NCBI GenBank assembly: GCA_031414955.1
Contig: JANOQV010000036.1
Coordinates: 1-59,469, forward strand
Length of the DNA stretch: 59,469 nucleotides
From: Pedosphaera sp.
Lineage (GTDB): Bacteria > Verrucomicrobiota > Verrucomicrobiia > Limisphaerales > SIBH01
Reading direction: 5' to 3'
A program made the translations under genes and the position numbers. The notes beneath the pieces are model-generated. The model was given only the letters and a program-made list of their open reading frames with translations, ran no database searches and had not been told where the DNA came from. Each line of letters starts with the position of its first letter. Within the stretch, counting starts at the first letter, position 1. Below, piece after piece: positions 1 to 59,469 of the stretch.

Positions 1-58
1 CCACTTCCGCTTCGCTCTCCCGCAACAAAGGACACGGTCCGGCTTCCGAGTCTTTCAT
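1..58 (-). CDS. 5' end of a hypothetical protein running off the window edge
   Basis: ATG at 58 preceded by AGGAG; reads MKDSEAGPCPLLRESEAEV... open to the edge. Confidence 0.35.
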   Translation of the reverse strand, partial: MKDSEAGPCPLLRESEAEV

Positions 59-205
59 GTTCGCTCCTGGTGATGGGTTGGACTGACTCAGAGAGGAACC
101 GTTCACGCCCGCAGCCTAACGGTACTGTCAAGATGCGCCCGACGTCGGTGGCCACCGGAATCCCTGCTTTACTTCACCCTGCGGATGCGCAGATTTACAC
201 CCCTT

Positions 206-343
206 ATGGATTTCGACATGAATTGGTGGGGCGTGCTGGCGATGCCGGTGGGTGTGGTCATCTGCTTCGGCCCGGTGATCGTGGCCTGGATCTTGGCGGA
301 GAAAAAGTCCGAGGCCGCGCCGAAGCGCCAGGACCGTCGTTGA
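206..343 (+). CDS. small single-pass membrane protein (45 aa), below the ORF-track cutoff
   Basis: Translates MDFDMNWWGVLAMPVGVVICFGPVIVAWILAEKKSEAAPKRQDRR*: hydrophobic segment, charged tail, GC3-rich codons. Confidence 0.6.
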   Translation: MDFDMNWWGVLAMPVGVVICFGPVIVAWILAEKKSEAAPKRQDRR

Positions 344-380
344 GTCCTCACTCCGGTTTCGGCGCGAAGGAATCGCTTCC

Positions 381-1748
381 TCAGACGTTCTTCAACATCC
401 CGGTGGAGTCCCCAAAGGAATCCACTTTCACGCCCATGGTGTTGAGCATGGTCACGTAGAGATTGTTCATGGGCGTGCCGCTGACTGGGTCCAAATGCTG
501 CCCGGGATGGAAGGCACCGCCTCCGCGCCCGGCGAGAATCACCGGCAGATCGCTGTGGCTATGGGCATTGCCATCGCCCAGTCCGCTGCAATAAACGATC
601 ATCGAGTTGTCCAGCAGCGTCCGACCGTCGCGATCCTTGGTCTCGCGCATCCGCTTGAGGAACCAGGCCAGTTGCCGCACGTAGAACTGATCAATCTTCG
701 CGATCTTTTCCAATTTTTCCGGATCGCTCTGATGATGGGAAAGATTGTGATGGCCATCGGAAACTCCCTCGTCCTTGAAACTCCGGTTGCTGCCGTCGTG
801 GGCCAGAAGGAAGGTCGCCACGCGGGTGGAATCGGTCTGAAAGGCCAGCACCAGCATGTCGCCCATCAGGCGGATGTGATCCTCGTACTTCGCCGGCACG
901 CCCGCCGCTGGAGCCCCGACTCCGGGGTCGGGCAATTCGCGGAAGCGCTCCGCGCGCTGGATGCGGCTCTCGATCTCACGCACGCCGGTCAGATACTCAT
1001 CGAGCTTCTGCTGATCGTTGCGGCCGAGCTGGCGTTGCAGGTTCTTGGCGTCGTCCGAGACGAAATCCAAAATGGATTTCTGCTGGGCCATGCGCTGATC
1101 AAAAATCTTTTGCCGCTCGCCCGGCTGGCCCGAGCCGAACAGGCGTTCGAAGACGAGGCGCGGATTGGATTCCGGCGCGACCGGCGTGGTCTCGGAACGC
1201 CACGAGAGGTTGAACTGATAGGCGCAGGAGTAGCCTGAATCGCACGAGCCAGATTTGCGCACGCCGTCACAGGAAAGCTCCAGTGAGGCGAAACGCGTCT
1301 GGTCGCCGAGGTGCCGCGCCGCCACCTGATCCACTGAGACTCCCACCCGAATGTCCGCGCCCGCGGTCTTCTTCGGACGCGCGCCGGTCAGGATGCTGGC
1401 GCATGCGCGGGCATGATCCCCTGCCCCGTCGGAACCGGCCGTGCCATTCTGCTGCCCCAGCCGGGTGATGAATTGGAGTTCGCTGCGATGAGGGGCCAGC
1501 GCCTCCATCGACTTGTTGAGCTGGTAATCTGTCCCCGTCCCAACGGGCTTCCACAGCGATTTGTTGACGCCGTTGGGAACGTAAAGGAACGCCATGCGCA
1601 AGGGCGCGCCGCTGGCTGTCGTCGCGGGGGCGGCCCCAGCCGCCCAGGCTGGCCCAGGCAGAATGGAATCCAAAGCGGGCAGGGCCAGCGAGACCCCGAG
1701 GCCACGGAGAAAACGACGGCGGCTCAAATCAATCGACGGACTGTTCAT
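381..1748 (-). CDS. DUF1552 domain-containing protein with Tat-like N-terminus
   Basis: SRRRFLRGLGVSLALP leader; RMAFLYVPNG, GAGDHAR, CDSGYSCAY, AFQTDSTRVAT, HHNLSHH, LLDNSM motifs; start moved to Met36 of ORF 381..1853. Confidence 0.9.
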   Translation of the reverse strand: MNSPSIDLSRRRFLRGLGVSLALPALDSILPGPAWAAGAAPATTASGAPLRMAFLYVPNGVNKSLWKPVGTGTDYQLNKSMEALAPHRSELQFITRLGQQNGTAGSDGAGDHARACASILTGARPKKTAGADIRVGVSVDQVAARHLGDQTRFASLELSCDGVRKSGSCDSGYSCAYQFNLSWRSETTPVAPESNPRLVFERLFGSGQPGERQKIFDQRMAQQKSILDFVSDDAKNLQRQLGRNDQQKLDEYLTGVREIESRIQRAERFRELPDPGVGAPAAGVPAKYEDHIRLMGDMLVLAFQTDSTRVATFLLAHDGSNRSFKDEGVSDGHHNLSHHQSDPEKLEKIAKIDQFYVRQLAWFLKRMRETKDRDGRTLLDNSMIVYCSGLGDGNAHSHSDLPVILAGRGGGAFHPGQHLDPVSGTPMNNLYVTMLNTMGVKVDSFGDSTGMLKNV

Positions 1749-1904
1749 AATGTTTCGCAATCGGCTTTTCTGACGTTGTTGACGAACGGCCTCTTCACCG
1801 GCATTTCCCAGGCCGCCGGATGACGATTCCGGCCGGCTGGCCGCTTCCCCCACCCGGTGCTTGTGCCCGGCGATGCGGCAGCGTATCTCAAAGCCGCATC
1901 AACC

Positions 1905-3125
1905 ATGAGCATACGAAAACTCAGCAGAATTTTGGGCGCGCTTTTGCTCGTCGCAGGCTTGGCCGGCGGGTTCGCCCTGCGGGCAGCAGAAGACGCCGAC
2001 GAAGGACTGGCCGCGCTGGTGGAATTGCTCGGCACCGGCGACGACGCCCAGTTCCAACTCGATGTGCTCAAGGGCATGAGCGACGGACTGAAAGGCCGGC
2101 GCGGGGTGAAAATGCCGGCCGGCTGGGAGAAGGTGGCCACAAAACTCAACCAGACCGGGAGCACACCGGTGCGGGAGTTGGTCCAGTCACTTTCCCTCAC
2201 TTTCGGCAGTGCCTCGGCCCTGCAAGCGTTGCGCGCGACTTTGTTGGACCCCAGTGCCGGACTTCCCGCCCGCAGCAACGCCCTGGTTGCCCTGCTGGCG
2301 GCCAAGGATCCTTCCCTGCCCTCAACCCTGCAATCGCTGCTCAAAGATCCCGCCCTGCGCGGGGCCGCGTTGCGCGGACTGGCGGCTTACGATGACGCAC
2401 AGACCCCCGCCGCCATCTTGGAAATCTATGCCCCGCTGCTCGCGACCGAGAAACGGGACGCGCTCAACACCCTGGCCGCCCGCGCCCCTTCCGCCCAGGC
2501 GCTGCTCCAAGCCATCGCGGAAAAAAAGATTCCGGCCGGCGATTTGTCCGCCGAGATCATTCGCCAGCTTCGCAATTTCAAGGACCCGCAAATCAACGAG
2601 CAGGTGGCCAAAACGTGGGGCGTGGCGAGGGAGAGTGAGGGCGATCAGCTCAAAGACATCGCGCGGTTCAAGAAGCTGCTCGCGGACAAAGGCTACGGTG
2701 AGGCCCGCCGCGGCCGGGCCGTCTTCGCGCGGACCTGCCAGCAATGCCACACGCTCTTCGGCGAAGGCGGCAAGGTCGGCCCCGACATCACCGGCTCAAA
2801 TCGCGCCGACGTGGATTACATCCTGCAAAACGTCATCGACCCAAACGCCGTCATTCCCAACGACTACCGCACCTCGAACTTGGAAACGAAGGACGAGCGT
2901 TCCATCACCGGCATTGTCACCAAGCAGGATGCCAACGCTTTGACCATCATCACGGCCAACGAGACGCTCATCATTCCGCGCCACGAGGTGAAGTCGCTCG
3001 TGCAGTCGGAGCTTTCCATGATGCCGGAGGGTTTGTTGCAAGCCATCAACGAGGACGACGCCCGCGATCTGCTGGCCTACCTGCGCGGCGCGGCCCAGGT
3101 GGCCTTGCCGGGGACGACGAAATAA
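1905..3125 (+). CDS. secreted HEAT-repeat plus c-type cytochrome (PVC putative heme-binding domain) protein
   Basis: Signal peptide, Leu/Ala-rich helical repeats, GRAVFARTCQQCH, VGPDITG, DPNAVI, SMMPEGL. Confidence 0.85.
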   Translation: MSIRKLSRILGALLLVAGLAGGFALRAAEDADEGLAALVELLGTGDDAQFQLDVLKGMSDGLKGRRGVKMPAGWEKVATKLNQTGSTPVRELVQSLSLTFGSASALQALRATLLDPSAGLPARSNALVALLAAKDPSLPSTLQSLLKDPALRGAALRGLAAYDDAQTPAAILEIYAPLLATEKRDALNTLAARAPSAQALLQAIAEKKIPAGDLSAEIIRQLRNFKDPQINEQVAKTWGVARESEGDQLKDIARFKKLLADKGYGEARRGRAVFARTCQQCHTLFGEGGKVGPDITGSNRADVDYILQNVIDPNAVIPNDYRTSNLETKDERSITGIVTKQDANALTIITANETLIIPRHEVKSLVQSELSMMPEGLLQAINEDDARDLLAYLRGAAQVALPGTTK

Positions 3126-3136
3126 CGGGGAGCTGC

Positions 3137-4183
3137 ATGGAGTTCACTTATCAACCATTCGATCTGCGCCTGACCCATCGCTGGACGGTGGCGAGCAGCC
3201 TGGCCAGTGGCGGCAAGAGCATCTACCCGGCGGTGTTCGTGGAATTACGCGACGCGGACGGCGTGGTCGGGCGCGGTGAGTCCGCGCCTTCCAATCGCTA
3301 TCTGGAAACGGTCCAGACCTGCTTGGATTTTTTCGCGCGCGTGGAGGCGGCGCGGCTTTCCTTCGCGGACCTTCCGGGCAGCATGACCTATCTCGAAGCG
3401 CTCGCGCCGAAAAACCATTCTCCGAAGGGCGCGCTCAACCTGGCGCTGCTGGATGGCGCGGCCAAGAAGGCCCGGCGCACCCTGCATGATTTTCTCGGAC
3501 TGCCTTTTGCCGAAGGCCAGCATGTGACTTCGTTCACCATCGGGCTCGACACGCCCGAGATGATCCGCCGCAAGGTGGCCGAAGCGGAGGCTTACTCGAT
3601 CCTCAAGATCAAGGTCGGCGGTCCGAACGACGAGCAAAACCTCGCGGCCGTGCGGGAAATCGCGCCCCAGAAGTTGCTGCGCGCCGATGCCAATGAGGCT
3701 TGGACGACCAAGGAAGAGGCGCTGCGCCGACTGGAGTGGCTGGCCCGCGATCCGAACATTGAGTTCGTCGAGCAACCCATGCCGGCCAGCCAGCCCGTCG
3801 CCGATTTCATCTGGCTCAAAGAACGCTCGCCGCTGCCGATCGTGGCGGATGAATCCTATCTGAGCGCGGCCGACCTGGGGCGCTGCGCCGACTGCTTCCA
3901 CGGCGTGAACGTGAAGCTGTGCAAGACAGGCGGCGTGACGCGCGGCTTCGAGGCGCTCTCCGCCGCCCGCCGCGCCGGGCTGAAGACGATGCTGGGCTGC
4001 ATGATTGAATCCAGCATCCTGACCAGCGCCGGCGCGCACCTCGCGGCGCTGACCGACTGGCTGGATCTCGATGGCAATCTGCTGATCACGAACGATCCCT
4101 TCGCGGGCGTGACTTCGGATGGTGGGAGGCTCTCCTTCGCGCCCGCCGCCGAGCCGTTCGGCCTGCGGGTGCTACCGAGATGA
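3137..4183 (+). CDS. dipeptide epimerase (L-Ala-D/L-Glu epimerase, enolase superfamily)
   Basis: TSFTIGLD, LKIKVG, RADANEAW, EQP, ADES, NVKLCKTGG, GCMIES, DLDG; start at internal Met of ORF 2744..4183. Confidence 0.9.
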   Translation: MEFTYQPFDLRLTHRWTVASSLASGGKSIYPAVFVELRDADGVVGRGESAPSNRYLETVQTCLDFFARVEAARLSFADLPGSMTYLEALAPKNHSPKGALNLALLDGAAKKARRTLHDFLGLPFAEGQHVTSFTIGLDTPEMIRRKVAEAEAYSILKIKVGGPNDEQNLAAVREIAPQKLLRADANEAWTTKEEALRRLEWLARDPNIEFVEQPMPASQPVADFIWLKERSPLPIVADESYLSAADLGRCADCFHGVNVKLCKTGGVTRGFEALSAARRAGLKTMLGCMIESSILTSAGAHLAALTDWLDLDGNLLITNDPFAGVTSDGGRLSFAPAAEPFGLRVLPR

Positions 4184-4248
4184 GCCTGGCTCCACCGCCG
4201 CGCGCCACTCCCAACGGAGGCCAGATTGATCCTTCACGACGTTCTCAT

Positions 4249-4278
4249 TTGTCACCTGCGCCCGGGCCTGCTTAGAAT
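4249..4278 (+). promoter_or_regulatory. putative sigma70 promoter for the hybrid kinase gene
   Basis: TTGTCA-N18-TAGAAT, 11 nt upstream of ATG 4290. Confidence 0.4.
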
Positions 4279-4289
4279 CGCGCCCACAG

Positions 4290-5396
4290 ATGAAGAAAGT
4301 CCTAGTCATTGATGACACGGCCGAGATCCGGATGATCATCGAAGAGACTCTCCAGATGTTCGGTTTCGACGTCGTGATGGCCGAAGACGGTGAGAGCGGC
4401 ATCGAAATGGCCAGGCAACATCTGCCTGATCTGATCATCTGCGACGTCCACATGCCCAAACTGGACGGCTTCGGCACCCTCACCGGGCTGCGCGAGAATG
4501 AAAGCACCGCCACCATCCCCTTCATCTTTCTTTCCGGTGCGGTCGAGCGGCCCGACGTCCGCCGCGGCATGGAACTGGGCGCGGACGATTACTTGACCAA
4601 GCCCTTCACCACGTCCGAACTGCTCGCGGCGGTGAATGCGCGCCTGGAGAAGAAAGCCGAGATCGAGCGCGAGTCGGAAAAGAAACTCGACGAACTGCGC
4701 GGCAAGATGACCCTCGCCCTGCCCCACGAGTTGCGCACGCCGCTCAACGGCATCATGGGGCTGGCCTCCATCCTCATCACCGATCACGCCTCCATGCCAC
4801 CGAAGGAAATCCTCGAGTCGGCGCAACTCATCCACGATTCAGCCGGGCGGTTGCACCGGCTGATCGAAAACTTTCTGGGCTATGCCCAGATCGAATTGAT
4901 GTCCAAGGACGCCAAATCCGTCCAGGGCCGCGCCTCGAAAAGCGCCACCGCCGCTGCGCCCCTGGTCACCGAGGCGGCCCGCGTCGTCGCCGAGCGATGG
5001 AAGCGGACCGCGGATTTGCGGCTCGAGTTGCGGCCCGGCACGCTCGCGGTCATTGCGGATAACTTTCAAAAGATCGTCGAGGAGTTGGTGGACAATGCCT
5101 TCAAGTTCTCCGAGCCGGGCAGCCGCGTGCGTATTTTCGCCGGCGTCATGGAGCACACATTTTCCCTGCACGTCATCAACACCGGACGCGGCCTGAGCGC
5201 CGAACAAATTGCCCAGATCGGCCCGCACGTCCAGTTTGAGCGGGAGAAATACGAGCAACAGGGCGCCGGTCTCGGTTTGGTCATCGCCAAACGGTTGACG
5301 GAGTTGAACGGCGGGCAATTCTCCATCACCAGCGTGCCCGGCGCGGACACCAAGGTCTCGGTGTCCTTCCCCGGGCCCGCCGCGTGGCAAAAGTAA
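4290..5396 (+). CDS. hybrid response regulator / histidine kinase (REC-HisKA-HATPase)
   Basis: VLVIDD, DLIICDVHMP, DYLTKPF; HELRTPLNGI; ELVDNAFKF; GAGLGL. Confidence 0.93.
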   Translation: MKKVLVIDDTAEIRMIIEETLQMFGFDVVMAEDGESGIEMARQHLPDLIICDVHMPKLDGFGTLTGLRENESTATIPFIFLSGAVERPDVRRGMELGADDYLTKPFTTSELLAAVNARLEKKAEIERESEKKLDELRGKMTLALPHELRTPLNGIMGLASILITDHASMPPKEILESAQLIHDSAGRLHRLIENFLGYAQIELMSKDAKSVQGRASKSATAAAPLVTEAARVVAERWKRTADLRLELRPGTLAVIADNFQKIVEELVDNAFKFSEPGSRVRIFAGVMEHTFSLHVINTGRGLSAEQIAQIGPHVQFEREKYEQQGAGLGLVIAKRLTELNGGQFSITSVPGADTKVSVSFPGPAAWQK

Positions 5397-5426
5397 GCGG
5401 CGCCGCGCGCCGGAACGCTCCCGCGC

Positions 5427-6686
5427 TTAGGGCAGTTCCTGCAAACGAATCCGGCGGTATTCGATCTGGCCACGATCCCCTTCCAGTCCGATGGGCCCGG
5501 TGGGCGGAACTTTCATCGCGGCGTTGAGCACCTCGCCGTTGCAGGTGCAGTAGCCCACGTTATTGGTCACGGCCACGATCATCTCGTTCCACTCGCCCGC
5601 TTTGTATTTCGTGAGGTTGGTGTAAGGCCCGGCCAGCAGATAGTCGCGGCACTGGAGTTGAGGCTGACGAATGAACACGCCGCTGTCAGCGTAAGGCGTG
5701 GCGCGGAACTCCAGCTTGAGCACGAAATCCTTGGGAAATGACTTCGTGGTCCAGAGTTGCGTCACCTTCCGATACTCCGGCGGCGTGGTCACGACGAGCC
5801 GACCGTTTTTCGCGACGTAGCGGCCTTCACTGCTCGCGGTCAACCCGTCGAAGTTGTTCGTCTTGTAGCCCCAGCCGGTCAGATCCTGGCCGTTGAACAG
5901 ACTCACGAAGCCCGGCTCGGGGGCGAAGTTGTCCGGCTCCGTCTCCACGAAACCCAGCGTCGCCAGCACCGGGCGAATCGCTCCGGCCCACTTGGTGTAG
6001 CCGGCCTGGTTCGGATGCAGCAGGTCGGGAAACTCGTCCTTCTTCGCGTCGCCCTGCGCATCGGCGAAGAGCACGTGGGTTTCCATCAGCGTCACCTGCG
6101 CGTCGCCCTTCACGGCGGCGGCATAGAGCTGGTTGACCTTCTTGATCTTGTCGGCCGGGCGGCTCTTCGAGGCGGAACTGGGAAACACCTGGCAGAGGAT
6201 GATCGGCATCTTGGCGTTGTGCTGTTTCAGCGCGGCGAGAATCAGTTTCAAATTTCCAGCGATGATTTCCGGCTCGGCCTTCTCCTCCAAATCATTCGTC
6301 CCGATCAGCAGCACCACGCCAGCAGGCTTCAAGTCGAGCACATCCTCTTTCAATCGAATCAGCACCCCGCGCGTGGTGTCGCCGCTGATGCCGCGGTTGG
6401 CCGCCTTCACTCCGGGAAACGCGCCCCCGATGTTGTCGCCCCAACCTTGGGTGATGGAGTCACCCAGGAAAACAAGCGCACCTTGATCCTTCTCGACGCG
6501 TTGCGCCCAGCCTTGGCGCTTCTGCGTCCAGAGCTTGGTGAACCAGTCCGCACGGCGAATCGGCCCCGCGCCGGGCAGTCCGTCATCCGTGGCCGGAATA
6601 TCCAGCGACGCGGCGGGGCTGAAGGCGGTGAATGGGGGGGCGAGTATAAACGCGGCAACGAGTGTGAGTCGGGCAATCAATTTCAT
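5427..6686 (-). CDS. secreted GDSL/SGNH esterase fused to DUF1080 (3-keto-disaccharide hydrolase-like) domain
   Basis: FLGDSIT, NRGISGD, IGTND, DLLHPN; then SLFNGQDLTGW, DSGVF, GEWNE, GPIGLE, YRRIR. Confidence 0.9.
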   Translation of the reverse strand: MKLIARLTLVAAFILAPPFTAFSPAASLDIPATDDGLPGAGPIRRADWFTKLWTQKRQGWAQRVEKDQGALVFLGDSITQGWGDNIGGAFPGVKAANRGISGDTTRGVLIRLKEDVLDLKPAGVVLLIGTNDLEEKAEPEIIAGNLKLILAALKQHNAKMPIILCQVFPSSASKSRPADKIKKVNQLYAAAVKGDAQVTLMETHVLFADAQGDAKKDEFPDLLHPNQAGYTKWAGAIRPVLATLGFVETEPDNFAPEPGFVSLFNGQDLTGWGYKTNNFDGLTASSEGRYVAKNGRLVVTTPPEYRKVTQLWTTKSFPKDFVLKLEFRATPYADSGVFIRQPQLQCRDYLLAGPYTNLTKYKAGEWNEMIVAVTNNVGYCTCNGEVLNAAMKVPPTGPIGLEGDRGQIEYRRIRLQELP

Positions 6687-6775
6687 GGCTTTGTGCGCGG
6701 GATGCTTGGATAGAAGGGCGAACGAGGCAAGCTTAGTTTGGATGTGGGTCCACTTAAGGCTGATCCCCCTACCCC

Positions 6776-6812
6776 AAATAAGAAGGCCGGACCAGTGCCT
6801 TTGGTCCGGCCT
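6776..6812 (-). terminator. intrinsic terminator
   Basis: 11-bp stem AGGCCGGACCA/TGGTCCGGCCT followed on the minus strand by TCTTATTT, just downstream of the stop at 6834. Confidence 0.6.
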
Positions 6813-6833
6813 CTGATGCCTGCTGCTCGCCGC

Positions 6834-7216
6834 TTAGGCGGAGGCTTTGTGTGGCGCGGGGACGGACACCACGTTGGTGAGGCGGGTCAGGCCGCTCTGG
6901 CGGTCGTCTTTGCGGATGTAGCCGAAGGACGCATACAGCGCGCTGTTCTCGCCGAAGTTCGGATCACCCTGCACTGAGTTCACCACGATGGCGGCGATTT
7001 CCTCGCTCACCACGCCCGCATTGCGGCGGTCCACGCGGAAGCCTTCGATCTGCCGCTCCAGATCCGTGCTGCTGGCGTGCGCGCCCAGGGCAGGTTTCAA
7101 CTTCGCCTTGAACTGCACCAAGGTCAGACCGGCAAACGTCGCGCCCGCTGCATATCCCTCCCAGCCGGCGGTGTGCGCGTTGAAGCGACACCAGTTGCTT
7201 TTGGATTATTAGCCAT
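6834..7216 (-). pseudogene. conserved hypothetical protein with a 1-bp frameshift near the 5' end
   Basis: ATG 7216 gives MANNPKATGV, out of frame with RFNAHTAGWEGYAAGATFAGLTLVQFKAK...GDPNFGENSALYASFGYIRKDDRQSGLTR; the long frame has TAA TAA upstream. Confidence 0.55.
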
Positions 7217-7519
7217 GGCCTATCACCTCCCCCAGGCCTAGCCCGTGACGGCATTGAGGCTTGATACTCATGGACGGCTTTTAGCGACGGATATGCCAGT
7301 CAGGGCCGGGAGCGAATAAGTGCCGCAACATCAGGAATAATGTGCGGGATGCAGTCTCTGCCTGCGCAGGACAAATGGCGGGCGACTGTCAGGTGATTGG
7401 ATAGGCATCGCCGGAGATTTTGACGAAAACAAACTCCTCCACGCCTCGATGGCCGCCGTTCCATAAGCAAGCGTAGCGTCAATTGCCGATCGTGAGGGCT
7501 TTGTGACCCCTTTTGTGAA

Positions 7520-8884
7520 CTAGTTCTGCACCTCGGTGGTGCGAACCGTTGCGACCCAACGCACAGTTGACGTGTCGCCGGCCACTTTGATGATAAGCGC
7601 GTCATTTGCATTATCTGCAACGACGCTTGCATCCCACGCTGGAACATCTTCGGCAAGAATAGTCTTATTGACTGCGGCCACAAGAGCGGTAGCGCCACCG
7701 ATGTTTTCGATCACACCGCTGAAAACGTATCCCGCAGAATCGCCTAAGGTGTTCCGCCCCACGACTTGAACTTCAAACGTCCAAGTGCTTCCGCTTGGGA
7801 TGTCCATGCGTGCGAAACCGGCGTCCAAGAACATTTCGATCAACGTGCCGCTGGTGGTTGTTTGGCGCAGAATATATTGCGATGCTTGGGCATCCCCAAT
7901 AGTGCTAAATGCTCCGCCGGCATGTGCGATTTGGCCGAAATTTCGAGCATGCGCTGCCGTTCCGCCAAGCACTGTTCCAGACTCAGCGGAAACAATGTTA
8001 TTGAAACCGCCGCTGATAGTTGCGTATGGAGCGTTAGTAATAAGGTTCACTTCCCCGCCACTGATAACGGAACTGCGGTCCGCGTAAATCCGATTGAACG
8101 CCCCGCCACTGAGGACATGCACGTAGCCATTGTGAATTTCGTTTGCGGAGCCTCCTCCAATGAATCCCCAAGGAGCGCTATTCGTATTCCAAGAGCCGCC
8201 GCCGATGAACGCCCCCTGGCCGCTATCATCAGTGCCATTGGTAAGGATCTTGTTGTAGGCGCCGCCACCGATCGCCGAATAATAACCCACATCCTTATTG
8301 CCCCACCCTCCAGCTATCACACCGGTTTCGTCATTCAAAAAATTAGTCAAGCCACCCCCGATTGTCCCCCACTTACTATACACGAAATTGGAAAAACCCC
8401 CGCCGATTGTAGAGGACTCCGCATTGGACGAGATGTAGTTTACGAAACCGCCGCCGATTGCACTCCACATTCCGTTGTTCGTGTTCTGTTCACCTCCGCC
8501 AATGACCGCATGTTCGCCAAAGCTGGTGTGGATGGCGTTGTTATGTCCGCCCGAGATGGTAGTGTGTTTGGCTATTGCAATATAATTGTCCCGACCACCT
8601 GCGATCACCGCTTCCCTGCCACCGTTGTAGTTGTTCGTGCCTCCGCCGATGACCGAAAGAACACCCGAAATTCGATTACTCTGGCCCCCACCTATAAAAC
8701 TCAGATCGCCTGTGATCGCGTTGGTCTTCCCTCCTGTAATCGAAGAGTAAATGCCAGTCGTAAGCGTGTGGCCAAGACCAATCTTGGCTTCGTCACCGAC
8801 GACAGTGACGACCGCACCGATTGCTGGACGACTGGTGCCAATAATCAGAAGGAGCGACGTGACACATAATTTCATTATTTTCAT
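7520..8884 (-). CDS. secreted IGGGxxN beta-helix repeat protein with a phage tail-fibre-like C-terminal domain
   Basis: Hydrophobic leader; many S/T-I-G/S-GG-xx-N repeats of ~14-15 aa; C-terminal GDAQASQYILR...MFLD...VRWVATVRTTEV. Confidence 0.7.
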   Translation of the reverse strand: MKIMKLCVTSLLLIIGTSRPAIGAVVTVVGDEAKIGLGHTLTTGIYSSITGGKTNAITGDLSFIGGGQSNRISGVLSVIGGGTNNYNGGREAVIAGGRDNYIAIAKHTTISGGHNNAIHTSFGEHAVIGGGEQNTNNGMWSAIGGGFVNYISSNAESSTIGGGFSNFVYSKWGTIGGGLTNFLNDETGVIAGGWGNKDVGYYSAIGGGAYNKILTNGTDDSGQGAFIGGGSWNTNSAPWGFIGGGSANEIHNGYVHVLSGGAFNRIYADRSSVISGGEVNLITNAPYATISGGFNNIVSAESGTVLGGTAAHARNFGQIAHAGGAFSTIGDAQASQYILRQTTTSGTLIEMFLDAGFARMDIPSGSTWTFEVQVVGRNTLGDSAGYVFSGVIENIGGATALVAAVNKTILAEDVPAWDASVVADNANDALIIKVAGDTSTVRWVATVRTTEVQN

Positions 8885-9030
8885 TGTTGTTTGTTTCCCC
8901 CAAATCCAGCCGTGATACATTCGCCGGCTGTCCTGCAATTGAGTTCGCGAAGGCGGGTTAATTCCCAGTTCAGGAGTCACGCATGCAGAGTGGGTAGGAC
9001 TGGATCGCACGATCAAGGCGCATGGATATG

Positions 9031-9062
9031 CGAAACCCGACATCGTTGACTAAATCCGACAT
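9031..9062 (-). promoter_or_regulatory. direct repeat, candidate AraC binding site
   Basis: Minus strand ATGTCGGATTTAG-N6-ATGTCGGGTTTCG, overlapping the AraC stop codon and upstream of the beta-helix gene. Confidence 0.4.
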
Positions 9063-9376
9063 GCGGCCATCGGCGCGAACTCTTGCGGTGTTTTCTTGTA
9101 GAACTTCTTGAACGCGCGAATGAATTGAGAAGGACCGCTGAAATGCATTTCCATCGCCGCAGCCTTGGTCGAATATCCGCTTCGCATTAAGCCCAACGCA
9201 GCTCTCATCCGGAGCGATTGCAGCCAATGCTTAGGCTTATCCTTTAGAATCGAAATGAAGTATCGCTCCAGTTGACGTTGGGAGACCGAACAAAGGGCGG
9301 CCATATCTGCACAACGGAACCTCGCCTTCCGGCCCAGATTTTCCCAATCACTGATTTGTGTTAAGCGACTCGGCAT
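9050..9376 (-). CDS. AraC-family regulator, DNA-binding domain only
   Basis: MAALCSVSQRQLERYF...WLQSLRMRAA...STKAAAMEMHFSGPSQFIRAFKKFYKKTPQEF double-HTH pattern. Confidence 0.85.
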   Translation of the reverse strand: MPSRLTQISDWENLGRKARFRCADMAALCSVSQRQLERYFISILKDKPKHWLQSLRMRAALGLMRSGYSTKAAAMEMHFSGPSQFIRAFKKFYKKTPQEFAPMAACRI

Positions 9377-9401
9377 GTTGGATTTCCACATGAGACCATA
9401 A

Positions 9402-10343
9402 CAGGCTATTAAACAAATGACTTCACTTTGCGGTCACCACCTTCTCCTGACTGGGTTTGGCCGTTTGACGCGTGATCTTTTCGCGTTTGCTCCCGCGCTC
9501 GTGGCGTATTCGCGGGTGGTTTGGCTCGCGGCGGGTTCCTACTACTGGCACGGCCAAGTTCCAGGCGGAGCAGATTGTAAGTGCCGGCCACGAAGTGATC
9601 CCAGGCCTGGGTTCGTTCCCGGCCCCGGTAGCGGCTCCAACTCAAGCAGCCCGCCGTCGTCATCCAGCCAAAGATTTCTTCGACCTGCTTGCGCAGTCGC
9701 TGGCTCACCTGATAGCCGGAATGTCGTGTGGTGCGGCCATCCAGTCTGCTCACCTCCACTCTCGCCTTGCACGCCACATGCGGAGCCAGTCCACGCGCCC
9801 GCGACACTCGCGGACGAAGTCTTTCTGGTGATAGCCCTTGTCCGCGCCCAACATGGCCGGGGCTACGCCCTAGTGCTGTTGCGTGCGCTCCTGCAACTGG
9901 CGTAGCTTCACCACCGGCTGAGGTTCGCCAATAGGCTCGAGGAACGTGAACTCGGCGTGTAGGCCGTGCCGGTTCTCCATCAGGATGTGTCCACCAAAAC
10001 AGAGCCGGGCGGCTTGGCCCGGAAACTTGCGATAGAGCAAGCTCTGCGGATCGGTCGTGCTCTGGGTAAAGGACGGTCAGCGCGCGGGCCTTGAGCAGTT
10101 GCTCGGGCGGGATGCTGGGCCGGTCCAGTTCTTCGCAGAGACCATCGAAGCGCGGCGAGAGCTTGTGCAGCACCGCGTCCAGCCGGCTCTTGATCGCGCG
10201 CAGCGGATGGTCCGCTGTCACACAGGCAGTGAGGTTGATGACAGTTAAGAAGTCCGGTTTGGCTTGAGCGTCTCCACGCATCTCGATTCGAGCCGTTCCC
10301 GACCCGATCTGCTCAAAAAATCTACGAGTTTCTCAGCAGCCTG
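9402..10343 (-). mobile_element. decayed IS5-family (IS5 subgroup) element with deleted, frameshifted transposase
   Basis: N-terminal MRG...DHPLRAIK...RPSIPPEQLLKA; off-frame TTDP..LYRK..GHILMENRHGL; C-terminal RKQVEEIFGW...YNLLRL; ends CAGGCTGCTGAGAAA (next to CTAG at 10344-10347) and degenerate CAGGCTATTAAACAA. Confidence 0.85.
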
Positions 10344-10353
10344 CTAGGCATCC

Positions 10354-11748
10354 TCACGCCAAAAACTTCAGCCGTCTCGCGGCAAACCACGTCATGCGCA
10401 ACAGCACCCAACCGTGTTTCCAGCGCGAGATATTGGTCTCGCCGTAGGTTCGCGCCTTGTAGCGGATGGGCAGGTCAATGATGCGCGCGTTCAGCTTCGC
10501 CGCACCGAAGAGTAAGTCGAAATCGCCGAATGGATCAAAGTCGCCGAAGTAGGCGCGGTTCTTCGCGATGAGTTCGTATTGCGAGCGGAACAGAACCTTC
10601 GTGCCGCAGAGCGTGTCCTTGATCGACTGGCCGAGCAACCAGGAGAAAGTAAGCCCGAAGCACTTGTTGGCGATCATGTTAAGGAACTGCATGGCCTGCT
10701 GCTCCATTGGATAGACGAGGCGCACGCCGTTGACAAAATCCGCCGTTCCGCTGCGCGCGGCTTCGTAGAACTTCGGCAATTCCTCCGGCGGCATCGTCAG
10801 GTCCGCATCAAGGATGAAGAGGATGTCGCCCGTGGCTTGCGCAAAGGCTTCACGCACCGCACCGCCTTTGCCATTGGACCGCTGCTTCATCATCTTGATG
10901 TCGCGATTCGGATAAGCCTTCGCCACGCGTTGGATTTCGTCCCAGGTGTTGTCCTTCGAGCCGCCCTCGATGAAGATGATCTCCGTGCCTCGCCCCATTT
11001 CCGGTACGCGCTTTACGGTGTCTTCGATGTTGCCGGCCTCGTTGCGAGCCGGAATGACGACCGAGCAACGGAAGTGGCGGTCGGGATCCAATTGCGGTTT
11101 TGGCCGCGCCACGACAAAAATAGTCAGGCAGAAATGCTTGAGCAACGGCGCGACCCAGCGGTTCAGCAGGCGTTCAATGATCGGCGTTTTCACCGGCCAC
11201 AACAACCGCACGTCGCTCTTCACCACTTCCCATCCAGCGAGTTGGAGCAGATTGGTTACGTCGTCCAGCGAGAGCCAGTTCTGCGCCGGGTTAGGTGCCT
11301 TGAGGCCGAACTTCTCGGCGACGGAGAGCACGGGCCGCCAGAGTTGGTTGAAGTAGTTCAAAACTAGCCGCGTGTCCGCCGCCGCGTGGCGGCGGGCCCG
11401 CTCGAAAAGTTTTTGAACGTCTGGCGCGTCATTCACCAGGTCAGACATGAGGATGTAGTCGAACTTCTCGCCGGTGCTGAATTCCGCCGCGTCCTCGACA
11501 TGCACCTCGATTTCGGGGTGCCGCTGGCGGGCGAACGCGGCGCTGGTGGGACTAAATTCCACGCCCACGGCACGCGCGGCTTTCAGGCTGGCGATCAGGT
11601 CGCCCAGGCCGCAGCCCAGTTCGAGAATTCGCTGGCCGGGCGGGACTAAAAACGAATAGTAGTTCCGAAGCAGCTGATGATAGCGGCGCCCTGCTTCCGC
11701 AGGGCGTTTAACTGCATGCTGCTCATAAAAATCCCGGCGTTCGGACAT
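10354..11748 (-). CDS. bifunctional class I SAM-methyltransferase-like / GT2 (DPM1-like) glycosyltransferase
   Basis: ILELGCGLG, FDYILMSD; SVVIPARNEAGNI, GKGGAV, ILDADL, DTLCGTK, DPFGDFDLLFGA. Confidence 0.88.
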   Translation of the reverse strand: MSERRDFYEQHAVKRPAEAGRRYHQLLRNYYSFLVPPGQRILELGCGLGDLIASLKAARAVGVEFSPTSAAFARQRHPEIEVHVEDAAEFSTGEKFDYILMSDLVNDAPDVQKLFERARRHAAADTRLVLNYFNQLWRPVLSVAEKFGLKAPNPAQNWLSLDDVTNLLQLAGWEVVKSDVRLLWPVKTPIIERLLNRWVAPLLKHFCLTIFVVARPKPQLDPDRHFRCSVVIPARNEAGNIEDTVKRVPEMGRGTEIIFIEGGSKDNTWDEIQRVAKAYPNRDIKMMKQRSNGKGGAVREAFAQATGDILFILDADLTMPPEELPKFYEAARSGTADFVNGVRLVYPMEQQAMQFLNMIANKCFGLTFSWLLGQSIKDTLCGTKVLFRSQYELIAKNRAYFGDFDPFGDFDLLFGAAKLNARIIDLPIRYKARTYGETNISRWKHGWVLLRMTWFAARRLKFLA

Positions 11749-11872
11749 GGCTTCTAATGACACTTTCTCGGGTCCGGTATCGAGCCAATTATCCGCAGCC
11801 GAGGATTTTCTTCCGGGGCGCGCTGCCTGTCTTGTCTGGCCCGCAACGCGCGCGCCACGCCCTTTTGACCAT

Positions 11873-13003
11873 TCAACGCGCGCCGACCACCGGTAGGAAC
11901 TGCCGTCCACTGATACGCGTGGCAATGGTCCGCGCCAATAACACCGCCCCGGTTTGACTATAATGAGTGCTGTCCACGTACATAGGCGCAGTCGTGTTGA
12001 GAAAAGCGTCGCCGCACCAGACAAAGTTGCTGCCGAACTCACCCTTCTGTGCGGCGGCTTCAAAGCGCCGGTATCCCCAGCCGCACAACCAATGGTCCGC
12101 CATCCGCTCCTGGAAGGGTGACTTCTCCGGCGGCACCGGGTAGTCGAAGAATGGGACTGGCTGGCCGATGAAAATCGTTTTGACTCCGTACGCATCGGCC
12201 ACGGCTTTCGCCATCCGCACGTTGCCAGCGTAGCGGCGGACAATGTCATCGACCACCACGCCGCGCTCCGCGTCGGTCGAAAGCATGTTCACCGTCCGGG
12301 ACTGCAAGTCGGGTGCGAGACATTTGCTAAGTTGGTCGGTGAATTCGGGCTGACCCGAGCCGTAATGGAAATCATTCAGCCCATCGATGAAAATGGCCAG
12401 ATCAGGTACGACTCCGCTCTGGAGCAGCGTTTCGAACAACAGTCTTTCCTGCGTAGAAAAATAGTAACAAGCGGCAAAGTTGTAACATTGTACCTTGCGC
12501 CCCGGCAGGCGCGAAGCCAGTTCCTGTTCAAGCGCCGCCACCGGAGTCTCAGAGTCCCGCACGCCAAACCCCCAGGTCGTCGAGCCGCCAAAGACAAAGA
12601 CCACGAAGTCCGACTTCAACGGGGGCCACGGCTGCGGCTCGCGGCCTCTGCGAAAGCCGGGCCCATAGACCGTCACGTAGCGGTTCGTCACCGCCTGGGG
12701 ACGAAACCCCATGAAGGGTGAGTAGATGTTGCGAACGCTGAGGCAGGCCCGCTGCAATTCGTCGATCTCGCCTGCAGACAGACCAGAATAAAACTTGGTG
12801 AAATCCACGCGCGGATAAGCCCGCGCGACCGCGTTTTCAGTGGCGACCGGCGGGCCCACCGTGCCGGCAGGGTGGCGAGTTGTGTACCAAAAACGTGCTA
12901 GGACGACTGTTTCCATGATGAGCGCCGTCAGCAAGATGATGATGGTCTTGAAAGCCTGGTGCAGTTTGTGATCGGGTGGTTGAAGCTTCTTCTTTGCGTT
13001 CAC
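11873..13003 (-). CDS. membrane-anchored SGNH/GDSL-like hydrolase (start approximate)
   Basis: N-terminal TM; VFVFGGSTTWG, IFIDGLND, YVDSTHYSQTG. Confidence 0.75.
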   Translation of the reverse strand: MNAKKKLQPPDHKLHQAFKTIIILLTALIMETVVLARFWYTTRHPAGTVGPPVATENAVARAYPRVDFTKFYSGLSAGEIDELQRACLSVRNIYSPFMGFRPQAVTNRYVTVYGPGFRRGREPQPWPPLKSDFVVFVFGGSTTWGFGVRDSETPVAALEQELASRLPGRKVQCYNFAACYYFSTQERLLFETLLQSGVVPDLAIFIDGLNDFHYGSGQPEFTDQLSKCLAPDLQSRTVNMLSTDAERGVVVDDIVRRYAGNVRMAKAVADAYGVKTIFIGQPVPFFDYPVPPEKSPFQERMADHWLCGWGYRRFEAAAQKGEFGSNFVWCGDAFLNTTAPMYVDSTHYSQTGAVLLARTIATRISGRQFLPVVGAR

Positions 13004-13532
13004 CTTCGTAACAAGCGATTCCGCCCGCCATGGTGTCAAGCGTCGAATGGAATGGGAAGCAGGGTGAACGGCGCAGCATAGCCCGCGCTGGACGCTCGGG
13101 GAGCGGCCATGGATTGAGCCTTGGTGGAATTCGTTGGCGATCATTAGGCCGGTTTTCCCTAGTTCTTTTATTCTCGTGGGTCGCGCCATCCGCCAGACTC
13201 CGACTTAACGCGCAGAGGCACGGAGGAAGAACAAGTTCTTGTCCGAGCGGATGAAGAGCGGCTTTTCCGAGACAGCCATTGAGGCCTGGCATTTCTCGCC
13301 GAGCGCGTCCTTCGCTAGCAATTTGAACTGGGGGGGGCTTCGATCTCCTTGGAGTCGCCGGCTTCGGTGAGCATACGGTGAGCATATTCGGGAGGAGAGA
13401 TTCCGCACTGGAAGGCTGGACGTCAAAGCCGCGCCGCGCCGGTGGTGGCGGCCGGCGAAAAGGGCGGCTGCGAGCGCCGCGCGCCCGCCCACCTTGCTCC
13501 AAGCCACGGTCGAGAATGGTGGCGCGGGTTGT

Positions 13533-15185
13533 TCAACGCGGATCCGGAGGTGAAAGCTTGACCCGATAAACCGCTCCATCGCCCTTTTCCAGTATCCTAT
13601 CAATGACAAGGGCGGCGTTCTTTGGCAGGAAGATGAACAACTCGCGCTCGCGGCCTTCCGGCCATTTCTGTCCCGCCAGAAACAGGGTTTCGCCCCGCTG
13701 GAGCCGCTCTTCAATTTTGTCATCCGGCCCGGCGACGGAATACCAAATCGTTTGGTTCGGCCATTCCTCCGCGACGTACGCTGGGCCATGTCTTGGGAAA
13801 AGCTGGTCGATGATGATCTTCCCGTGGCGCCGGCCACTATAAGCGTTGCCAAACCAGAGTGCGTGATACAGCGACGAGCAGCCATAGTAGTAAACCACTG
13901 TTTTGTCACTGAAGTCCTTGTCGAGCGCCCGAGCAATTTCGGCATGGGCATCACGATCCCTGGCCATCTGGGTGTGCAAGTGATGGAGCTTAAAGCCGGA
14001 CCAGCCAGCAACAAGAATGCTTAGGCAGGCACCCACGGGCAAAATCCACGGCAACCGGGGCGGGCCGTCCTGCCAGCAGCGAGCCAGCGCCGCCAACACC
14101 GCCGCGTTCAATCCGAGGAAGGCCATGGCCGGCAACAAATAGCGTGCGTGACCGAACTTGCCAACCATGAGGCATTCCACAATCTGAGCCAGGACTAGAC
14201 CGGCCAGCAGCCAGGCAAGCCGTGTTTCACGCGCAGTCCTTTTAGGGCGTCGCCAACTCTGAATCAGCGCTGTGAATCCCAACGCGATAGCAAGAAAGAG
14301 CGCGGGTCTCGCCGGGACAAGCTGCGCCAGGAACATCGAATAGTGCTGGCCAATCAGACCGGGCGCGCCATCGCCATAGCGGCCCTCACGCGTCACGAGG
14401 TTGAGCACCCACGTTGCGAACCTTTGGTAATGTGGTTTTAGGGGCAGCATCCACAGGCTACCGAAGCAGCAGAGCAAGACGAGATAGATCGCGCGTGCCT
14501 TCCACGTTCGCAAACAAAAGAGCGGCACCAGCACAAAGGGCAGGAAATTGATCTTCGTGACCACACCCGTGACCGCAAGGAACGCCAGCAAGCAGATCAC
14601 TCCCATGCCATCAGGCTCATCCTGAAAGGCCCGGACATAAAGGACTGCGGCCATCGCACCGGCGATGATTAGGATCATCGACTCGGGCCGGAAACGCGTC
14701 ACTTCAAGAAAGCTTTCATCCAGCAGAAACGGCGCGGCCTGCCAGAGCAAGGCAACGGTCATGCTGCCGGTCTTTCGCCACACCCAGGCGGCAAAGAGCA
14801 CCATGGAAATTGCGTAGCCGATCATCAACGTTAGGTTCAGCCTGCCCAGATACATTTCCGAGTGGGCCAGCACGGTTTCGTTAGTGCCGACTTTCGTCGC
14901 GGTGAAGTTGGCCAGTTTTATTCCTGCGGCAGCGAACAATTGCAGCGAAGTTCCGGGGTGATCAATGTGGTCCGGAGGAATTCCACTTGTCAGATTCAAC
15001 CCGTTGAAAAGGTACGCGTAATCCGGGTCGTAATTGAAACCTAGGAAAAAAGGCCCCCGGGCCTGCGAAAAAGCGGCGTGAAGAATGAGAAAGAGGATTG
15101 GGGCGACCACCAGGGGCCATGTTTTCTTCCAGAGATTGAATCGACTGGTCACGCGTTGCGTAAACGTAAAGTAAAGGGGCCCCAA
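13533..15185 (-). CDS. polytopic membrane protein, probable GT-C (ArnT/PMT-like) glycosyltransferase
   Basis: Many TM segments; YDPDYAY and DHPG in the first loop; RPE, TKINF, RYLLP motifs; soluble C-terminal domain. Confidence 0.65.
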   Translation of the reverse strand: MGPLYFTFTQRVTSRFNLWKKTWPLVVAPILFLILHAAFSQARGPFFLGFNYDPDYAYLFNGLNLTSGIPPDHIDHPGTSLQLFAAAGIKLANFTATKVGTNETVLAHSEMYLGRLNLTLMIGYAISMVLFAAWVWRKTGSMTVALLWQAAPFLLDESFLEVTRFRPESMILIIAGAMAAVLYVRAFQDEPDGMGVICLLAFLAVTGVVTKINFLPFVLVPLFCLRTWKARAIYLVLLCCFGSLWMLPLKPHYQRFATWVLNLVTREGRYGDGAPGLIGQHYSMFLAQLVPARPALFLAIALGFTALIQSWRRPKRTARETRLAWLLAGLVLAQIVECLMVGKFGHARYLLPAMAFLGLNAAVLAALARCWQDGPPRLPWILPVGACLSILVAGWSGFKLHHLHTQMARDRDAHAEIARALDKDFSDKTVVYYYGCSSLYHALWFGNAYSGRRHGKIIIDQLFPRHGPAYVAEEWPNQTIWYSVAGPDDKIEERLQRGETLFLAGQKWPEGRERELFIFLPKNAALVIDRILEKGDGAVYRVKLSPPDPR

Positions 15186-15226
15186 TCGACAATTCTTTCC
15201 CTTCGCGCCTTTTCCTGCCTTCGCGG

Positions 15227-15406
15227 TCAGGTGCGAGATTTAGCTGGCACTGCCCATCGCCAGCCGGTCATGACGCAAGCTCCGCCGAGAGTGCGGACAA
15301 ACTCGCGCCGGTCAGCGACATCGCGGAAGATGGCTTCACGATGGTCGCCGCAACTCATCAAGTAGTAGGTGGCTCCGGAATATTCAACGAGCAAGGATCG
15401 TGGCAT
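15227..15406 (-). pseudogene. N-terminal fragment of a REP-associated/Y1 tyrosine transposase (RAYT-like)
   Basis: MPRSLLVEYSGATYYLMSCGDHREAIFRDVADRREFVRTLGGACVMTGW matches the RAYT N-terminus pattern; truncated before the HUH motif. Confidence 0.75.
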
Positions 15407-15686
15407 GTTGAGTCCTTTGGGAGATTGAGTTCTTGGCGACTCAAGAACCCATTCCAGCGATTGGAATTTTGAGGACTGAGCGTTCCGGGTGTCTGTTTTC
15501 GAGGCAATTGTCCGCATCGGGAACACGGGTATCCAAAAGATGAGGTTGGGTGGACAGATTTGACTTCCGGGTGTGCGGAACCGGCTTCCCGTTATGCAAA
15601 TTCGTGGTCGAGATATGCGCTTCCGGGGTCAAGTTTTGCGTGGCCTTCACGCCGAGAGCTGCGAGAAAGGCTCCTACCATGTACCT

Positions 15687-15754
15687 GAGTGCCGAGCATT
15701 GCTCGGCTCGAACCGCGGGCTGGTCACGCCGGGCCGAGCACTGCTCGGGGCTCC
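15687..15754. repeat. REP doublet (REPIN-like), GCCGAGCAyTGCTCGG family
   Basis: GAGTGCCGAGCATTGCTCGGC ... GCCGAGCACTGCTCGGGGCTCC, inverted palindromic pair. Confidence 0.6.
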
Positions 15755-15797
15755 AATTCGGTTCAGAGGACCAAATCGCGAACGTGCGTTCGTGGAA

Positions 15798-15841
15798 TCT
15801 CTCCCCAGCCCTCTCTTCCTCTCCACAAAAGAGAGGGGATT
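15798..15841. repeat. CCCTCTC...GAGAGGG palindromic repeat unit
   Basis: CTCTCCCCAGCCCTCTCTT...AAGAGAGGGGA hairpin. Confidence 0.45.
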
Positions 15842-16093
15842 GATCCGGCCCTCCCCGCTACTTCACTGCTTCTCGAACGAACCGACGTCCGAGGCTGGCC
15901 CTTGCGCGCGCGACACCACGCTGATCGGCAGTGGTTGCGGTGATGGGATCATCTGCATCAATCTCCGGGCTGCCGGGCAACGTGATTCGCAGCGAAGGCG
16001 CATTGGGCGAGCGAGGCATCACCGGATTATACCCTGATCGTGCCACCAAAACTCCCCACCGTGTTTCCAGCGAAGGGATGGCCGGAGCTTATG

Positions 16094-16216
16094 GGTGGTG
16101 CCTGTCGCGCTGCGACAGGCCTGCGGCGTTCAGGCGCGGAATCCAGCAACGGCGTTACGCGCCATACTCTCGCCCGCTGTACGCGGGTGGCGTATCGCAG
16201 CGCGACAGGCACCACC
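16094..16216. repeat. REP doublet (REPIN-like), TGTCGCGCTGCGACA family
   Basis: Perfect 22-bp inverted repeat GGTGGTGCCTGTCGCGCTGCGA / TCGCAGCGCGACAGGCACCACC. Confidence 0.75.
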
Positions 16217-16378
16217 TGTCCACCCACTTTTAATCATACCCGATTCGCCGCGCTGACCTTTATCGGAACGAAGCAACTGGAAGACACGGACTGCGCGGAT
16301 TCTGCCCCGTGAAAAGGGGAAGAAAGCCGCTTCCCTTGGCCTTCAGAGACAGCCTGGATTCGATGCCCTCTTGCCACC

Positions 16379-17158
16379 TCACTCCTTCCGCGCCACGAGC
16401 GTGAGGCGCTGCCACCACCACACGATTTTACCGTCTTCCTCGCCCAGCCGAAAAAGTTTACGCGCGGACTCCGGCGCCTGACGAACCAGTTCCAGAACTT
16501 GAGCGCGGTTTTCCGGTGTGGTGGCGGCGGTGTCGAAATACCAGTTCAAGTCTGGCTGTTGGAAAGGCGTCAATCCGCAGTAAACCACTTGCAACCCGCT
16601 GGCCTCGCAAAACTCACGCCAAGTGCGTGGAGTGATGAAGCGATGATGGCTCGGGTCGCGCAGCTTCTCGACGGAGTGGGACCACTGCTCCGCCTCGGGT
16701 TGGTCATCTTCCACGGTGCCGTCGATGAGGAGAAACGAGCCTCCAGGCCGGAGCACGCGGGCCGTTTCGCGCACGAACGACTCCGGGGAACTGAAATGAT
16801 GCGCCGCCACGCGGCAGGTCACGATCTCAAAGGATTCGTTCGCATCGGGAAACTGCTCGGCGGAATGCAGACGCGTTTGCACGAGGAGGCCGCGTTCCAC
16901 CGCCAGGGCCGCCGCGCGATCCAGCATGGCTTGGGTGATATCGCTCAACGTCACGTCGCAGCCCAGGCTGGCCAGCAGCAACCCGGTGTGCCCACCGCCC
17001 GTGGCAACATCAAGAACACGGGCGCAGGCGGGGAGTTCGAGATGGGCCAGAGCGGCGCGGACATCCTCCACGTTTTCAAGAATGTGCCCCTTGCCATAGT
17101 GTTCGCTCTGGCGGGAGAACTGGTCCCGCGAGGCGCACTGCACGTCGTCCAGTTGCAT
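16379..17158 (-). CDS. class I SAM-dependent methyltransferase (UbiE/YafE-like)
   Basis: VLDVATGGGHTG, CRVAAHHF, RVLRPGG, LRDPSH. Confidence 0.88.
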   Translation of the reverse strand: MQLDDVQCASRDQFSRQSEHYGKGHILENVEDVRAALAHLELPACARVLDVATGGGHTGLLLASLGCDVTLSDITQAMLDRAAALAVERGLLVQTRLHSAEQFPDANESFEIVTCRVAAHHFSSPESFVRETARVLRPGGSFLLIDGTVEDDQPEAEQWSHSVEKLRDPSHHRFITPRTWREFCEASGLQVVYCGLTPFQQPDLNWYFDTAATTPENRAQVLELVRQAPESARKLFRLGEEDGKIVWWWQRLTLVARKE

Positions 17159-17249
17159 GGCCGCATTTTGCGCCCGCCCGCGCGGAGGCTCAAGAGAATG
17201 AACGTCCCGAACACCCGCATGAAAACACAAAGCCAGCGGAAATTAACCC

Positions 17250-17446
17250 TTGCACGGCAGGCGTTGCTCCCTATCTTCGCCCCTGCCTGAGCGCGGCGTG
17301 TGCCGCTGTTCATTGAGGCTGAGAAACAAAAGTTAACCAGTAACCGAACCATCAACCCTCCGTTGCCACGGATACGTTTTGGTTTCGGCAATGGAGACCA
17401 CGCAAGCCATTCGCCTGCCAGTCTCCCGCAGTCATAGTCAGTCATT
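17250..17446 (+). promoter_or_regulatory. putative rpsA promoter and structured 5' leader
   Basis: TTGCAC-N16-TATCTT at 17250-17277; hairpin CTCCGTTGCC/GGCAATGGAG at 17358-17396; no Shine-Dalgarno before the ATG. Confidence 0.35.
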
Positions 17447-19114
17447 ATGCTCACCATGGAAGAAGCCCTGAAGGGCAGCACCGTTGGATTCTCCACCGGT
17501 CAGATCGTCACCGGTAAAATCATCGAAGTCCGGGCCAAGGAAGTCTTGGTGGACATCGGCTACAAGTCCGAAGGCTCCGTCAACGGCAGCGAATTCGACG
17601 ACATCAAGACCGTGAAGGTCGGCGATGAAGTCGAAGTGCTCATCGAGAAGCTCGAGGACAAGGACGGCATGGTCGTCCTCTCCAAGGAGAAGGCCGAGTT
17701 CAAGAAGAACTGGGATCGCATCCTCCTCATCGCCGGCGAAGGCACGACCGTGACCGGCAAAGTGAAGGCCGCAGTCAAGGGTGGCCTTATCGTCAACATC
17801 GGCGTGGAGGCGTTCCTGCCCTCGTCGCAGATCGACATCATTCCCCCGAAAAATTTGCAGCCCTTCATCGGCAACACCTATGAGTTCAAGGTCGTAAAGA
17901 TCAATCCCGACCGCCAGAACGTAGTGCTTTCCCGCCGCGAGCTGATCGAGGCCGAACGCACCCAGCGCCGCGCCGCGTTGCTCACGGACATGACTCCCGG
18001 CGACATTCGCAAAGGTGTGGTCAAGAACATCACGGACTTCGGCGCGTTCATCGACCTCAACGGTCTGGACGGCCTGCTCCACATCACGGACATGAGCTGG
18101 GGCCGCGTCGGTCATCCGAGCGAAATCCTCAAGGTCGGCCAGGAAATCGACGTGGTCGTACTCGACGTGAACCGCGAGAAAGAACGCGTCAGCCTCGGCC
18201 TCAAGCAGAAGCTCACCAACCCCTGGGAACAGATCGAAAGCAAGTTCACCGTCGGCCAGAAGGTCAAGGGCAAGGTGGTCAACCTCGTCCCCTACGGCGC
18301 GTTTGTGGAACTCGAACCTGGGGTCGAAGGCCTCGTGCATGTCACCGAGCTTTCCTGGACCAAGCGCATCGCCAAGCCTTCCGACGTCCTCAAGGCCGGT
18401 CAGGACATCGAGGCTGTGGTGCTCGGCATCAACCGCGAAGAGCAGAAAATCTCGCTCGGCGTGCGCCAGCTTGAAACCAATCCTTGGGACAAGGCGGCCG
18501 AGAAGTATCCGAAGGACACCCGCGTGAAGGGCAAGATCCGCAACCTGACCAGCTACGGCGCGTTCCTCGAACTCGAGGAAGGCATCGACGGCATGATTCA
18601 CGTCTCGGATGTTTCCTGGACGCGCAAAATCAATCACCCCAGCGAAGTGCTGAAGAAGGGCGACGAAGTCGAAGCCGTCGTGCTCGAAGTAGACAAGGCC
18701 AACCAACGCATCGCGCTCGGCGTGAAGCAGCTCAGTGAGGATCCGTGGTCCAACATCGACAAGTTCTACAAGGTTGGTGACCTCGTGAACGGCCAGGTGA
18801 CCAAGCTCGCGAGCTTTGGCGCCTTCGTCGGCCTGGCCCACGACATCGACGGTCTCGTGCATATCTCGCAAGTCAGCGAGGAGCGCGTGGACAAGATCAA
18901 GAACGTGCTCAAGCCGGGTCAGGACGTGGCCGCGCGCGTGATCAAGATCGACAAGGGCGAACGCCGCATCGGCCTGTCCATCAAGGCCGCCAGCTACAGC
19001 GACGAGCAACTCCGCGAAGAGCAGAAGATCCTCGACTCGCTCAAGCCCGGTGAAGACCTCGTGGCCCTGCAGCACGCGTTCGACGCGGCGGAAGTCGTCG
19101 AGCCCAAGGAGTAG
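17447..19114 (+). CDS. rpsA: 30S ribosomal protein S1
   Basis: VDIGYKSEG; six S1 repeats (FGAFIDL..DGLLHITDMSW etc.); strongly biased codons. Confidence 0.98.
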   Translation: MLTMEEALKGSTVGFSTGQIVTGKIIEVRAKEVLVDIGYKSEGSVNGSEFDDIKTVKVGDEVEVLIEKLEDKDGMVVLSKEKAEFKKNWDRILLIAGEGTTVTGKVKAAVKGGLIVNIGVEAFLPSSQIDIIPPKNLQPFIGNTYEFKVVKINPDRQNVVLSRRELIEAERTQRRAALLTDMTPGDIRKGVVKNITDFGAFIDLNGLDGLLHITDMSWGRVGHPSEILKVGQEIDVVVLDVNREKERVSLGLKQKLTNPWEQIESKFTVGQKVKGKVVNLVPYGAFVELEPGVEGLVHVTELSWTKRIAKPSDVLKAGQDIEAVVLGINREEQKISLGVRQLETNPWDKAAEKYPKDTRVKGKIRNLTSYGAFLELEEGIDGMIHVSDVSWTRKINHPSEVLKKGDEVEAVVLEVDKANQRIALGVKQLSEDPWSNIDKFYKVGDLVNGQVTKLASFGAFVGLAHDIDGLVHISQVSEERVDKIKNVLKPGQDVAARVIKIDKGERRIGLSIKAASYSDEQLREEQKILDSLKPGEDLVALQHAFDAAEVVEPKE

Positions 19115-19139
19115 CCTCTTCTCCAACAGAATGATCGCG

Positions 19140-19175
19140 ACAGGCGGACTGGCCACAGTCCGCCTGTTTTCTTTT
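19140..19175 (+). terminator. rpsA intrinsic terminator
   Basis: Stem ACAGGCGGACTG-GCCA-CAGTCCGCCTGT followed by TTTCTTTT. Confidence 0.88.
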
Positions 19176-19377
19176 CCATCTCATCAGCGAATGCAGAAAC
19201 GGTCGGGAGCAGCGTGGCGGCGCGCAACCCGACGATTGGAACGGTTGAGCACGGGCTACGGACGCTTCCAATTCACCAGGCGCGACGAGAATTGCAGCCC
19301 GTAGGATGTTGCCTGACCGACGTTTCATCTCACACCGGCTTGTCAGTCCACGGGCCAAAACTATCCTCGTCGCAACG

Positions 19378-19779
19378 ATGAGCGCACCCGGAACACTCAG
19401 GGTTTTCATCGCGGACGCCCCCGCCGCGTGGCGCGAGTATTTGTTGGAGTTGAGGTCAGATATTACCGGCCCGGAAATCACCGAATTCGCCAACCAGCGA
19501 AGGGAGGCCACCGCGTCCATCGGACAATTCAATCCTGCCCCAAGGCTGCTCGAAAAAAGTCGTTCACACGCCAAAGGCCTCGAAGCACGGCCGAGTAAAA
19601 ATCCAGATAGTCGGAGGCTGATTAACGTCGAAGCGATGAATTCACCCTCTCCGCCCTACCACCGCCGGGCCCTTGAATCCGGCGCAGATAGTTTTCAGAA
19701 CCGGACGGTCAACTTCGATCCAGTCCGCTTCCTGCTTGTCCACTTCGGCAGGATAAACCGGCCCGCCGTAATCAATTAG
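19378..19779 (+). pseudogene. degenerate stand-alone receiver (CheY-like) domain
   Basis: LRVFIAD...EATASIGQFNP...PYHRRALESGAD follows the receiver scaffold, but the second Asp, phospho-Asp and Lys are not retained. Confidence 0.5.
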
Positions 19780-19781
19780 CC

Positions 19782-20285
19782 ATGCTCCGAAGTAAAAACC
19801 ACAACCACGCGGTGGGAAACGCCTCCGCTCCCCAGGAATCGCTGCTCTTCAGCGCCCTGCAGTCTCAGCCGGCGATCGGCTATTCCTGCAAGGTCAACTC
19901 CGACTGCGGCATGATCGCGGTCACGGAAAATGTCCGCCAGCAACTCGGGTACGCACCCGAGGAGTTTCTAGCCGACCCGGGCTTCTGGGCCGTGCGCATT
20001 CACCCGGCCGATGCCGGGCGCGTCTTCGATGATCTGCCGGGCCTCTTTGACCGCGGCCAGAAGACGCTGGAATACCGGTTTCGTCACGCCGACGGGCGGC
20101 ATATTTGGCTGCGTGATGAAATGCAATTGAAGTTGAGCGCCTCGGGCCAACCGGATCAAATCCATGGTCGCTGGACCGACATCACCGGACTGAAATTGGC
20201 CGCGGTCTCAGCCGGCCAACTGATGGGTGGCTCAGGAAAGGCAACCGATGAAACCCGAGGTGAAGATTATGCCAACCAGACATGA
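19782..20285 (+). CDS. stand-alone PAS (PAS_3/PAC) domain protein
   Basis: LGYAPEEFL, FWAVRIHPAD, EYRFRHADGRHIWLRD, GRWTDIT; no output domain. Confidence 0.75.
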   Translation: MLRSKNHNHAVGNASAPQESLLFSALQSQPAIGYSCKVNSDCGMIAVTENVRQQLGYAPEEFLADPGFWAVRIHPADAGRVFDDLPGLFDRGQKTLEYRFRHADGRHIWLRDEMQLKLSASGQPDQIHGRWTDITGLKLAAVSAGQLMGGSGKATDETRGEDYANQT

Positions 20286-20404
20286 ATCATCCTCGTTCAA
20301 CGAACGGGATTGGCATTTCATCAGCGTGCAGTCGCCGCTGGGACAGGTGAGACTGGCGCGCAAACGGGCTGCGCCCCGCTTGCGACCTGCCGCCCCGGAT
20401 TGGG

Positions 20405-20791
20405 TTAGCCGCCGATCTGCTTCAAATAGTCCGCCGGGATCAGCAATGAAGCCAGTTCGGTGTCGCCGCTCACTTTGATCTGAAAGAACCAACCGTCGCC
20501 ATAGGGTTGGTCGTTCACCAGCGAAGGGTTGTCCACGACCTTCTGATTTACCGCCATGACCTCACCAGAGATCGGCGCGTAGATATCGCTCGCCGTCTTA
20601 ACCGACTCCACCACGGCGCAAGGTTCGCCCGCCTTCAACTGGCGCCCGACTTGGGGGAGTTCAACAAATACGATGTCCGTCAACTCATGCTGGGCATGGT
20701 CGGTGATGCCCACCGTGACCAGGTTGCCATTCGCCCGCGCCCATTCGTGCGATTTCGCGTACTTCAGATCATCCGGCACTTTTGAACTCAT
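20405..20791 (-). CDS. gcvH: glycine cleavage system H protein
   Basis: [28 protein letters not shown] (lipoyl Lys), PYGDGW. Confidence 0.97.
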
Positions 20792-20865
20792 ATATTTGTC
20801 GGCGCGAGATTACGCAGCGGATCGGTTTTGTCCAAAACAGTTTTCTCGAGCCGACGCCAGACGCC

Positions 20866-21720
20866 TCATCGCTTCGCCAGGTAATGCTCAAGTCCACGCG
20901 CCACGCCGTGGCCCCAGGGTTGGTGGCTCACGTAACCATGGTGCTTGCGGACGAGTTCCTTGATCGCCGGGATGGCGTTGTCGGGACAGACGATGCAGTG
21001 GGCGTAGGTACCGGAGAGCATCGGAATGTCATTGTAGTGGTCACCCGCAGCAAAAGTTTCCTCAGGCGTGACGTTCAGGAGATTCCCCAAGCGCGCCAAG
21101 GCCGTGCCCTTGTTGAAGTCCACATGACTGAAGCGCGAGTAAACATCGTTGCGCACCACAGTCAGGCCCGTCACCTCGCCGCAGTAGGACTCCATCATGA
21201 CCTGAATGATGTCCATCTCCTCGTTCGAGTCGGCGATGATGCAGAAGGGCGAATAGGAGTCGGCGTAAACCGTGGCGCGCTGGCGCTGGTTTACCCACTC
21301 GGCCAGGCGCGGGACGTCGCGGGCCACGCGGGCGAACAACTCGGTGTGCGTGGCGCGGCACTGGTTGTTCCAGTCCACCAGGTCGGTGAAGCGCGCCTCG
21401 ACATGGCAATAAATCTCACGCTCCACCACGACCACGAAGTCGGGCTTGATGCGCAGGCGAGCGCGTCCCAGCGCTTCCATCAGACTGCCCAGATCGCGGC
21501 CCGTGTTGATGACCCACTTGGCCCCACGCGCCTGGAGCGAGGCGATCAAATCCTGCAAGTCATGCGGCACCGGCGGGTCTTCGTGCTCGGCGTGAAGCGT
21601 GCCGTCGAAATCCGTGGAGATGAGTTTGATGGGGAGCGCGCCATTGAAGGAAACGGAGGAAGAGAAGCGCACGGGCTGCGCGTGCTCCATGTTGCCGGTA
21701 TTTTTTTGAAACAATGCCAT
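20866..21720 (-). CDS. HAD-IIB (Cof-like) hydrolase (start uncertain)
   Basis: STDFDGT, INTGR, NKGTAL, AGDHYNDIPML. Confidence 0.88.
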   Translation of the reverse strand: MALFQKNTGNMEHAQPVRFSSSVSFNGALPIKLISTDFDGTLHAEHEDPPVPHDLQDLIASLQARGAKWVINTGRDLGSLMEALGRARLRIKPDFVVVVEREIYCHVEARFTDLVDWNNQCRATHTELFARVARDVPRLAEWVNQRQRATVYADSYSPFCIIADSNEEMDIIQVMMESYCGEVTGLTVVRNDVYSRFSHVDFNKGTALARLGNLLNVTPEETFAAGDHYNDIPMLSGTYAHCIVCPDNAIPAIKELVRKHHGYVSHQPWGHGVARGLEHYLAKR

Positions 21721-21794
21721 TTGAAACGAGCGGCTAAAATCTCCGGCCCGACAGGAATGTCAATGCAAGGGAGCGAAGCGCGGCCGCGGCGTTT

Positions 21795-22226
21795 TCACTT
21801 CGCCGGGAACCACTGGTAGAGCATCAGGTAAACCAGCACGCCGGTGACGGACACGTACATCCAGATCGGCCAGGTCCAGCGAGCGATCTTCTTGTGCAGC
21901 TCGAAACGCTGCTGGAGCGCGCGATTCATGGTCACGAGGACGAGCGGCACGATGAGCATGGCGAGCAAGATGTGCGAGATGAGCATGACGTAATAGGCCG
22001 TGCGGATGAAGCCCTCGCCACCGAACGGAGTGTGGACGCCACGCACCAGAATCTTGTGCAGCACGTAGCAGACGAGAAAGATCGAGGACGTGGCGAACGC
22101 GGCCATCATGCACTTGCGGTGGGCGTCCTTCTTCTTCTGCTTGATAAAGATGTAGCCGAGGCTGAGGAACACGGTGGCCAGGGCATTCAGGCTGGCGTTG
22201 ACGGCGGGCAGGTCCTGGGTAGTCAT
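21795..22226 (-). CDS. DUF420 (CtaM-like) membrane protein
   Basis: LPAVNASLN, AHRKCM, LISHILLA, HKKIARWTWPIWMYVSVTG. Confidence 0.92.
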   Translation of the reverse strand: MTTQDLPAVNASLNALATVFLSLGYIFIKQKKKDAHRKCMMAAFATSSIFLVCYVLHKILVRGVHTPFGGEGFIRTAYYVMLISHILLAMLIVPLVLVTMNRALQQRFELHKKIARWTWPIWMYVSVTGVLVYLMLYQWFPAK

Positions 22227-22237
22227 GGGAGAAAAGA

Positions 22238-22356
22238 TCCAAGCACCAAGCACCAAGCTCCAGGGAAGCTCCAAACATCATAATCCAAAATCTGCGCCGG
22301 GCCGTTTGGAGCTTGGAGCTTGGAGCTTATCTGGAGCTTGGTGCTTGGTGCTTGGA
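22238..22356. repeat. inverted heptamer tandem-repeat element (CCAAGCA/CCAAGCT)n...(TTGGWGC)n
   Basis: Perfect 26-bp inverted repeat 22238-22263 / 22331-22356 built from 7-mers, with more 7-mers inside. Confidence 0.85.
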
Positions 22357-22374
22357 GTTTCATTTCACCGCTTC

Positions 22375-23022
22375 TCATTTCTCGCGCAGAAGTTTTTTAA
22401 CCGCGAGCAGCAATTGCCGCCGGTCTTCCTCCTCGGTGCCTTCAAAGATGCCTCGGATGTTTCCGCGCTTGTCCACCAGGGCGAAGTGCGAGCTGTGGAT
22501 GAAGAGGTCATCGGGAATGACGCGGTTGGTGTTGTCGAGCACGGCGAACTTCATCCCGTGAACGCTGAGTTCATAAACATTGCTCTTGAGGCCGGTGAGG
22601 AAATGCCAGCGAGCCTGATCCAAGCCGCGCTGATCGGCGTACTTTTTCAGCACGGCGGGTGTGTCGTTCTGCGGGTAGGCCGTGATGGAGACGAACTTCA
22701 CCGGTGCCCGATCGGAAATCTGTCGCGCCAGCGCATGCATGCGTCGCGTCATCTGTTCGCAACTTATCGGGCAGGTGGTGAAGATGACGTCGGCGACCCA
22801 GACCTGACCGAGCAGGTTGGTGAGCGAGACCGCCTGGTCGAACTGGTTGGTGAGGGTGAAGGCTGGAACCTGGATCACGAGTTGGAGCCGTTCCTCCAGC
22901 ACGCGATCCCGCAAGCGGTCGCGGACAAACGCCACCGCGATGGCGACGACGGTGAGGACCAACGAGGACCAGACCAGCCATTCGAGGCGGTGGCTGGATA
23001 GTTTGACGGGTTGGTCGGTCAT
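22375..23022 (-). CDS. SCO family copper chaperone
   Basis: N-terminal TM; FTTCPISC, DTPAVL, HSSHFALVD. Confidence 0.93.
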   Translation of the reverse strand: MTDQPVKLSSHRLEWLVWSSLVLTVVAIAVAFVRDRLRDRVLEERLQLVIQVPAFTLTNQFDQAVSLTNLLGQVWVADVIFTTCPISCEQMTRRMHALARQISDRAPVKFVSITAYPQNDTPAVLKKYADQRGLDQARWHFLTGLKSNVYELSVHGMKFAVLDNTNRVIPDDLFIHSSHFALVDKRGNIRGIFEGTEEEDRRQLLLAVKKLLREK

Positions 23023-23076
23023 GGTTCCGCAGCGGGGATCGCTGCCTTTAACCCGGCCCAGCGGCGTTCGGTCAGG

Positions 23077-23844
23077 CTATTCGAAGCCCTGCGCGCCGGA
23101 CCCGAAACCGGGTTGCTTGGCGAACCAGGCCTGGTAGTCGTCCGGCGACAAAACTTTCAGCGTGCCCTTCATGCTGGCATGGCCCACCCCGCAAAGCTGC
23201 GCGCAGTTGATCGGATAGGTGCCCACTCGCGTCGGCTTGAAATGGACCGGGATGCTCATGCCGGGAATCGCATCCTGGTTCACGCGCATCGGGATGATTT
23301 TGAAGCTGTGAATCACATCCATGCTGCTGATGTGGACGATGACGTTGGTGCCCAGGGGCACCACCATCTCGGAACCGGTCAGAACGAGCACGTCGTCCTT
23401 CGCGTTCGGATCCTTGTCATCGACCCCAAGGTCATTCTTGGAACTGACCAGGCGGATGTCCTGTTTGCCGAAGATGCCGTCCTGGCCGGCGTAGCGCGAC
23501 ACCCAGTTGAACTGGCGGCCGGTGACGCGGATGACCAGGGATTCCTTCTCGGCGGGAAACTTTTCCACGCTGCTGGCCCAGAGCGGCACAGCAAAACCGA
23601 GAAGCAGTCCAACCTCCACCACGGCCACGCCGACCTCGACGTAGGTCGAGAAGTGGCTCTGCACGCCCACATGGTCGGCCTTGGCCTGGCGCGTGGCGCG
23701 GAAGCGGAAGAGCACGTAGATGAAATAGAGCGACCAACCGATGAACAGCGCGGCCATCAGGATGTGGATGTACCAGTTCAGTTCGTCGATGCCTGCGCCA
23801 TGCTCGGACGCGATGAGCGGAGTGCCAAAAAAGTTCTTCGTCAT
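23077..23844 (-). CDS. coxB: cytochrome c oxidase subunit II
   Basis: Two TMs; GRQFNW, DVIHSF, CAQLCGVGHASM CuA motif. Confidence 0.95.
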   Translation of the reverse strand: MTKNFFGTPLIASEHGAGIDELNWYIHILMAALFIGWSLYFIYVLFRFRATRQAKADHVGVQSHFSTYVEVGVAVVEVGLLLGFAVPLWASSVEKFPAEKESLVIRVTGRQFNWVSRYAGQDGIFGKQDIRLVSSKNDLGVDDKDPNAKDDVLVLTGSEMVVPLGTNVIVHISSMDVIHSFKIIPMRVNQDAIPGMSIPVHFKPTRVGTYPINCAQLCGVGHASMKGTLKVLSPDDYQAWFAKQPGFGSGAQGFE

Positions 23845-23847
23845 GAG

Positions 23848-24096
23848 TTAAGCCTTGGATTCAGTAGAGTGTTGGTCGAGCGCGGCGACAGCGGCGGCCC
23901 GGCGCGCGAGAAAGATGAAGAGTGCGACAAACCCGCCGATGACGGCGAGCACCACCAAGAGCAGGACCAACACCCCGGCCATCGCCCCTTGGGTGAGCTT
24001 GGAATCGCTGTTGCCGAAGCAGACGGCGCACGCCTGGGCCGCGCGCGGCGCAAAAAGCAGCGAGAGAACCAGCAGCCCGATGGATTTGGTCAGCAT
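23848..24096 (-). CDS. small membrane protein with signal peptide and CxxC
   Basis: AQA-CAVCFG then one TM helix; tightly coupled within the cox operon. Confidence 0.75.
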   Translation of the reverse strand: MLTKSIGLLVLSLLFAPRAAQACAVCFGNSDSKLTQGAMAGVLVLLLVVLAVIGGFVALFIFLARRAAAVAALDQHSTESKA

Positions 24097-24098
24097 TT

Positions 24099-24305
24099 TC
24101 ACAGGTAGCTGATGCTCTTTAATTTGCGGAGCACGGAGCGGCAGTAAAAAATCAAGCCCACTCCCGAAAGGATGGAGGCGAGGCCGAACCACAAATTGCC
24201 CTGGGCACCCTCTTTCGAAAAGGCGTGCAGCGCCCACGCTCCGCACCCAAAAGCGAGCACGATGGAGGAGATGATGAACACGATATGGAGGGCCTTGAGC
24301 GACAT
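24099..24305 (-). CDS. small two-TM membrane protein
   Basis: MSLKALHIVFI...; 2-nt spacing to both neighbours in the operon. Confidence 0.75.
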   Translation of the reverse strand: MSLKALHIVFIISSIVLAFGCGAWALHAFSKEGAQGNLWFGLASILSGVGLIFYCRSVLRKLKSISYL

Positions 24306-24307
24306 GG

Positions 24308-24634
24308 TTACTTGCCGTTGACGGTCGTCATGGCGGGGAAGTCATTCATGGACCAGAGCGTGAGGCCCATGAGCGCGACGAAGAAGAAGGCCGTGGTCGC
24401 CAGAGTGGCGTAGATGACCTTCTTCTCCGAAATCAAGTGCATGAAGTAGCCCGCGACGAGGAAGGACTTCACGCTCGCGACAACTAACGCGATGGTGATG
24501 GTCCAAAACACGCTCGGGATATGGACATAATACAATCCGACCGTGAGCGCCGTGCCAACCAGCAGCGCGCCGAAAATGGTCATGTAAACGCGGATGTCCT
24601 TCTTGAATTGTTCAGGTGATGAATGGTCGCTCAT
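24308..24634 (-). CDS. cytochrome c oxidase subunit IV (prokaryotic COX4)
   Basis: Three TMs; KSFLVAGYFMHL. Confidence 0.9.
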   Translation of the reverse strand: MSDHSSPEQFKKDIRVYMTIFGALLVGTALTVGLYYVHIPSVFWTITIALVVASVKSFLVAGYFMHLISEKKVIYATLATTAFFFVALMGLTLWSMNDFPAMTTVNGK

Positions 24635-24644
24635 AAAGTTTCGG

Positions 24645-25577
24645 TTAGAGGAGATAGAGAACCGGGAACAGGAAAATCCAGACCAGATCGACGAAGTGCC
24701 AGAACAGGCCGGCCACTTCGAGCCGGTTGGTCAGGCGCTCCGGCTGCGTCTTCCACATGGCGCCGCCGAAGAAGAACAGGTAGCCCATCACGATGGCCCC
24801 GCCGATGACGTGCGCAGCATGGAGACCGGTGAGCGCGAAGTAGATGGCGAAGTAGGTGTTGTGCTTGGGCACGTAGGCCGAGAGATAATTCAGGTCGCTG
24901 ACCTTGACGGTGTGCGCCTTGTGCTCGCCGTGCGATTCAGCCTTGGCCTCCTTGCCGTCCTTGGCGTGCTTGGGGTGCATCGGCGGATCGACAATGAATT
25001 GAACCGTCTCGGTCTTCTTCGCGTTCAGTTTGGCCAGGCTCCAGAAGCGCGGATTGCCCTCAATGTGGCCGGTGATCTGGAGATCCCGCACGTCGAACGG
25101 GCGCTTGGCTTCGTCGAGTCCGTAGGTGTTGGCCACGATGCCAGCCTTGGTCGCTGCGTCATCATTGCCGAAGGCTTCCTTCAGGAAGGCCGTCGTGCCC
25201 GCCTCATCTTTGAAGCGGATGGCGTAGTGGGTAAACTTGTCGTTGTATTCCTTGGTCTTGATGCCGACGAAAGCCAGCGCGCAGAGAATGGTCAGGCCGA
25301 GATACATGCGGCCCTTCTTGAAATTCCCCATCTTCAGATTGGCCCAGGCCAGCACGACCGTCACCGACGAGGTGATGAGCACCCAGGTGTTGAAGGTGCC
25401 GATGGGGATGTTGAGCAGGCCGTGCGGCCAGAAGTCGGCCCCCACGCGGAGCAGCACATAGGAGGAGAAGAGCGCGCCGAAGAGCATGACTTCGGAGGCG
25501 AGGAAGAGCCAGATGCCAACCTTGGCGTTGTAGAGGCCGGTGTCTCGGCGCGGCGTTATTGTGTACGGGATTTCCAT
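24645..25577 (-). CDS. coxC: cytochrome c oxidase subunit III
   Basis: WLFLASEVMLFGALF, NTWVLITSS, TGLHAAHV, FWHFVDLVWIFLFP. Confidence 0.93.
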   Translation of the reverse strand: MEIPYTITPRRDTGLYNAKVGIWLFLASEVMLFGALFSSYVLLRVGADFWPHGLLNIPIGTFNTWVLITSSVTVVLAWANLKMGNFKKGRMYLGLTILCALAFVGIKTKEYNDKFTHYAIRFKDEAGTTAFLKEAFGNDDAATKAGIVANTYGLDEAKRPFDVRDLQITGHIEGNPRFWSLAKLNAKKTETVQFIVDPPMHPKHAKDGKEAKAESHGEHKAHTVKVSDLNYLSAYVPKHNTYFAIYFALTGLHAAHVIGGAIVMGYLFFFGGAMWKTQPERLTNRLEVAGLFWHFVDLVWIFLFPVLYLL

Positions 25578-25588
25578 GACTCAGTAGC

Positions 25589-27460
25589 TTAGTTGGGTTG
25601 GTTCTGGGGCGTGTAATCACTCTTGGCGCCGGGCACGCTGTATTCGTAAGGGCCGCGATGCACCTCGGGTTCCTTGGCGAAGTTGCCATGCGGCGGCGGC
25701 GTGGGCGTCTGCCATTCCAGAGTGGTGGCGTGCCAGGGATTGTCGGACTCGACTTTCTTACCGTTCTTGATGCTCCAGAAGAAATTGATGATGAAGGGAA
25801 TCTGGGCCAACCCCAACATCCAGGCCGCATGGGAGATGCCCTTGTTCATGCCGATGATGGAGGCGCTGAGCGCGCCATCCACGCCCGGAGACTGATCCAG
25901 CGAGTAAGTCGCGCCGCCGTCCGACATGCGGCGCAACATGCCGGCCAGCCCTTGGATGAACATCGGGCCGAAGATGAGGTTCATGAAAAGGAAGGAAGCG
26001 CCGAAATGAATCTTGCCCCAGAACTCGCTCATGTACCGCCCGGTTATTTTCGGATACCAGTAGTAGATGCCCGCCATCAGGCCGAAGATCGTCCCCGGCG
26101 CGACCACATAATGGAAATGTGCGATCACGTAATACGTGTCGTGCAGCAGGATGTCGCTGGCGTTGAAGCCCAGCGGGAGCCCCGTCAAACCACCAATGCC
26201 GAACATGGGCAGGAAGGCCAGGGCGAAGAGCATCGGGGTGTTGAAACGAATAGAACCGCCCCACAGCGACATGAACAACGCAGTCAAAATGATCACCGAC
26301 GGAATCGAGATGATCATCGTGGTGGTCTGGAAAAAGGTGCTGATCTTGGTGCCCATGCCGGTGAGATACATGTGGTGCGCCCAGACGATGAAGGAGATGA
26401 AGCCGATGGCGAGCACAGAGTTGACCAGCGCCTTGTAGCCCCAGAGCGGCTTGCGGGTGTTGCAGGCAATGATTTCGGCCACGATACCCATCGCAGGAAG
26501 GATGAGCACGTACACCTCGGGATGGCCGAGGAACCAGAAGAGATGCTGCCAGAGCAGCGGGCTGCCGCCACCACTGACATCCAGGGGCTGGCCGGAAATG
26601 CTCAGGCCGGTCGGAAGAAAAAAGCTGGTGTGGAAAAGATTGTCGAAGAGTTGCAGCACGCCGGCAGCTTCCAATGGCGGGAAGGCGAGCAGCAGGAGAA
26701 AGCCGGTCACGAACTGTGCCCAGACGAAGAACGGCAGGCGCATCCAACTCATGCCCTTGGCCCGAAGTTGAATGATGGTGGCGATGAAATTCACCGCGCC
26801 GAGCAGCGAAGAAGTAATGAGCAGCACCATGCCGATCAGCCACAGGGTCTGGCCGTTGATGACGTGCGGATCAGCCAGGGTGGCCAGCGGCGAATACGAG
26901 GTCCAACCGGACTTGGCCGCACCGCCTGGGATGAAGAAACTTGCGAGCATGACCACGCCACCAGCGAAGAAACATTGGTAGCTGACCATGTTAATGCGAG
27001 GGAACACCATGTCAGGCGCGCCGATTTGGAGCGGCACGATCAAGTTGCCAAACGCGCCGAAAGCCAGCGGCACGATGGCCAGGAATACCATGATGGTGCC
27101 GTGCATGGCCCCAAAGGCGTTGTAAAGATCGGGCGACATCACGCCGGGAATCTTGACTTCGGTCTTGGTGCCGTCAGCCGCAATTTGTTCGACGGTCTTG
27201 CTCCCGACAGCCTCTTCGCCGAGAGCCCTCTGCAACAACCCGCCCACAACCGGGATCGGCTCGTTCGGATAGGCGATCTGCCAGCGCATGGCGGCCATGA
27301 GCAGGAAGCCGAACATCAGGAAGCACAGTGCGGTGATGCCGTACTGAATACCAATGACCTTGTGGTCGGTGGAGAAAATATATTTCCGCAGGAAGCCCGG
27401 CTCAGGATGATGAGCGTGCTCTTCGTGCGCCGTATGTGTTGTCGAATGTGTCGCAGCCAT
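25589..27460 (-). CDS. coxA: cytochrome c oxidase subunit I, A1-type
   Basis: TDHKVIG, MHGTIM, APDMVFPRIN, GHPEVY, WAHHM, HDTYYVIAHFHY. Confidence 0.97.
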   Translation of the reverse strand: MAATHSTTHTAHEEHAHHPEPGFLRKYIFSTDHKVIGIQYGITALCFLMFGFLLMAAMRWQIAYPNEPIPVVGGLLQRALGEEAVGSKTVEQIAADGTKTEVKIPGVMSPDLYNAFGAMHGTIMVFLAIVPLAFGAFGNLIVPLQIGAPDMVFPRINMVSYQCFFAGGVVMLASFFIPGGAAKSGWTSYSPLATLADPHVINGQTLWLIGMVLLITSSLLGAVNFIATIIQLRAKGMSWMRLPFFVWAQFVTGFLLLLAFPPLEAAGVLQLFDNLFHTSFFLPTGLSISGQPLDVSGGGSPLLWQHLFWFLGHPEVYVLILPAMGIVAEIIACNTRKPLWGYKALVNSVLAIGFISFIVWAHHMYLTGMGTKISTFFQTTTMIISIPSVIILTALFMSLWGGSIRFNTPMLFALAFLPMFGIGGLTGLPLGFNASDILLHDTYYVIAHFHYVVAPGTIFGLMAGIYYWYPKITGRYMSEFWGKIHFGASFLFMNLIFGPMFIQGLAGMLRRMSDGGATYSLDQSPGVDGALSASIIGMNKGISHAAWMLGLAQIPFIINFFWSIKNGKKVESDNPWHATTLEWQTPTPPPHGNFAKEPEVHRGPYEYSVPGAKSDYTPQNQPN

Positions 27461-27556
27461 TGGGTTTCTCTAGTTTTCCACCGTCGAAAATTTCGGAAGC
27501 GCGGAACGTACCTTCCCGCCAAAATTCCTGTCAACGGCAGATTCAGTTTTCATGCT

Positions 27557-28486
27557 TCAATGCCGAACCTTGTCCAGCGCCATCAGCCCGAGCAGCAGCG
27601 GCAGGTACAAGATTGAGGCGAAGAAAAGGATCCGGGCACGCGGCCGGGTCAGGTCGCGCGAAAACTGAATCGCGCACCAGAGAAAACCCAGCCCAAGCAG
27701 CAGCGCCCCGAAGAAATAGATGCTGCCCGCCACCGGGAGCGAACCCGGCCCCGACAACGGCAAGGCCGGGCAGAGGCTCACCGCGATCAGCCCCAGGGTG
27801 TGGCTCACAGCCTGCCGCCCGGTGCGCAAGCCCTGCGGATCGCGGGACGGCAGCATCACGTAGCCGGCCTGGGCGTATTCCTCGCGGTACATCCAGGCGA
27901 TGGCCAGGAAATGGGGCAGTTGCCAGAAGAAAAGAATGGCGAACAACGCCCAGCCTTCGAGGGAAACATGGTCGCGTACGGCGGTCCAGCCCATGAGCGG
28001 CGGCAGCGCCCCGGGGATGGCCCCGATGGCGGTGTTCAAGGTCGTGACGCGCTTGAGCGGCGTATAGACGAGCACGTAACTGAGGAGCGAAAGAGCCCCG
28101 AGCAGGCTGGTGAGTTTGTTGACGAACAGCGCGAGGTGAATCATCCCGGCGACCGAGAGCAGACCACCGACGAGGAGCACGGTCGCAGGCGTGAGTTCCC
28201 CGGCGGGCAAGGGTCGCGTCTCGGTGCGCGCCATCTTGGCGTCGTGCTCACGCTCCCACCACTGATTCAACGCGGAGGCACCGCAGGCCACCAGCGCGGT
28301 GCCGAGCAGCGCGTTGAGCAGCAACACCCAGTCAGTGCTTCCCTCCACGCCGGCGTAAAAACCCGCGAGCGTGGTGAGGAGCACCAGCACGGTGAGCCGC
28401 ATCTTGACCAGGTCCGACCAGATGGCGAAGGCGCTGCGCGGCCCGGCCACAGTATCGGCAGTGAGGGTTGCAGCGTTGGCCTTCAT
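27557..28486 (-). CDS. cyoE: protoheme IX farnesyltransferase (heme o synthase)
   Basis: NQWWEREHDAKMARTETRPL, YTPLKR, GALPPLMGW, WQLPHF. Confidence 0.95.
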   Translation of the reverse strand: MKANAATLTADTVAGPRSAFAIWSDLVKMRLTVLVLLTTLAGFYAGVEGSTDWVLLLNALLGTALVACGASALNQWWEREHDAKMARTETRPLPAGELTPATVLLVGGLLSVAGMIHLALFVNKLTSLLGALSLLSYVLVYTPLKRVTTLNTAIGAIPGALPPLMGWTAVRDHVSLEGWALFAILFFWQLPHFLAIAWMYREEYAQAGYVMLPSRDPQGLRTGRQAVSHTLGLIAVSLCPALPLSGPGSLPVAGSIYFFGALLLGLGFLWCAIQFSRDLTRPRARILFFASILYLPLLLGLMALDKVRH

Positions 28487-29691
28487 GCGTGCGTGAGCCG
28501 TCCGGGATAGGGAATGATCTTGGCCGTGGCGGACTGATTCACCGCCGCCCGAGCCGGGGAACGTGAGGTCACCATGACCAGCAGCCACCCGAGCAGCAGC
28601 GTGATCGCGCCCACCGCGACGTGGGCGGTGGTGACGTCCACCTTGCGCTGCGAAAGGATGGTGAGGATGCCGAGCGCGACCTGGACCAGCACGGTGGCCA
28701 CCCACAGTGCGGCCAGTTTGCGCAGCGCCGAACCCCTGGCGGTGCGCCGCCAAACCAGCACCGCGCAGCCGATGATGGCCAGCAACACCGCGCATCCGGT
28801 GATGCGATGCAGCATGTGAAGGACAATGTGCGGCGCGGTGATGGCGTTCTCACCCGCCGCTTCAAGGCGCTGGGCATTGTAAGCAGCAACCGAGGCAGCA
28901 TCCGTGGCGGGCCAGACCTTCCCGTAGGCCAACGGGAAATCTGGAACCGCGAGTCCGGCGTGCTGGTGCCGCATGGTCGCGCCGAGAAGCAGTTGCAACA
29001 GGATCACGAGACTGGTGGCAACCAGCCAGCGACGCAGGCTGATAACGGCCTGGCCCTTCCATGTTTCAATCCTCCCCTGCCCCCACCACTTGGAAGTGAT
29101 CAGCGCCAGCGAGCAGACGAAGAGGAAAAACAACTGGGCCAGCGTGGCGTGAAGAATTCCAAACTCGGTGCCCCAGCCATGCGCATCGAGCAGCACGCGC
29201 AACCCACCGAGCACACCTTGGATGATCACCGCCGCCAGTGCGATCACTCCCAACCAGCGCAAGGGCTGCGCTTCACGAAAGGCACGCGCGCTGGCATAGA
29301 TAATCACGCCAACGCAAAGCCCAGCCACAACCACGAACATGAGAGGCGTGCGGACCCCAACCAGACCGAGAACAACCACCATGGGAACGATGCCAAACCA
29401 TCTTGCTTTTCCGATCGAACCGCGCACCCAGACCCAAATCGCGAAGACCGCCGCCAAGATTCCCACAATGGATGCGCAGTAACGGTGCGAGTGCTCGTCA
29501 AAAACCCCCGCCACCCATTTCGAGTAGGGGAAAAGAAACATGTGCTCGCCGTAGGTGGTCGGCCAGTCCGGCACCGCCATGCCGACTCCCTTGGTCGTCA
29601 CGATGCCGCCCAGCGCCAGCAAAAATAAAGTCGCGACCGCAAGGGCACAGGCGAAGCCGTGCAGCCAGATCATTTCGGTCGGACGATTCAT
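28483..29691 (-). CDS. ctaA: heme A synthase (COX15/CtaA)
   Basis: GMAVPDWP, EHSHR, QGVLGG, LHATLAQ, GATMRH, HMLHR, AHVAVGA. Confidence 0.92.
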   Translation of the reverse strand: MNRPTEMIWLHGFACALAVATLFLLALGGIVTTKGVGMAVPDWPTTYGEHMFLFPYSKWVAGVFDEHSHRYCASIVGILAAVFAIWVWVRGSIGKARWFGIVPMVVVLGLVGVRTPLMFVVVAGLCVGVIIYASARAFREAQPLRWLGVIALAAVIIQGVLGGLRVLLDAHGWGTEFGILHATLAQLFFLFVCSLALITSKWWGQGRIETWKGQAVISLRRWLVATSLVILLQLLLGATMRHQHAGLAVPDFPLAYGKVWPATDAASVAAYNAQRLEAAGENAITAPHIVLHMLHRITGCAVLLAIIGCAVLVWRRTARGSALRKLAALWVATVLVQVALGILTILSQRKVDVTTAHVAVGAITLLLGWLLVMVTSRSPARAAVNQSATAKIIPYPGRLTHA

Positions 29692-29755
29692 TTCTTAACG
29701 AGCGATGCCGCTGCGACCCAGGCCGCAGCGGCATCCATCAAATCATCGGCTCAAC

Positions 29756-30460
29756 TTACGGAGCCGGAGTGGCTTTGACCTCGAGGGTGAAATCCTGCGA
29801 CTTCTTTTCGTCCGCGCCCACTTTGACTTTGGCCGTCGAAGCGCCCGCCTTGAGATGGAAGGCCTCCACCGTGTAATCGCCCGCCGGCACGCCGGAAATC
29901 TTGAAGTTGCCCTCCTTGTCCGTGACCGCGAAGTACGGATGATCCACCACGCCCACATAGGCGAACATCCACGGATGCACGTCGCACTTGAACTTCAGCA
30001 GCACCTCAGGGGCGGCGAAGGTGAAAGCCGTAGTCATGCCCTTGAGCGGTTGGCCGACGTTTTTCTCCTTATTCGCTGAACCCGGCTTGGGCATGGCGTG
30101 AACATTGTGGAGGACGGGGTCGGAGTTTTTGACGTTGAACGACTGTCCAGACTGCACACCGAGCACATAAGGAGTGTACTCACAGTTCACCTGGTCGAGT
30201 AAAGGTGCCGCACCCGTGGCCGGGGTGGGCTTGGCTCCTTCCTTCAAATAGACAAACACGTTGGCCAGCCCTTTGTCGGCGCTGACGACGTAATGGCGCG
30301 TGGTGAGACCGTTCGGGGAGGCCTTACCACAGGCGGCATCAAGGGGGATTACTTTCTCCGGGAGAGGAGTGCCGGTGAGCTTCACTTTACCGGAGATTTC
30401 AGCCGCCGAAACGGTGCCGGCCAGTGCCGCCAAGGTCAAAACAGAAAGAGTTATTTTCAT
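29756..30460 (-). CDS. secreted cupredoxin-like / carboxypeptidase-regulatory-like domain protein
   Basis: Signal peptide; DQVNCEY, NSDPVLHNVH, KCDVHPWM; G.F.ISGVPAGDYTV. Confidence 0.8.
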   Translation of the reverse strand: MKITLSVLTLAALAGTVSAAEISGKVKLTGTPLPEKVIPLDAACGKASPNGLTTRHYVVSADKGLANVFVYLKEGAKPTPATGAAPLLDQVNCEYTPYVLGVQSGQSFNVKNSDPVLHNVHAMPKPGSANKEKNVGQPLKGMTTAFTFAAPEVLLKFKCDVHPWMFAYVGVVDHPYFAVTDKEGNFKISGVPAGDYTVEAFHLKAGASTAKVKVGADEKKSQDFTLEVKATPAP

Positions 30461-30505
30461 AAATAGGTTCGAAAACTAGCATTCAAGTTTAGCCGATCAA
30501 GAGAT

Positions 30506-30523
30506 TTGTGAAACATTTCACAA
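30506..30523. promoter_or_regulatory. Rex operator / CRP-family site upstream of the cox operon
   Basis: TTGTGAA-ACAT-TTCACAA matches the Rex consensus TTGTGAAN4TTCACAA and also TGTGA-N6-TCACA. Confidence 0.7.
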
Positions 30524-30696
30524 TGTCCCGATGGCCATCCGGCATCCCTTCAGGAAAGTCGAACAACCATGCCTACTGGACGAGGCAGAACAGGGAATCT
30601 TTCAATCGTGGTCGAGGTTTCCGGCCGCGATGCCGCGCCGAGTGGATTCCTCGTCTTAATTTTGGCTTCTTCGACCGGTTAGAAAATGAGATTCCG

Positions 30697-30730
30697 AAAA
30701 AAAAGAAGCCGGACTTGCGTCCGGCTTCTT
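30697..30730 (-). terminator. intrinsic terminator of the Ig-domain gene
   Basis: Stem AAGAAGCCGGAC-TTGC-GTCCGGCTTCTT next to an A run (U tract on the minus strand). Confidence 0.85.
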
Positions 30731-30755
30731 CGTGATTCAATTCAGAAGTCCAGCC

Positions 30756-33700
30756 TTAGGGAGCAAGGCTGAAGAACTTAACCGGCGTACCCGGCAGAGG
30801 CGTGAAGGTATAGGGGTTCGGATTGCCCAACACGGGAGCCCAGACGGTCAAGCCGCCACCTTCGATCGCCGTGGCGCATTGCAGCGTGCCGCTACCCGTC
30901 CAAGAGACGGTCACCGATCCGTCGAGGTTGTAAGCGACATGCACTGTCGGTCCGACGGCGGCGAACGTGGTGACAAGCCCACGCAGTTCCATGCCCCAGT
31001 CAATATCCGAGCTGTTCAGCGCGCTCTGATGCACTTCCGCAGCGATGATGTTGTTGGCCTGGACGAAACCAGCCAGGTTTGAGGTCACCAAAGTCGCTTC
31101 GGTAGAGCCGGCGATGGCGAAGTTCGTGTAGTTCGCCGTGTTCGTCAGGTTGAAGCGCATCTGCTCGGCACCGTTTACGTAGATGGCGGCACCATCGTCG
31201 ATGTAAGAGCGGGCGAACAGGGTGTTGCCCGGCAAGGTCGGATCGAAGGGCAGGCTGACCGTGGTGCGGAAGTAGATGGTCACGTTCGTCCCGCCGATTC
31301 CGCCCCCAGTGTTGTTGGTGAGAGAGAGGACGGTGTTGGTGCCGTTACCGCCCGCGAGGTTGGTGAACAAAGTCAGAACATTCACTGAATCCTCGAAACC
31401 CAAGAAGCCCGCACCAGAAGGCCACGCGCTGTCATTGAAGCTCACGCCCCTCCAAGCTGTGCCCAAGTTTGCCCCGGTCTCTTCGTAACGCCAAACCTGC
31501 GCGAAGCCGAACACGCTGATCTCACAAACCACGGAGCGGCTGCTCGGGGTCGCGGGGTTTTCATTCACGGCCGTGTCGATGACTCCGCTCAAGTCGATCG
31601 TGTAGTTCTGGCTCTGGGTCCGAGGGCTGGTCACGAGCCTGACGGTGGTGCCGCCCACGAGGGTGGCGGATTCGATGGTCAGATTGCCACCGCCGGCGGT
31701 CAGGTGGACGCTGTAGTTGCCGGGCGTTTCAGCACTGCTCTGGTTCAACAATTCTCCGAAGGTCAGGAGGATGTTGGTGAGCGTGATGTCGGCTACAGCC
31801 GAGAGGAAGGCCGGACCGGTTACGTCGTCGATGACATCAACCACTGCATTCGCACTGATGAGGCCTCCAAGTGCGTTCGAGACCGCCACGCTGAAGGTGC
31901 CGTCATCGCTCGGCACAGTGGCCAGAATGCCATAGCTGGGACCATTCGCGCCCGGGATGTCAATGCCGCCCTTGCGCCACTGGTAGGTGATCGGCACGGC
32001 ACCGGAGGCGGTCACGCTGAGCGTAAATCCCTGACCTTCGTTGACCGTGGTCAATGCAGCCGGCTGCGTGGTGATAATCACGGGGCCGGTCGGGTACTCA
32101 GGAATCGAAGCGGTCAACTCGATCGCCATCTCAATGTCCGAGCTGGTGCCACCGGATTGGAGCACCATCACGGCGATGACGTTATCGCCGCCGAACACAT
32201 TGCTCAACGGCAGTGTGACCGGCGCGGAGATCGGCGTCGGGTCAACCGCAGCGCCAGTGGCGCGAGCCACATTGTTCAGCACCGTAGCGGCACCGACATT
32301 GATGCGCATGGTTTCCACACCGTTGAGGAAGATGATGGCGCCATCCTCGAAGACATGACGCATGTTAAGCACCAGCCCGTTGGTGCCCGACGGGAGGGTG
32401 AAGTGGCGGCGGAAGAAGGTCGGCTCGCTGCGGGCGGAATAACCGGTGGGAGTGCGAACTGGCACACCGTTAACCGAAGCATCCAAGCCCAGGCCCGCCG
32501 GACCTTCCGGCCAGAGTGAATCGTCATAGGCCACCGTTTGCCAGCCCACAGGGATGGAGAATTCGGTGTCTGGGTTGTAGGTCGGGCCGGCCACGCCGTT
32601 GCTCAGGGTGCCAAACTTCCAGATGTTGTTCACGTCGAAATCCACCAAAAGCAGGTTCTGGGTGATGAGCGGGAGATCCGTCGGATTTGGGTCAATCACG
32701 TTCTGGGCCGAAGAGTTATCGCGGATTTCCTGGATGCGGATGGAGTAGTTCGTGCCGACGATGCGCGGGTCGGTGGTAATGACCACGTTCGAGGGGTTTG
32801 AAAGCACCGCTCCGGTGGTGAGGAGGTAGTCGAAATCCGGATCACTGCCGGTGGGGAACAGGGTGAAGTTCGCGGGATCAACACCCGTGGCCAGAATGGC
32901 TTCGGAGAACGTGATGGTGACCGTGGTCTGGTCAGGGTTGCCCAACACACGGACAATGGCAGGAGCGGCGCTGTCAGGAGTCACCGTCAGAGTAGCAGTT
33001 GAACTGGTCACGCCACCGAGTGAATTGCTCACCACCACATAGATTTGAGCGGCGTCGTTACCCGGGGAAGCCGCCGAAGGAATGGTGAAGGTCTGGGAGT
33101 TATTGCCGGGAACCGGGATGGTGTTGCTAAACCAGTAATAGTCCCTCGGGGAACCGCCGGCCACCACGGTGAAAGAGGCAGGAGATCGCTCTCCGACGGT
33201 AAGGTTGGCGGGCGAATTGGTGATGGTGATCGCAGTGAGGTTGAGCGGCACCACGCCGCTGACCGCGAAGTTGTCGATGGCAAAAGCACCATCGGCCCCG
33301 GTCAGGTTGTTGTCATCCAAGAACATAATGAAGAGGTCGCCATTATCCGGCCAGGAACCCAAAGCCAGGGTGGCACTGAGCGATCCCGCCGCGATGATGC
33401 CAGAGAAATTAGGAATCGGAGTCCAACTGCTCGGCAAACCCGTCTGGCTGTAGAAAACCCGTTGGCCCGGGATTTCGTCCGTCACAGGAGCCACGGGAAT
33501 GGTGTAATTATAACTGACGGTGATGGAACTCACCCCGCCGCCGGAGGTGTTCCGCAACCGAGCCATGAGCACCGCGTAAGGGACGCCGGTGGGCTGCGTG
33601 ACGAGGAATGTTCCGACGGTGTTGTGGCGGGCCAGACGGGCAGTGCCGTTGGCCGCAGTCGTCCCAAGAGCCGTGGTAAAGGTGGTCGAGTCGAGGAGCA

Positions 33701-33929
33701 CGGCAGCAGCATCGAGAGCCGCAGGGGTGACGTAAGTGCCGGCAGCACCGACCAAAGTATCGAAGGTGGACCATTCCGTGGCCGCAGGCGCGGTGGTAAA
33801 TGGATCGGCGGGAGCGCCGGAGAGGGTGACAGGAATCACGGCCTGCACGCTGGCGGTGACACCCATGAGGATGCCGAGGGCGAGAGATACGCGAGTCGGG
33901 ATCGCGAGACGATTGAGTATTCTTTTCAT
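30756..33929 (-). CDS. large secreted Ig-like / jelly-roll repeat exoprotein
   Basis: Signal peptide; two modules of I-set Ig (YQWRK/YYWFS...VSN.LGG..S..A), Big_5-like (ITFSE/LTFGE) and beta-sandwich (W..G..G.G, T.FR..F, DGA.I.NG.E..R); short C-terminal module ending KFFSLAP. Confidence 0.85.
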   Translation of the reverse strand: MKRILNRLAIPTRVSLALGILMGVTASVQAVIPVTLSGAPADPFTTAPAATEWSTFDTLVGAAGTYVTPAALDAAAVLLDSTTFTTALGTTAANGTARLARHNTVGTFLVTQPTGVPYAVLMARLRNTSGGGVSSITVSYNYTIPVAPVTDEIPGQRVFYSQTGLPSSWTPIPNFSGIIAAGSLSATLALGSWPDNGDLFIMFLDDNNLTGADGAFAIDNFAVSGVVPLNLTAITITNSPANLTVGERSPASFTVVAGGSPRDYYWFSNTIPVPGNNSQTFTIPSAASPGNDAAQIYVVVSNSLGGVTSSTATLTVTPDSAAPAIVRVLGNPDQTTVTITFSEAILATGVDPANFTLFPTGSDPDFDYLLTTGAVLSNPSNVVITTDPRIVGTNYSIRIQEIRDNSSAQNVIDPNPTDLPLITQNLLLVDFDVNNIWKFGTLSNGVAGPTYNPDTEFSIPVGWQTVAYDDSLWPEGPAGLGLDASVNGVPVRTPTGYSARSEPTFFRRHFTLPSGTNGLVLNMRHVFEDGAIIFLNGVETMRINVGAATVLNNVARATGAAVDPTPISAPVTLPLSNVFGGDNVIAVMVLQSGGTSSDIEMAIELTASIPEYPTGPVIITTQPAALTTVNEGQGFTLSVTASGAVPITYQWRKGGIDIPGANGPSYGILATVPSDDGTFSVAVSNALGGLISANAVVDVIDDVTGPAFLSAVADITLTNILLTFGELLNQSSAETPGNYSVHLTAGGGNLTIESATLVGGTTVRLVTSPRTQSQNYTIDLSGVIDTAVNENPATPSSRSVVCEISVFGFAQVWRYEETGANLGTAWRGVSFNDSAWPSGAGFLGFEDSVNVLTLFTNLAGGNGTNTVLSLTNNTGGGIGGTNVTIYFRTTVSLPFDPTLPGNTLFARSYIDDGAAIYVNGAEQMRFNLTNTANYTNFAIAGSTEATLVTSNLAGFVQANNIIAAEVHQSALNSSDIDWGMELRGLVTTFAAVGPTVHVAYNLDGSVTVSWTGSGTLQCATAIEGGGLTVWAPVLGNPNPYTFTPLPGTPVKFFSLAP

Positions 33930-34216
33930 ACGAGGAGCGGTTTTTTTGTTTTCTTCGTTCAAATTTGAGACAAAGGTTTTCTGTTCGTTTGAGTCTGGAA
34001 CGCCAAATGATTATCGGAGCCGGAGAAAAACCGCAACTATAAACTCTCCCCGAGCCGCAGTATTCTTCCGACCGACCCAGCAAAACCCGCCGAACAGCCC
34101 ACCGCAGGGCGAGGTTGGGGAACCATCGCTTTCTTTATTCTCCATAAGACAACACCGCGCGAGGCGATGAAGATGGTGAGCCATGGAATTGACACTGGCA
34201 GCGGTGGTTGATTTGA

Positions 34217-34425
34217 ACCTGAACTCCGAGGCCGGAAAGGCGGGCCGGCCGCGGGCGGGCCACAACCCTCTTCGGGGCGCGGGTTTTCAACCCGCCGCAC
34301 GCTGCTCCAGCCGGAGATCGAGATGGTTTCTGCAACTTCTGCCCCGGCCACGCGCTACAGGGTTGAAAACCCGCGCGCCGGGTCCAGGCCACTGCCGGGC
34401 TGAGGTTCGACTTCGGAATTCGGGT
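34217..34425. mobile_element. MITE family A (209 bp) carrying a REP doublet
   Basis: TIRs ACCTGAACTCCGAGG / CTTCGGAATTCGGGT (12/15), flanked by TGA (34214-16) and TGA (34426-28); internal GCGCGGGTTTTCAACCC ... GGGTTGAAAACCCGCGC. Confidence 0.7.
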
Positions 34426-34469
34426 TGAGAATTCTGCCTCCCCTCAGCGGCGACAGTCCCGAACCTGCC

Positions 34470-35267
34470 TTACTCCGCGCGGACTGGCTCCCACTTGTTG
34501 GTGGTGTATTTCCCACCGGAGTTCACCTCAGACTGGCCGACGATTTTATCGCCCGAGAGCGAACCACGAAAGCGGTTGGTGCGCACCCCGCCGCCCTCGC
34601 TCTGGGAAACCCGCTCCGTCTCGAAATACAGCCGTCCGTCAGTGAATGAACCTCGATGGAGTTCCACCGTCCCGCCGGGTGCTCCGCCCGGAGCACCGCC
34701 ACCGGGGCCACCCCGGCCCGGGCCGCCGCCGCGACCGCCTCCGGCCGGACCCGGTTTCATGGTGCCAGTGACGTTCCCGCCCTCCAGCTTCAAGCTCATG
34801 GCCCACTCCATGGTTCGGCCGGGGCCGAAGCCGGGCGCGCTCCACTTCCAATCGCCCTCGGGGCCGCTGGGGCGTTTCGCCTCCCAGCCGACGGTCTGTT
34901 CCACGCCGTCCAACTTGGAGGTGATCTGGCCGATGATGACGTCGCCCTGGAGCTCGCCGACGTAATGAGTCACGATCTTCGCCCCCTCCCGTTCGCGCAC
35001 GATGTCGAAACTGATCTGGTGGTTCTGAAACTTGAGCTTCACCGCCGGGGCGTCGGAGCCAGGGCGAAAGGACGAGGTGGCAGTAAGCGCGCCGTCCTTC
35101 AGCTTGAACTTCACGCGCGCGGGCACTTCCGCGCCATCGGACGTGCGATAGGTCCATTTCCAGGTGCCTTCGAGTGGCGACTTGGGTTTGGCGGCTTCGG
35201 CGGCGACCAAATTCAGGGCCGGGACGGCCACCAGCAACCAGCCGGCCAATAAAGTCTTGAAATTCAT
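34470..35267 (-). CDS. secreted hypothetical protein with two tandem beta-barrel-like repeats
   Basis: Signal peptide; EGTWKW / EGDWKW, KLKDG/KLEGG, GD.I.GQ, WE..R repeated; Gly/Pro-rich insert. Confidence 0.8.
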   Translation of the reverse strand: MNFKTLLAGWLLVAVPALNLVAAEAAKPKSPLEGTWKWTYRTSDGAEVPARVKFKLKDGALTATSSFRPGSDAPAVKLKFQNHQISFDIVREREGAKIVTHYVGELQGDVIIGQITSKLDGVEQTVGWEAKRPSGPEGDWKWSAPGFGPGRTMEWAMSLKLEGGNVTGTMKPGPAGGGRGGGPGRGGPGGGAPGGAPGGTVELHRGSFTDGRLYFETERVSQSEGGGVRTNRFRGSLSGDKIVGQSEVNSGGKYTTNKWEPVRAE

Positions 35268-35283
35268 AAGCTCGGTTTCTGAA

Positions 35284-38200
35284 TCAAAGTTTGCGCCGGG
35301 CCACTTTTTCCGGCACGGCCGGCACGGTGAACTTGAGCGAGACCTTTTCCTCGTCCTTGTTATTGCGTCCGCTGTACACCACTTCGATCGCGCCGCCCTG
35401 GTCGGTGACGGTCAGGAGTCCGAAGCCGCTTTCGCCCTCCTTGTCGCGCACGCGATAGACGCCCTGGCTGTACGGGCCGCCCTTGAGGGAAGGATTCTGA
35501 TCGAGCGGCCCGCCGCACATCACCGGGATCGGCGCCCCGCCGCCGGTGGCATAATCCGAGTTGGCGCCATTGTCCGCCGCCAGCATGTGCGAATCGCCGT
35601 GCAAGATGCAGACGCCGGAGATTTGGTTGGCCTTGATGAAGTCCGCAATCTCGCGGCGCTCCGTGGTGTAGGCACTCCAGTGATCTTCGTCGCCCCCGCC
35701 GCCATTCGGATTGTTCGTCCCGGACGCGCCGCCGGGACCCCGACCGCGACCCCGGCCACGCCCCCCGCCGGCATTCGCGGTGTTGGTGACGGTGCTGGTG
35801 GTGTTGGTCGCGCGGGCCACCTCGGTCGGCTTCGCCGTCTCGTCGCCTTCGTCGCCCTCGACTGCGGCGGCGGCGGCGTTGGCGACGGCATTGGATTTAG
35901 CCGCCGCTTCCTCCTCGGCCACGGTTCCGACGGTGTTGGTCCGGCGCACCAGGTTGGTGTGGTGCAGGTAGCCCCACTCGTTGGTGCGGACCGAGCGGTA
36001 GGGGCTTTTGCCGCGTTCGCCGATCCACGGCACCGAGCTGACCCAGCAGATGAGCGGATACTTCCCGTTCGCGGCGAGCAGTTCGTCCTTGAACCACTGC
36101 TTCTGCTTCACGCCCATCATGGATTTTTGGGCGTCATCCTTCTTCTTGGGTTCGTCGCGGCCCGAGCGCAGATCGGTGAGGATGAACTTCACCCGCCCCA
36201 CGGTGAAGGTCTGGTAAATCGACTCGTCCTCATCGGCGTCGCCGAAGGGATAGTGCGGCACATACTCCTCATACGTGCGGCGGGCGGCGATGTGGGTCGG
36301 CGATTTCTTGGTCGCGTCGTTGCCGCCGTAGTCGTGGTCATCCCACATGTAAATGAACGGCAGCGCGCGGTAGAGGTCGCCCTGCTGCGGCGAGGCCAGC
36401 ACCTGATCGTAGCCGCCCCGGAAGAGGGTGCGGTTGTTGGTCTTGATGTCGAGGTAATGGAAGTCGCCCATGTTCATGTAGAACAGCGGACGATGCTCGC
36501 GGATGCGGTCGAAGACATCGCGCGTCGATCCGGTGCGCCCGCAGGAGGCGAAGGCGATCTGGAACGAGGCCGGGCCCGCCGCCGGGAAGGTCTTGAAGGC
36601 GCCACGCGTCTTGAGATCGACGTGCTTGTTCACCACCAGCGCATAGTAATACTGCGTGTCCGGCTTCAACCCCTCGGTTTTGAACGCGACCACGTTGTTC
36701 TCATTCGTGTCCGAGATCACGGCCTTGGTCAGAGCCGCCCCTTTCATGTCCTCGCTACGGCTCACGGCCAGTTGCACGCTCAGACCCGCGCGCGCGACCT
36801 TGCCTTTGACCATCGCCGAGGTGGGGGTGACGCCGCCGCTCCACGGGCCGCGCTCCACCTGCGAGTAATTCACCCCCAACTGCGTGAGCAGAAACGCATA
36901 CACGTCCGCCAGTTGCTCGACGCGTTCGTTCAACGCCGTGCCCAGGCCGTGACCGCTGGTCGAACTGGTGCCGAGCAATACCGGGTGCTTCGATCCGGTG
37001 GCGGCTTGCAGACGCGCCGCCATCTTGCGCGAGTGCGCCGGATTCACCCGGCCGTCGTTCGCGCCCGTGAGCATCAGCACCGCGGGATAGTTCTCCTGGT
37101 CGCGGACGTTGTGGTACGGCGAATAGGCCCGCAGCGCCTGGAACTGCGCCGCGTCCTTTACCGAGCCGTACTCCGTGGTGTTGAAAGCGCCGTTCGGGTC
37201 GAGTTCCGCACGCAGCAGGTCGTACACGCCGACGTGCGAAACCACCGCCGCCGCCAGTTCGGGGCGCTGCGTGAGGGTCGCGCCCATGAGCAATCCGCCG
37301 TTGCTGCGGCCTTCGAGGGCGAGCCGGGCCGGAGTGGTGTGGTTCGAGCGCACCAGGAATTCCGCGCAGGCCGCGAAGTCATCAAACACGTTCTGCTTGT
37401 GGGTGAGATTGCCAGCCCCACGCCAGGGCTCGCCAAATTCGCTGCCGCCGCGCAGGTTCGCGATGGCCAGGATGCCGCCCTGGTCAAACCACACCCGCGA
37501 GGTGAAATCAAAGCGCGGCGTCCGGCTGATGCCGTAACCGCCGTAGCCGGTGAGGATGGCCGGGCTGGTGCCATTCACCCGCGTGCCTTTGCGGCGCAGG
37601 ATGGTCATCGGCACCGAGGTCTTGTCCTTGGATGCGACCTTCACCCGCACCGCTTCGACGTCGGCGAAGGGCACCGGCGACTTGCCGCGCAAGGCCGTGG
37701 CCTCGGGCTTGTCGCGATCCTTGTTCGTGTCGTACTTCCACCAGGTGAACGGCTCGGTGTAGCTCTCGGAGCGGAAAAGAATCTCATCCCCGCGCGTCAC
37801 CAGCATCTGATCGACACTGTGCGGCACCTTGAAATCGGGGTTCGTCGAACGGCTGCTCGGGCCGCTCAGGTCGCGGTTGAAGAAGTCCTTGTAAACGAAC
37901 TCCATCGGTCCGCCCTTCACATACGCGAGCGCTACACCGCTGGCCGTCGGCTTGAAGTGATGGAGGCTGTTCGTGCCTTCCTTGATCACCACGCTGGCGG
38001 CGGCCAGATCGGGACGGGCCAGTTTCACGCGCAGGATGTTTCCCATGGGCGCATCCTTGGTCGAGAGCAGGTAGATGGAATCGTTGCGCCCCAGTTCGAT
38101 GGAAAGCGGGTCACGCCCGAACTCCGCCTGCTTCACGCCATCCTCGAAGCGCGTGATCTGCTGCCACTCACCCCGTGGCGTGCGCAGGTAATGCGCGAAC

Positions 38201-39051
38201 TCCCCGCCATCGCCGTTCTGCACCGACGCCAGCAGATGCTTCCCATCCACGCTCGACTCCAGATCGATCTCCGCGATGCGTGGCCAGTCCTTCCCGAACT
38301 CCAGCCTGTCCTGCGCCGCCGGCGTGCCGAGCTGGTGAAAATAAATCTGCTGGTGGAAATGCAGGTCCGCGTCGGGGCGCTCGCCCGGGGCCGGATAGCG
38401 CGTGTAGAAAATCCCCGAGCCATCCGCGTTCCACGCCGCGCTGCCCCCGCCGGTCGGATACTGCACCCGCAGCAGCAGGTCGGGCAGCGCCCGGCCCGTG
38501 TCGGTCTCGAAGAAATGCAGCGTGCCATCCTCGCTCCCGCCCTCCGACATCGACACCGCGACGCGCTTCCCGTCCGGCGAGGGCACGAACCAGTCGATCG
38601 TCTTCGAGCCTTGGGCGTCCAGCGTGTTGGGATCGAGAATCACCTTCTCGCTCTTCAAGTCGCCGGCCGACTCCAGCGTGATGAGCACCGGCTGCTGCGC
38701 GGGCGGCTGGAACTTGAGCAGGAACAAACGCCCGGCCCGCCACGAGAGCGTGGAATAATTCGGCGACGCGTTCTCGAAGAGCCGCTCCAAATCCGACTTC
38801 ACCAGCGCGCGCTCGGGAATGGGGTCGAGGTGGGAGCGGGCCTGCGTGTTCTGCGCTTCGGCCCAACGCCGCACGGCGGGATTGGCCGCGTTCTCCAGCC
38901 ACTCGTAGTCGTTGGTGACCTTGAGGCCGTGATACTCATGGACCACGGGCTGGCGCGAGGTGGCCGTCGGTTTGGTCTCGCTCTTCGTGCAGCCGCAGAT
39001 CAGAACCACAGCGGCCAGGGCCGAGAGGCGGGGCAGCAGAGAAAAAGTCAT
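35284..39051 (-). CDS. prolyl oligopeptidase (S9A) fused to a PhoD-family alkaline phosphatase, probable lipoprotein
   Basis: LICGC lipobox-like; DYEWLE, GYGGYG, NLRGGSEFG, GRSNGG, NDGRV, SGHG; then AFASC, GDFHYLD, WDDHD, DLRSGR, GDSH. Confidence 0.9.
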   Translation of the reverse strand: MTFSLLPRLSALAAVVLICGCTKSETKPTATSRQPVVHEYHGLKVTNDYEWLENAANPAVRRWAEAQNTQARSHLDPIPERALVKSDLERLFENASPNYSTLSWRAGRLFLLKFQPPAQQPVLITLESAGDLKSEKVILDPNTLDAQGSKTIDWFVPSPDGKRVAVSMSEGGSEDGTLHFFETDTGRALPDLLLRVQYPTGGGSAAWNADGSGIFYTRYPAPGERPDADLHFHQQIYFHQLGTPAAQDRLEFGKDWPRIAEIDLESSVDGKHLLASVQNGDGGEFAHYLRTPRGEWQQITRFEDGVKQAEFGRDPLSIELGRNDSIYLLSTKDAPMGNILRVKLARPDLAAASVVIKEGTNSLHHFKPTASGVALAYVKGGPMEFVYKDFFNRDLSGPSSRSTNPDFKVPHSVDQMLVTRGDEILFRSESYTEPFTWWKYDTNKDRDKPEATALRGKSPVPFADVEAVRVKVASKDKTSVPMTILRRKGTRVNGTSPAILTGYGGYGISRTPRFDFTSRVWFDQGGILAIANLRGGSEFGEPWRGAGNLTHKQNVFDDFAACAEFLVRSNHTTPARLALEGRSNGGLLMGATLTQRPELAAAVVSHVGVYDLLRAELDPNGAFNTTEYGSVKDAAQFQALRAYSPYHNVRDQENYPAVLMLTGANDGRVNPAHSRKMAARLQAATGSKHPVLLGTSSTSGHGLGTALNERVEQLADVYAFLLTQLGVNYSQVERGPWSGGVTPTSAMVKGKVARAGLSVQLAVSRSEDMKGAALTKAVISDTNENNVVAFKTEGLKPDTQYYYALVVNKHVDLKTRGAFKTFPAAGPASFQIAFASCGRTGSTRDVFDRIREHRPLFYMNMGDFHYLDIKTNNRTLFRGGYDQVLASPQQGDLYRALPFIYMWDDHDYGGNDATKKSPTHIAARRTYEEYVPHYPFGDADEDESIYQTFTVGRVKFILTDLRSGRDEPKKKDDAQKSMMGVKQKQWFKDELLAANGKYPLICWVSSVPWIGERGKSPYRSVRTNEWGYLHHTNLVRRTNTVGTVAEEEAAAKSNAVANAAAAAVEGDEGDETAKPTEVARATNTTSTVTNTANAGGGRGRGRGRGPGGASGTNNPNGGGGDEDHWSAYTTERREIADFIKANQISGVCILHGDSHMLAADNGANSDYATGGGAPIPVMCGGPLDQNPSLKGGPYSQGVYRVRDKEGESGFGLLTVTDQGGAIEVVYSGRNNKDEEKVSLKFTVPAVPEKVARRKL

Positions 39052-39206
39052 GTGTCGGCCTCAGTGTCTTGTCGCGCCACGCATTTTGGCAAGCTCCGCC
39101 CGTGGCCCTTTCTTGTCCGGGACCAGCCCGTCCCAGGCTGCTGAATCGTTGCCATCGTTTGGTTCCACGGTGAGGACGCCGCCGAGGGGGCGGGGGTTTC
39201 GGCGAA

Positions 39207-39932
39207 TCACCGCCGCCCGTCGTACCAGATGTGACAGGCCTCGCGCTGTTTCACGGCCGCGCCGCGCGTGCGCACGAAACGCCAGAGCAGCCGCAGATAA
39301 TCGCGGTGCCGGTAGAGCCGCACCTTGCGCGCGGAGGTCAGGAGCGGATGCCGGTGCAGGATCACCATGCGCTGACGGCGCGTCCGGCCAAAGGCCTGAA
39401 GCCGTTTGCTGAAATCGAGTTCTTCCGCGGCGAAAAACTCGGCGCTGAAACCGCCGATGGCTCGGAAGGCCCGCGCCTCACAGAAAATAAAAGACCCGGC
39501 GCACCAGCGGCGCAACCGGCTGGTGAAATTCCAGAGCACCGTGACCAGCGCCAGGCCGAAGAAAAACTCGTCCAGCTTGACCGTCACCCCGCCGCCGATG
39601 AACCGGCCGGTGGTGATGGCTTGCGCCACCTCGTCCAGCAGTTCGCGCGACGGCTGCGAGTCGGCATCGACGAACACCAGCCAGTCCCCCGTGGCCACGG
39701 ATGCGCCCGTGTTCCGCGCGCGGGCAATCTGGTTCACCGGCTCGAAGACGACTTTCGCTCCCGCCACGCGCGCCACGTCCGCCGTGTGGTCGGTGGAATT
39801 GTTGTCGCAGACGATCAGTTCGGTCGCCCAGCCGCGCGCGTGAAACGCCCCGGCCGCGGCCGTGATGCTCCGCAGCGTGACCTCGATCAGCTTCTCCTCG
39901 TTGAAGGCGGGGATGATGAAGGAAATTTTCAT
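39207..39932 (-). CDS. glycosyltransferase family 2
   Basis: ISFIIPAFNEE, DNNSTD, ARNTGA, FVDADS, TSARK. Confidence 0.92.
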   Translation of the reverse strand: MKISFIIPAFNEEKLIEVTLRSITAAAGAFHARGWATELIVCDNNSTDHTADVARVAGAKVVFEPVNQIARARNTGASVATGDWLVFVDADSQPSRELLDEVAQAITTGRFIGGGVTVKLDEFFFGLALVTVLWNFTSRLRRWCAGSFIFCEARAFRAIGGFSAEFFAAEELDFSKRLQAFGRTRRQRMVILHRHPLLTSARKVRLYRHRDYLRLLWRFVRTRGAAVKQREACHIWYDGRR

Positions 39933-39971
39933 GAGCCGAATGAACTGACGGGAAGCCGGGGCCTCGCGCCT

Positions 39972-40060
39972 GCGTCGTGGACTGCGGCCACCCGCGGCCA
40001 CCTTTGGACCGGTGCCGCACGCTCGAAAGCGCCCGAGGATTGGCGCGCTCCAAAACCTTG
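39972..40060. repeat. degenerate REP doublet
   Basis: GGACTGCGG...CTTTGG and AAAGCGCCCGAGGATTGGCGCGCTCCAAAAC, imperfect inverted hairpins in an intergenic spacer. Confidence 0.45.
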
Positions 40061-40080
40061 CGGTCGCAGGACCGTCTCGC

Positions 40081-41070
40081 TCACGGCTTCAACACAATCT
40101 TCCCCGCCAGCGTGCCTTGCCGGCCCAAGGTGTTCTCCTCCTGAAGTCGATGCGCCTCGGCGGCCTGCGCGAGGGAAAGCACGCGGTCGATGCGCGCCCG
40201 CAACTTGCCCTCGGCCAGCCAGCGATTGATGTCCCCGGCGCAGGCCCGCTGCTCCTCGGCGGGCGCGTTGAACATGGCGAAGCCGTGCAGCGCGCAGTCC
40301 TTCACGTAGAACGGCCCCACCGGAAACGACGGCTTCGCCTCGCGTCCGGCCATCACGATCATGCGCCCGCGCAGCGCGAGCAACGGCACCGCGCGCTCAA
40401 AGTTCGGCTCACGCAGCGTTTCCCACCACACGTTCAAGCCCTGCGGGGCAAACTCACGCAGGGCCGCGTCCACATCCTGCGTCTTGTAATTCACCGCCGC
40501 GTCCGCGCCGAGTTGGTGGCAGGCGGCGACCTTCTCGTCGCTGCCCGCCGTGGTGAAAACGCGCGCTCCCATCGCCTTCGCCATCTGCACCACCGCCGAG
40601 CCGACCCCGCCCGTGCCGCCGTTCACGAACAAGGTTTCGCCCGCCTTCAATTGCACCCGGCCCAACCCGAGCCGCGCGGTGATGCCGACCAACGCCAGCG
40701 CCGCCGCGTCTTCATCGGACACACTGGCCGGCGTCGGATAAAGCCACTGCTCGTCCACCGCCGCGAACTCGGCGAACGTCCCCTGCCGCCCGAGCAAGCC
40801 CTGGTTGCTGCCCCACACCCGGTCGCCGCGCTTGAGCTGCTGCACGCCCTCACCGACCTCCTCCACCGTGCCCGCCAGATCGCAGCCCACCACGAACGGC
40901 CACGGGTTGTTCATCTTCACCATCCCGGCGCGCACGTACGTGTCGATGGGGTTCACCGCCACCGCGGCCACGCGCACCAGCACCTGGCCCGGCCCGGGCT
41001 TGGGCGTGGGCAGCTCTCCGAACAAGATCGATTCCGGTGGTCCCGGCTGTTGAATGTAGGCCGCTTTCAT
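40081..41070 (-). CDS. NADPH:quinone reductase (zeta-crystallin/MDR family)
   Basis: VNPIDTYVRAG, GCDLAG, GGTGGVG, AAEAHR, GKIVL. Confidence 0.93.
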   Translation of the reverse strand: MKAAYIQQPGPPESILFGELPTPKPGPGQVLVRVAAVAVNPIDTYVRAGMVKMNNPWPFVVGCDLAGTVEEVGEGVQQLKRGDRVWGSNQGLLGRQGTFAEFAAVDEQWLYPTPASVSDEDAAALALVGITARLGLGRVQLKAGETLFVNGGTGGVGSAVVQMAKAMGARVFTTAGSDEKVAACHQLGADAAVNYKTQDVDAALREFAPQGLNVWWETLREPNFERAVPLLALRGRMIVMAGREAKPSFPVGPFYVKDCALHGFAMFNAPAEEQRACAGDINRWLAEGKLRARIDRVLSLAQAAEAHRLQEENTLGRQGTLAGKIVLKP

Positions 41071-41232
41071 CTGCGGAGACTAAAACAGGAACCGGTGAAA
41101 CAGTAATCATGATTCCGTGTTCCCTGCTCCGCGCCGGCCCCGCCCCGAACGGCCGGGAGAGCGGTTTGGTGGGGCGGTGGAAAACTTTTCGCCTGCAAGA
41201 AAACCGTTCAAGGTGCAATGTCCCCGCGTCAC

Positions 41233-44200
41233 ATGAAGGCATTGCGAATCATCGGGTTGACTTGTGCCGTCCTCGCCGTCCGGCTCTCGGCGGCGGACCT
41301 GGTGCCGGCCGCCGACCTCGGCTTGCGCGTGCAGCGCGGCTTCACGCTCACCCTCTTCGCCGACAACGATCTCGCGCCCGACACCTGGTGCATGACCATC
41401 GACTCGCTCGGGCGCGTGGTGGTGGGCAATGGCAAATCCATCCGCACGCTGGTCGATGAGGACGGCGATGGGGAGGCGGATGACTCGATTGAATTTGCCA
41501 GGGTGGAACGCGGCGTCATGGGCCTGTGCTTCGACGGCACGTCGCTCTTCGTCGCCGCGGATGGCTGGCTCTCGCGCTTCGATGACGCGGACGGCGACGG
41601 CGTGGCCGACGGCCCGCCCGAGCAACTCATCCCGCTCGGCTTCGGCGAGCACGGCGGGCACGCGATTCGCAAGGGGCCGGATGGCTGGCTTTACGTGATC
41701 GGTGGCAATGACGCCGGCTTCACCGCCGAGAAACACGCCACTCTCGACTCGTCGCCCATCCGGCAGCCAGAGGCGGGCGCATTGCTCCGGATCACGCCTG
41801 ACGGCTCGCAGTCCGAGATCATCGCGCACGGTTTCCGCAATCCCTACGACTTCGATTTCAACAGCGAGGGGGACATCTTCACCTATGACAGCGACGTGGA
41901 GCGCGATGCCTTTCTGCCCTGGTACACGCCGACGCGCATCTATCAGGCTGGCTACGGCCAGCATCACGGCTGGCGGCTCAAAGGCTACCAACGAAGCTGG
42001 CCGCGCCCGGATGATTATGCCGACACGGTGCCCATACTGTCCCAGGTGGGACGCGGCTCACCGACCGGCGTGACCTGTTACCGGCATGGGCAGTTCCCGG
42101 CGCGCTACCAGGACGGTCTCTTCTTCGCCGACTGGACGTTCGGCCTGGTTTACTATCTGCCGCTCGAAGTGAACGGCGCGAGTTACACCCGCGCGCAGCC
42201 AGAGGTGTTCATCGAACCGATCGGCGCGCACGGTTTCACGCCCACCGATCTCGCCGTCGCTCCGGATGGCTCGATGTTTATTTCCATCGGCGGGCGCAAG
42301 ACACGCGGCGCGATCTATCGCGTCGAATTCGCCGGTGGCCGCCCGCCCGCCCAAGCCCTCCCGGCCGGACTGGCCGCGCTCTCGTTCCTGCCCAGCCAGG
42401 ATCTCAACCAGGTGCTACTCGCGGCGCAACCGCTCGACGCCTGGTCGCGCGCGCTCTGGATGCCGGCGGCGACCCGCGCCGGCGCGCAACCATTCGCCGC
42501 GCTGGTCTCGGACGAGAATGCCGCCCCGGCCCACCGCGTGCGCGCCATCGAAGTGCTCACGGAAATGTTCGAGGGCGTGCCGCCCGCGCGGGCCGCCCTC
42601 GCCGCCCGATCCGCTCACGCCGCCGTGCGCGCGCGGCTGGCCTGGTCGTTGGGCCGGCAGCCGGGCGAGAACGCGGCGCAACTGCTCACGGGACTCGCCC
42701 TCGACCACGACGCCGCCGTGCGCCGCCACGCGCTCGACGCCATCGCGGATCAAATTCAACTCTTGAGCGCAGCCGACCTCGTGCGCGTGGTTCAACCTGG
42801 ATTATCTCATCTGGATCAGTTTGTCCGACTGGCCGCCGCGCGCGTGGCCAGCGAAATGGACAAGGATTCGTGGATGCAGCTCACCACCATCATCCCGCGC
42901 CACTCGCCGGCGGTGATCGGCGCGGCCCTGGCCCTGGTCTGGCGCACGCCCGACCGGTTGGTGCATCCGGAAATCGTCGATTCCCTGACCAACCTGCTCG
43001 CGCAAACCCGCGACCCATCGGTGCGCCACGACATTGTCCGGCTGCTCATCCTGGCCCTGGGCGACTGGCACCTGAACGGTCCCTCGATCGAAGTCAACAC
43101 CGGCTATGAACTGCCGATCGTGCCGGCGAAGGAATTCGACGTGCCGTCACTGCGGCGGATGACGCGCGCCCTGCTCCCTTCCGGCGACGCCGCGCTCGAC
43201 ACCGAGGCCGCGCGCCTGCTGGCCATGCTGGAGGACGACGACAAGCGCACGCCCGTTCTGCTCGCGAACCTGATCACGCCCAACAGCACCGCCACTTCCG
43301 ACTTCCATTACCTCGCCTGCCTGGTGCAGGTGCGCGCCAGCGTGCCGGAACTGGCCCCGCGCCTCGCCGCCGCCATCCTCGCGCTCGACCGCAAGCTGGC
43401 CGGGCAGGAAGCGCGCGGGAAGCAAAGTTGGAACGCCCGCCTCACGGAGCTGGTCCAACAACTCGTGCGCCACGAGCCGGCCATCGCCGACGCGCTGCTG
43501 GGCCACCCGCAATTCGCCACGCCCGCGCGTGTCTCGCTGGCGGGAGCCTTGGAAGGCGATCACAAGCTCGCCGCCGCCCGCGCTTTCTTCGCCGCGGCCA
43601 AGGCCAGTCCCGGTTTTCCGTGGACGCCGGAGTTGATCGCGCTGCTTTCATTGCTGCCCCCGGAGGACATCGTGCCGCTGTTCCGCCGCCATTGGAGCAA
43701 CGGGCTGGTGCGCGATGCATTGATCCCGATGATCGCGGTGAAGCCGCTCGCCGTGGAGCGCGAGAAATTCCTGTCCGCGCTCGGCTCCGCGCAACCCTCC
43801 GTGGTGCGGGCCAGCCTCGGCGCGTTGCTGAAACTGCCACCTGATCCGTCGGGCACGAATCTCGTCGCCCCGTTGAAGCTCTTGCACCGCCTGACGGGCG
43901 AACCGCCGGAGTCGGCGCTGCGCGGGCAAGTCGTCACCCTCATCACCAACAGCCTCAAGCAGCCCATCAAGGTCACGGAACCGCCCGAACCCGAAGCCGC
44001 GGCGATTCGCCGGGCTTATCAACCCCTCTTCGATTACCTCCTCGCCAAATATCCGGGCCTGGGCCGCGCCATGAATGCCGAGGACAACGACGATCCGTCC
44101 GCCTGGACGGCCATCCTGCGCAACGTGGCTTGGGAACGCGGCGACGCCGGGCGCGGGGCGCAGATTTTTTTCCAACGCGCCTGCGCCACCTGCCACAGCG

Positions 44201-44547
44201 AGGCCGGAGCCATCGGGCCGGATCTCGCCGGCGCGGCGCAACGCTTCTCGCGCGAGGATTTGATGAACGCCATCGTGTTCCCCAGCCGCGACATCGCCCC
44301 GCCCTATCGCACCACGACCTTCCGCCTGCGCAACGGCGAGAGCCACACCGGCCTCGTGGCCTTCGAGTCGGCCGATGGCTGGCTGGTGCAAACCGGCGCG
44401 GGCCTGAGCGTGCGTCTCGACAGCCGCGACGTGAGCGCGCAGGAACCGGGCGCGATGTCCGTGATGCCCAGCGGATTGCTCAAGGGGTTGAACGCCCGCG
44501 ATCTCGCCGACCTGTACGCCTACCTCCGCACGCTCGACGGGCGATGA
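41233..44547 (+). CDS. PVC-type membrane-bound dehydrogenase domain / HEAT / CxxCH protein
   Basis: Signal peptide; propeller DADGDGVAD, GEHGGH, GFRNPYD, YDSD, GSPTG; HEAT repeats; CATCH, IGPDL, SVMPSGL. Confidence 0.9.
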   Translation: MKALRIIGLTCAVLAVRLSAADLVPAADLGLRVQRGFTLTLFADNDLAPDTWCMTIDSLGRVVVGNGKSIRTLVDEDGDGEADDSIEFARVERGVMGLCFDGTSLFVAADGWLSRFDDADGDGVADGPPEQLIPLGFGEHGGHAIRKGPDGWLYVIGGNDAGFTAEKHATLDSSPIRQPEAGALLRITPDGSQSEIIAHGFRNPYDFDFNSEGDIFTYDSDVERDAFLPWYTPTRIYQAGYGQHHGWRLKGYQRSWPRPDDYADTVPILSQVGRGSPTGVTCYRHGQFPARYQDGLFFADWTFGLVYYLPLEVNGASYTRAQPEVFIEPIGAHGFTPTDLAVAPDGSMFISIGGRKTRGAIYRVEFAGGRPPAQALPAGLAALSFLPSQDLNQVLLAAQPLDAWSRALWMPAATRAGAQPFAALVSDENAAPAHRVRAIEVLTEMFEGVPPARAALAARSAHAAVRARLAWSLGRQPGENAAQLLTGLALDHDAAVRRHALDAIADQIQLLSAADLVRVVQPGLSHLDQFVRLAAARVASEMDKDSWMQLTTIIPRHSPAVIGAALALVWRTPDRLVHPEIVDSLTNLLAQTRDPSVRHDIVRLLILALGDWHLNGPSIEVNTGYELPIVPAKEFDVPSLRRMTRALLPSGDAALDTEAARLLAMLEDDDKRTPVLLANLITPNSTATSDFHYLACLVQVRASVPELAPRLAAAILALDRKLAGQEARGKQSWNARLTELVQQLVRHEPAIADALLGHPQFATPARVSLAGALEGDHKLAAARAFFAAAKASPGFPWTPELIALLSLLPPEDIVPLFRRHWSNGLVRDALIPMIAVKPLAVEREKFLSALGSAQPSVVRASLGALLKLPPDPSGTNLVAPLKLLHRLTGEPPESALRGQVVTLITNSLKQPIKVTEPPEPEAAAIRRAYQPLFDYLLAKYPGLGRAMNAEDNDDPSAWTAILRNVAWERGDAGRGAQIFFQRACATCHSEAGAIGPDLAGAAQRFSREDLMNAIVFPSRDIAPPYRTTTFRLRNGESHTGLVAFESADGWLVQTGAGLSVRLDSRDVSAQEPGAMSVMPSGLLKGLNARDLADLYAYLRTLDGR

Positions 44548-44600
44548 GGAATGGGGAAGCTGTCGCGCCGTCCGAGGGATTCCCCCAACCTGACGCACGC

Positions 44601-44630
44601 AAAAATGCCGCAGCCCGAAGGCTGCGGCAT
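44601..44630 (-). terminator. typA intrinsic terminator
   Basis: 11-bp stem ATGCCGCAGCC with a cUUCGg loop on the minus strand, then a U tract. Confidence 0.85.
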
Positions 44631-44656
44631 GTGCCGGGAGATTGTCTTCCCTGCCC

Positions 44657-46492
44657 TTACTCTTCGATGAACTTCAGCACGCGCGACTTCTCGGAGCGCT
44701 TGCGCTGGTTGTCGTCGAGGATCTTCTTGCGCAGGCGCAGGTTCTTGGGCGTGGCTTCCACGTATTCGTCCACGTCGATGTATTCCAGCGCGCGCTCCAG
44801 GCTGAGCTTGAGCGGGGCGTTGAGTTGCGCGCCTTTGCCGTCGCCCTGGGAACGCATGTTGGTCAGGCGCTTCTCCTTCACCGGGTTCACAGGGATGTCG
44901 TTTTCGCGGGCGTTCTCGCCCACGATCATGCCGATGTAAACGGCGTCGCCCGGCTCGATCATCAGGCGACCGCGTTCCTGCACCATGTTCAGCGCGTAGG
45001 TGGTGGCTTCGCCGGTATCCATCGAGACAAGCGAGCCGTTCTTGCGCGCGGCGATTTCGCCGCGGTCCTCGCCGTACTCGTGGAAGAGATGGCTCATCAC
45101 GCCCATGCCCTTGGTGGAGTTCACCAGGTCGGTCTCGAAACCAATCAACCCGCGCATCGGCGCCAACGCCTCGACGGAGACGACGTTGCCGACGTGGTTC
45201 ATGTTCGTGATCTGCGCCTTGCGGTTGGAAAGATTCTCCATGATCGCGCCGAGGTTTTCGCTGGGCACTTCGACGAAGAGCTTCTCGATCGGTTCGAGCG
45301 GATTGCCATCCGGCCCTTTTTTCCAGAGCACTTCCGGGCGGGAGACGAGCACCTCGTGGCCTTCGCGGCGCATCTGCTCGACGAGGATGGCGATTTGCAT
45401 TTCACCCCGGCCGCTGACGGCGAAGATCTTCGGGTCGCTGGTCTGCGCGATGCGCAGGGCGACGTTGGTGCGGATCTCCTTGGTCAGCCGGTCCCAGATG
45501 TGGCGGGCCGTGACGAGCTTGCCGTCCATGCCTGCGAGCGGGCCGTCGTTCACGGCGAACTGCATCTGGATGGTCGGCGGATCAATCGGGATGTAGGGCA
45601 GCGCGCCGCGTTCTTCCGAGTCGCAAATGGTCTCGCCGATGAACACATCCTCGAAACCCGTCAACCCCACGATGTCGCCGGCATGCGCTTCCTGAATCTC
45701 GATGCGCTTCATGCCCTCGAAGTGGAAGATGGCGGTGACCTTGCCCTTGGTGACCCGGCCCTGACCGTGGCGGCAGATGGCGGGATCGCCCAGCTTCACC
45801 TTGCCCTCGTAAATCTTCCCGAAGGCGATACGCCCGAGGTAATCGCTGTAATCGAGGTTCGCCACCAGCACCTGGAATCCCAGGCCGGCCTTGGCCCGCG
45901 GGGGCGGGATGTGCTTCACGATGGCGTCGAAGAGCGGCTCCATGGTCCCGCTGGCGTGCTCGAGTTCGAGCTTGGCGTAGCCGTTCTTGGCCGAGCAGTA
46001 GATGAACGGGAAATCCAGTTGCTCATCCGTGGCCCCGAGCGATTGGAACAGCTCGAACACTTCGTCCAGCACCTTCTTGGGGTTGGCGTTCTCGCGGTCG
46101 ATCTTGTTGATCACCACGATGGGCTTGGCCCCGGCTTCGAGCGCCTTGCGCAGCACGAAGCGCGTCTGGGCCTGCGGGCCTTCCGCCGAATCCACGACGA
46201 GCAGCACGCCGTCGATCATGTTCATGATGCGCTCGACCTCGCCGCCGAAGTCCGCGTGTCCGGGGGTATCGACGATGTTGATGTGGTAATTCTTGTATTT
46301 GAAGGCGGCGTTCTTGGCCCGGATGGTGATGCCCTTTTCCTTCTCCAGATCCATCGAGTCCATGAGGCGTTCCTCGGAGGATTCGTGCTGGTTGGCGCGG
46401 AAGGTTCCGGACTGCTTGAGCAGACAATCGACGAGCGTGGTCTTGCCATGATCGACGTGCGCGATGATGGCGATGTTGCGAATATGTTCCAT
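44657..46492 (-). CDS. typA: translational GTPase TypA/BipA
   Basis: [56 protein letters not shown]. Confidence 0.98.
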
Positions 46493-46593
46493 GATTCAGT
46501 TCTTCTCCAAATTAGAGCCGCGCAGTGTCACCGCCCGCAGGAAAAGGTCAAGGCTGGCGAAGGGTGGAATTGGAAGTGGCGGTCAACCGACGA

Positions 46594-46717
46594 GGTAGAA
46601 CCGGTCGCGCTGCGACCGGTCGCGCCGCGCAGAGCGGCGCAACGACCTGGCGCGACCATCCGGTTTGGCCGCCCGCTGAACGCGGGCTTGTTTTGTCGCA
46701 GCGCGACAAAACCCACC
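46594..46717. repeat. REP doublet, same family as 16094-16216
   Basis: GGTAG..CCGGTCGCGCTGCGACCGG ... TTTTGTCGCAGCGCGACAAAACCCACC. Confidence 0.65.
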
Positions 46718-47057
46718 TTTGCCCGCCACTTTCAATCCCACCCTGGCGAAGAGGTTGGCGAAGAGGAGGTGAGAACGTCCGATTTTTATGGGCCGTAACT
46801 TGGCGGTGCCACTCTCGCCCTCCGCGCCTCGGTCGGCGGGCCGGGGCCGCAAACTGGACCGCAGGTTGATGGTGGCACCGTCATCGGCGCCGGTCGGGCC
46901 GGGCACAGCTCGTCCCCACCACGAAATCAAAGGGGCGACTCGATGGAGACTGGTCATCCCGACTCCGCAAGCTGGCACGGCCCCGCGCAACCGTGGCGGC
47001 ATCTTCGCCCGGATATTCTGTTGCCCGGCGGGGGCGGGTTGATTTCAAATCAACGCC

Positions 47058-47840
47058 ATGAAAATTCACCGCCCATTTTTCGTGTACACCGCCGCGCTGG
47101 CCTTGCTCACGAGTTGTTCCACGGTGCCGCCGCGGCCGACCATCGGCCTCGGGGCCAAACCCCTGCCCGGCGCGGAGGTCATCATCGACGGCACGCGCGA
47201 AACGCTGGACGGGAAGTGGACTTACTGGGCGGGGCCGCGCTTTGCCTCGGCACTGCCCATCAAGTGGAAGGTCGTGGAAGACCCGGTGGACGGCGGCACG
47301 GCGTGGATGACGGATGATCGCGCGGCGGATGGCGGCAAGTACGGCGCGGCCGACATCGTGACCAAGAAGGCCTACCGCGATTTCCGTCTGCACATCGAGT
47401 TCCTGGTCATGAATCCGCGCGGCAACAGCGGCGTGTATCTCCAGAACCGCTACGAGATTCAGATTCAGGAGGGCGACCGCACCAAGCACGGCATGGGCGC
47501 GGCCATCAATGAAAGCGAGTCGCCTTATCATGCCTTCAACGGGCTGGGCAAATGGAACTCCTACGACATCCACTTCCGCGCGGCGCGTTTTCAGGAAGGC
47601 AAGCGCGTGGAGAAGGCGCTGGTCACCATGTATTTCAACGGGATCAAGGTTCACACCAATTTCCCCATCAGCCAGGTCTGGGGCGGGGCGAACTCGGGCG
47701 TCGATGGCGGGAATGACAACGGGCGGGGCGTGACCGATACGCCGCAGGGCTTGAAGCTGCAAGCCGAGGGCCACGACGTGCGTTACCGGAACGCCTGGAT
47801 CAAGGAAGTAAACCTCAAGGACGCGAACACGGATTTTTGA
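47058..47840 (+). CDS. DUF1080 lipoprotein
   Basis: LLTSC lipobox; DFRLHIEF, GNSGVYLQNRYEIQI, WNSYDI, LKLQAEG, YRNAW. Confidence 0.9.
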   Translation: MKIHRPFFVYTAALALLTSCSTVPPRPTIGLGAKPLPGAEVIIDGTRETLDGKWTYWAGPRFASALPIKWKVVEDPVDGGTAWMTDDRAADGGKYGAADIVTKKAYRDFRLHIEFLVMNPRGNSGVYLQNRYEIQIQEGDRTKHGMGAAINESESPYHAFNGLGKWNSYDIHFRAARFQEGKRVEKALVTMYFNGIKVHTNFPISQVWGGANSGVDGGNDNGRGVTDTPQGLKLQAEGHDVRYRNAWIKEVNLKDANTDF

Positions 47841-47853
47841 TCCGGGGCGAATC

Positions 47854-48108
47854 GGCGCGCGGGTTTTCAACCCGCGCTCCGGGGCCAGACCTCTGGCCGG
47901 GCTGAGAGCCTGTCTGAAAAGTCGTTTGGGCGGCGCAGGCCACTGGCCCCGGAGTGCGCCCGTCCTCGGGCGCAGCAACGTGGCCAAGGCGGCCGGTGTG
48001 GATTTCCCCAACGCGCTCGACGTCATCACGTTGCTGCGCCCGAGGACGGGCGCACTCCGGGGCCGAATTTTCAGACCGGCTCTGAGGTTCGACTTCAGAG
48101 TTCGGGAT
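47854..48108. mobile_element. partial MITE family A copy interrupted by MITE B
   Basis: ACCCGCGCTCCGGGGCCAGACCTCTGGCCGGGC-TGA...TGA-GGTTCGACTTCAGAGTTCGGGA aligns to 34369-34425; left TIR not recognisable. Confidence 0.7.
47906..48082. mobile_element. MITE family B (177 bp) carrying a perfect REP doublet
   Basis: TIR GAGCCTGTCTGAAAA / TTTTCAGACCGGCTC (14/15); TGA duplication at 47903-05 and 48083-85; internal perfect 38-bp inverted repeat 47945-47982 / 48027-48064. Confidence 0.88.
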
Positions 48109-48184
48109 TGAAAAACATCACCCGCGCGGCTTCCTCAAACCGCGCGGGCGTGTCCCCAAACCCCAAACAGAACCGGACAGGAAA

Positions 48185-51100
48185 TTACTGAGGCGTCACC
48201 TCGAGGGTTTCCGCGCGAGTGTGCGGGGCGTCCTCCATTTCGTCCACGGTCGGGCCGGGCGGCGGCGGCACGAGGTCTTTCTCGTGGGTCGTGGTGGTGC
48301 TGGTCACGGCTGGAAGCTCGGTGACCTTGTGGAATTTCACGCTCACGATCTTGCTGATGCCGTGCTCCTGCATGGTCACGCCGTAGAGCACGTCGGCCAT
48401 GCCGATGGTGCGCTTGTTGTGGGTGATGATGATGAATTGCGAGTGCTCGATGAAGCGCTGGAGCACGCGGATGAAGCGGTTGATGTTCGACTCGTCGAGC
48501 GGCGCGTCCAGCTCGTCCAGCACGCAGAAGGGGCTGGGCTTCACCTGATAGATGGAGAAGAGCAGGGCGACGGCGGTCATGGTCTGCTCGCCGCCGGAGA
48601 GGAGCGAGATGCTCTGGAGCTGCTTGCCGGGCGGGCGGGCCACGATGTCGATGCCGGATTCGAGCACGTCGTTCTCGTCGGTGAGGATGAGATCGGCTTT
48701 GCCGCCCCCGAAGACCTCGATGAACATGTTGCGGAAGTTGTCCCGGATTTGCAGGAAAGTCTGCATGAACATCTCCTTGGTCTGGGTGTTGATGCGATTG
48801 ATGACCTCGGCCAGCTCGGCCTTGGCCCGGACCAGATCGTCGTACTGCGTGCTGAGGAAGGTGTGGCGCTGCTCGGTCTCCTCGTATTCCTCGATGGCCA
48901 CGAGATTGACCGGGCCCATTTCGTCGATGCGTTTCTGCATCTCGCCGACCTGCGTGGTGATGACGTCCCAATCAGTGCCCGCGCCGCTGGCAGCCATCTC
49001 CTCGGGTGAAAGCGTCTGCACCTTGGCCTGGCCTTCGTCGGCGTAGGTGATGGTGATGCACTCGCTGCGGATGTCGTCGAGGTTGACCTGATACTTCTGC
49101 TGAATGCGCTCGCGCAAATTCTGCACGCTCATGTGGCGCTGGGCGAGTTCGACATCCACGGTGCCGCGCTGCTGCTGGAGCGAAGTGAGGCGCCCGCGCT
49201 GGCCGCGAAGATTTTCCTCACGCGTGGCGACATCGGCATCGACACCGCTCTTTTCCTCGACGAGTTCGGCGGTCTGGGCATTGACGATGTCGCGCTCGTG
49301 CGAGAGGCGTTCGGTCTGGCGGCGGGAGTCTTCGTTCTCGGACTCGGCCTGCTCCTTGCGCTTGAGGCAGGAACTGATCTCGCCGCGACGCTGGAGAGCA
49401 AGCGCGGTGAGTTCGGTGATGCGCTGTTGCAGCGGACCGCGTTGGCTGGTGAACGAGGCGGCAAGCTGCTCATCCGTGGCGAGGGCGACTTTGGATTCGG
49501 TGAGCGCCGCCGTGGCGGTGTCGCGATGCTCGCGGAGGGTGTCGAGGCCGGCGCCGAGTTCGGTCACGAGGTCCTGGGCAGCCTTCTCGCGCAACTCGCT
49601 CTCGGTGACTTGCGCGGCGAGGGCGGCGCGCTTGTCGTTTCCTTCCTTCTCCTGCGAGGCGAGGCTCTGAATTTCGTAAACGACGGTGTCGATCTTCTGG
49701 TGCAGGACGCGCAGGGAGTTTTGCAGCGCCTTAAACTCGCCTTCATGCGTGGCGATAGCGACTTCCTGGGCGCGCAGTTCGGTCTGGGCTTCCTGCAAAC
49801 TGGCCAGCAACGCGGTCTGTTCGCCTTGCAACGCGCCCTTGCCCCGGCTGATTTCACTGACCTGATCCTGCAACGTCGCGAGCTGCGACTGGAGTTCCTT
49901 GATTTGATTCTTGCGCCCGAGGATGGACGACGGCGCCTTGCCATTGTTGCCGTTGGTCGAACCGCCGGTATAGATGCCGTGGCGGCTGAGCATTTCGCCG
50001 CTGCGCGTGACGTAATCAAACGCACCATTGGTCGCGCGCCACGCACTGGTCGCCGCCGCGAGATCGGGAACGATGATGAGTTGGCCCAGCAACGCGTTGA
50101 TGAGCGGACGAATGGAGTCATCGGCCTCGATGACCGTGAGCGCAAGCGTGCCGTCGAGATCTTGCGGCAACTCAGCGCCAGCACCACCGGGGGCGGGCTG
50201 CAAGCCGAGCGAGGCGATGCTGGCCCGGCCCTGCTTGTTTGCGGCGAGACCGGCGAGAATTTCCTGCGCGGACTCCGGCTGCTCGGTGAGCACCAACTGC
50301 AAGTGATGCCCGAGCGCGGATTCGACTGCGGTCACAAATTCATCCGGCACACGAATCTTGTCCGTGAGCGAGCCAAGCACGGACTTGGATTGCTTGAGCG
50401 CCGCCAGCGCGCCGGCGCCGAAACCTTCGTGCGATTCCTGCAACTGTTCGAGCACGTTCAGACGCGACTTCTTCTCCGCCTGCTGCCGCACGACGACATC
50501 CAACTCCTGTCCAATGCGATTCAACTCCGACTGAATCTCCTTCAGTCGCGCCTGGCGCTCTTCGACTGTGCCGCGGCTGGTGGCGACGTTGAGCTTCTCC
50601 GTCTCGACGTTGGCCGCGAACTCCTGCAAGCGCGCTTCGAGCCGCGTGCGTTCTTCCTCGAGCTGAATCTTCTCGGCCGAAAGCTTTTCCAGCCGGATGA
50701 CGTTGCCCTGCTTTTGCAAGTCGAGCGCGTTGATTTCATTGCGCACGCGCGTGAGCTGCTGCGCGGCGGCGAAGGAATCGGACTGCGCGCGGCGCATGGC
50801 GTCCTGCTTGGCGATCAGTTCCTGCTCCACGCCCTGCAAGGCGTCGCGCTTCTGCTGGAGCGCGCGACGATGCTCTTCGAGCGCGGCGTTCACCCCGGTG
50901 AGCTTCTCGGTGACGACGGCGAGTTCTTCCGTGGCGGCGCGGGTGCGCTCCTCGGCTTCGGAGATGTCGCTGAGCGCGCGGGCGTTCTGCTGTTCGAGTT
51001 CGCGCAGGCGTTCCTCGTTGAAATGAATGCGGCTCTCGTGTCGATCACACTGGCCCTTGAGTTCCATGCCCTTCTGCTGCGAAACCGCGATTTGCTCCTC

Positions 51101-51955
51101 AAGTTCCGAGAGGCGGCTGCGGAGCTGGAGGATTTCATCCTCCGCCTGCAACACGCTCGCGGAGCAGATCTCCATGTCCATGCGCAAGCGCTCGGCCGTG
51201 CTGGTGCGTTCGGCGATCTCCGCTTGCAACACGTCGAACTGATGACGCGCGAGCTGGGTTTCGAGATGGCGCAACTCATCGGCGATTTGCTTGTAGCGGC
51301 GTGCCTTGCCGGCCTGGCGTTGGAGCGAACCGATCTGCCGCTTCACCTCGCGGATCAAATCCTGGATGCGCAGGAGATTCTGCTCGGTGTATTCCAGTTT
51401 GCGCAGCGCCTCGCGCTTCTGGGACTTGAACTTGGTGATGCCCGCCGCTTCCTCGAAAACCAGCCGCCGGTCGTCCGGCTTGCTGGAGAGAATCTGCGTG
51501 ATGTTGCCCTGGGCCATGATCGAGTAGCTCGTCTTGCCCATGCCCGTGCCCATGAAGAACTGCTGGATGTCCTTGAGGCGGCACGGCGCCTTGTTGATGA
51601 AGTACTCGCTCCCGCCATCGCGGAAGACCCGGCGCGTGACGGTGACCTCGTTATAGGACATCTCGACGCCGGCGGCGCGCAGGTGTTCCTCGTCCACGCC
51701 GCCGATGGTCAGGGAGACCTCAGCCATGCCGAGCGGCTTGCGGCCATCGGTGCCATTGAAAATCACGTCGGCCATCTCGCCGCCACGCAGCGCCTTGGCC
51801 GATTGTTCACCCAGTACCCAACGGATAGCGTCGGAGACATTGGACTTGCCACACCCATTGGGGCCGACGATGGCGGCGACGCCGGGTTGGAAATTGAGGG
51901 ACGTCTTATCGGCAAACGACTTGAAGCCGAACATCGTTAGATTCTTGAGATACAT
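48185..51955 (-). CDS. smc: chromosome segregation protein SMC
   Basis: GFKSFA, GPNGCGKSN, EEAAGI, coiled coils with hinge, GPVNL, LSGGE, CVLDELDAPLDE, ITHNK. Confidence 0.98.
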   Translation of the reverse strand: MYLKNLTMFGFKSFADKTSLNFQPGVAAIVGPNGCGKSNVSDAIRWVLGEQSAKALRGGEMADVIFNGTDGRKPLGMAEVSLTIGGVDEEHLRAAGVEMSYNEVTVTRRVFRDGGSEYFINKAPCRLKDIQQFFMGTGMGKTSYSIMAQGNITQILSSKPDDRRLVFEEAAGITKFKSQKREALRKLEYTEQNLLRIQDLIREVKRQIGSLQRQAGKARRYKQIADELRHLETQLARHQFDVLQAEIAERTSTAERLRMDMEICSASVLQAEDEILQLRSRLSELEEQIAVSQQKGMELKGQCDRHESRIHFNEERLRELEQQNARALSDISEAEERTRAATEELAVVTEKLTGVNAALEEHRRALQQKRDALQGVEQELIAKQDAMRRAQSDSFAAAQQLTRVRNEINALDLQKQGNVIRLEKLSAEKIQLEEERTRLEARLQEFAANVETEKLNVATSRGTVEERQARLKEIQSELNRIGQELDVVVRQQAEKKSRLNVLEQLQESHEGFGAGALAALKQSKSVLGSLTDKIRVPDEFVTAVESALGHHLQLVLTEQPESAQEILAGLAANKQGRASIASLGLQPAPGGAGAELPQDLDGTLALTVIEADDSIRPLINALLGQLIIVPDLAAATSAWRATNGAFDYVTRSGEMLSRHGIYTGGSTNGNNGKAPSSILGRKNQIKELQSQLATLQDQVSEISRGKGALQGEQTALLASLQEAQTELRAQEVAIATHEGEFKALQNSLRVLHQKIDTVVYEIQSLASQEKEGNDKRAALAAQVTESELREKAAQDLVTELGAGLDTLREHRDTATAALTESKVALATDEQLAASFTSQRGPLQQRITELTALALQRRGEISSCLKRKEQAESENEDSRRQTERLSHERDIVNAQTAELVEEKSGVDADVATREENLRGQRGRLTSLQQQRGTVDVELAQRHMSVQNLRERIQQKYQVNLDDIRSECITITYADEGQAKVQTLSPEEMAASGAGTDWDVITTQVGEMQKRIDEMGPVNLVAIEEYEETEQRHTFLSTQYDDLVRAKAELAEVINRINTQTKEMFMQTFLQIRDNFRNMFIEVFGGGKADLILTDENDVLESGIDIVARPPGKQLQSISLLSGGEQTMTAVALLFSIYQVKPSPFCVLDELDAPLDESNINRFIRVLQRFIEHSQFIIITHNKRTIGMADVLYGVTMQEHGISKIVSVKFHKVTELPAVTSTTTTHEKDLVPPPPGPTVDEMEDAPHTRAETLEVTPQ

Positions 51956-51960
51956 TCCGG

Positions 51961-52018
51961 TGCCTACAAATAGTGTTCTTTACCAGCGTGTAAAGCCGAA
52001 TCCTACCACATATGGTAG
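51961..52018. promoter_or_regulatory. tandem NrdR-box-like sites upstream of smc
   Basis: TGCCTACAAATAGTGT (51961-76) and CTACCACATATGGTAG (52003-18) fit acaCwAtATaTwGtgt; starts 42 bp apart. Confidence 0.55.
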
Positions 52019-52281
52019 GAAGTTGTTCACACTGGCTACTACCAACTTGAGGAACCGAATCGGCGAGCCGTGGGTTCAGACGGGGCAAACTGGGAAATTG
52101 CTCAAAATTCGGGGAAAGTTTTCAGAGCAGGAGCGATAACGGAAAGGAAAGGAATGGCGATCGCTGTTTGGTAAACCCCGGGGCAATCAAAAGTGCGCTC
52201 TGAGTTCGGGAGGTCGCCGCATCGGGTCGCAGCGCCACAAACGCCAAAGTTTCCGCTCAGTTCATTCCGCACGGAGCCGCT

Positions 52282-53535
52282 TCACTCAATCCGATACAAA
52301 TCCGTCTTCGTGCGGAGAATCAGCGCGTTGTCGGTGACGGCGGGGGAGGACATGAAGCCGCTGGCCAGCGTGTTCTCAGCCAGCTTCTTGAACTCACGAC
52401 CGGGGGCGATGACGGTTCCTTTCCCTTCCTCGTTGAAGAAGTAAATGTTGCCACCGGCCAGAATGGGCGAGGCCGAATAGTTGCCGCCGACGCGTTCGGA
52501 CCAGACGACCGCACCTGACTTCGCCTCCAGGCAAGTGGCCACACCGCCGTCGTTGACCAGGTAGAGCAATTCGCCCGCAAGCAGAAGCGAGGGCTTCTTC
52601 GGCGCGGCCTTGGTCACACGCCACGCGCTGTGCGACGCGGTCACATCGCCGCGACCGCCGGGCTTCACGGCCAGTACCTGACCTTGCGACCAGCCCGTGG
52701 GGAAAAAGATCAGCCCATGTCCGATGACCGGGCGGGTGCCGCCGGAATGGCTGCTCCGCTCCTCGACGCGCCAGAATTCCTCGCCCGTGAGCGGGTCGTA
52801 GCCGTAGGCCGCGTTCGCGCCCTGGCTGATGAGCAGCGGCTTGCCATCCATCACCGCGACGTGCGGCGTGGCGAAAGCCTTGCGGAAATCGCCCTCGGCC
52901 TTCGGTTTGCCGTCCGGGCCGAGATCCTTGAAGTCAATCGAGCGATCCTTCCTCCAGACCGTTTTGCCGGTCTTCTTGTCGAGCGCGATGATGAACTGCG
53001 CATCGCTCCCGTCGAAATTCATGATCAGCAAGTCGCCGTGGAGAATCGGCGACGAGCCCGCGCCGCGATAATGATTGCACGCGATATCGCGCCGTTCCCA
53101 AAGCACCTGGCCGGTCTCCGTGTCCAGGCAGGCCGTGCCGGGTGAGCCGAACGTGACGTAAATGCGCCCCGCTTCCATGACCGGCGTGGGCGAGGCCGGC
53201 GAGTTGAAGGCATGATGAAACTGCGGCCGTTCGACCTCGAAGAGCTTGATGTCGCGCAGGACTTTCCCCGTGTCCGCATCGACACACACGGCAAAAAGCT
53301 GTTTAGCTTCGGACGTGGCTGTGGTCAGCCAGATCTGTTTCCCCCAGATCACGGGCGAGGACCAGCCGCGTCCGTGAATCGGCGTCTTCCACTTCACGTT
53401 GTTCGTCTCGCTCCACGTCACCGGCACCGGGCGGGAATCAGCGTGGCCATTGCCGTTCGGCCCACGAAATTGAGGCCAATCGGACGCCCCAGCCACGGAA
53501 CAAAGCACGAGTGGGAGCAGGTTCAGGATGCGCAT
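52282..53535 (-). CDS. secreted PQQ-binding-like beta-propeller (BamB-like) protein
   Basis: Signal peptide, DWPQFRGP, WSSPVI, repeated D..TG..W, ASP/SSP motifs. Confidence 0.9.
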   Translation of the reverse strand: MRILNLLPLVLCSVAGASDWPQFRGPNGNGHADSRPVPVTWSETNNVKWKTPIHGRGWSSPVIWGKQIWLTTATSEAKQLFAVCVDADTGKVLRDIKLFEVERPQFHHAFNSPASPTPVMEAGRIYVTFGSPGTACLDTETGQVLWERRDIACNHYRGAGSSPILHGDLLIMNFDGSDAQFIIALDKKTGKTVWRKDRSIDFKDLGPDGKPKAEGDFRKAFATPHVAVMDGKPLLISQGANAAYGYDPLTGEEFWRVEERSSHSGGTRPVIGHGLIFFPTGWSQGQVLAVKPGGRGDVTASHSAWRVTKAAPKKPSLLLAGELLYLVNDGGVATCLEAKSGAVVWSERVGGNYSASPILAGGNIYFFNEEGKGTVIAPGREFKKLAENTLASGFMSSPAVTDNALILRTKTDLYRIE

Positions 53536-53867
53536 GGGGAAGAAATCCCATGAGGCGCAACCGGGGGCAAGCCCTCCTTTCACGCGGCCACGATCGAGGA
53601 ACGCGAAGTCGGCGCGGCTCAGTCGCGGTCCGCCCTTCCGAGGCTGGCAGATCAGTGGCTTTCAGACATGATGCTCACATCCGCTTTTGAACGGTCGTGC
53701 GGTGCAAGATGAGGGCCTGGAAGCTTGTGAGCCTGAACTGGAGCCTCCGACCAACGCCCCCCGACATCCCAGCGCGGTTGGCCGAACCGCGCGAAAGCCG
53801 GCTCTTGGGTTTGGCCACAACGCTGCACCGCTCGTGGCGCGCCGCCCGTCAGGAAGCCTCCCGCTGG

Positions 53868-53966
53868 CCCGGGGGCAGCCACGTCCGCGCGCACGACGCC
53901 TTGGGGAAAAACCCAGCACCTCGCCATGCTCCACATTGCTGCGCCCGAGGACGGGCGCACTCCGGG
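53868..53966. repeat. REP doublet of the MITE-B cargo family, without MITE ends
   Basis: Intact arm TGCTGCGCCCGAGGACGGGCGCACTCCGG, spacer TTGGGGAAAAACCC, degraded second arm; no GAGCCTGTCTGAAAA flank. Confidence 0.7.
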
Positions 53967-54050
53967 CCCGCCACGATCAATCCCACCCAGACTCATCGCC
54001 CGACTGGACAATCCGCCGCTGATGCAGCATCGTCCTCGCGACCCAAACTC

Positions 54051-57000
54051 ATGAAACCAAACTCCCCTGCCCTGCTCTCGTGGTGTGCCCTGTGGCTTTG
54101 CGCCAGTCTCATGGCCCGCGCGGCCATCTGCAACCCGGTCGTCCTCCCGGCTCAGGATCAGGGCTGGTATGACTCGAACGGCCACCACGACGCCGGCAAC
54201 GACAACTATTTTTGCGGCGACGGCGTGGCGGCGGCTCCCTTGCGCAACTGGTTCGTCTTCAACATTCCACTGCTCTCGCAACCAGTGACTTCGGCCGAGC
54301 TGCGGGTCAACACCTTCGGCATCAACACTCCGACCGGAAGCGAGACCTATGAGCTGCGCGAGGTGACGACTCCTGCGGGCGGTCTGATGGCTGGCGGCAG
54401 CGGGTTGACCAGCATCTTCGACGATCTGGGCGATGGCCCGGTGTATGGCAGCCAGATCGTCTTGAGCGGTGCCGCCAACAATTACATCACGATTCCGTTG
54501 AACGCCGCGTTTATCTCGAACCTCACGGCGGCGGCAGGCGGAACCATCTCCGTGGGCGGGCAACTGACCTCGCTGGATGGCCTGAACAACAACGAGTATC
54601 TCTTCGGCAGTTCCGGGGCCGGCAGTCCCTCGAACCGCTCGGTTCAGTTGCACCTGACCTATTCCAACGGCAACGCCTTAACCTTCGTGCTCCAACCGAA
54701 CAGCCAATCGGTGATTGCCGGCGGCACGGCCAGTTTCGCGGTGCAGGTTTGCGGCGGAGGATCGCCCTCTTATCAATGGCAACGGTTCGGCACCAATCTG
54801 CCGGGCGCGACCAGCCCGCAGTTGCAAATGCCCGGCGTTTTGACGTCGCAGGCCGGCCCGTATCGCGCGGTGGTGACGGATGGACTGACCACGGTGACGA
54901 GCCTCGTGGCCAACCTCTCGGTCAGCAACGGCGTGGCCCCCACGGGCAGCATCTACATCTGCACCGGGCAGTCGCCGGCGGAGGCCGGATCGACAGTGGG
55001 TTTCTGCGCCCAGATCACCGGCCTGCTCACGCCCACCTGGCAATGGCGGCACAACGGAACCAATCTGCCGGGGCAGGTCAGCCCCAGCCTCTACCTCTAC
55101 GAGGTGCGGACGAATCAGAGTGGCAACTACACGCTGGTCGCGAGCAACCTGGCCGGCGTCTTCACCAGCGCGCCCATCGCCCTGGTCGTGATTCAGATTG
55201 CGCCCTCCGGGTTCATTTATCTGGCGGGCGGATCCGCCACGCCGCCCGCCGAATCGACGGTGACGCTGTGCGCATCCATTTCTGGCGGGCCGTTCCCGGC
55301 GCTCCAGTGGCAGTTCAACAGCACGAACCTGCCGGGCCAGACCGGCTCGTGCCTGTATCTCTCAAATTTGCAATCGAACCAGAGCGGCCTCTACCGGCTG
55401 GTCGCGAGCAACGCGGCCGGCGCGTTCACCAGCGCGCCCATTGCCCTGGCCGTACAGTATTCGGCACCCAGCGGGTACATCTATGTTTCCAACGGTGGAA
55501 CCAATCCCCTGGTCGATTCCTATGTGCTGATCTATTCCTCAATTTCGGCCGCGCCCGCCCCGGTCTATCAGTGGCAGTTGAACGGCACCAACCTGGTGGG
55601 AGAGAACTACTATTACCTCCAGATGTTCAACGTGACGTCGAACCAGAACGGCCTCTACCGGGTGGTCGCGAACAATATCCTGGGCGGCTTCACCAGCGCG
55701 CCCATTGCCTTGACCGTGCGCTACCAGGCGCCCACCGGCAGTATTTATCTGGCCACGGGCACCTCGCCCGCCCCGGCGGGTTCGACCGTGGGTTACTGCT
55801 CCTCGATTGTTGCCGCGCCTGCGGCGGCGCTCCAGTGGCAGCGCGACGGCGTGAATCTGCCGGGCGAGACCAGTTCTTGTCTCTGGCTCTACGGCGTGAC
55901 ATCGAACGAGGCCGGGCTGTACCGGTTGGTGGCGAGCAACACCATAGGCGCATTTACCAGCGCGCCCATCGCCCTGGCGGTCAATTACTTCGCCCCCACC
56001 GGCAGCATTTACGTATCCTACGTCTCGAACCCTGCCCCCGCTGGTTCGTCGCCCTCCCTTTGCAGTTCGATGGTGGGCGCGCCGCCGGCCTCTACTTTCC
56101 AATGGCAGTTCCACGGCACCAACCTGCCGGGAGCAACCAACGGCTGCCTCAATTTGTTCAACGTGACCTCGAACGAGGCCGGCAGCTACCGACTCATCGC
56201 CGGCAACAGCGTCGGCACCGGGACCAGCGCACCCGTCGTGCTGGCGGTGAACTACGCCGCGCCCACGGCGTCGATCTTCCTGAGCTACGGACGCGTGCCC
56301 ACGACCGTCGGCAACGGCGTGACCCTTTGTTCTTATCTGTCTGGAGCGCCCTACCCGGCGGTGCAATGGCAGTTCCACGGCACCAACCTGCCGGGGCAGA
56401 CTGCCTCCTGTCTCTACCTCTCCAACTTGCAGACCAACCAGAGTGGCCCCTACACCATCGTGGCCAGCAACAGCCTCGGGGTCGTGACCAGCGCGGTGGC
56501 GGTGCTCACCGTCCTCCCGCCGCAACCCTTGCTGGCTTACCTCTCGACCGGCCTCTCCCCGCTGCTGGTCGGCAGCTATCATTATCTTTACGCGGAAACA
56601 CAACTCCCCGGTTTGGTCTCGCTCCAGTGGCGCCTCAACGGCGTGGACCTGCCGGGATTCGGGAGCTACGTCTTCTACCTTTACCCGGTGCAGACCAGTT
56701 CCGCCGGCACGTACACTGTGGTGGCCACGACCGCCACTTCCGGCAGCTACACCAGCCCGCCCGTGGTGGTGGAGGTTTATTTCGCGCCGCCCACCTCGGC
56801 CAGCCCGCAGTTCTTCATCGGCCAGGCCGAGGCCCTGCTCGGGGAAGACATCGGCCTCTCCGCCGCCTACGCCGGCAGTCCCGCCGTGATCCAGTGGCGC
56901 TTCAACGGCGCGAACCTGCCCGGCCAGACCAACTCCACCTTGAATCTGCTCGGCCTCACCACCAATCAAGCGGGCCAGTATTCCTTCACCGCCATCAATC

Positions 57001-59219
57001 TTGGCGGGGCCACCACGAGCAGTGTCGTGACGCTGACCGTGGGTTATCAGGCTCCGGTCTTCCAAATGGTTCCTTACGACTTGTCGGTGGCCGAAGGAGC
57101 CACGGCCCGTTTCACCGCGCAGGCCCGGGGTGGCCCGCTGCCCCAGCATTACCTGGAACATGAGGGCGCGAACGTCCCCGTGCCCTACAATTTTGAAGGC
57201 TGTTGTACGGGCGGCTTCAATCTGTTCGACACCACTTTGGCGGACGCGGGCAGTTACCGCATCATCGCCAGCAACTCCCTCGGCATGGCCACCAGCACCG
57301 TGGCCACCCTGACCATCACCCTCGCCGGGCCGCTTGACCGCTGGACCCAGCGCAATCCGCTCCCGCAATCCCAACCACTCCTGGCCGTGGCGCATGGCGC
57401 GGGGCAATTCGTGGCCGTGGGGGAACGCGGCACCATTCTCACCTCGCCCAACGGCGCGAACTGGGCCTTGCAGAATCGCCGCGCCGACGTGCCCCTGCAC
57501 GGCGTGGCCTACGGCAACGGCGTCTTCGTCGCCGTGGGCGACGGCGGCACCATTCTCTCTTCCGCCGACGGCACAAATTGGTCTTATCGATTCACCGCCG
57601 CCGGAACCTTCCTCTACGCCGTGACCCACTCCGAGGACGCCGGCCTCTTCGTGGCCGTCGGGGTCGCGCCGGGCCTGAGTACGCTCGCCATGTATTCCAG
57701 TGACGGGGTGAACTGGACCCGCGTGTCGCTCAACGGCTACTACGCGCAGATGGCCGTGACGTACGGCCACGGCCGGTTCGTCGCCGCAGGCAGTTCGTCA
57801 ATTCTCACCTCCACCGATGGTACCAGTTGGTCTTTGGCCCAGACCGTGACCCGACAGATTGAAAGCCTGACCTATGCGGACGGGCAATACGTGGCCGTGG
57901 GCGATGACGGCACCATGCTCACTTCTTCGGACGGAAGCTCCTGGCAGTCTCTCCCCGCCTTGACCGCGCGCAGATTGCTCGGTGTGGCCCACGGCGCGGG
58001 GCGCTTTGTTGCTGCCGGGGCACGCGGCACCATGCTCACCTCCACCGATGGCTACGTCTGGTCGGCCATTTCATCCGGCACGCCAGATCGTTTGGAGACC
58101 GTGGACTACTCGGGCGGACGCTTCGTGGCCGTGGGAGAAAACGGCACCATCATCACCTCGAACAACGGCCTGGACTGGACGACCCAAAGCCTGGGCGTGA
58201 CGCGCGACCTGGACGGCATGCACGTCGCGAACGGCACGCTCCTCATCGTGGGCAAAGGCGGCAGCATCCTTAGCAGCACCGACGGCACGCATTACACCAC
58301 CCCGGACTCCGGAGTGACGAACGACCTGCACGGTGTCACCTGGGGCGGCGGACTCTGGATCGCGGTGGGTGAACCGGGCGTCGTGCTCACTTCCCCAAAC
58401 GGCGTGGACTGGACCAGCCGCGCGACCGGCACCACCAACTCCCTCAAGGACGCCACCTATGCCGAGGGCCAGTGGATGGTGGTCGGCACTCAGGGCACCA
58501 TCGTGCGCTCGACCGATGGCGTGAACTGGAGCACCACCTTTACCAGCCCAGGCTACGACCTCAACGACGTGGCCTACGGCCACGGGATGTTCCTCGTGGC
58601 CGGCGACGGAAACTACAACCGGAACGGCTCCGTCTTCAAATCCACCGACGGTACGTTCTGGTCGCATGTGAGTTTCTATCCCGGCAAAAACCTGCGCGGC
58701 GTGACCTTCGAGCGCGACCGGTTCCTGTTCACTGGCAACGACGGCTATCTTTTCTGGACGACCAACGGGGTCTTCTTCAATAACAGCTACGTCCCTTACT
58801 ACGCCAACATGCGCGCCGCCACCTGGGCGCACGGCCTGTGGATCGTGGTGGGGAATTACGGCGGCATTTTCACCTCGCCTGATTTGAACACCTGGACCCG
58901 CCGCGCCTCGCGCACCTTCGAGAACCAGCACCAGGTCGCGCTGCTCGGGGGCAAGCTGGTGGTCATCGGTAATCGCGGCGGCGTGCTCCAGTCCGACCGC
59001 TTCATCACCGAAGTCGAGCCGCCGGTCTTCGTGCCCGGCTTCGGCTTCCGCCTGCCCTTCAAGGGCGTGGTCAAGCAAGCGTACCAAATCCAGGCCTCTC
59101 CCAACCTGGTGAACTGGACCAACCTGCTCACTTTCACCAACCTGACCGAGCAAGGCTCCTTTTCCGACCCTGCTTCGCTCGACCAGCCCCGGCGCTTTTA
59201 CCGGCTGGTGCAACCATAA
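54051..59219 (+). CDS. giant secreted protein: N-terminal beta-sandwich, 10 Ig (I-set-like) repeats, beta-propeller (S.DG..W) repeats, C-terminal FYRL module
   Basis: Signal peptide at MKPNS; QW...GTNLPG...G.Y...SN..G..TS repeats; FVAVG..GTI.TS.DG.NW repeats; ends YQIQASPNLVNW...RRFYRLVQP. Confidence 0.9.
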   Translation: MKPNSPALLSWCALWLCASLMARAAICNPVVLPAQDQGWYDSNGHHDAGNDNYFCGDGVAAAPLRNWFVFNIPLLSQPVTSAELRVNTFGINTPTGSETYELREVTTPAGGLMAGGSGLTSIFDDLGDGPVYGSQIVLSGAANNYITIPLNAAFISNLTAAAGGTISVGGQLTSLDGLNNNEYLFGSSGAGSPSNRSVQLHLTYSNGNALTFVLQPNSQSVIAGGTASFAVQVCGGGSPSYQWQRFGTNLPGATSPQLQMPGVLTSQAGPYRAVVTDGLTTVTSLVANLSVSNGVAPTGSIYICTGQSPAEAGSTVGFCAQITGLLTPTWQWRHNGTNLPGQVSPSLYLYEVRTNQSGNYTLVASNLAGVFTSAPIALVVIQIAPSGFIYLAGGSATPPAESTVTLCASISGGPFPALQWQFNSTNLPGQTGSCLYLSNLQSNQSGLYRLVASNAAGAFTSAPIALAVQYSAPSGYIYVSNGGTNPLVDSYVLIYSSISAAPAPVYQWQLNGTNLVGENYYYLQMFNVTSNQNGLYRVVANNILGGFTSAPIALTVRYQAPTGSIYLATGTSPAPAGSTVGYCSSIVAAPAAALQWQRDGVNLPGETSSCLWLYGVTSNEAGLYRLVASNTIGAFTSAPIALAVNYFAPTGSIYVSYVSNPAPAGSSPSLCSSMVGAPPASTFQWQFHGTNLPGATNGCLNLFNVTSNEAGSYRLIAGNSVGTGTSAPVVLAVNYAAPTASIFLSYGRVPTTVGNGVTLCSYLSGAPYPAVQWQFHGTNLPGQTASCLYLSNLQTNQSGPYTIVASNSLGVVTSAVAVLTVLPPQPLLAYLSTGLSPLLVGSYHYLYAETQLPGLVSLQWRLNGVDLPGFGSYVFYLYPVQTSSAGTYTVVATTATSGSYTSPPVVVEVYFAPPTSASPQFFIGQAEALLGEDIGLSAAYAGSPAVIQWRFNGANLPGQTNSTLNLLGLTTNQAGQYSFTAINLGGATTSSVVTLTVGYQAPVFQMVPYDLSVAEGATARFTAQARGGPLPQHYLEHEGANVPVPYNFEGCCTGGFNLFDTTLADAGSYRIIASNSLGMATSTVATLTITLAGPLDRWTQRNPLPQSQPLLAVAHGAGQFVAVGERGTILTSPNGANWALQNRRADVPLHGVAYGNGVFVAVGDGGTILSSADGTNWSYRFTAAGTFLYAVTHSEDAGLFVAVGVAPGLSTLAMYSSDGVNWTRVSLNGYYAQMAVTYGHGRFVAAGSSSILTSTDGTSWSLAQTVTRQIESLTYADGQYVAVGDDGTMLTSSDGSSWQSLPALTARRLLGVAHGAGRFVAAGARGTMLTSTDGYVWSAISSGTPDRLETVDYSGGRFVAVGENGTIITSNNGLDWTTQSLGVTRDLDGMHVANGTLLIVGKGGSILSSTDGTHYTTPDSGVTNDLHGVTWGGGLWIAVGEPGVVLTSPNGVDWTSRATGTTNSLKDATYAEGQWMVVGTQGTIVRSTDGVNWSTTFTSPGYDLNDVAYGHGMFLVAGDGNYNRNGSVFKSTDGTFWSHVSFYPGKNLRGVTFERDRFLFTGNDGYLFWTTNGVFFNNSYVPYYANMRAATWAHGLWIVVGNYGGIFTSPDLNTWTRRASRTFENQHQVALLGGKLVVIGNRGGVLQSDRFITEVEPPVFVPGFGFRLPFKGVVKQAYQIQASPNLVNWTNLLTFTNLTEQGSFSDPASLDQPRRFYRLVQP

Positions 59220-59298
59220 GGCGGACGCAATCCTGCGCGCGCCAGGAGTCCTGACCACCGGCTCCGGCCCGTTCGGTTCCCAGGCCCACTCGTGGTCA

Positions 59299-59469
59299 GA
59301 GCCTGTCTGAAAAGTCACTGGGGCAGCGAAAGGTGCCAGCCCCGGAGTGCGCCCGTCCCCGGGCGCAGCAACGTGCGAACCTCAGCGGGTATGGGTTTTC
59401 CCCACGCGCTCCACGTCATCACGTGGCTGCGCCCGAGGACGGGCGCACTCCGCCTCCGAATTTTCAGAC
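59299..59469. mobile_element. second MITE family B copy, truncated at the window end
   Basis: TCA then GAGCCTGTCTGAAAAGTC, same REP doublet, ends GAATTTTCAGAC. Confidence 0.85.

Follow-up and report, generated by a model that had tools for sequence, protein, structure and literature searches.

A RAYT-type REPIN inside IS5/IS1031-type MITE ends in a Pedosphaera genome

According to Bertels and Rainey, REPINs and MITEs are distinct classes of element whose duplication rates lie about 1000-fold apart (PMC3116915, bioRxiv 2021.07.10.451892). In the available text, REPIN multiplication is described as unresolved (PMC3116915), and REPIN duplication rates were modelled on the assumption that the RAYT acts (bioRxiv 2021.07.10.451892). 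Work by Di Nocera, Delihas and Nunvar deals with REPs, TIR-flanked Y1 genes and insertion sequences (ISs) that land in REPs; a nesting of REPs inside IS ends is not described in the available parts of it (PMC3733652, PMC3686654). IS1397 and IS621 (PMC3184786, available part) combine an IS with a REP as well, but there the IS lands in the REP. QMITE2 of Coxiella burnetii, a MITE of about 190 bp with TIRs and 7–11-nt duplications, contains a GTAG REP, and its TIR-less short forms resemble REPs (PMC5896051, available text). With QMITE2, the architecture of a REP-bearing MITE is already in print, and the component parts of the elements treated here are of known kinds. MITEs of the IS1031 subgroup of the IS5 family have been described as well, ISLrh being an example (PMC12016507, PMC2516522, available text).

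The element studied here, MITE B, shows the opposite nesting to IS1397 and IS621, since a REP pair lies inside IS ends and is apparently copied along with them. B resembles the IS1031 subgroup in its GAG/GAA-CCTGTCT ends, its TNA target, its 3-bp duplication and a parent of about 0.9 kb encoding a DDE protein of roughly 260 aa, but differs, as far as the available text goes, in being geneless, in carrying a full REP doublet and in lacking an exact duplication at about half of its copies. Its cargo resembles the REPINs of the RAYT literature (Bertels and Rainey, PMC3116915, bioRxiv 2021.07.10.451892; Nunvar, PMC3686654; Di Nocera, PMC3733652; each available in part) in combining tag and hairpin in an inverted doublet of 105–110 nt, in having a matching RAYT flanked by the same REP and, for the copy described below, in lying between convergent genes; unlike the REPINs known from there, 87% of these doublets are wrapped in DDE ends with duplications. 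In the available text on QMITE2 the REP is treated as a truncated MITE, and neither a parent IS nor a RAYT is named (PMC5896051), whereas for B and two further families, A and C, parent ISs of three families were identified, together with a cognate RAYT for the REPIN of B (REPIN-B). These identifications, and a count in which the wrapped form dominates, are what is new here; in the open literature, to which our search was confined (supplements, subscription papers and ISfinder lay outside it), we found no description of REPINs amplified inside IS5, IS1380 or ISKra4 ends. B consists of IS5/IS1031-type ends around a RAYT-type REP doublet and, judging from sequence comparison, was probably copied in trans to about 65 T-N-A sites by an IS5-family DDE transposase, the REPIN being carried along.

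Element B in the window and across the host genome

A preliminary description of the window (the whole stretch of 59,469 nt analysed here) had reported B with 14/15 TIRs, a TGA duplication, a perfect 38-bp inverted REP pair with a GGAG hairpin, and a second copy further downstream. On re-examination, all of these features were found as described (Table 1). The TIRs, GAGCCTGTCTGAAAA and GAGCCGGTCTGAAAA, are identical at 14 of 15 positions, the arms of the perfect inverted repeat span 47945–47982 and 48027–48064, and the REP hairpin has the form GGAG + TGCGCCCG-TCCT-CGGGCGCA. The second copy is 83% identical to the first.

Table 1. Mobile-element features located in the window
Feature	Position	Strand	Remarks
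Intact MITE A copy	34218..34424	.	207 nt; REP-A pair; 5-bp flanks TTGAA/TTGAG; paralogous empty B site 34394-34414
Family C MITE	46562..46743	.	ISKra4-type ends; 7-bp perfect duplication; different hairpin cargo
Host MITE A, degraded left part	47841..47902	+	intact TIR lacking; single fused REP-A hairpin (47857-47875)
Target duplication TGA, left copy	47903..47905	+	
MITE B	47906..48082	.	177 nt; IS5/IS1031-type ends, REPIN cargo
B left TIR (long end)	47906..47920	+	REP tag starts 45 nt in; identical to TIR of the full IS in L096
REP-B left arm	47951..47974	+	GGAG tag + 8-bp hairpin
REP-B right arm	48035..48058	-	paired with left arm = 108-nt REPIN
B right TIR (short end)	48068..48082	-	REP tag starts 24 nt in
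Target duplication TGA, right copy	48083..48085	+	
Host MITE A, right end	48086..48106	+	IS1380-type TIR 48093-48106
Family C remnant with REPIN-B	53860..53987	.	one arm intact (53940-53963); C-type end; limits approximate
Second B copy	59299..59469	+	after TCA; cut by contig end

As RNA, B folds with z = −12.7, and none of 200 shuffles folded equally well; a search for Rfam families at gathering score over positions 46000–49000 gave only sub-threshold hairpin matches and no family for B. The genes on either side of B are convergent, one with PF06439 and the other smc. Contigs from runs X1 and X2, which belong to one study and possibly to the source sample, contain both B junctions with zero differences, and loose contig ends accumulate at 47905 and 48083, as expected for a dispersed element. 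No joint skipping B was found in the assembled contigs of four runs; such contigs drop rare forms, and those of X3 and X4 leave 48118–48279 without cover. An orthologous empty site was likewise not found in 11 congeneric genomes: the gene upstream of B is present over much of its length in seven of them, with other neighbours at those seven loci, and the smc neighbour is kept at none of the seven orthologous loci examined. In genome G007 (contig C27, locus L388), directly behind the orthologue of the window gene 47058–47840, the corresponding position holds an independent element, whose ends are of degenerate B type and whose REP doublet is a different one.

The host genome (6.5 Mb in 313 contigs, 96% complete) contains 129 B TIR ends with a REP behind them, equivalent to about 65 copies, and the multicopy family amounts to 88 merged loci, 41 of which lie near contig ends. 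Copies measure 174–177 nt and hold no transposase gene. At 128 of the 129 ends, the REP tag begins 43–45 nt from one end of the element or 23–25 nt from the other. The REP pair thus sits at one fixed position in B, which fits a single capture and runs counter to separate acquisition at different positions, the outcome that the preliminary description had named as counting against its reading. REPINs might have landed many times in already dispersed empty MITEs, with no co-amplification, and REP-less copies with intact ends do exist in families A (83 nt, C109) and C (69 nt, C296). These and the shortened copies, however, look like internal deletions, and those at C296 and C184:104420 keep fused REP remnants; in B, moreover, spacer subfamilies track flank subfamilies. 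Together with the constant tag position, this refutes independent landings for B, and we consider them next to impossible there.

At the 128 B ends with a full flank, T stands at −3 in 119 and A at −1 in 117, C precedes the TNA in 88, and the TIR/target junction at both B ends is a C–T step. The 39 single-unit copies (41 paired rows minus two long-end pairs) include 19 with an exact 3-bp duplication, a number reached in 0 of 20,000 permutations, so that the target duplication claimed for TIR-flanked copies lies far above chance. Across these 39 copies, the T and A of the flanks are kept at 149 of 156 positions. The middle base is less constant: where both flanks read TNA (32 copies), N differs between them in 13, nine times by a transition (p 0.009), and the N mismatch rate exceeds the decay background of 4–5% found elsewhere. 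Recombination or misjoining are possible sources of the mismatched middle bases; at C267, A is present on one side only. Two other candidates were rejected as sources, namely age, as nearest-copy identity is equal for matched (0.932) and mismatched (0.936) duplications, and RAYT peel-and-paste, as the third-place A is kept and REP-free ISs show mismatches too. B-type copies in genome G037, among 20 regions picked from match lists, have an exact duplication in 4/8 and an agreeing middle base in 7/8 cases, and short elements with the B TIR in other genomes show an exact 3-bp duplication in 22/35. No two complete B copies are identical (maximum pairwise identity 98.3%), so the family gives no sign of present activity.

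B is often located at stop codons: 19 of 55 B ends with TAA or TGA outside close an open frame of at least 100 codons, vs 465 of 2968 at random. In one element with both B TIRs (L384; C100:26473–27237), an ORF-less group II intron (RF00029, 47 bits, cut-off 40) replaces the REP pair. Intron and REP stem share their first 7 nt, a hint that the intron went in behind the hairpin and that a deletion came afterwards.

The ends of B and candidate parent elements

Elements of the IS1031 group have GAACCTGTCT ends and a 3-bp TNA duplication (PMC12016507, available text). The IS1031-like character that had been proposed for the ends of B is borne out by full IS5-family elements with the same TIR. A scan of other genomes for this TIR yielded at least 116 loci. 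One of them, L096, is a 931-bp IS in which both B TIRs are exact and which encodes a 260-aa IS5 transposase (PF13340 and PF01609; NF033580 at 218 bits, cut-off 110); L096 and L097 are one element, and its transposase was matched in 13 among the matches listed for the 116 loci. Similar IS5 elements at L106 (flanks TAA/TAA) and L156 have one end that agrees with the B TIR at 14/15 positions. Genome G037, from another family of the same order, contains an IS of the L096 type (62% identity, ends 15/15 and 14/15) and also 177-nt B-type MITE-REPINs whose TIR is one or two letters off that of its IS. Short elements without a detected tagged REP hairpin (e.g., L071, L075 and L145, among the matches listed) share both the TIR and the TNA duplication, so the ends and the target of B are independent of the REP.

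An autonomous IS with B ends, for which the preliminary description had proposed to look, hence exists in other genomes, but in the host genome TIR scans, inspection of the ends around 15 DDE_Tnp_1 matches and a protein search all failed to reveal an IS whose TIR is exactly that of B. The three IS5 relatives found in the host are 37–41% identical, and the nearest candidate, at C293, has 9 nt of the TIR in common and 37% protein identity. From these distances we infer that the parent IS and mover of B was lost from this genome or left unassembled. The long flank of B may itself be derived from the 3′ end of such an IS: GGAG occurs at offset 47 in 8/11 IS 3′ ends vs 44–45 in B, and only 3 of 300 shuffles score as high as the alignment of the B long flank with the IS 3′ end when the first 4 nt are left out. 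We regard this similarity as only suggestive.

The C–T step at both junctions, the C-TNA-G bias and the 13 mismatched duplications would also fit movement of B by a RAYT alone, in which case the apparent TIRs would be REPIN flanks and the TNA repeat would stem from cuts between C and T at CTNAG. Yet an IS5 element that has a DDE gene bears this TIR letter for letter, REP-free elements bear it too, REPINs adjacent to the RAYT have no such ends, and a CT target would leave the third base free, at odds with the conserved T and A of the flanks. Since REP-free ISs share the C–T junction, RAYT-only movement is unlikely; in view of all these points it appears largely refuted, and we assign it a very low probability.

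The full IS5 elements at L096 (1597–2541) and L156 have flanks that are complementary rather than duplicated (TTA/TAA and TAA/TTA, respectively). At L096, inverted symmetry continues 7 nt past the TIR.

REPIN cargo, RAYT genes and conserved arms

Nearly all REP-B doublets (63/64) are 105–110 nt long and consist of tag and hairpin, inverted at fixed spacing. The host genome has 12 Y1 transposase matches. The one on contig C262 is a RAYT gene (PF01797; NF047646 at 81.4 bits, just above the cut-off of 80), and four free REPIN-B doublets lie on this contig, on both sides of the gene, three of them within about 0.8 kb of it. Because this doublet also occurs beside a RAYT gene of the host with no IS ends around it, the core of B can be regarded as a genuine RAYT-type REPIN, in agreement with the cargo assignment made initially. 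The term REPIN applies to this core only; B as a whole is a MITE. At 826–871 of locus L010, beside the RAYT gene, an Rfam Acido-Lenti-1 match (54.8 bits) adjoins a free REPIN-B.

Altogether, 70 REPIN-B doublets were counted in the host genome: 47 reside in B, 14 in C (one of these, at C142, relabelled by eye from its flank) and nine are free. With 61 of the 70 doublets (87%) wrapped in TIRs, the hallmark of a REPIN, standing alone without IS ends or duplication, is absent from most of this family. Among the 176 single arms, the upstream end is of B type in 121 and of C type in 24, no such end is present in 25, and six lie at a contig edge. Because most members of one REPIN family are held in IS ends with target duplications, REPIN copy number can reflect MITE bursts, and it suggests that REP surveys should inspect 20–70 nt beyond the tags for TIRs. 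In an unrooted tree of the spacer (61 columns), the C doublets form one side of a branch (91/93) and only one long-branched free copy breaks B; a single B clade is compatible with the AU test (p 0.47). This topology fits one capture per end type followed by amplification.

The excess of wrapped over free doublets would also be expected if the direction were reversed, i.e., if the REP doublet were the interior of a MITE and the free REPINs were truncated MITEs, the reading given for QMITE2 (PMC5896051, section 8, available text). Against this stand the free doublets flanking the RAYT gene, the position of eight of the nine free doublets outside B in the unrooted tree, the presence of REPIN-B in two unrelated TIR classes and the finding that each TIR class carries several unrelated REPs. 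We therefore consider a MITE origin of the REP quite improbable.

Among 37 B copies, columns that vary across subfamilies number 1/24 and 0/24 in the two REP arms, vs 24/30, 39/60 and 6/9 in flanks and spacer. The arms are as invariant across subfamilies as the TIRs, and private (singleton) changes are spread evenly over the regions. Such invariance is not predicted for passive cargo. It could mean that the arms are still read, by a RAYT or by the host, or else that transposition benefits from the hairpin. The first option would extend the reading of B as an IS5-mobilised element, in that the IS5 enzyme would move B while a RAYT still acts on the embedded REPs through binding, nicking or host-level selection and the arms are kept. 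Conservation of the arm sequence across subfamilies, and not only of its pairing, with singleton changes even, is consistent with this, as are a REP-B sequence identical in G037 and G024 and a single change, GGAGC, shared by most wrapped and free arms in G001. RAYTs cut between C and T (PMC8266576, available text), the step seen at both B junctions and, with C preceding the TNA, at many of the targets. REP-less full IS elements, however, show the same junction and also mismatched flanks (L096, L156), G001 (81% complete) yielded no close RAYT homologue, and no REP-B was present near nine RAYT homologue loci checked in relatives. We hold this extension to be possible but doubtful.

The second option attributes the success of the element to structure rather than to REP identity: a long palindrome may help an element of less than 200 bp to join its ends, or may render it harmless by acting as a terminator, so that IS ends that capture a hairpin of any kind outdo those without one. 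Like the first, it is compatible with IS5-mediated copying of B. Within a set made up solely of short B-TIR elements from other genomes, strong interior folding (z of −2 or lower) with unrelated cargos was found in 30 of 35, and palindromes are also held by the A, C, D and IS4-type MITEs of the host. But the remaining five elements are without strong structure, and the subfamilies show essentially no compensatory changes in the arms, although these should arise if nothing but pairing counted. Like the first option, we regard this one as possible but doubtful.

The preferred reading, copying of B by an IS5-family enzyme, would involve the following steps. The REP doublet would have been captured once, ancestrally, by IS5-type ends, possibly through fusion of an IS 3′ end to a REP at the shared GGAG. 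An IS5-family transposase acting in trans would recognise the 15-bp ends and insert B at TNA, and amplification by this DDE enzyme would have taken the REPIN along as a passenger, before the parent IS disappeared from the host or escaped assembly. Hitch-hiking of REPINs in non-autonomous DDE elements, as first put forward for this locus, is thus supported, at the level of sequence, by the fixed cargo position, the duplications and the IS5 ends. REPs are likely to have a second route of spread, by insertion-sequence enzymes rather than by their own REP enzyme. All parts for a direct test are named: a compact donor, a candidate IS5 enzyme and a candidate RAYT.

Element A, family C and further wrapped doublets

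Element A is a MITE of 204–210 nt whose REP pair differs from that of B. Its TIR is that of a frameshifted IS1380-family element at C143:26291–27811, whose transposase matches PF13701 at 80 bits (cut-off 34.7) and, for the longer of its two frameshifted parts, NF033539 at 171.5, below the cut-off of 180. Duplications of 4–5 bp are typical of the IS1380 family. Counted from CCC, the duplication of A is 5 bp, perfect in 10 of 19 paired rows and with one mismatch in three more, and not 3 bp as originally stated; the C143 element itself is without a 5-bp duplication. The A end lies near 28 of 71 REP-A arms, most arms thus not being scored as wrapped, and a sister REP at C94 suggests a cognate RAYT for REP-A.

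The preliminary description had B nested in A, with a REPIN in each. B does interrupt a copy of A, and both families do carry REPINs, but the host copy (47841–48106) is degraded: its left TIR is missing and its REP pair is fused to one hairpin. It ends at 48106, two nucleotides short of the end first assigned (48108). The empty site reported at 34394–34414 matches the motif exactly but is paralogous, belonging to another A copy, and not orthologous. Copies of A at C36, C218 and C267, and a shortened one at C153, all hold B at one and the same GC-TNA-GG site. After its amplification, one B copy would then have landed at such a site in an IS1380-type MITE with its own REP pair.

Family C shares its TIR with 1.4-kb ISKra4 elements at L230, L232, L233 and L260, four of the 116 metagenome loci listed (NF033572 at 205.8 for L233, vs a cut-off of 205), and with a transposase end at C145 of the host. 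Its duplication is 8–9 bp, and 8 of 11 paired rows of the REPIN-B type show no more than a single mismatch; besides REPIN-B, its cargo includes several other hairpins. In G024 and G037, too, REPIN-B is flanked by C-like ends. IS256 was rejected as the parent of C, as the examined stretches of two IS256 matches in the host had no C-type end; a pattern search of 251 genomes found no full C-ended element among 30 loci. A and C resemble IS1380-family (ISEcp1-like) and ISKra4-family elements in their shared TIRs and in duplications of 5 bp and 8–9 bp, respectively, but differ from them in being non-coding and in carrying REP or other hairpin cargo. The capture of REPIN-B by ISKra4-type ends was likely independent of that by the ends of B.

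Two 162-nt elements have a fourth end type, 9-bp duplications and another REP pair, and unrelated GTAG, GGAG and GTGG doublets lie between B TIRs in records from other Verrucomicrobiota and from Chloroflexota (among the matches listed). One could go further and suppose that, in this lineage, DDE enzymes account for most REPIN amplification although a RAYT still governs the elements, that IS5, IS1380, ISKra4 and the fourth end type have each captured REP doublets, and that the composite is served by two unrelated transposases, with DDE ends for copying and the RAYT for keeping or using the hairpins. We consider this broader view unlikely; if true, it would amount to a three-way symbiosis through which REPINs could multiply at a pace well beyond what is assumed for the RAYT route.

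Other repeats were noted in passing. At 22238–22356, 52-nt inverted arms consist of simple repeats of 6–7 nt, and similar repeats fill host MITEs that have IS4-like ends and duplications of about 10 bp; 40-nt inverted arms at 16094–16216 hold another REP-like doublet. About 46 exact copies of two GGGTGCATC-type ends occur in the host, almost none of them paired within 2.3 kb, and probably belong to an unassembled multicopy IS. The frame 53697–59219 encodes a very large Ig-domain protein with arrays of 264-nt and 117-nt repeats; the C-type remnant lies near the start of this frame, and the true start is probably downstream.
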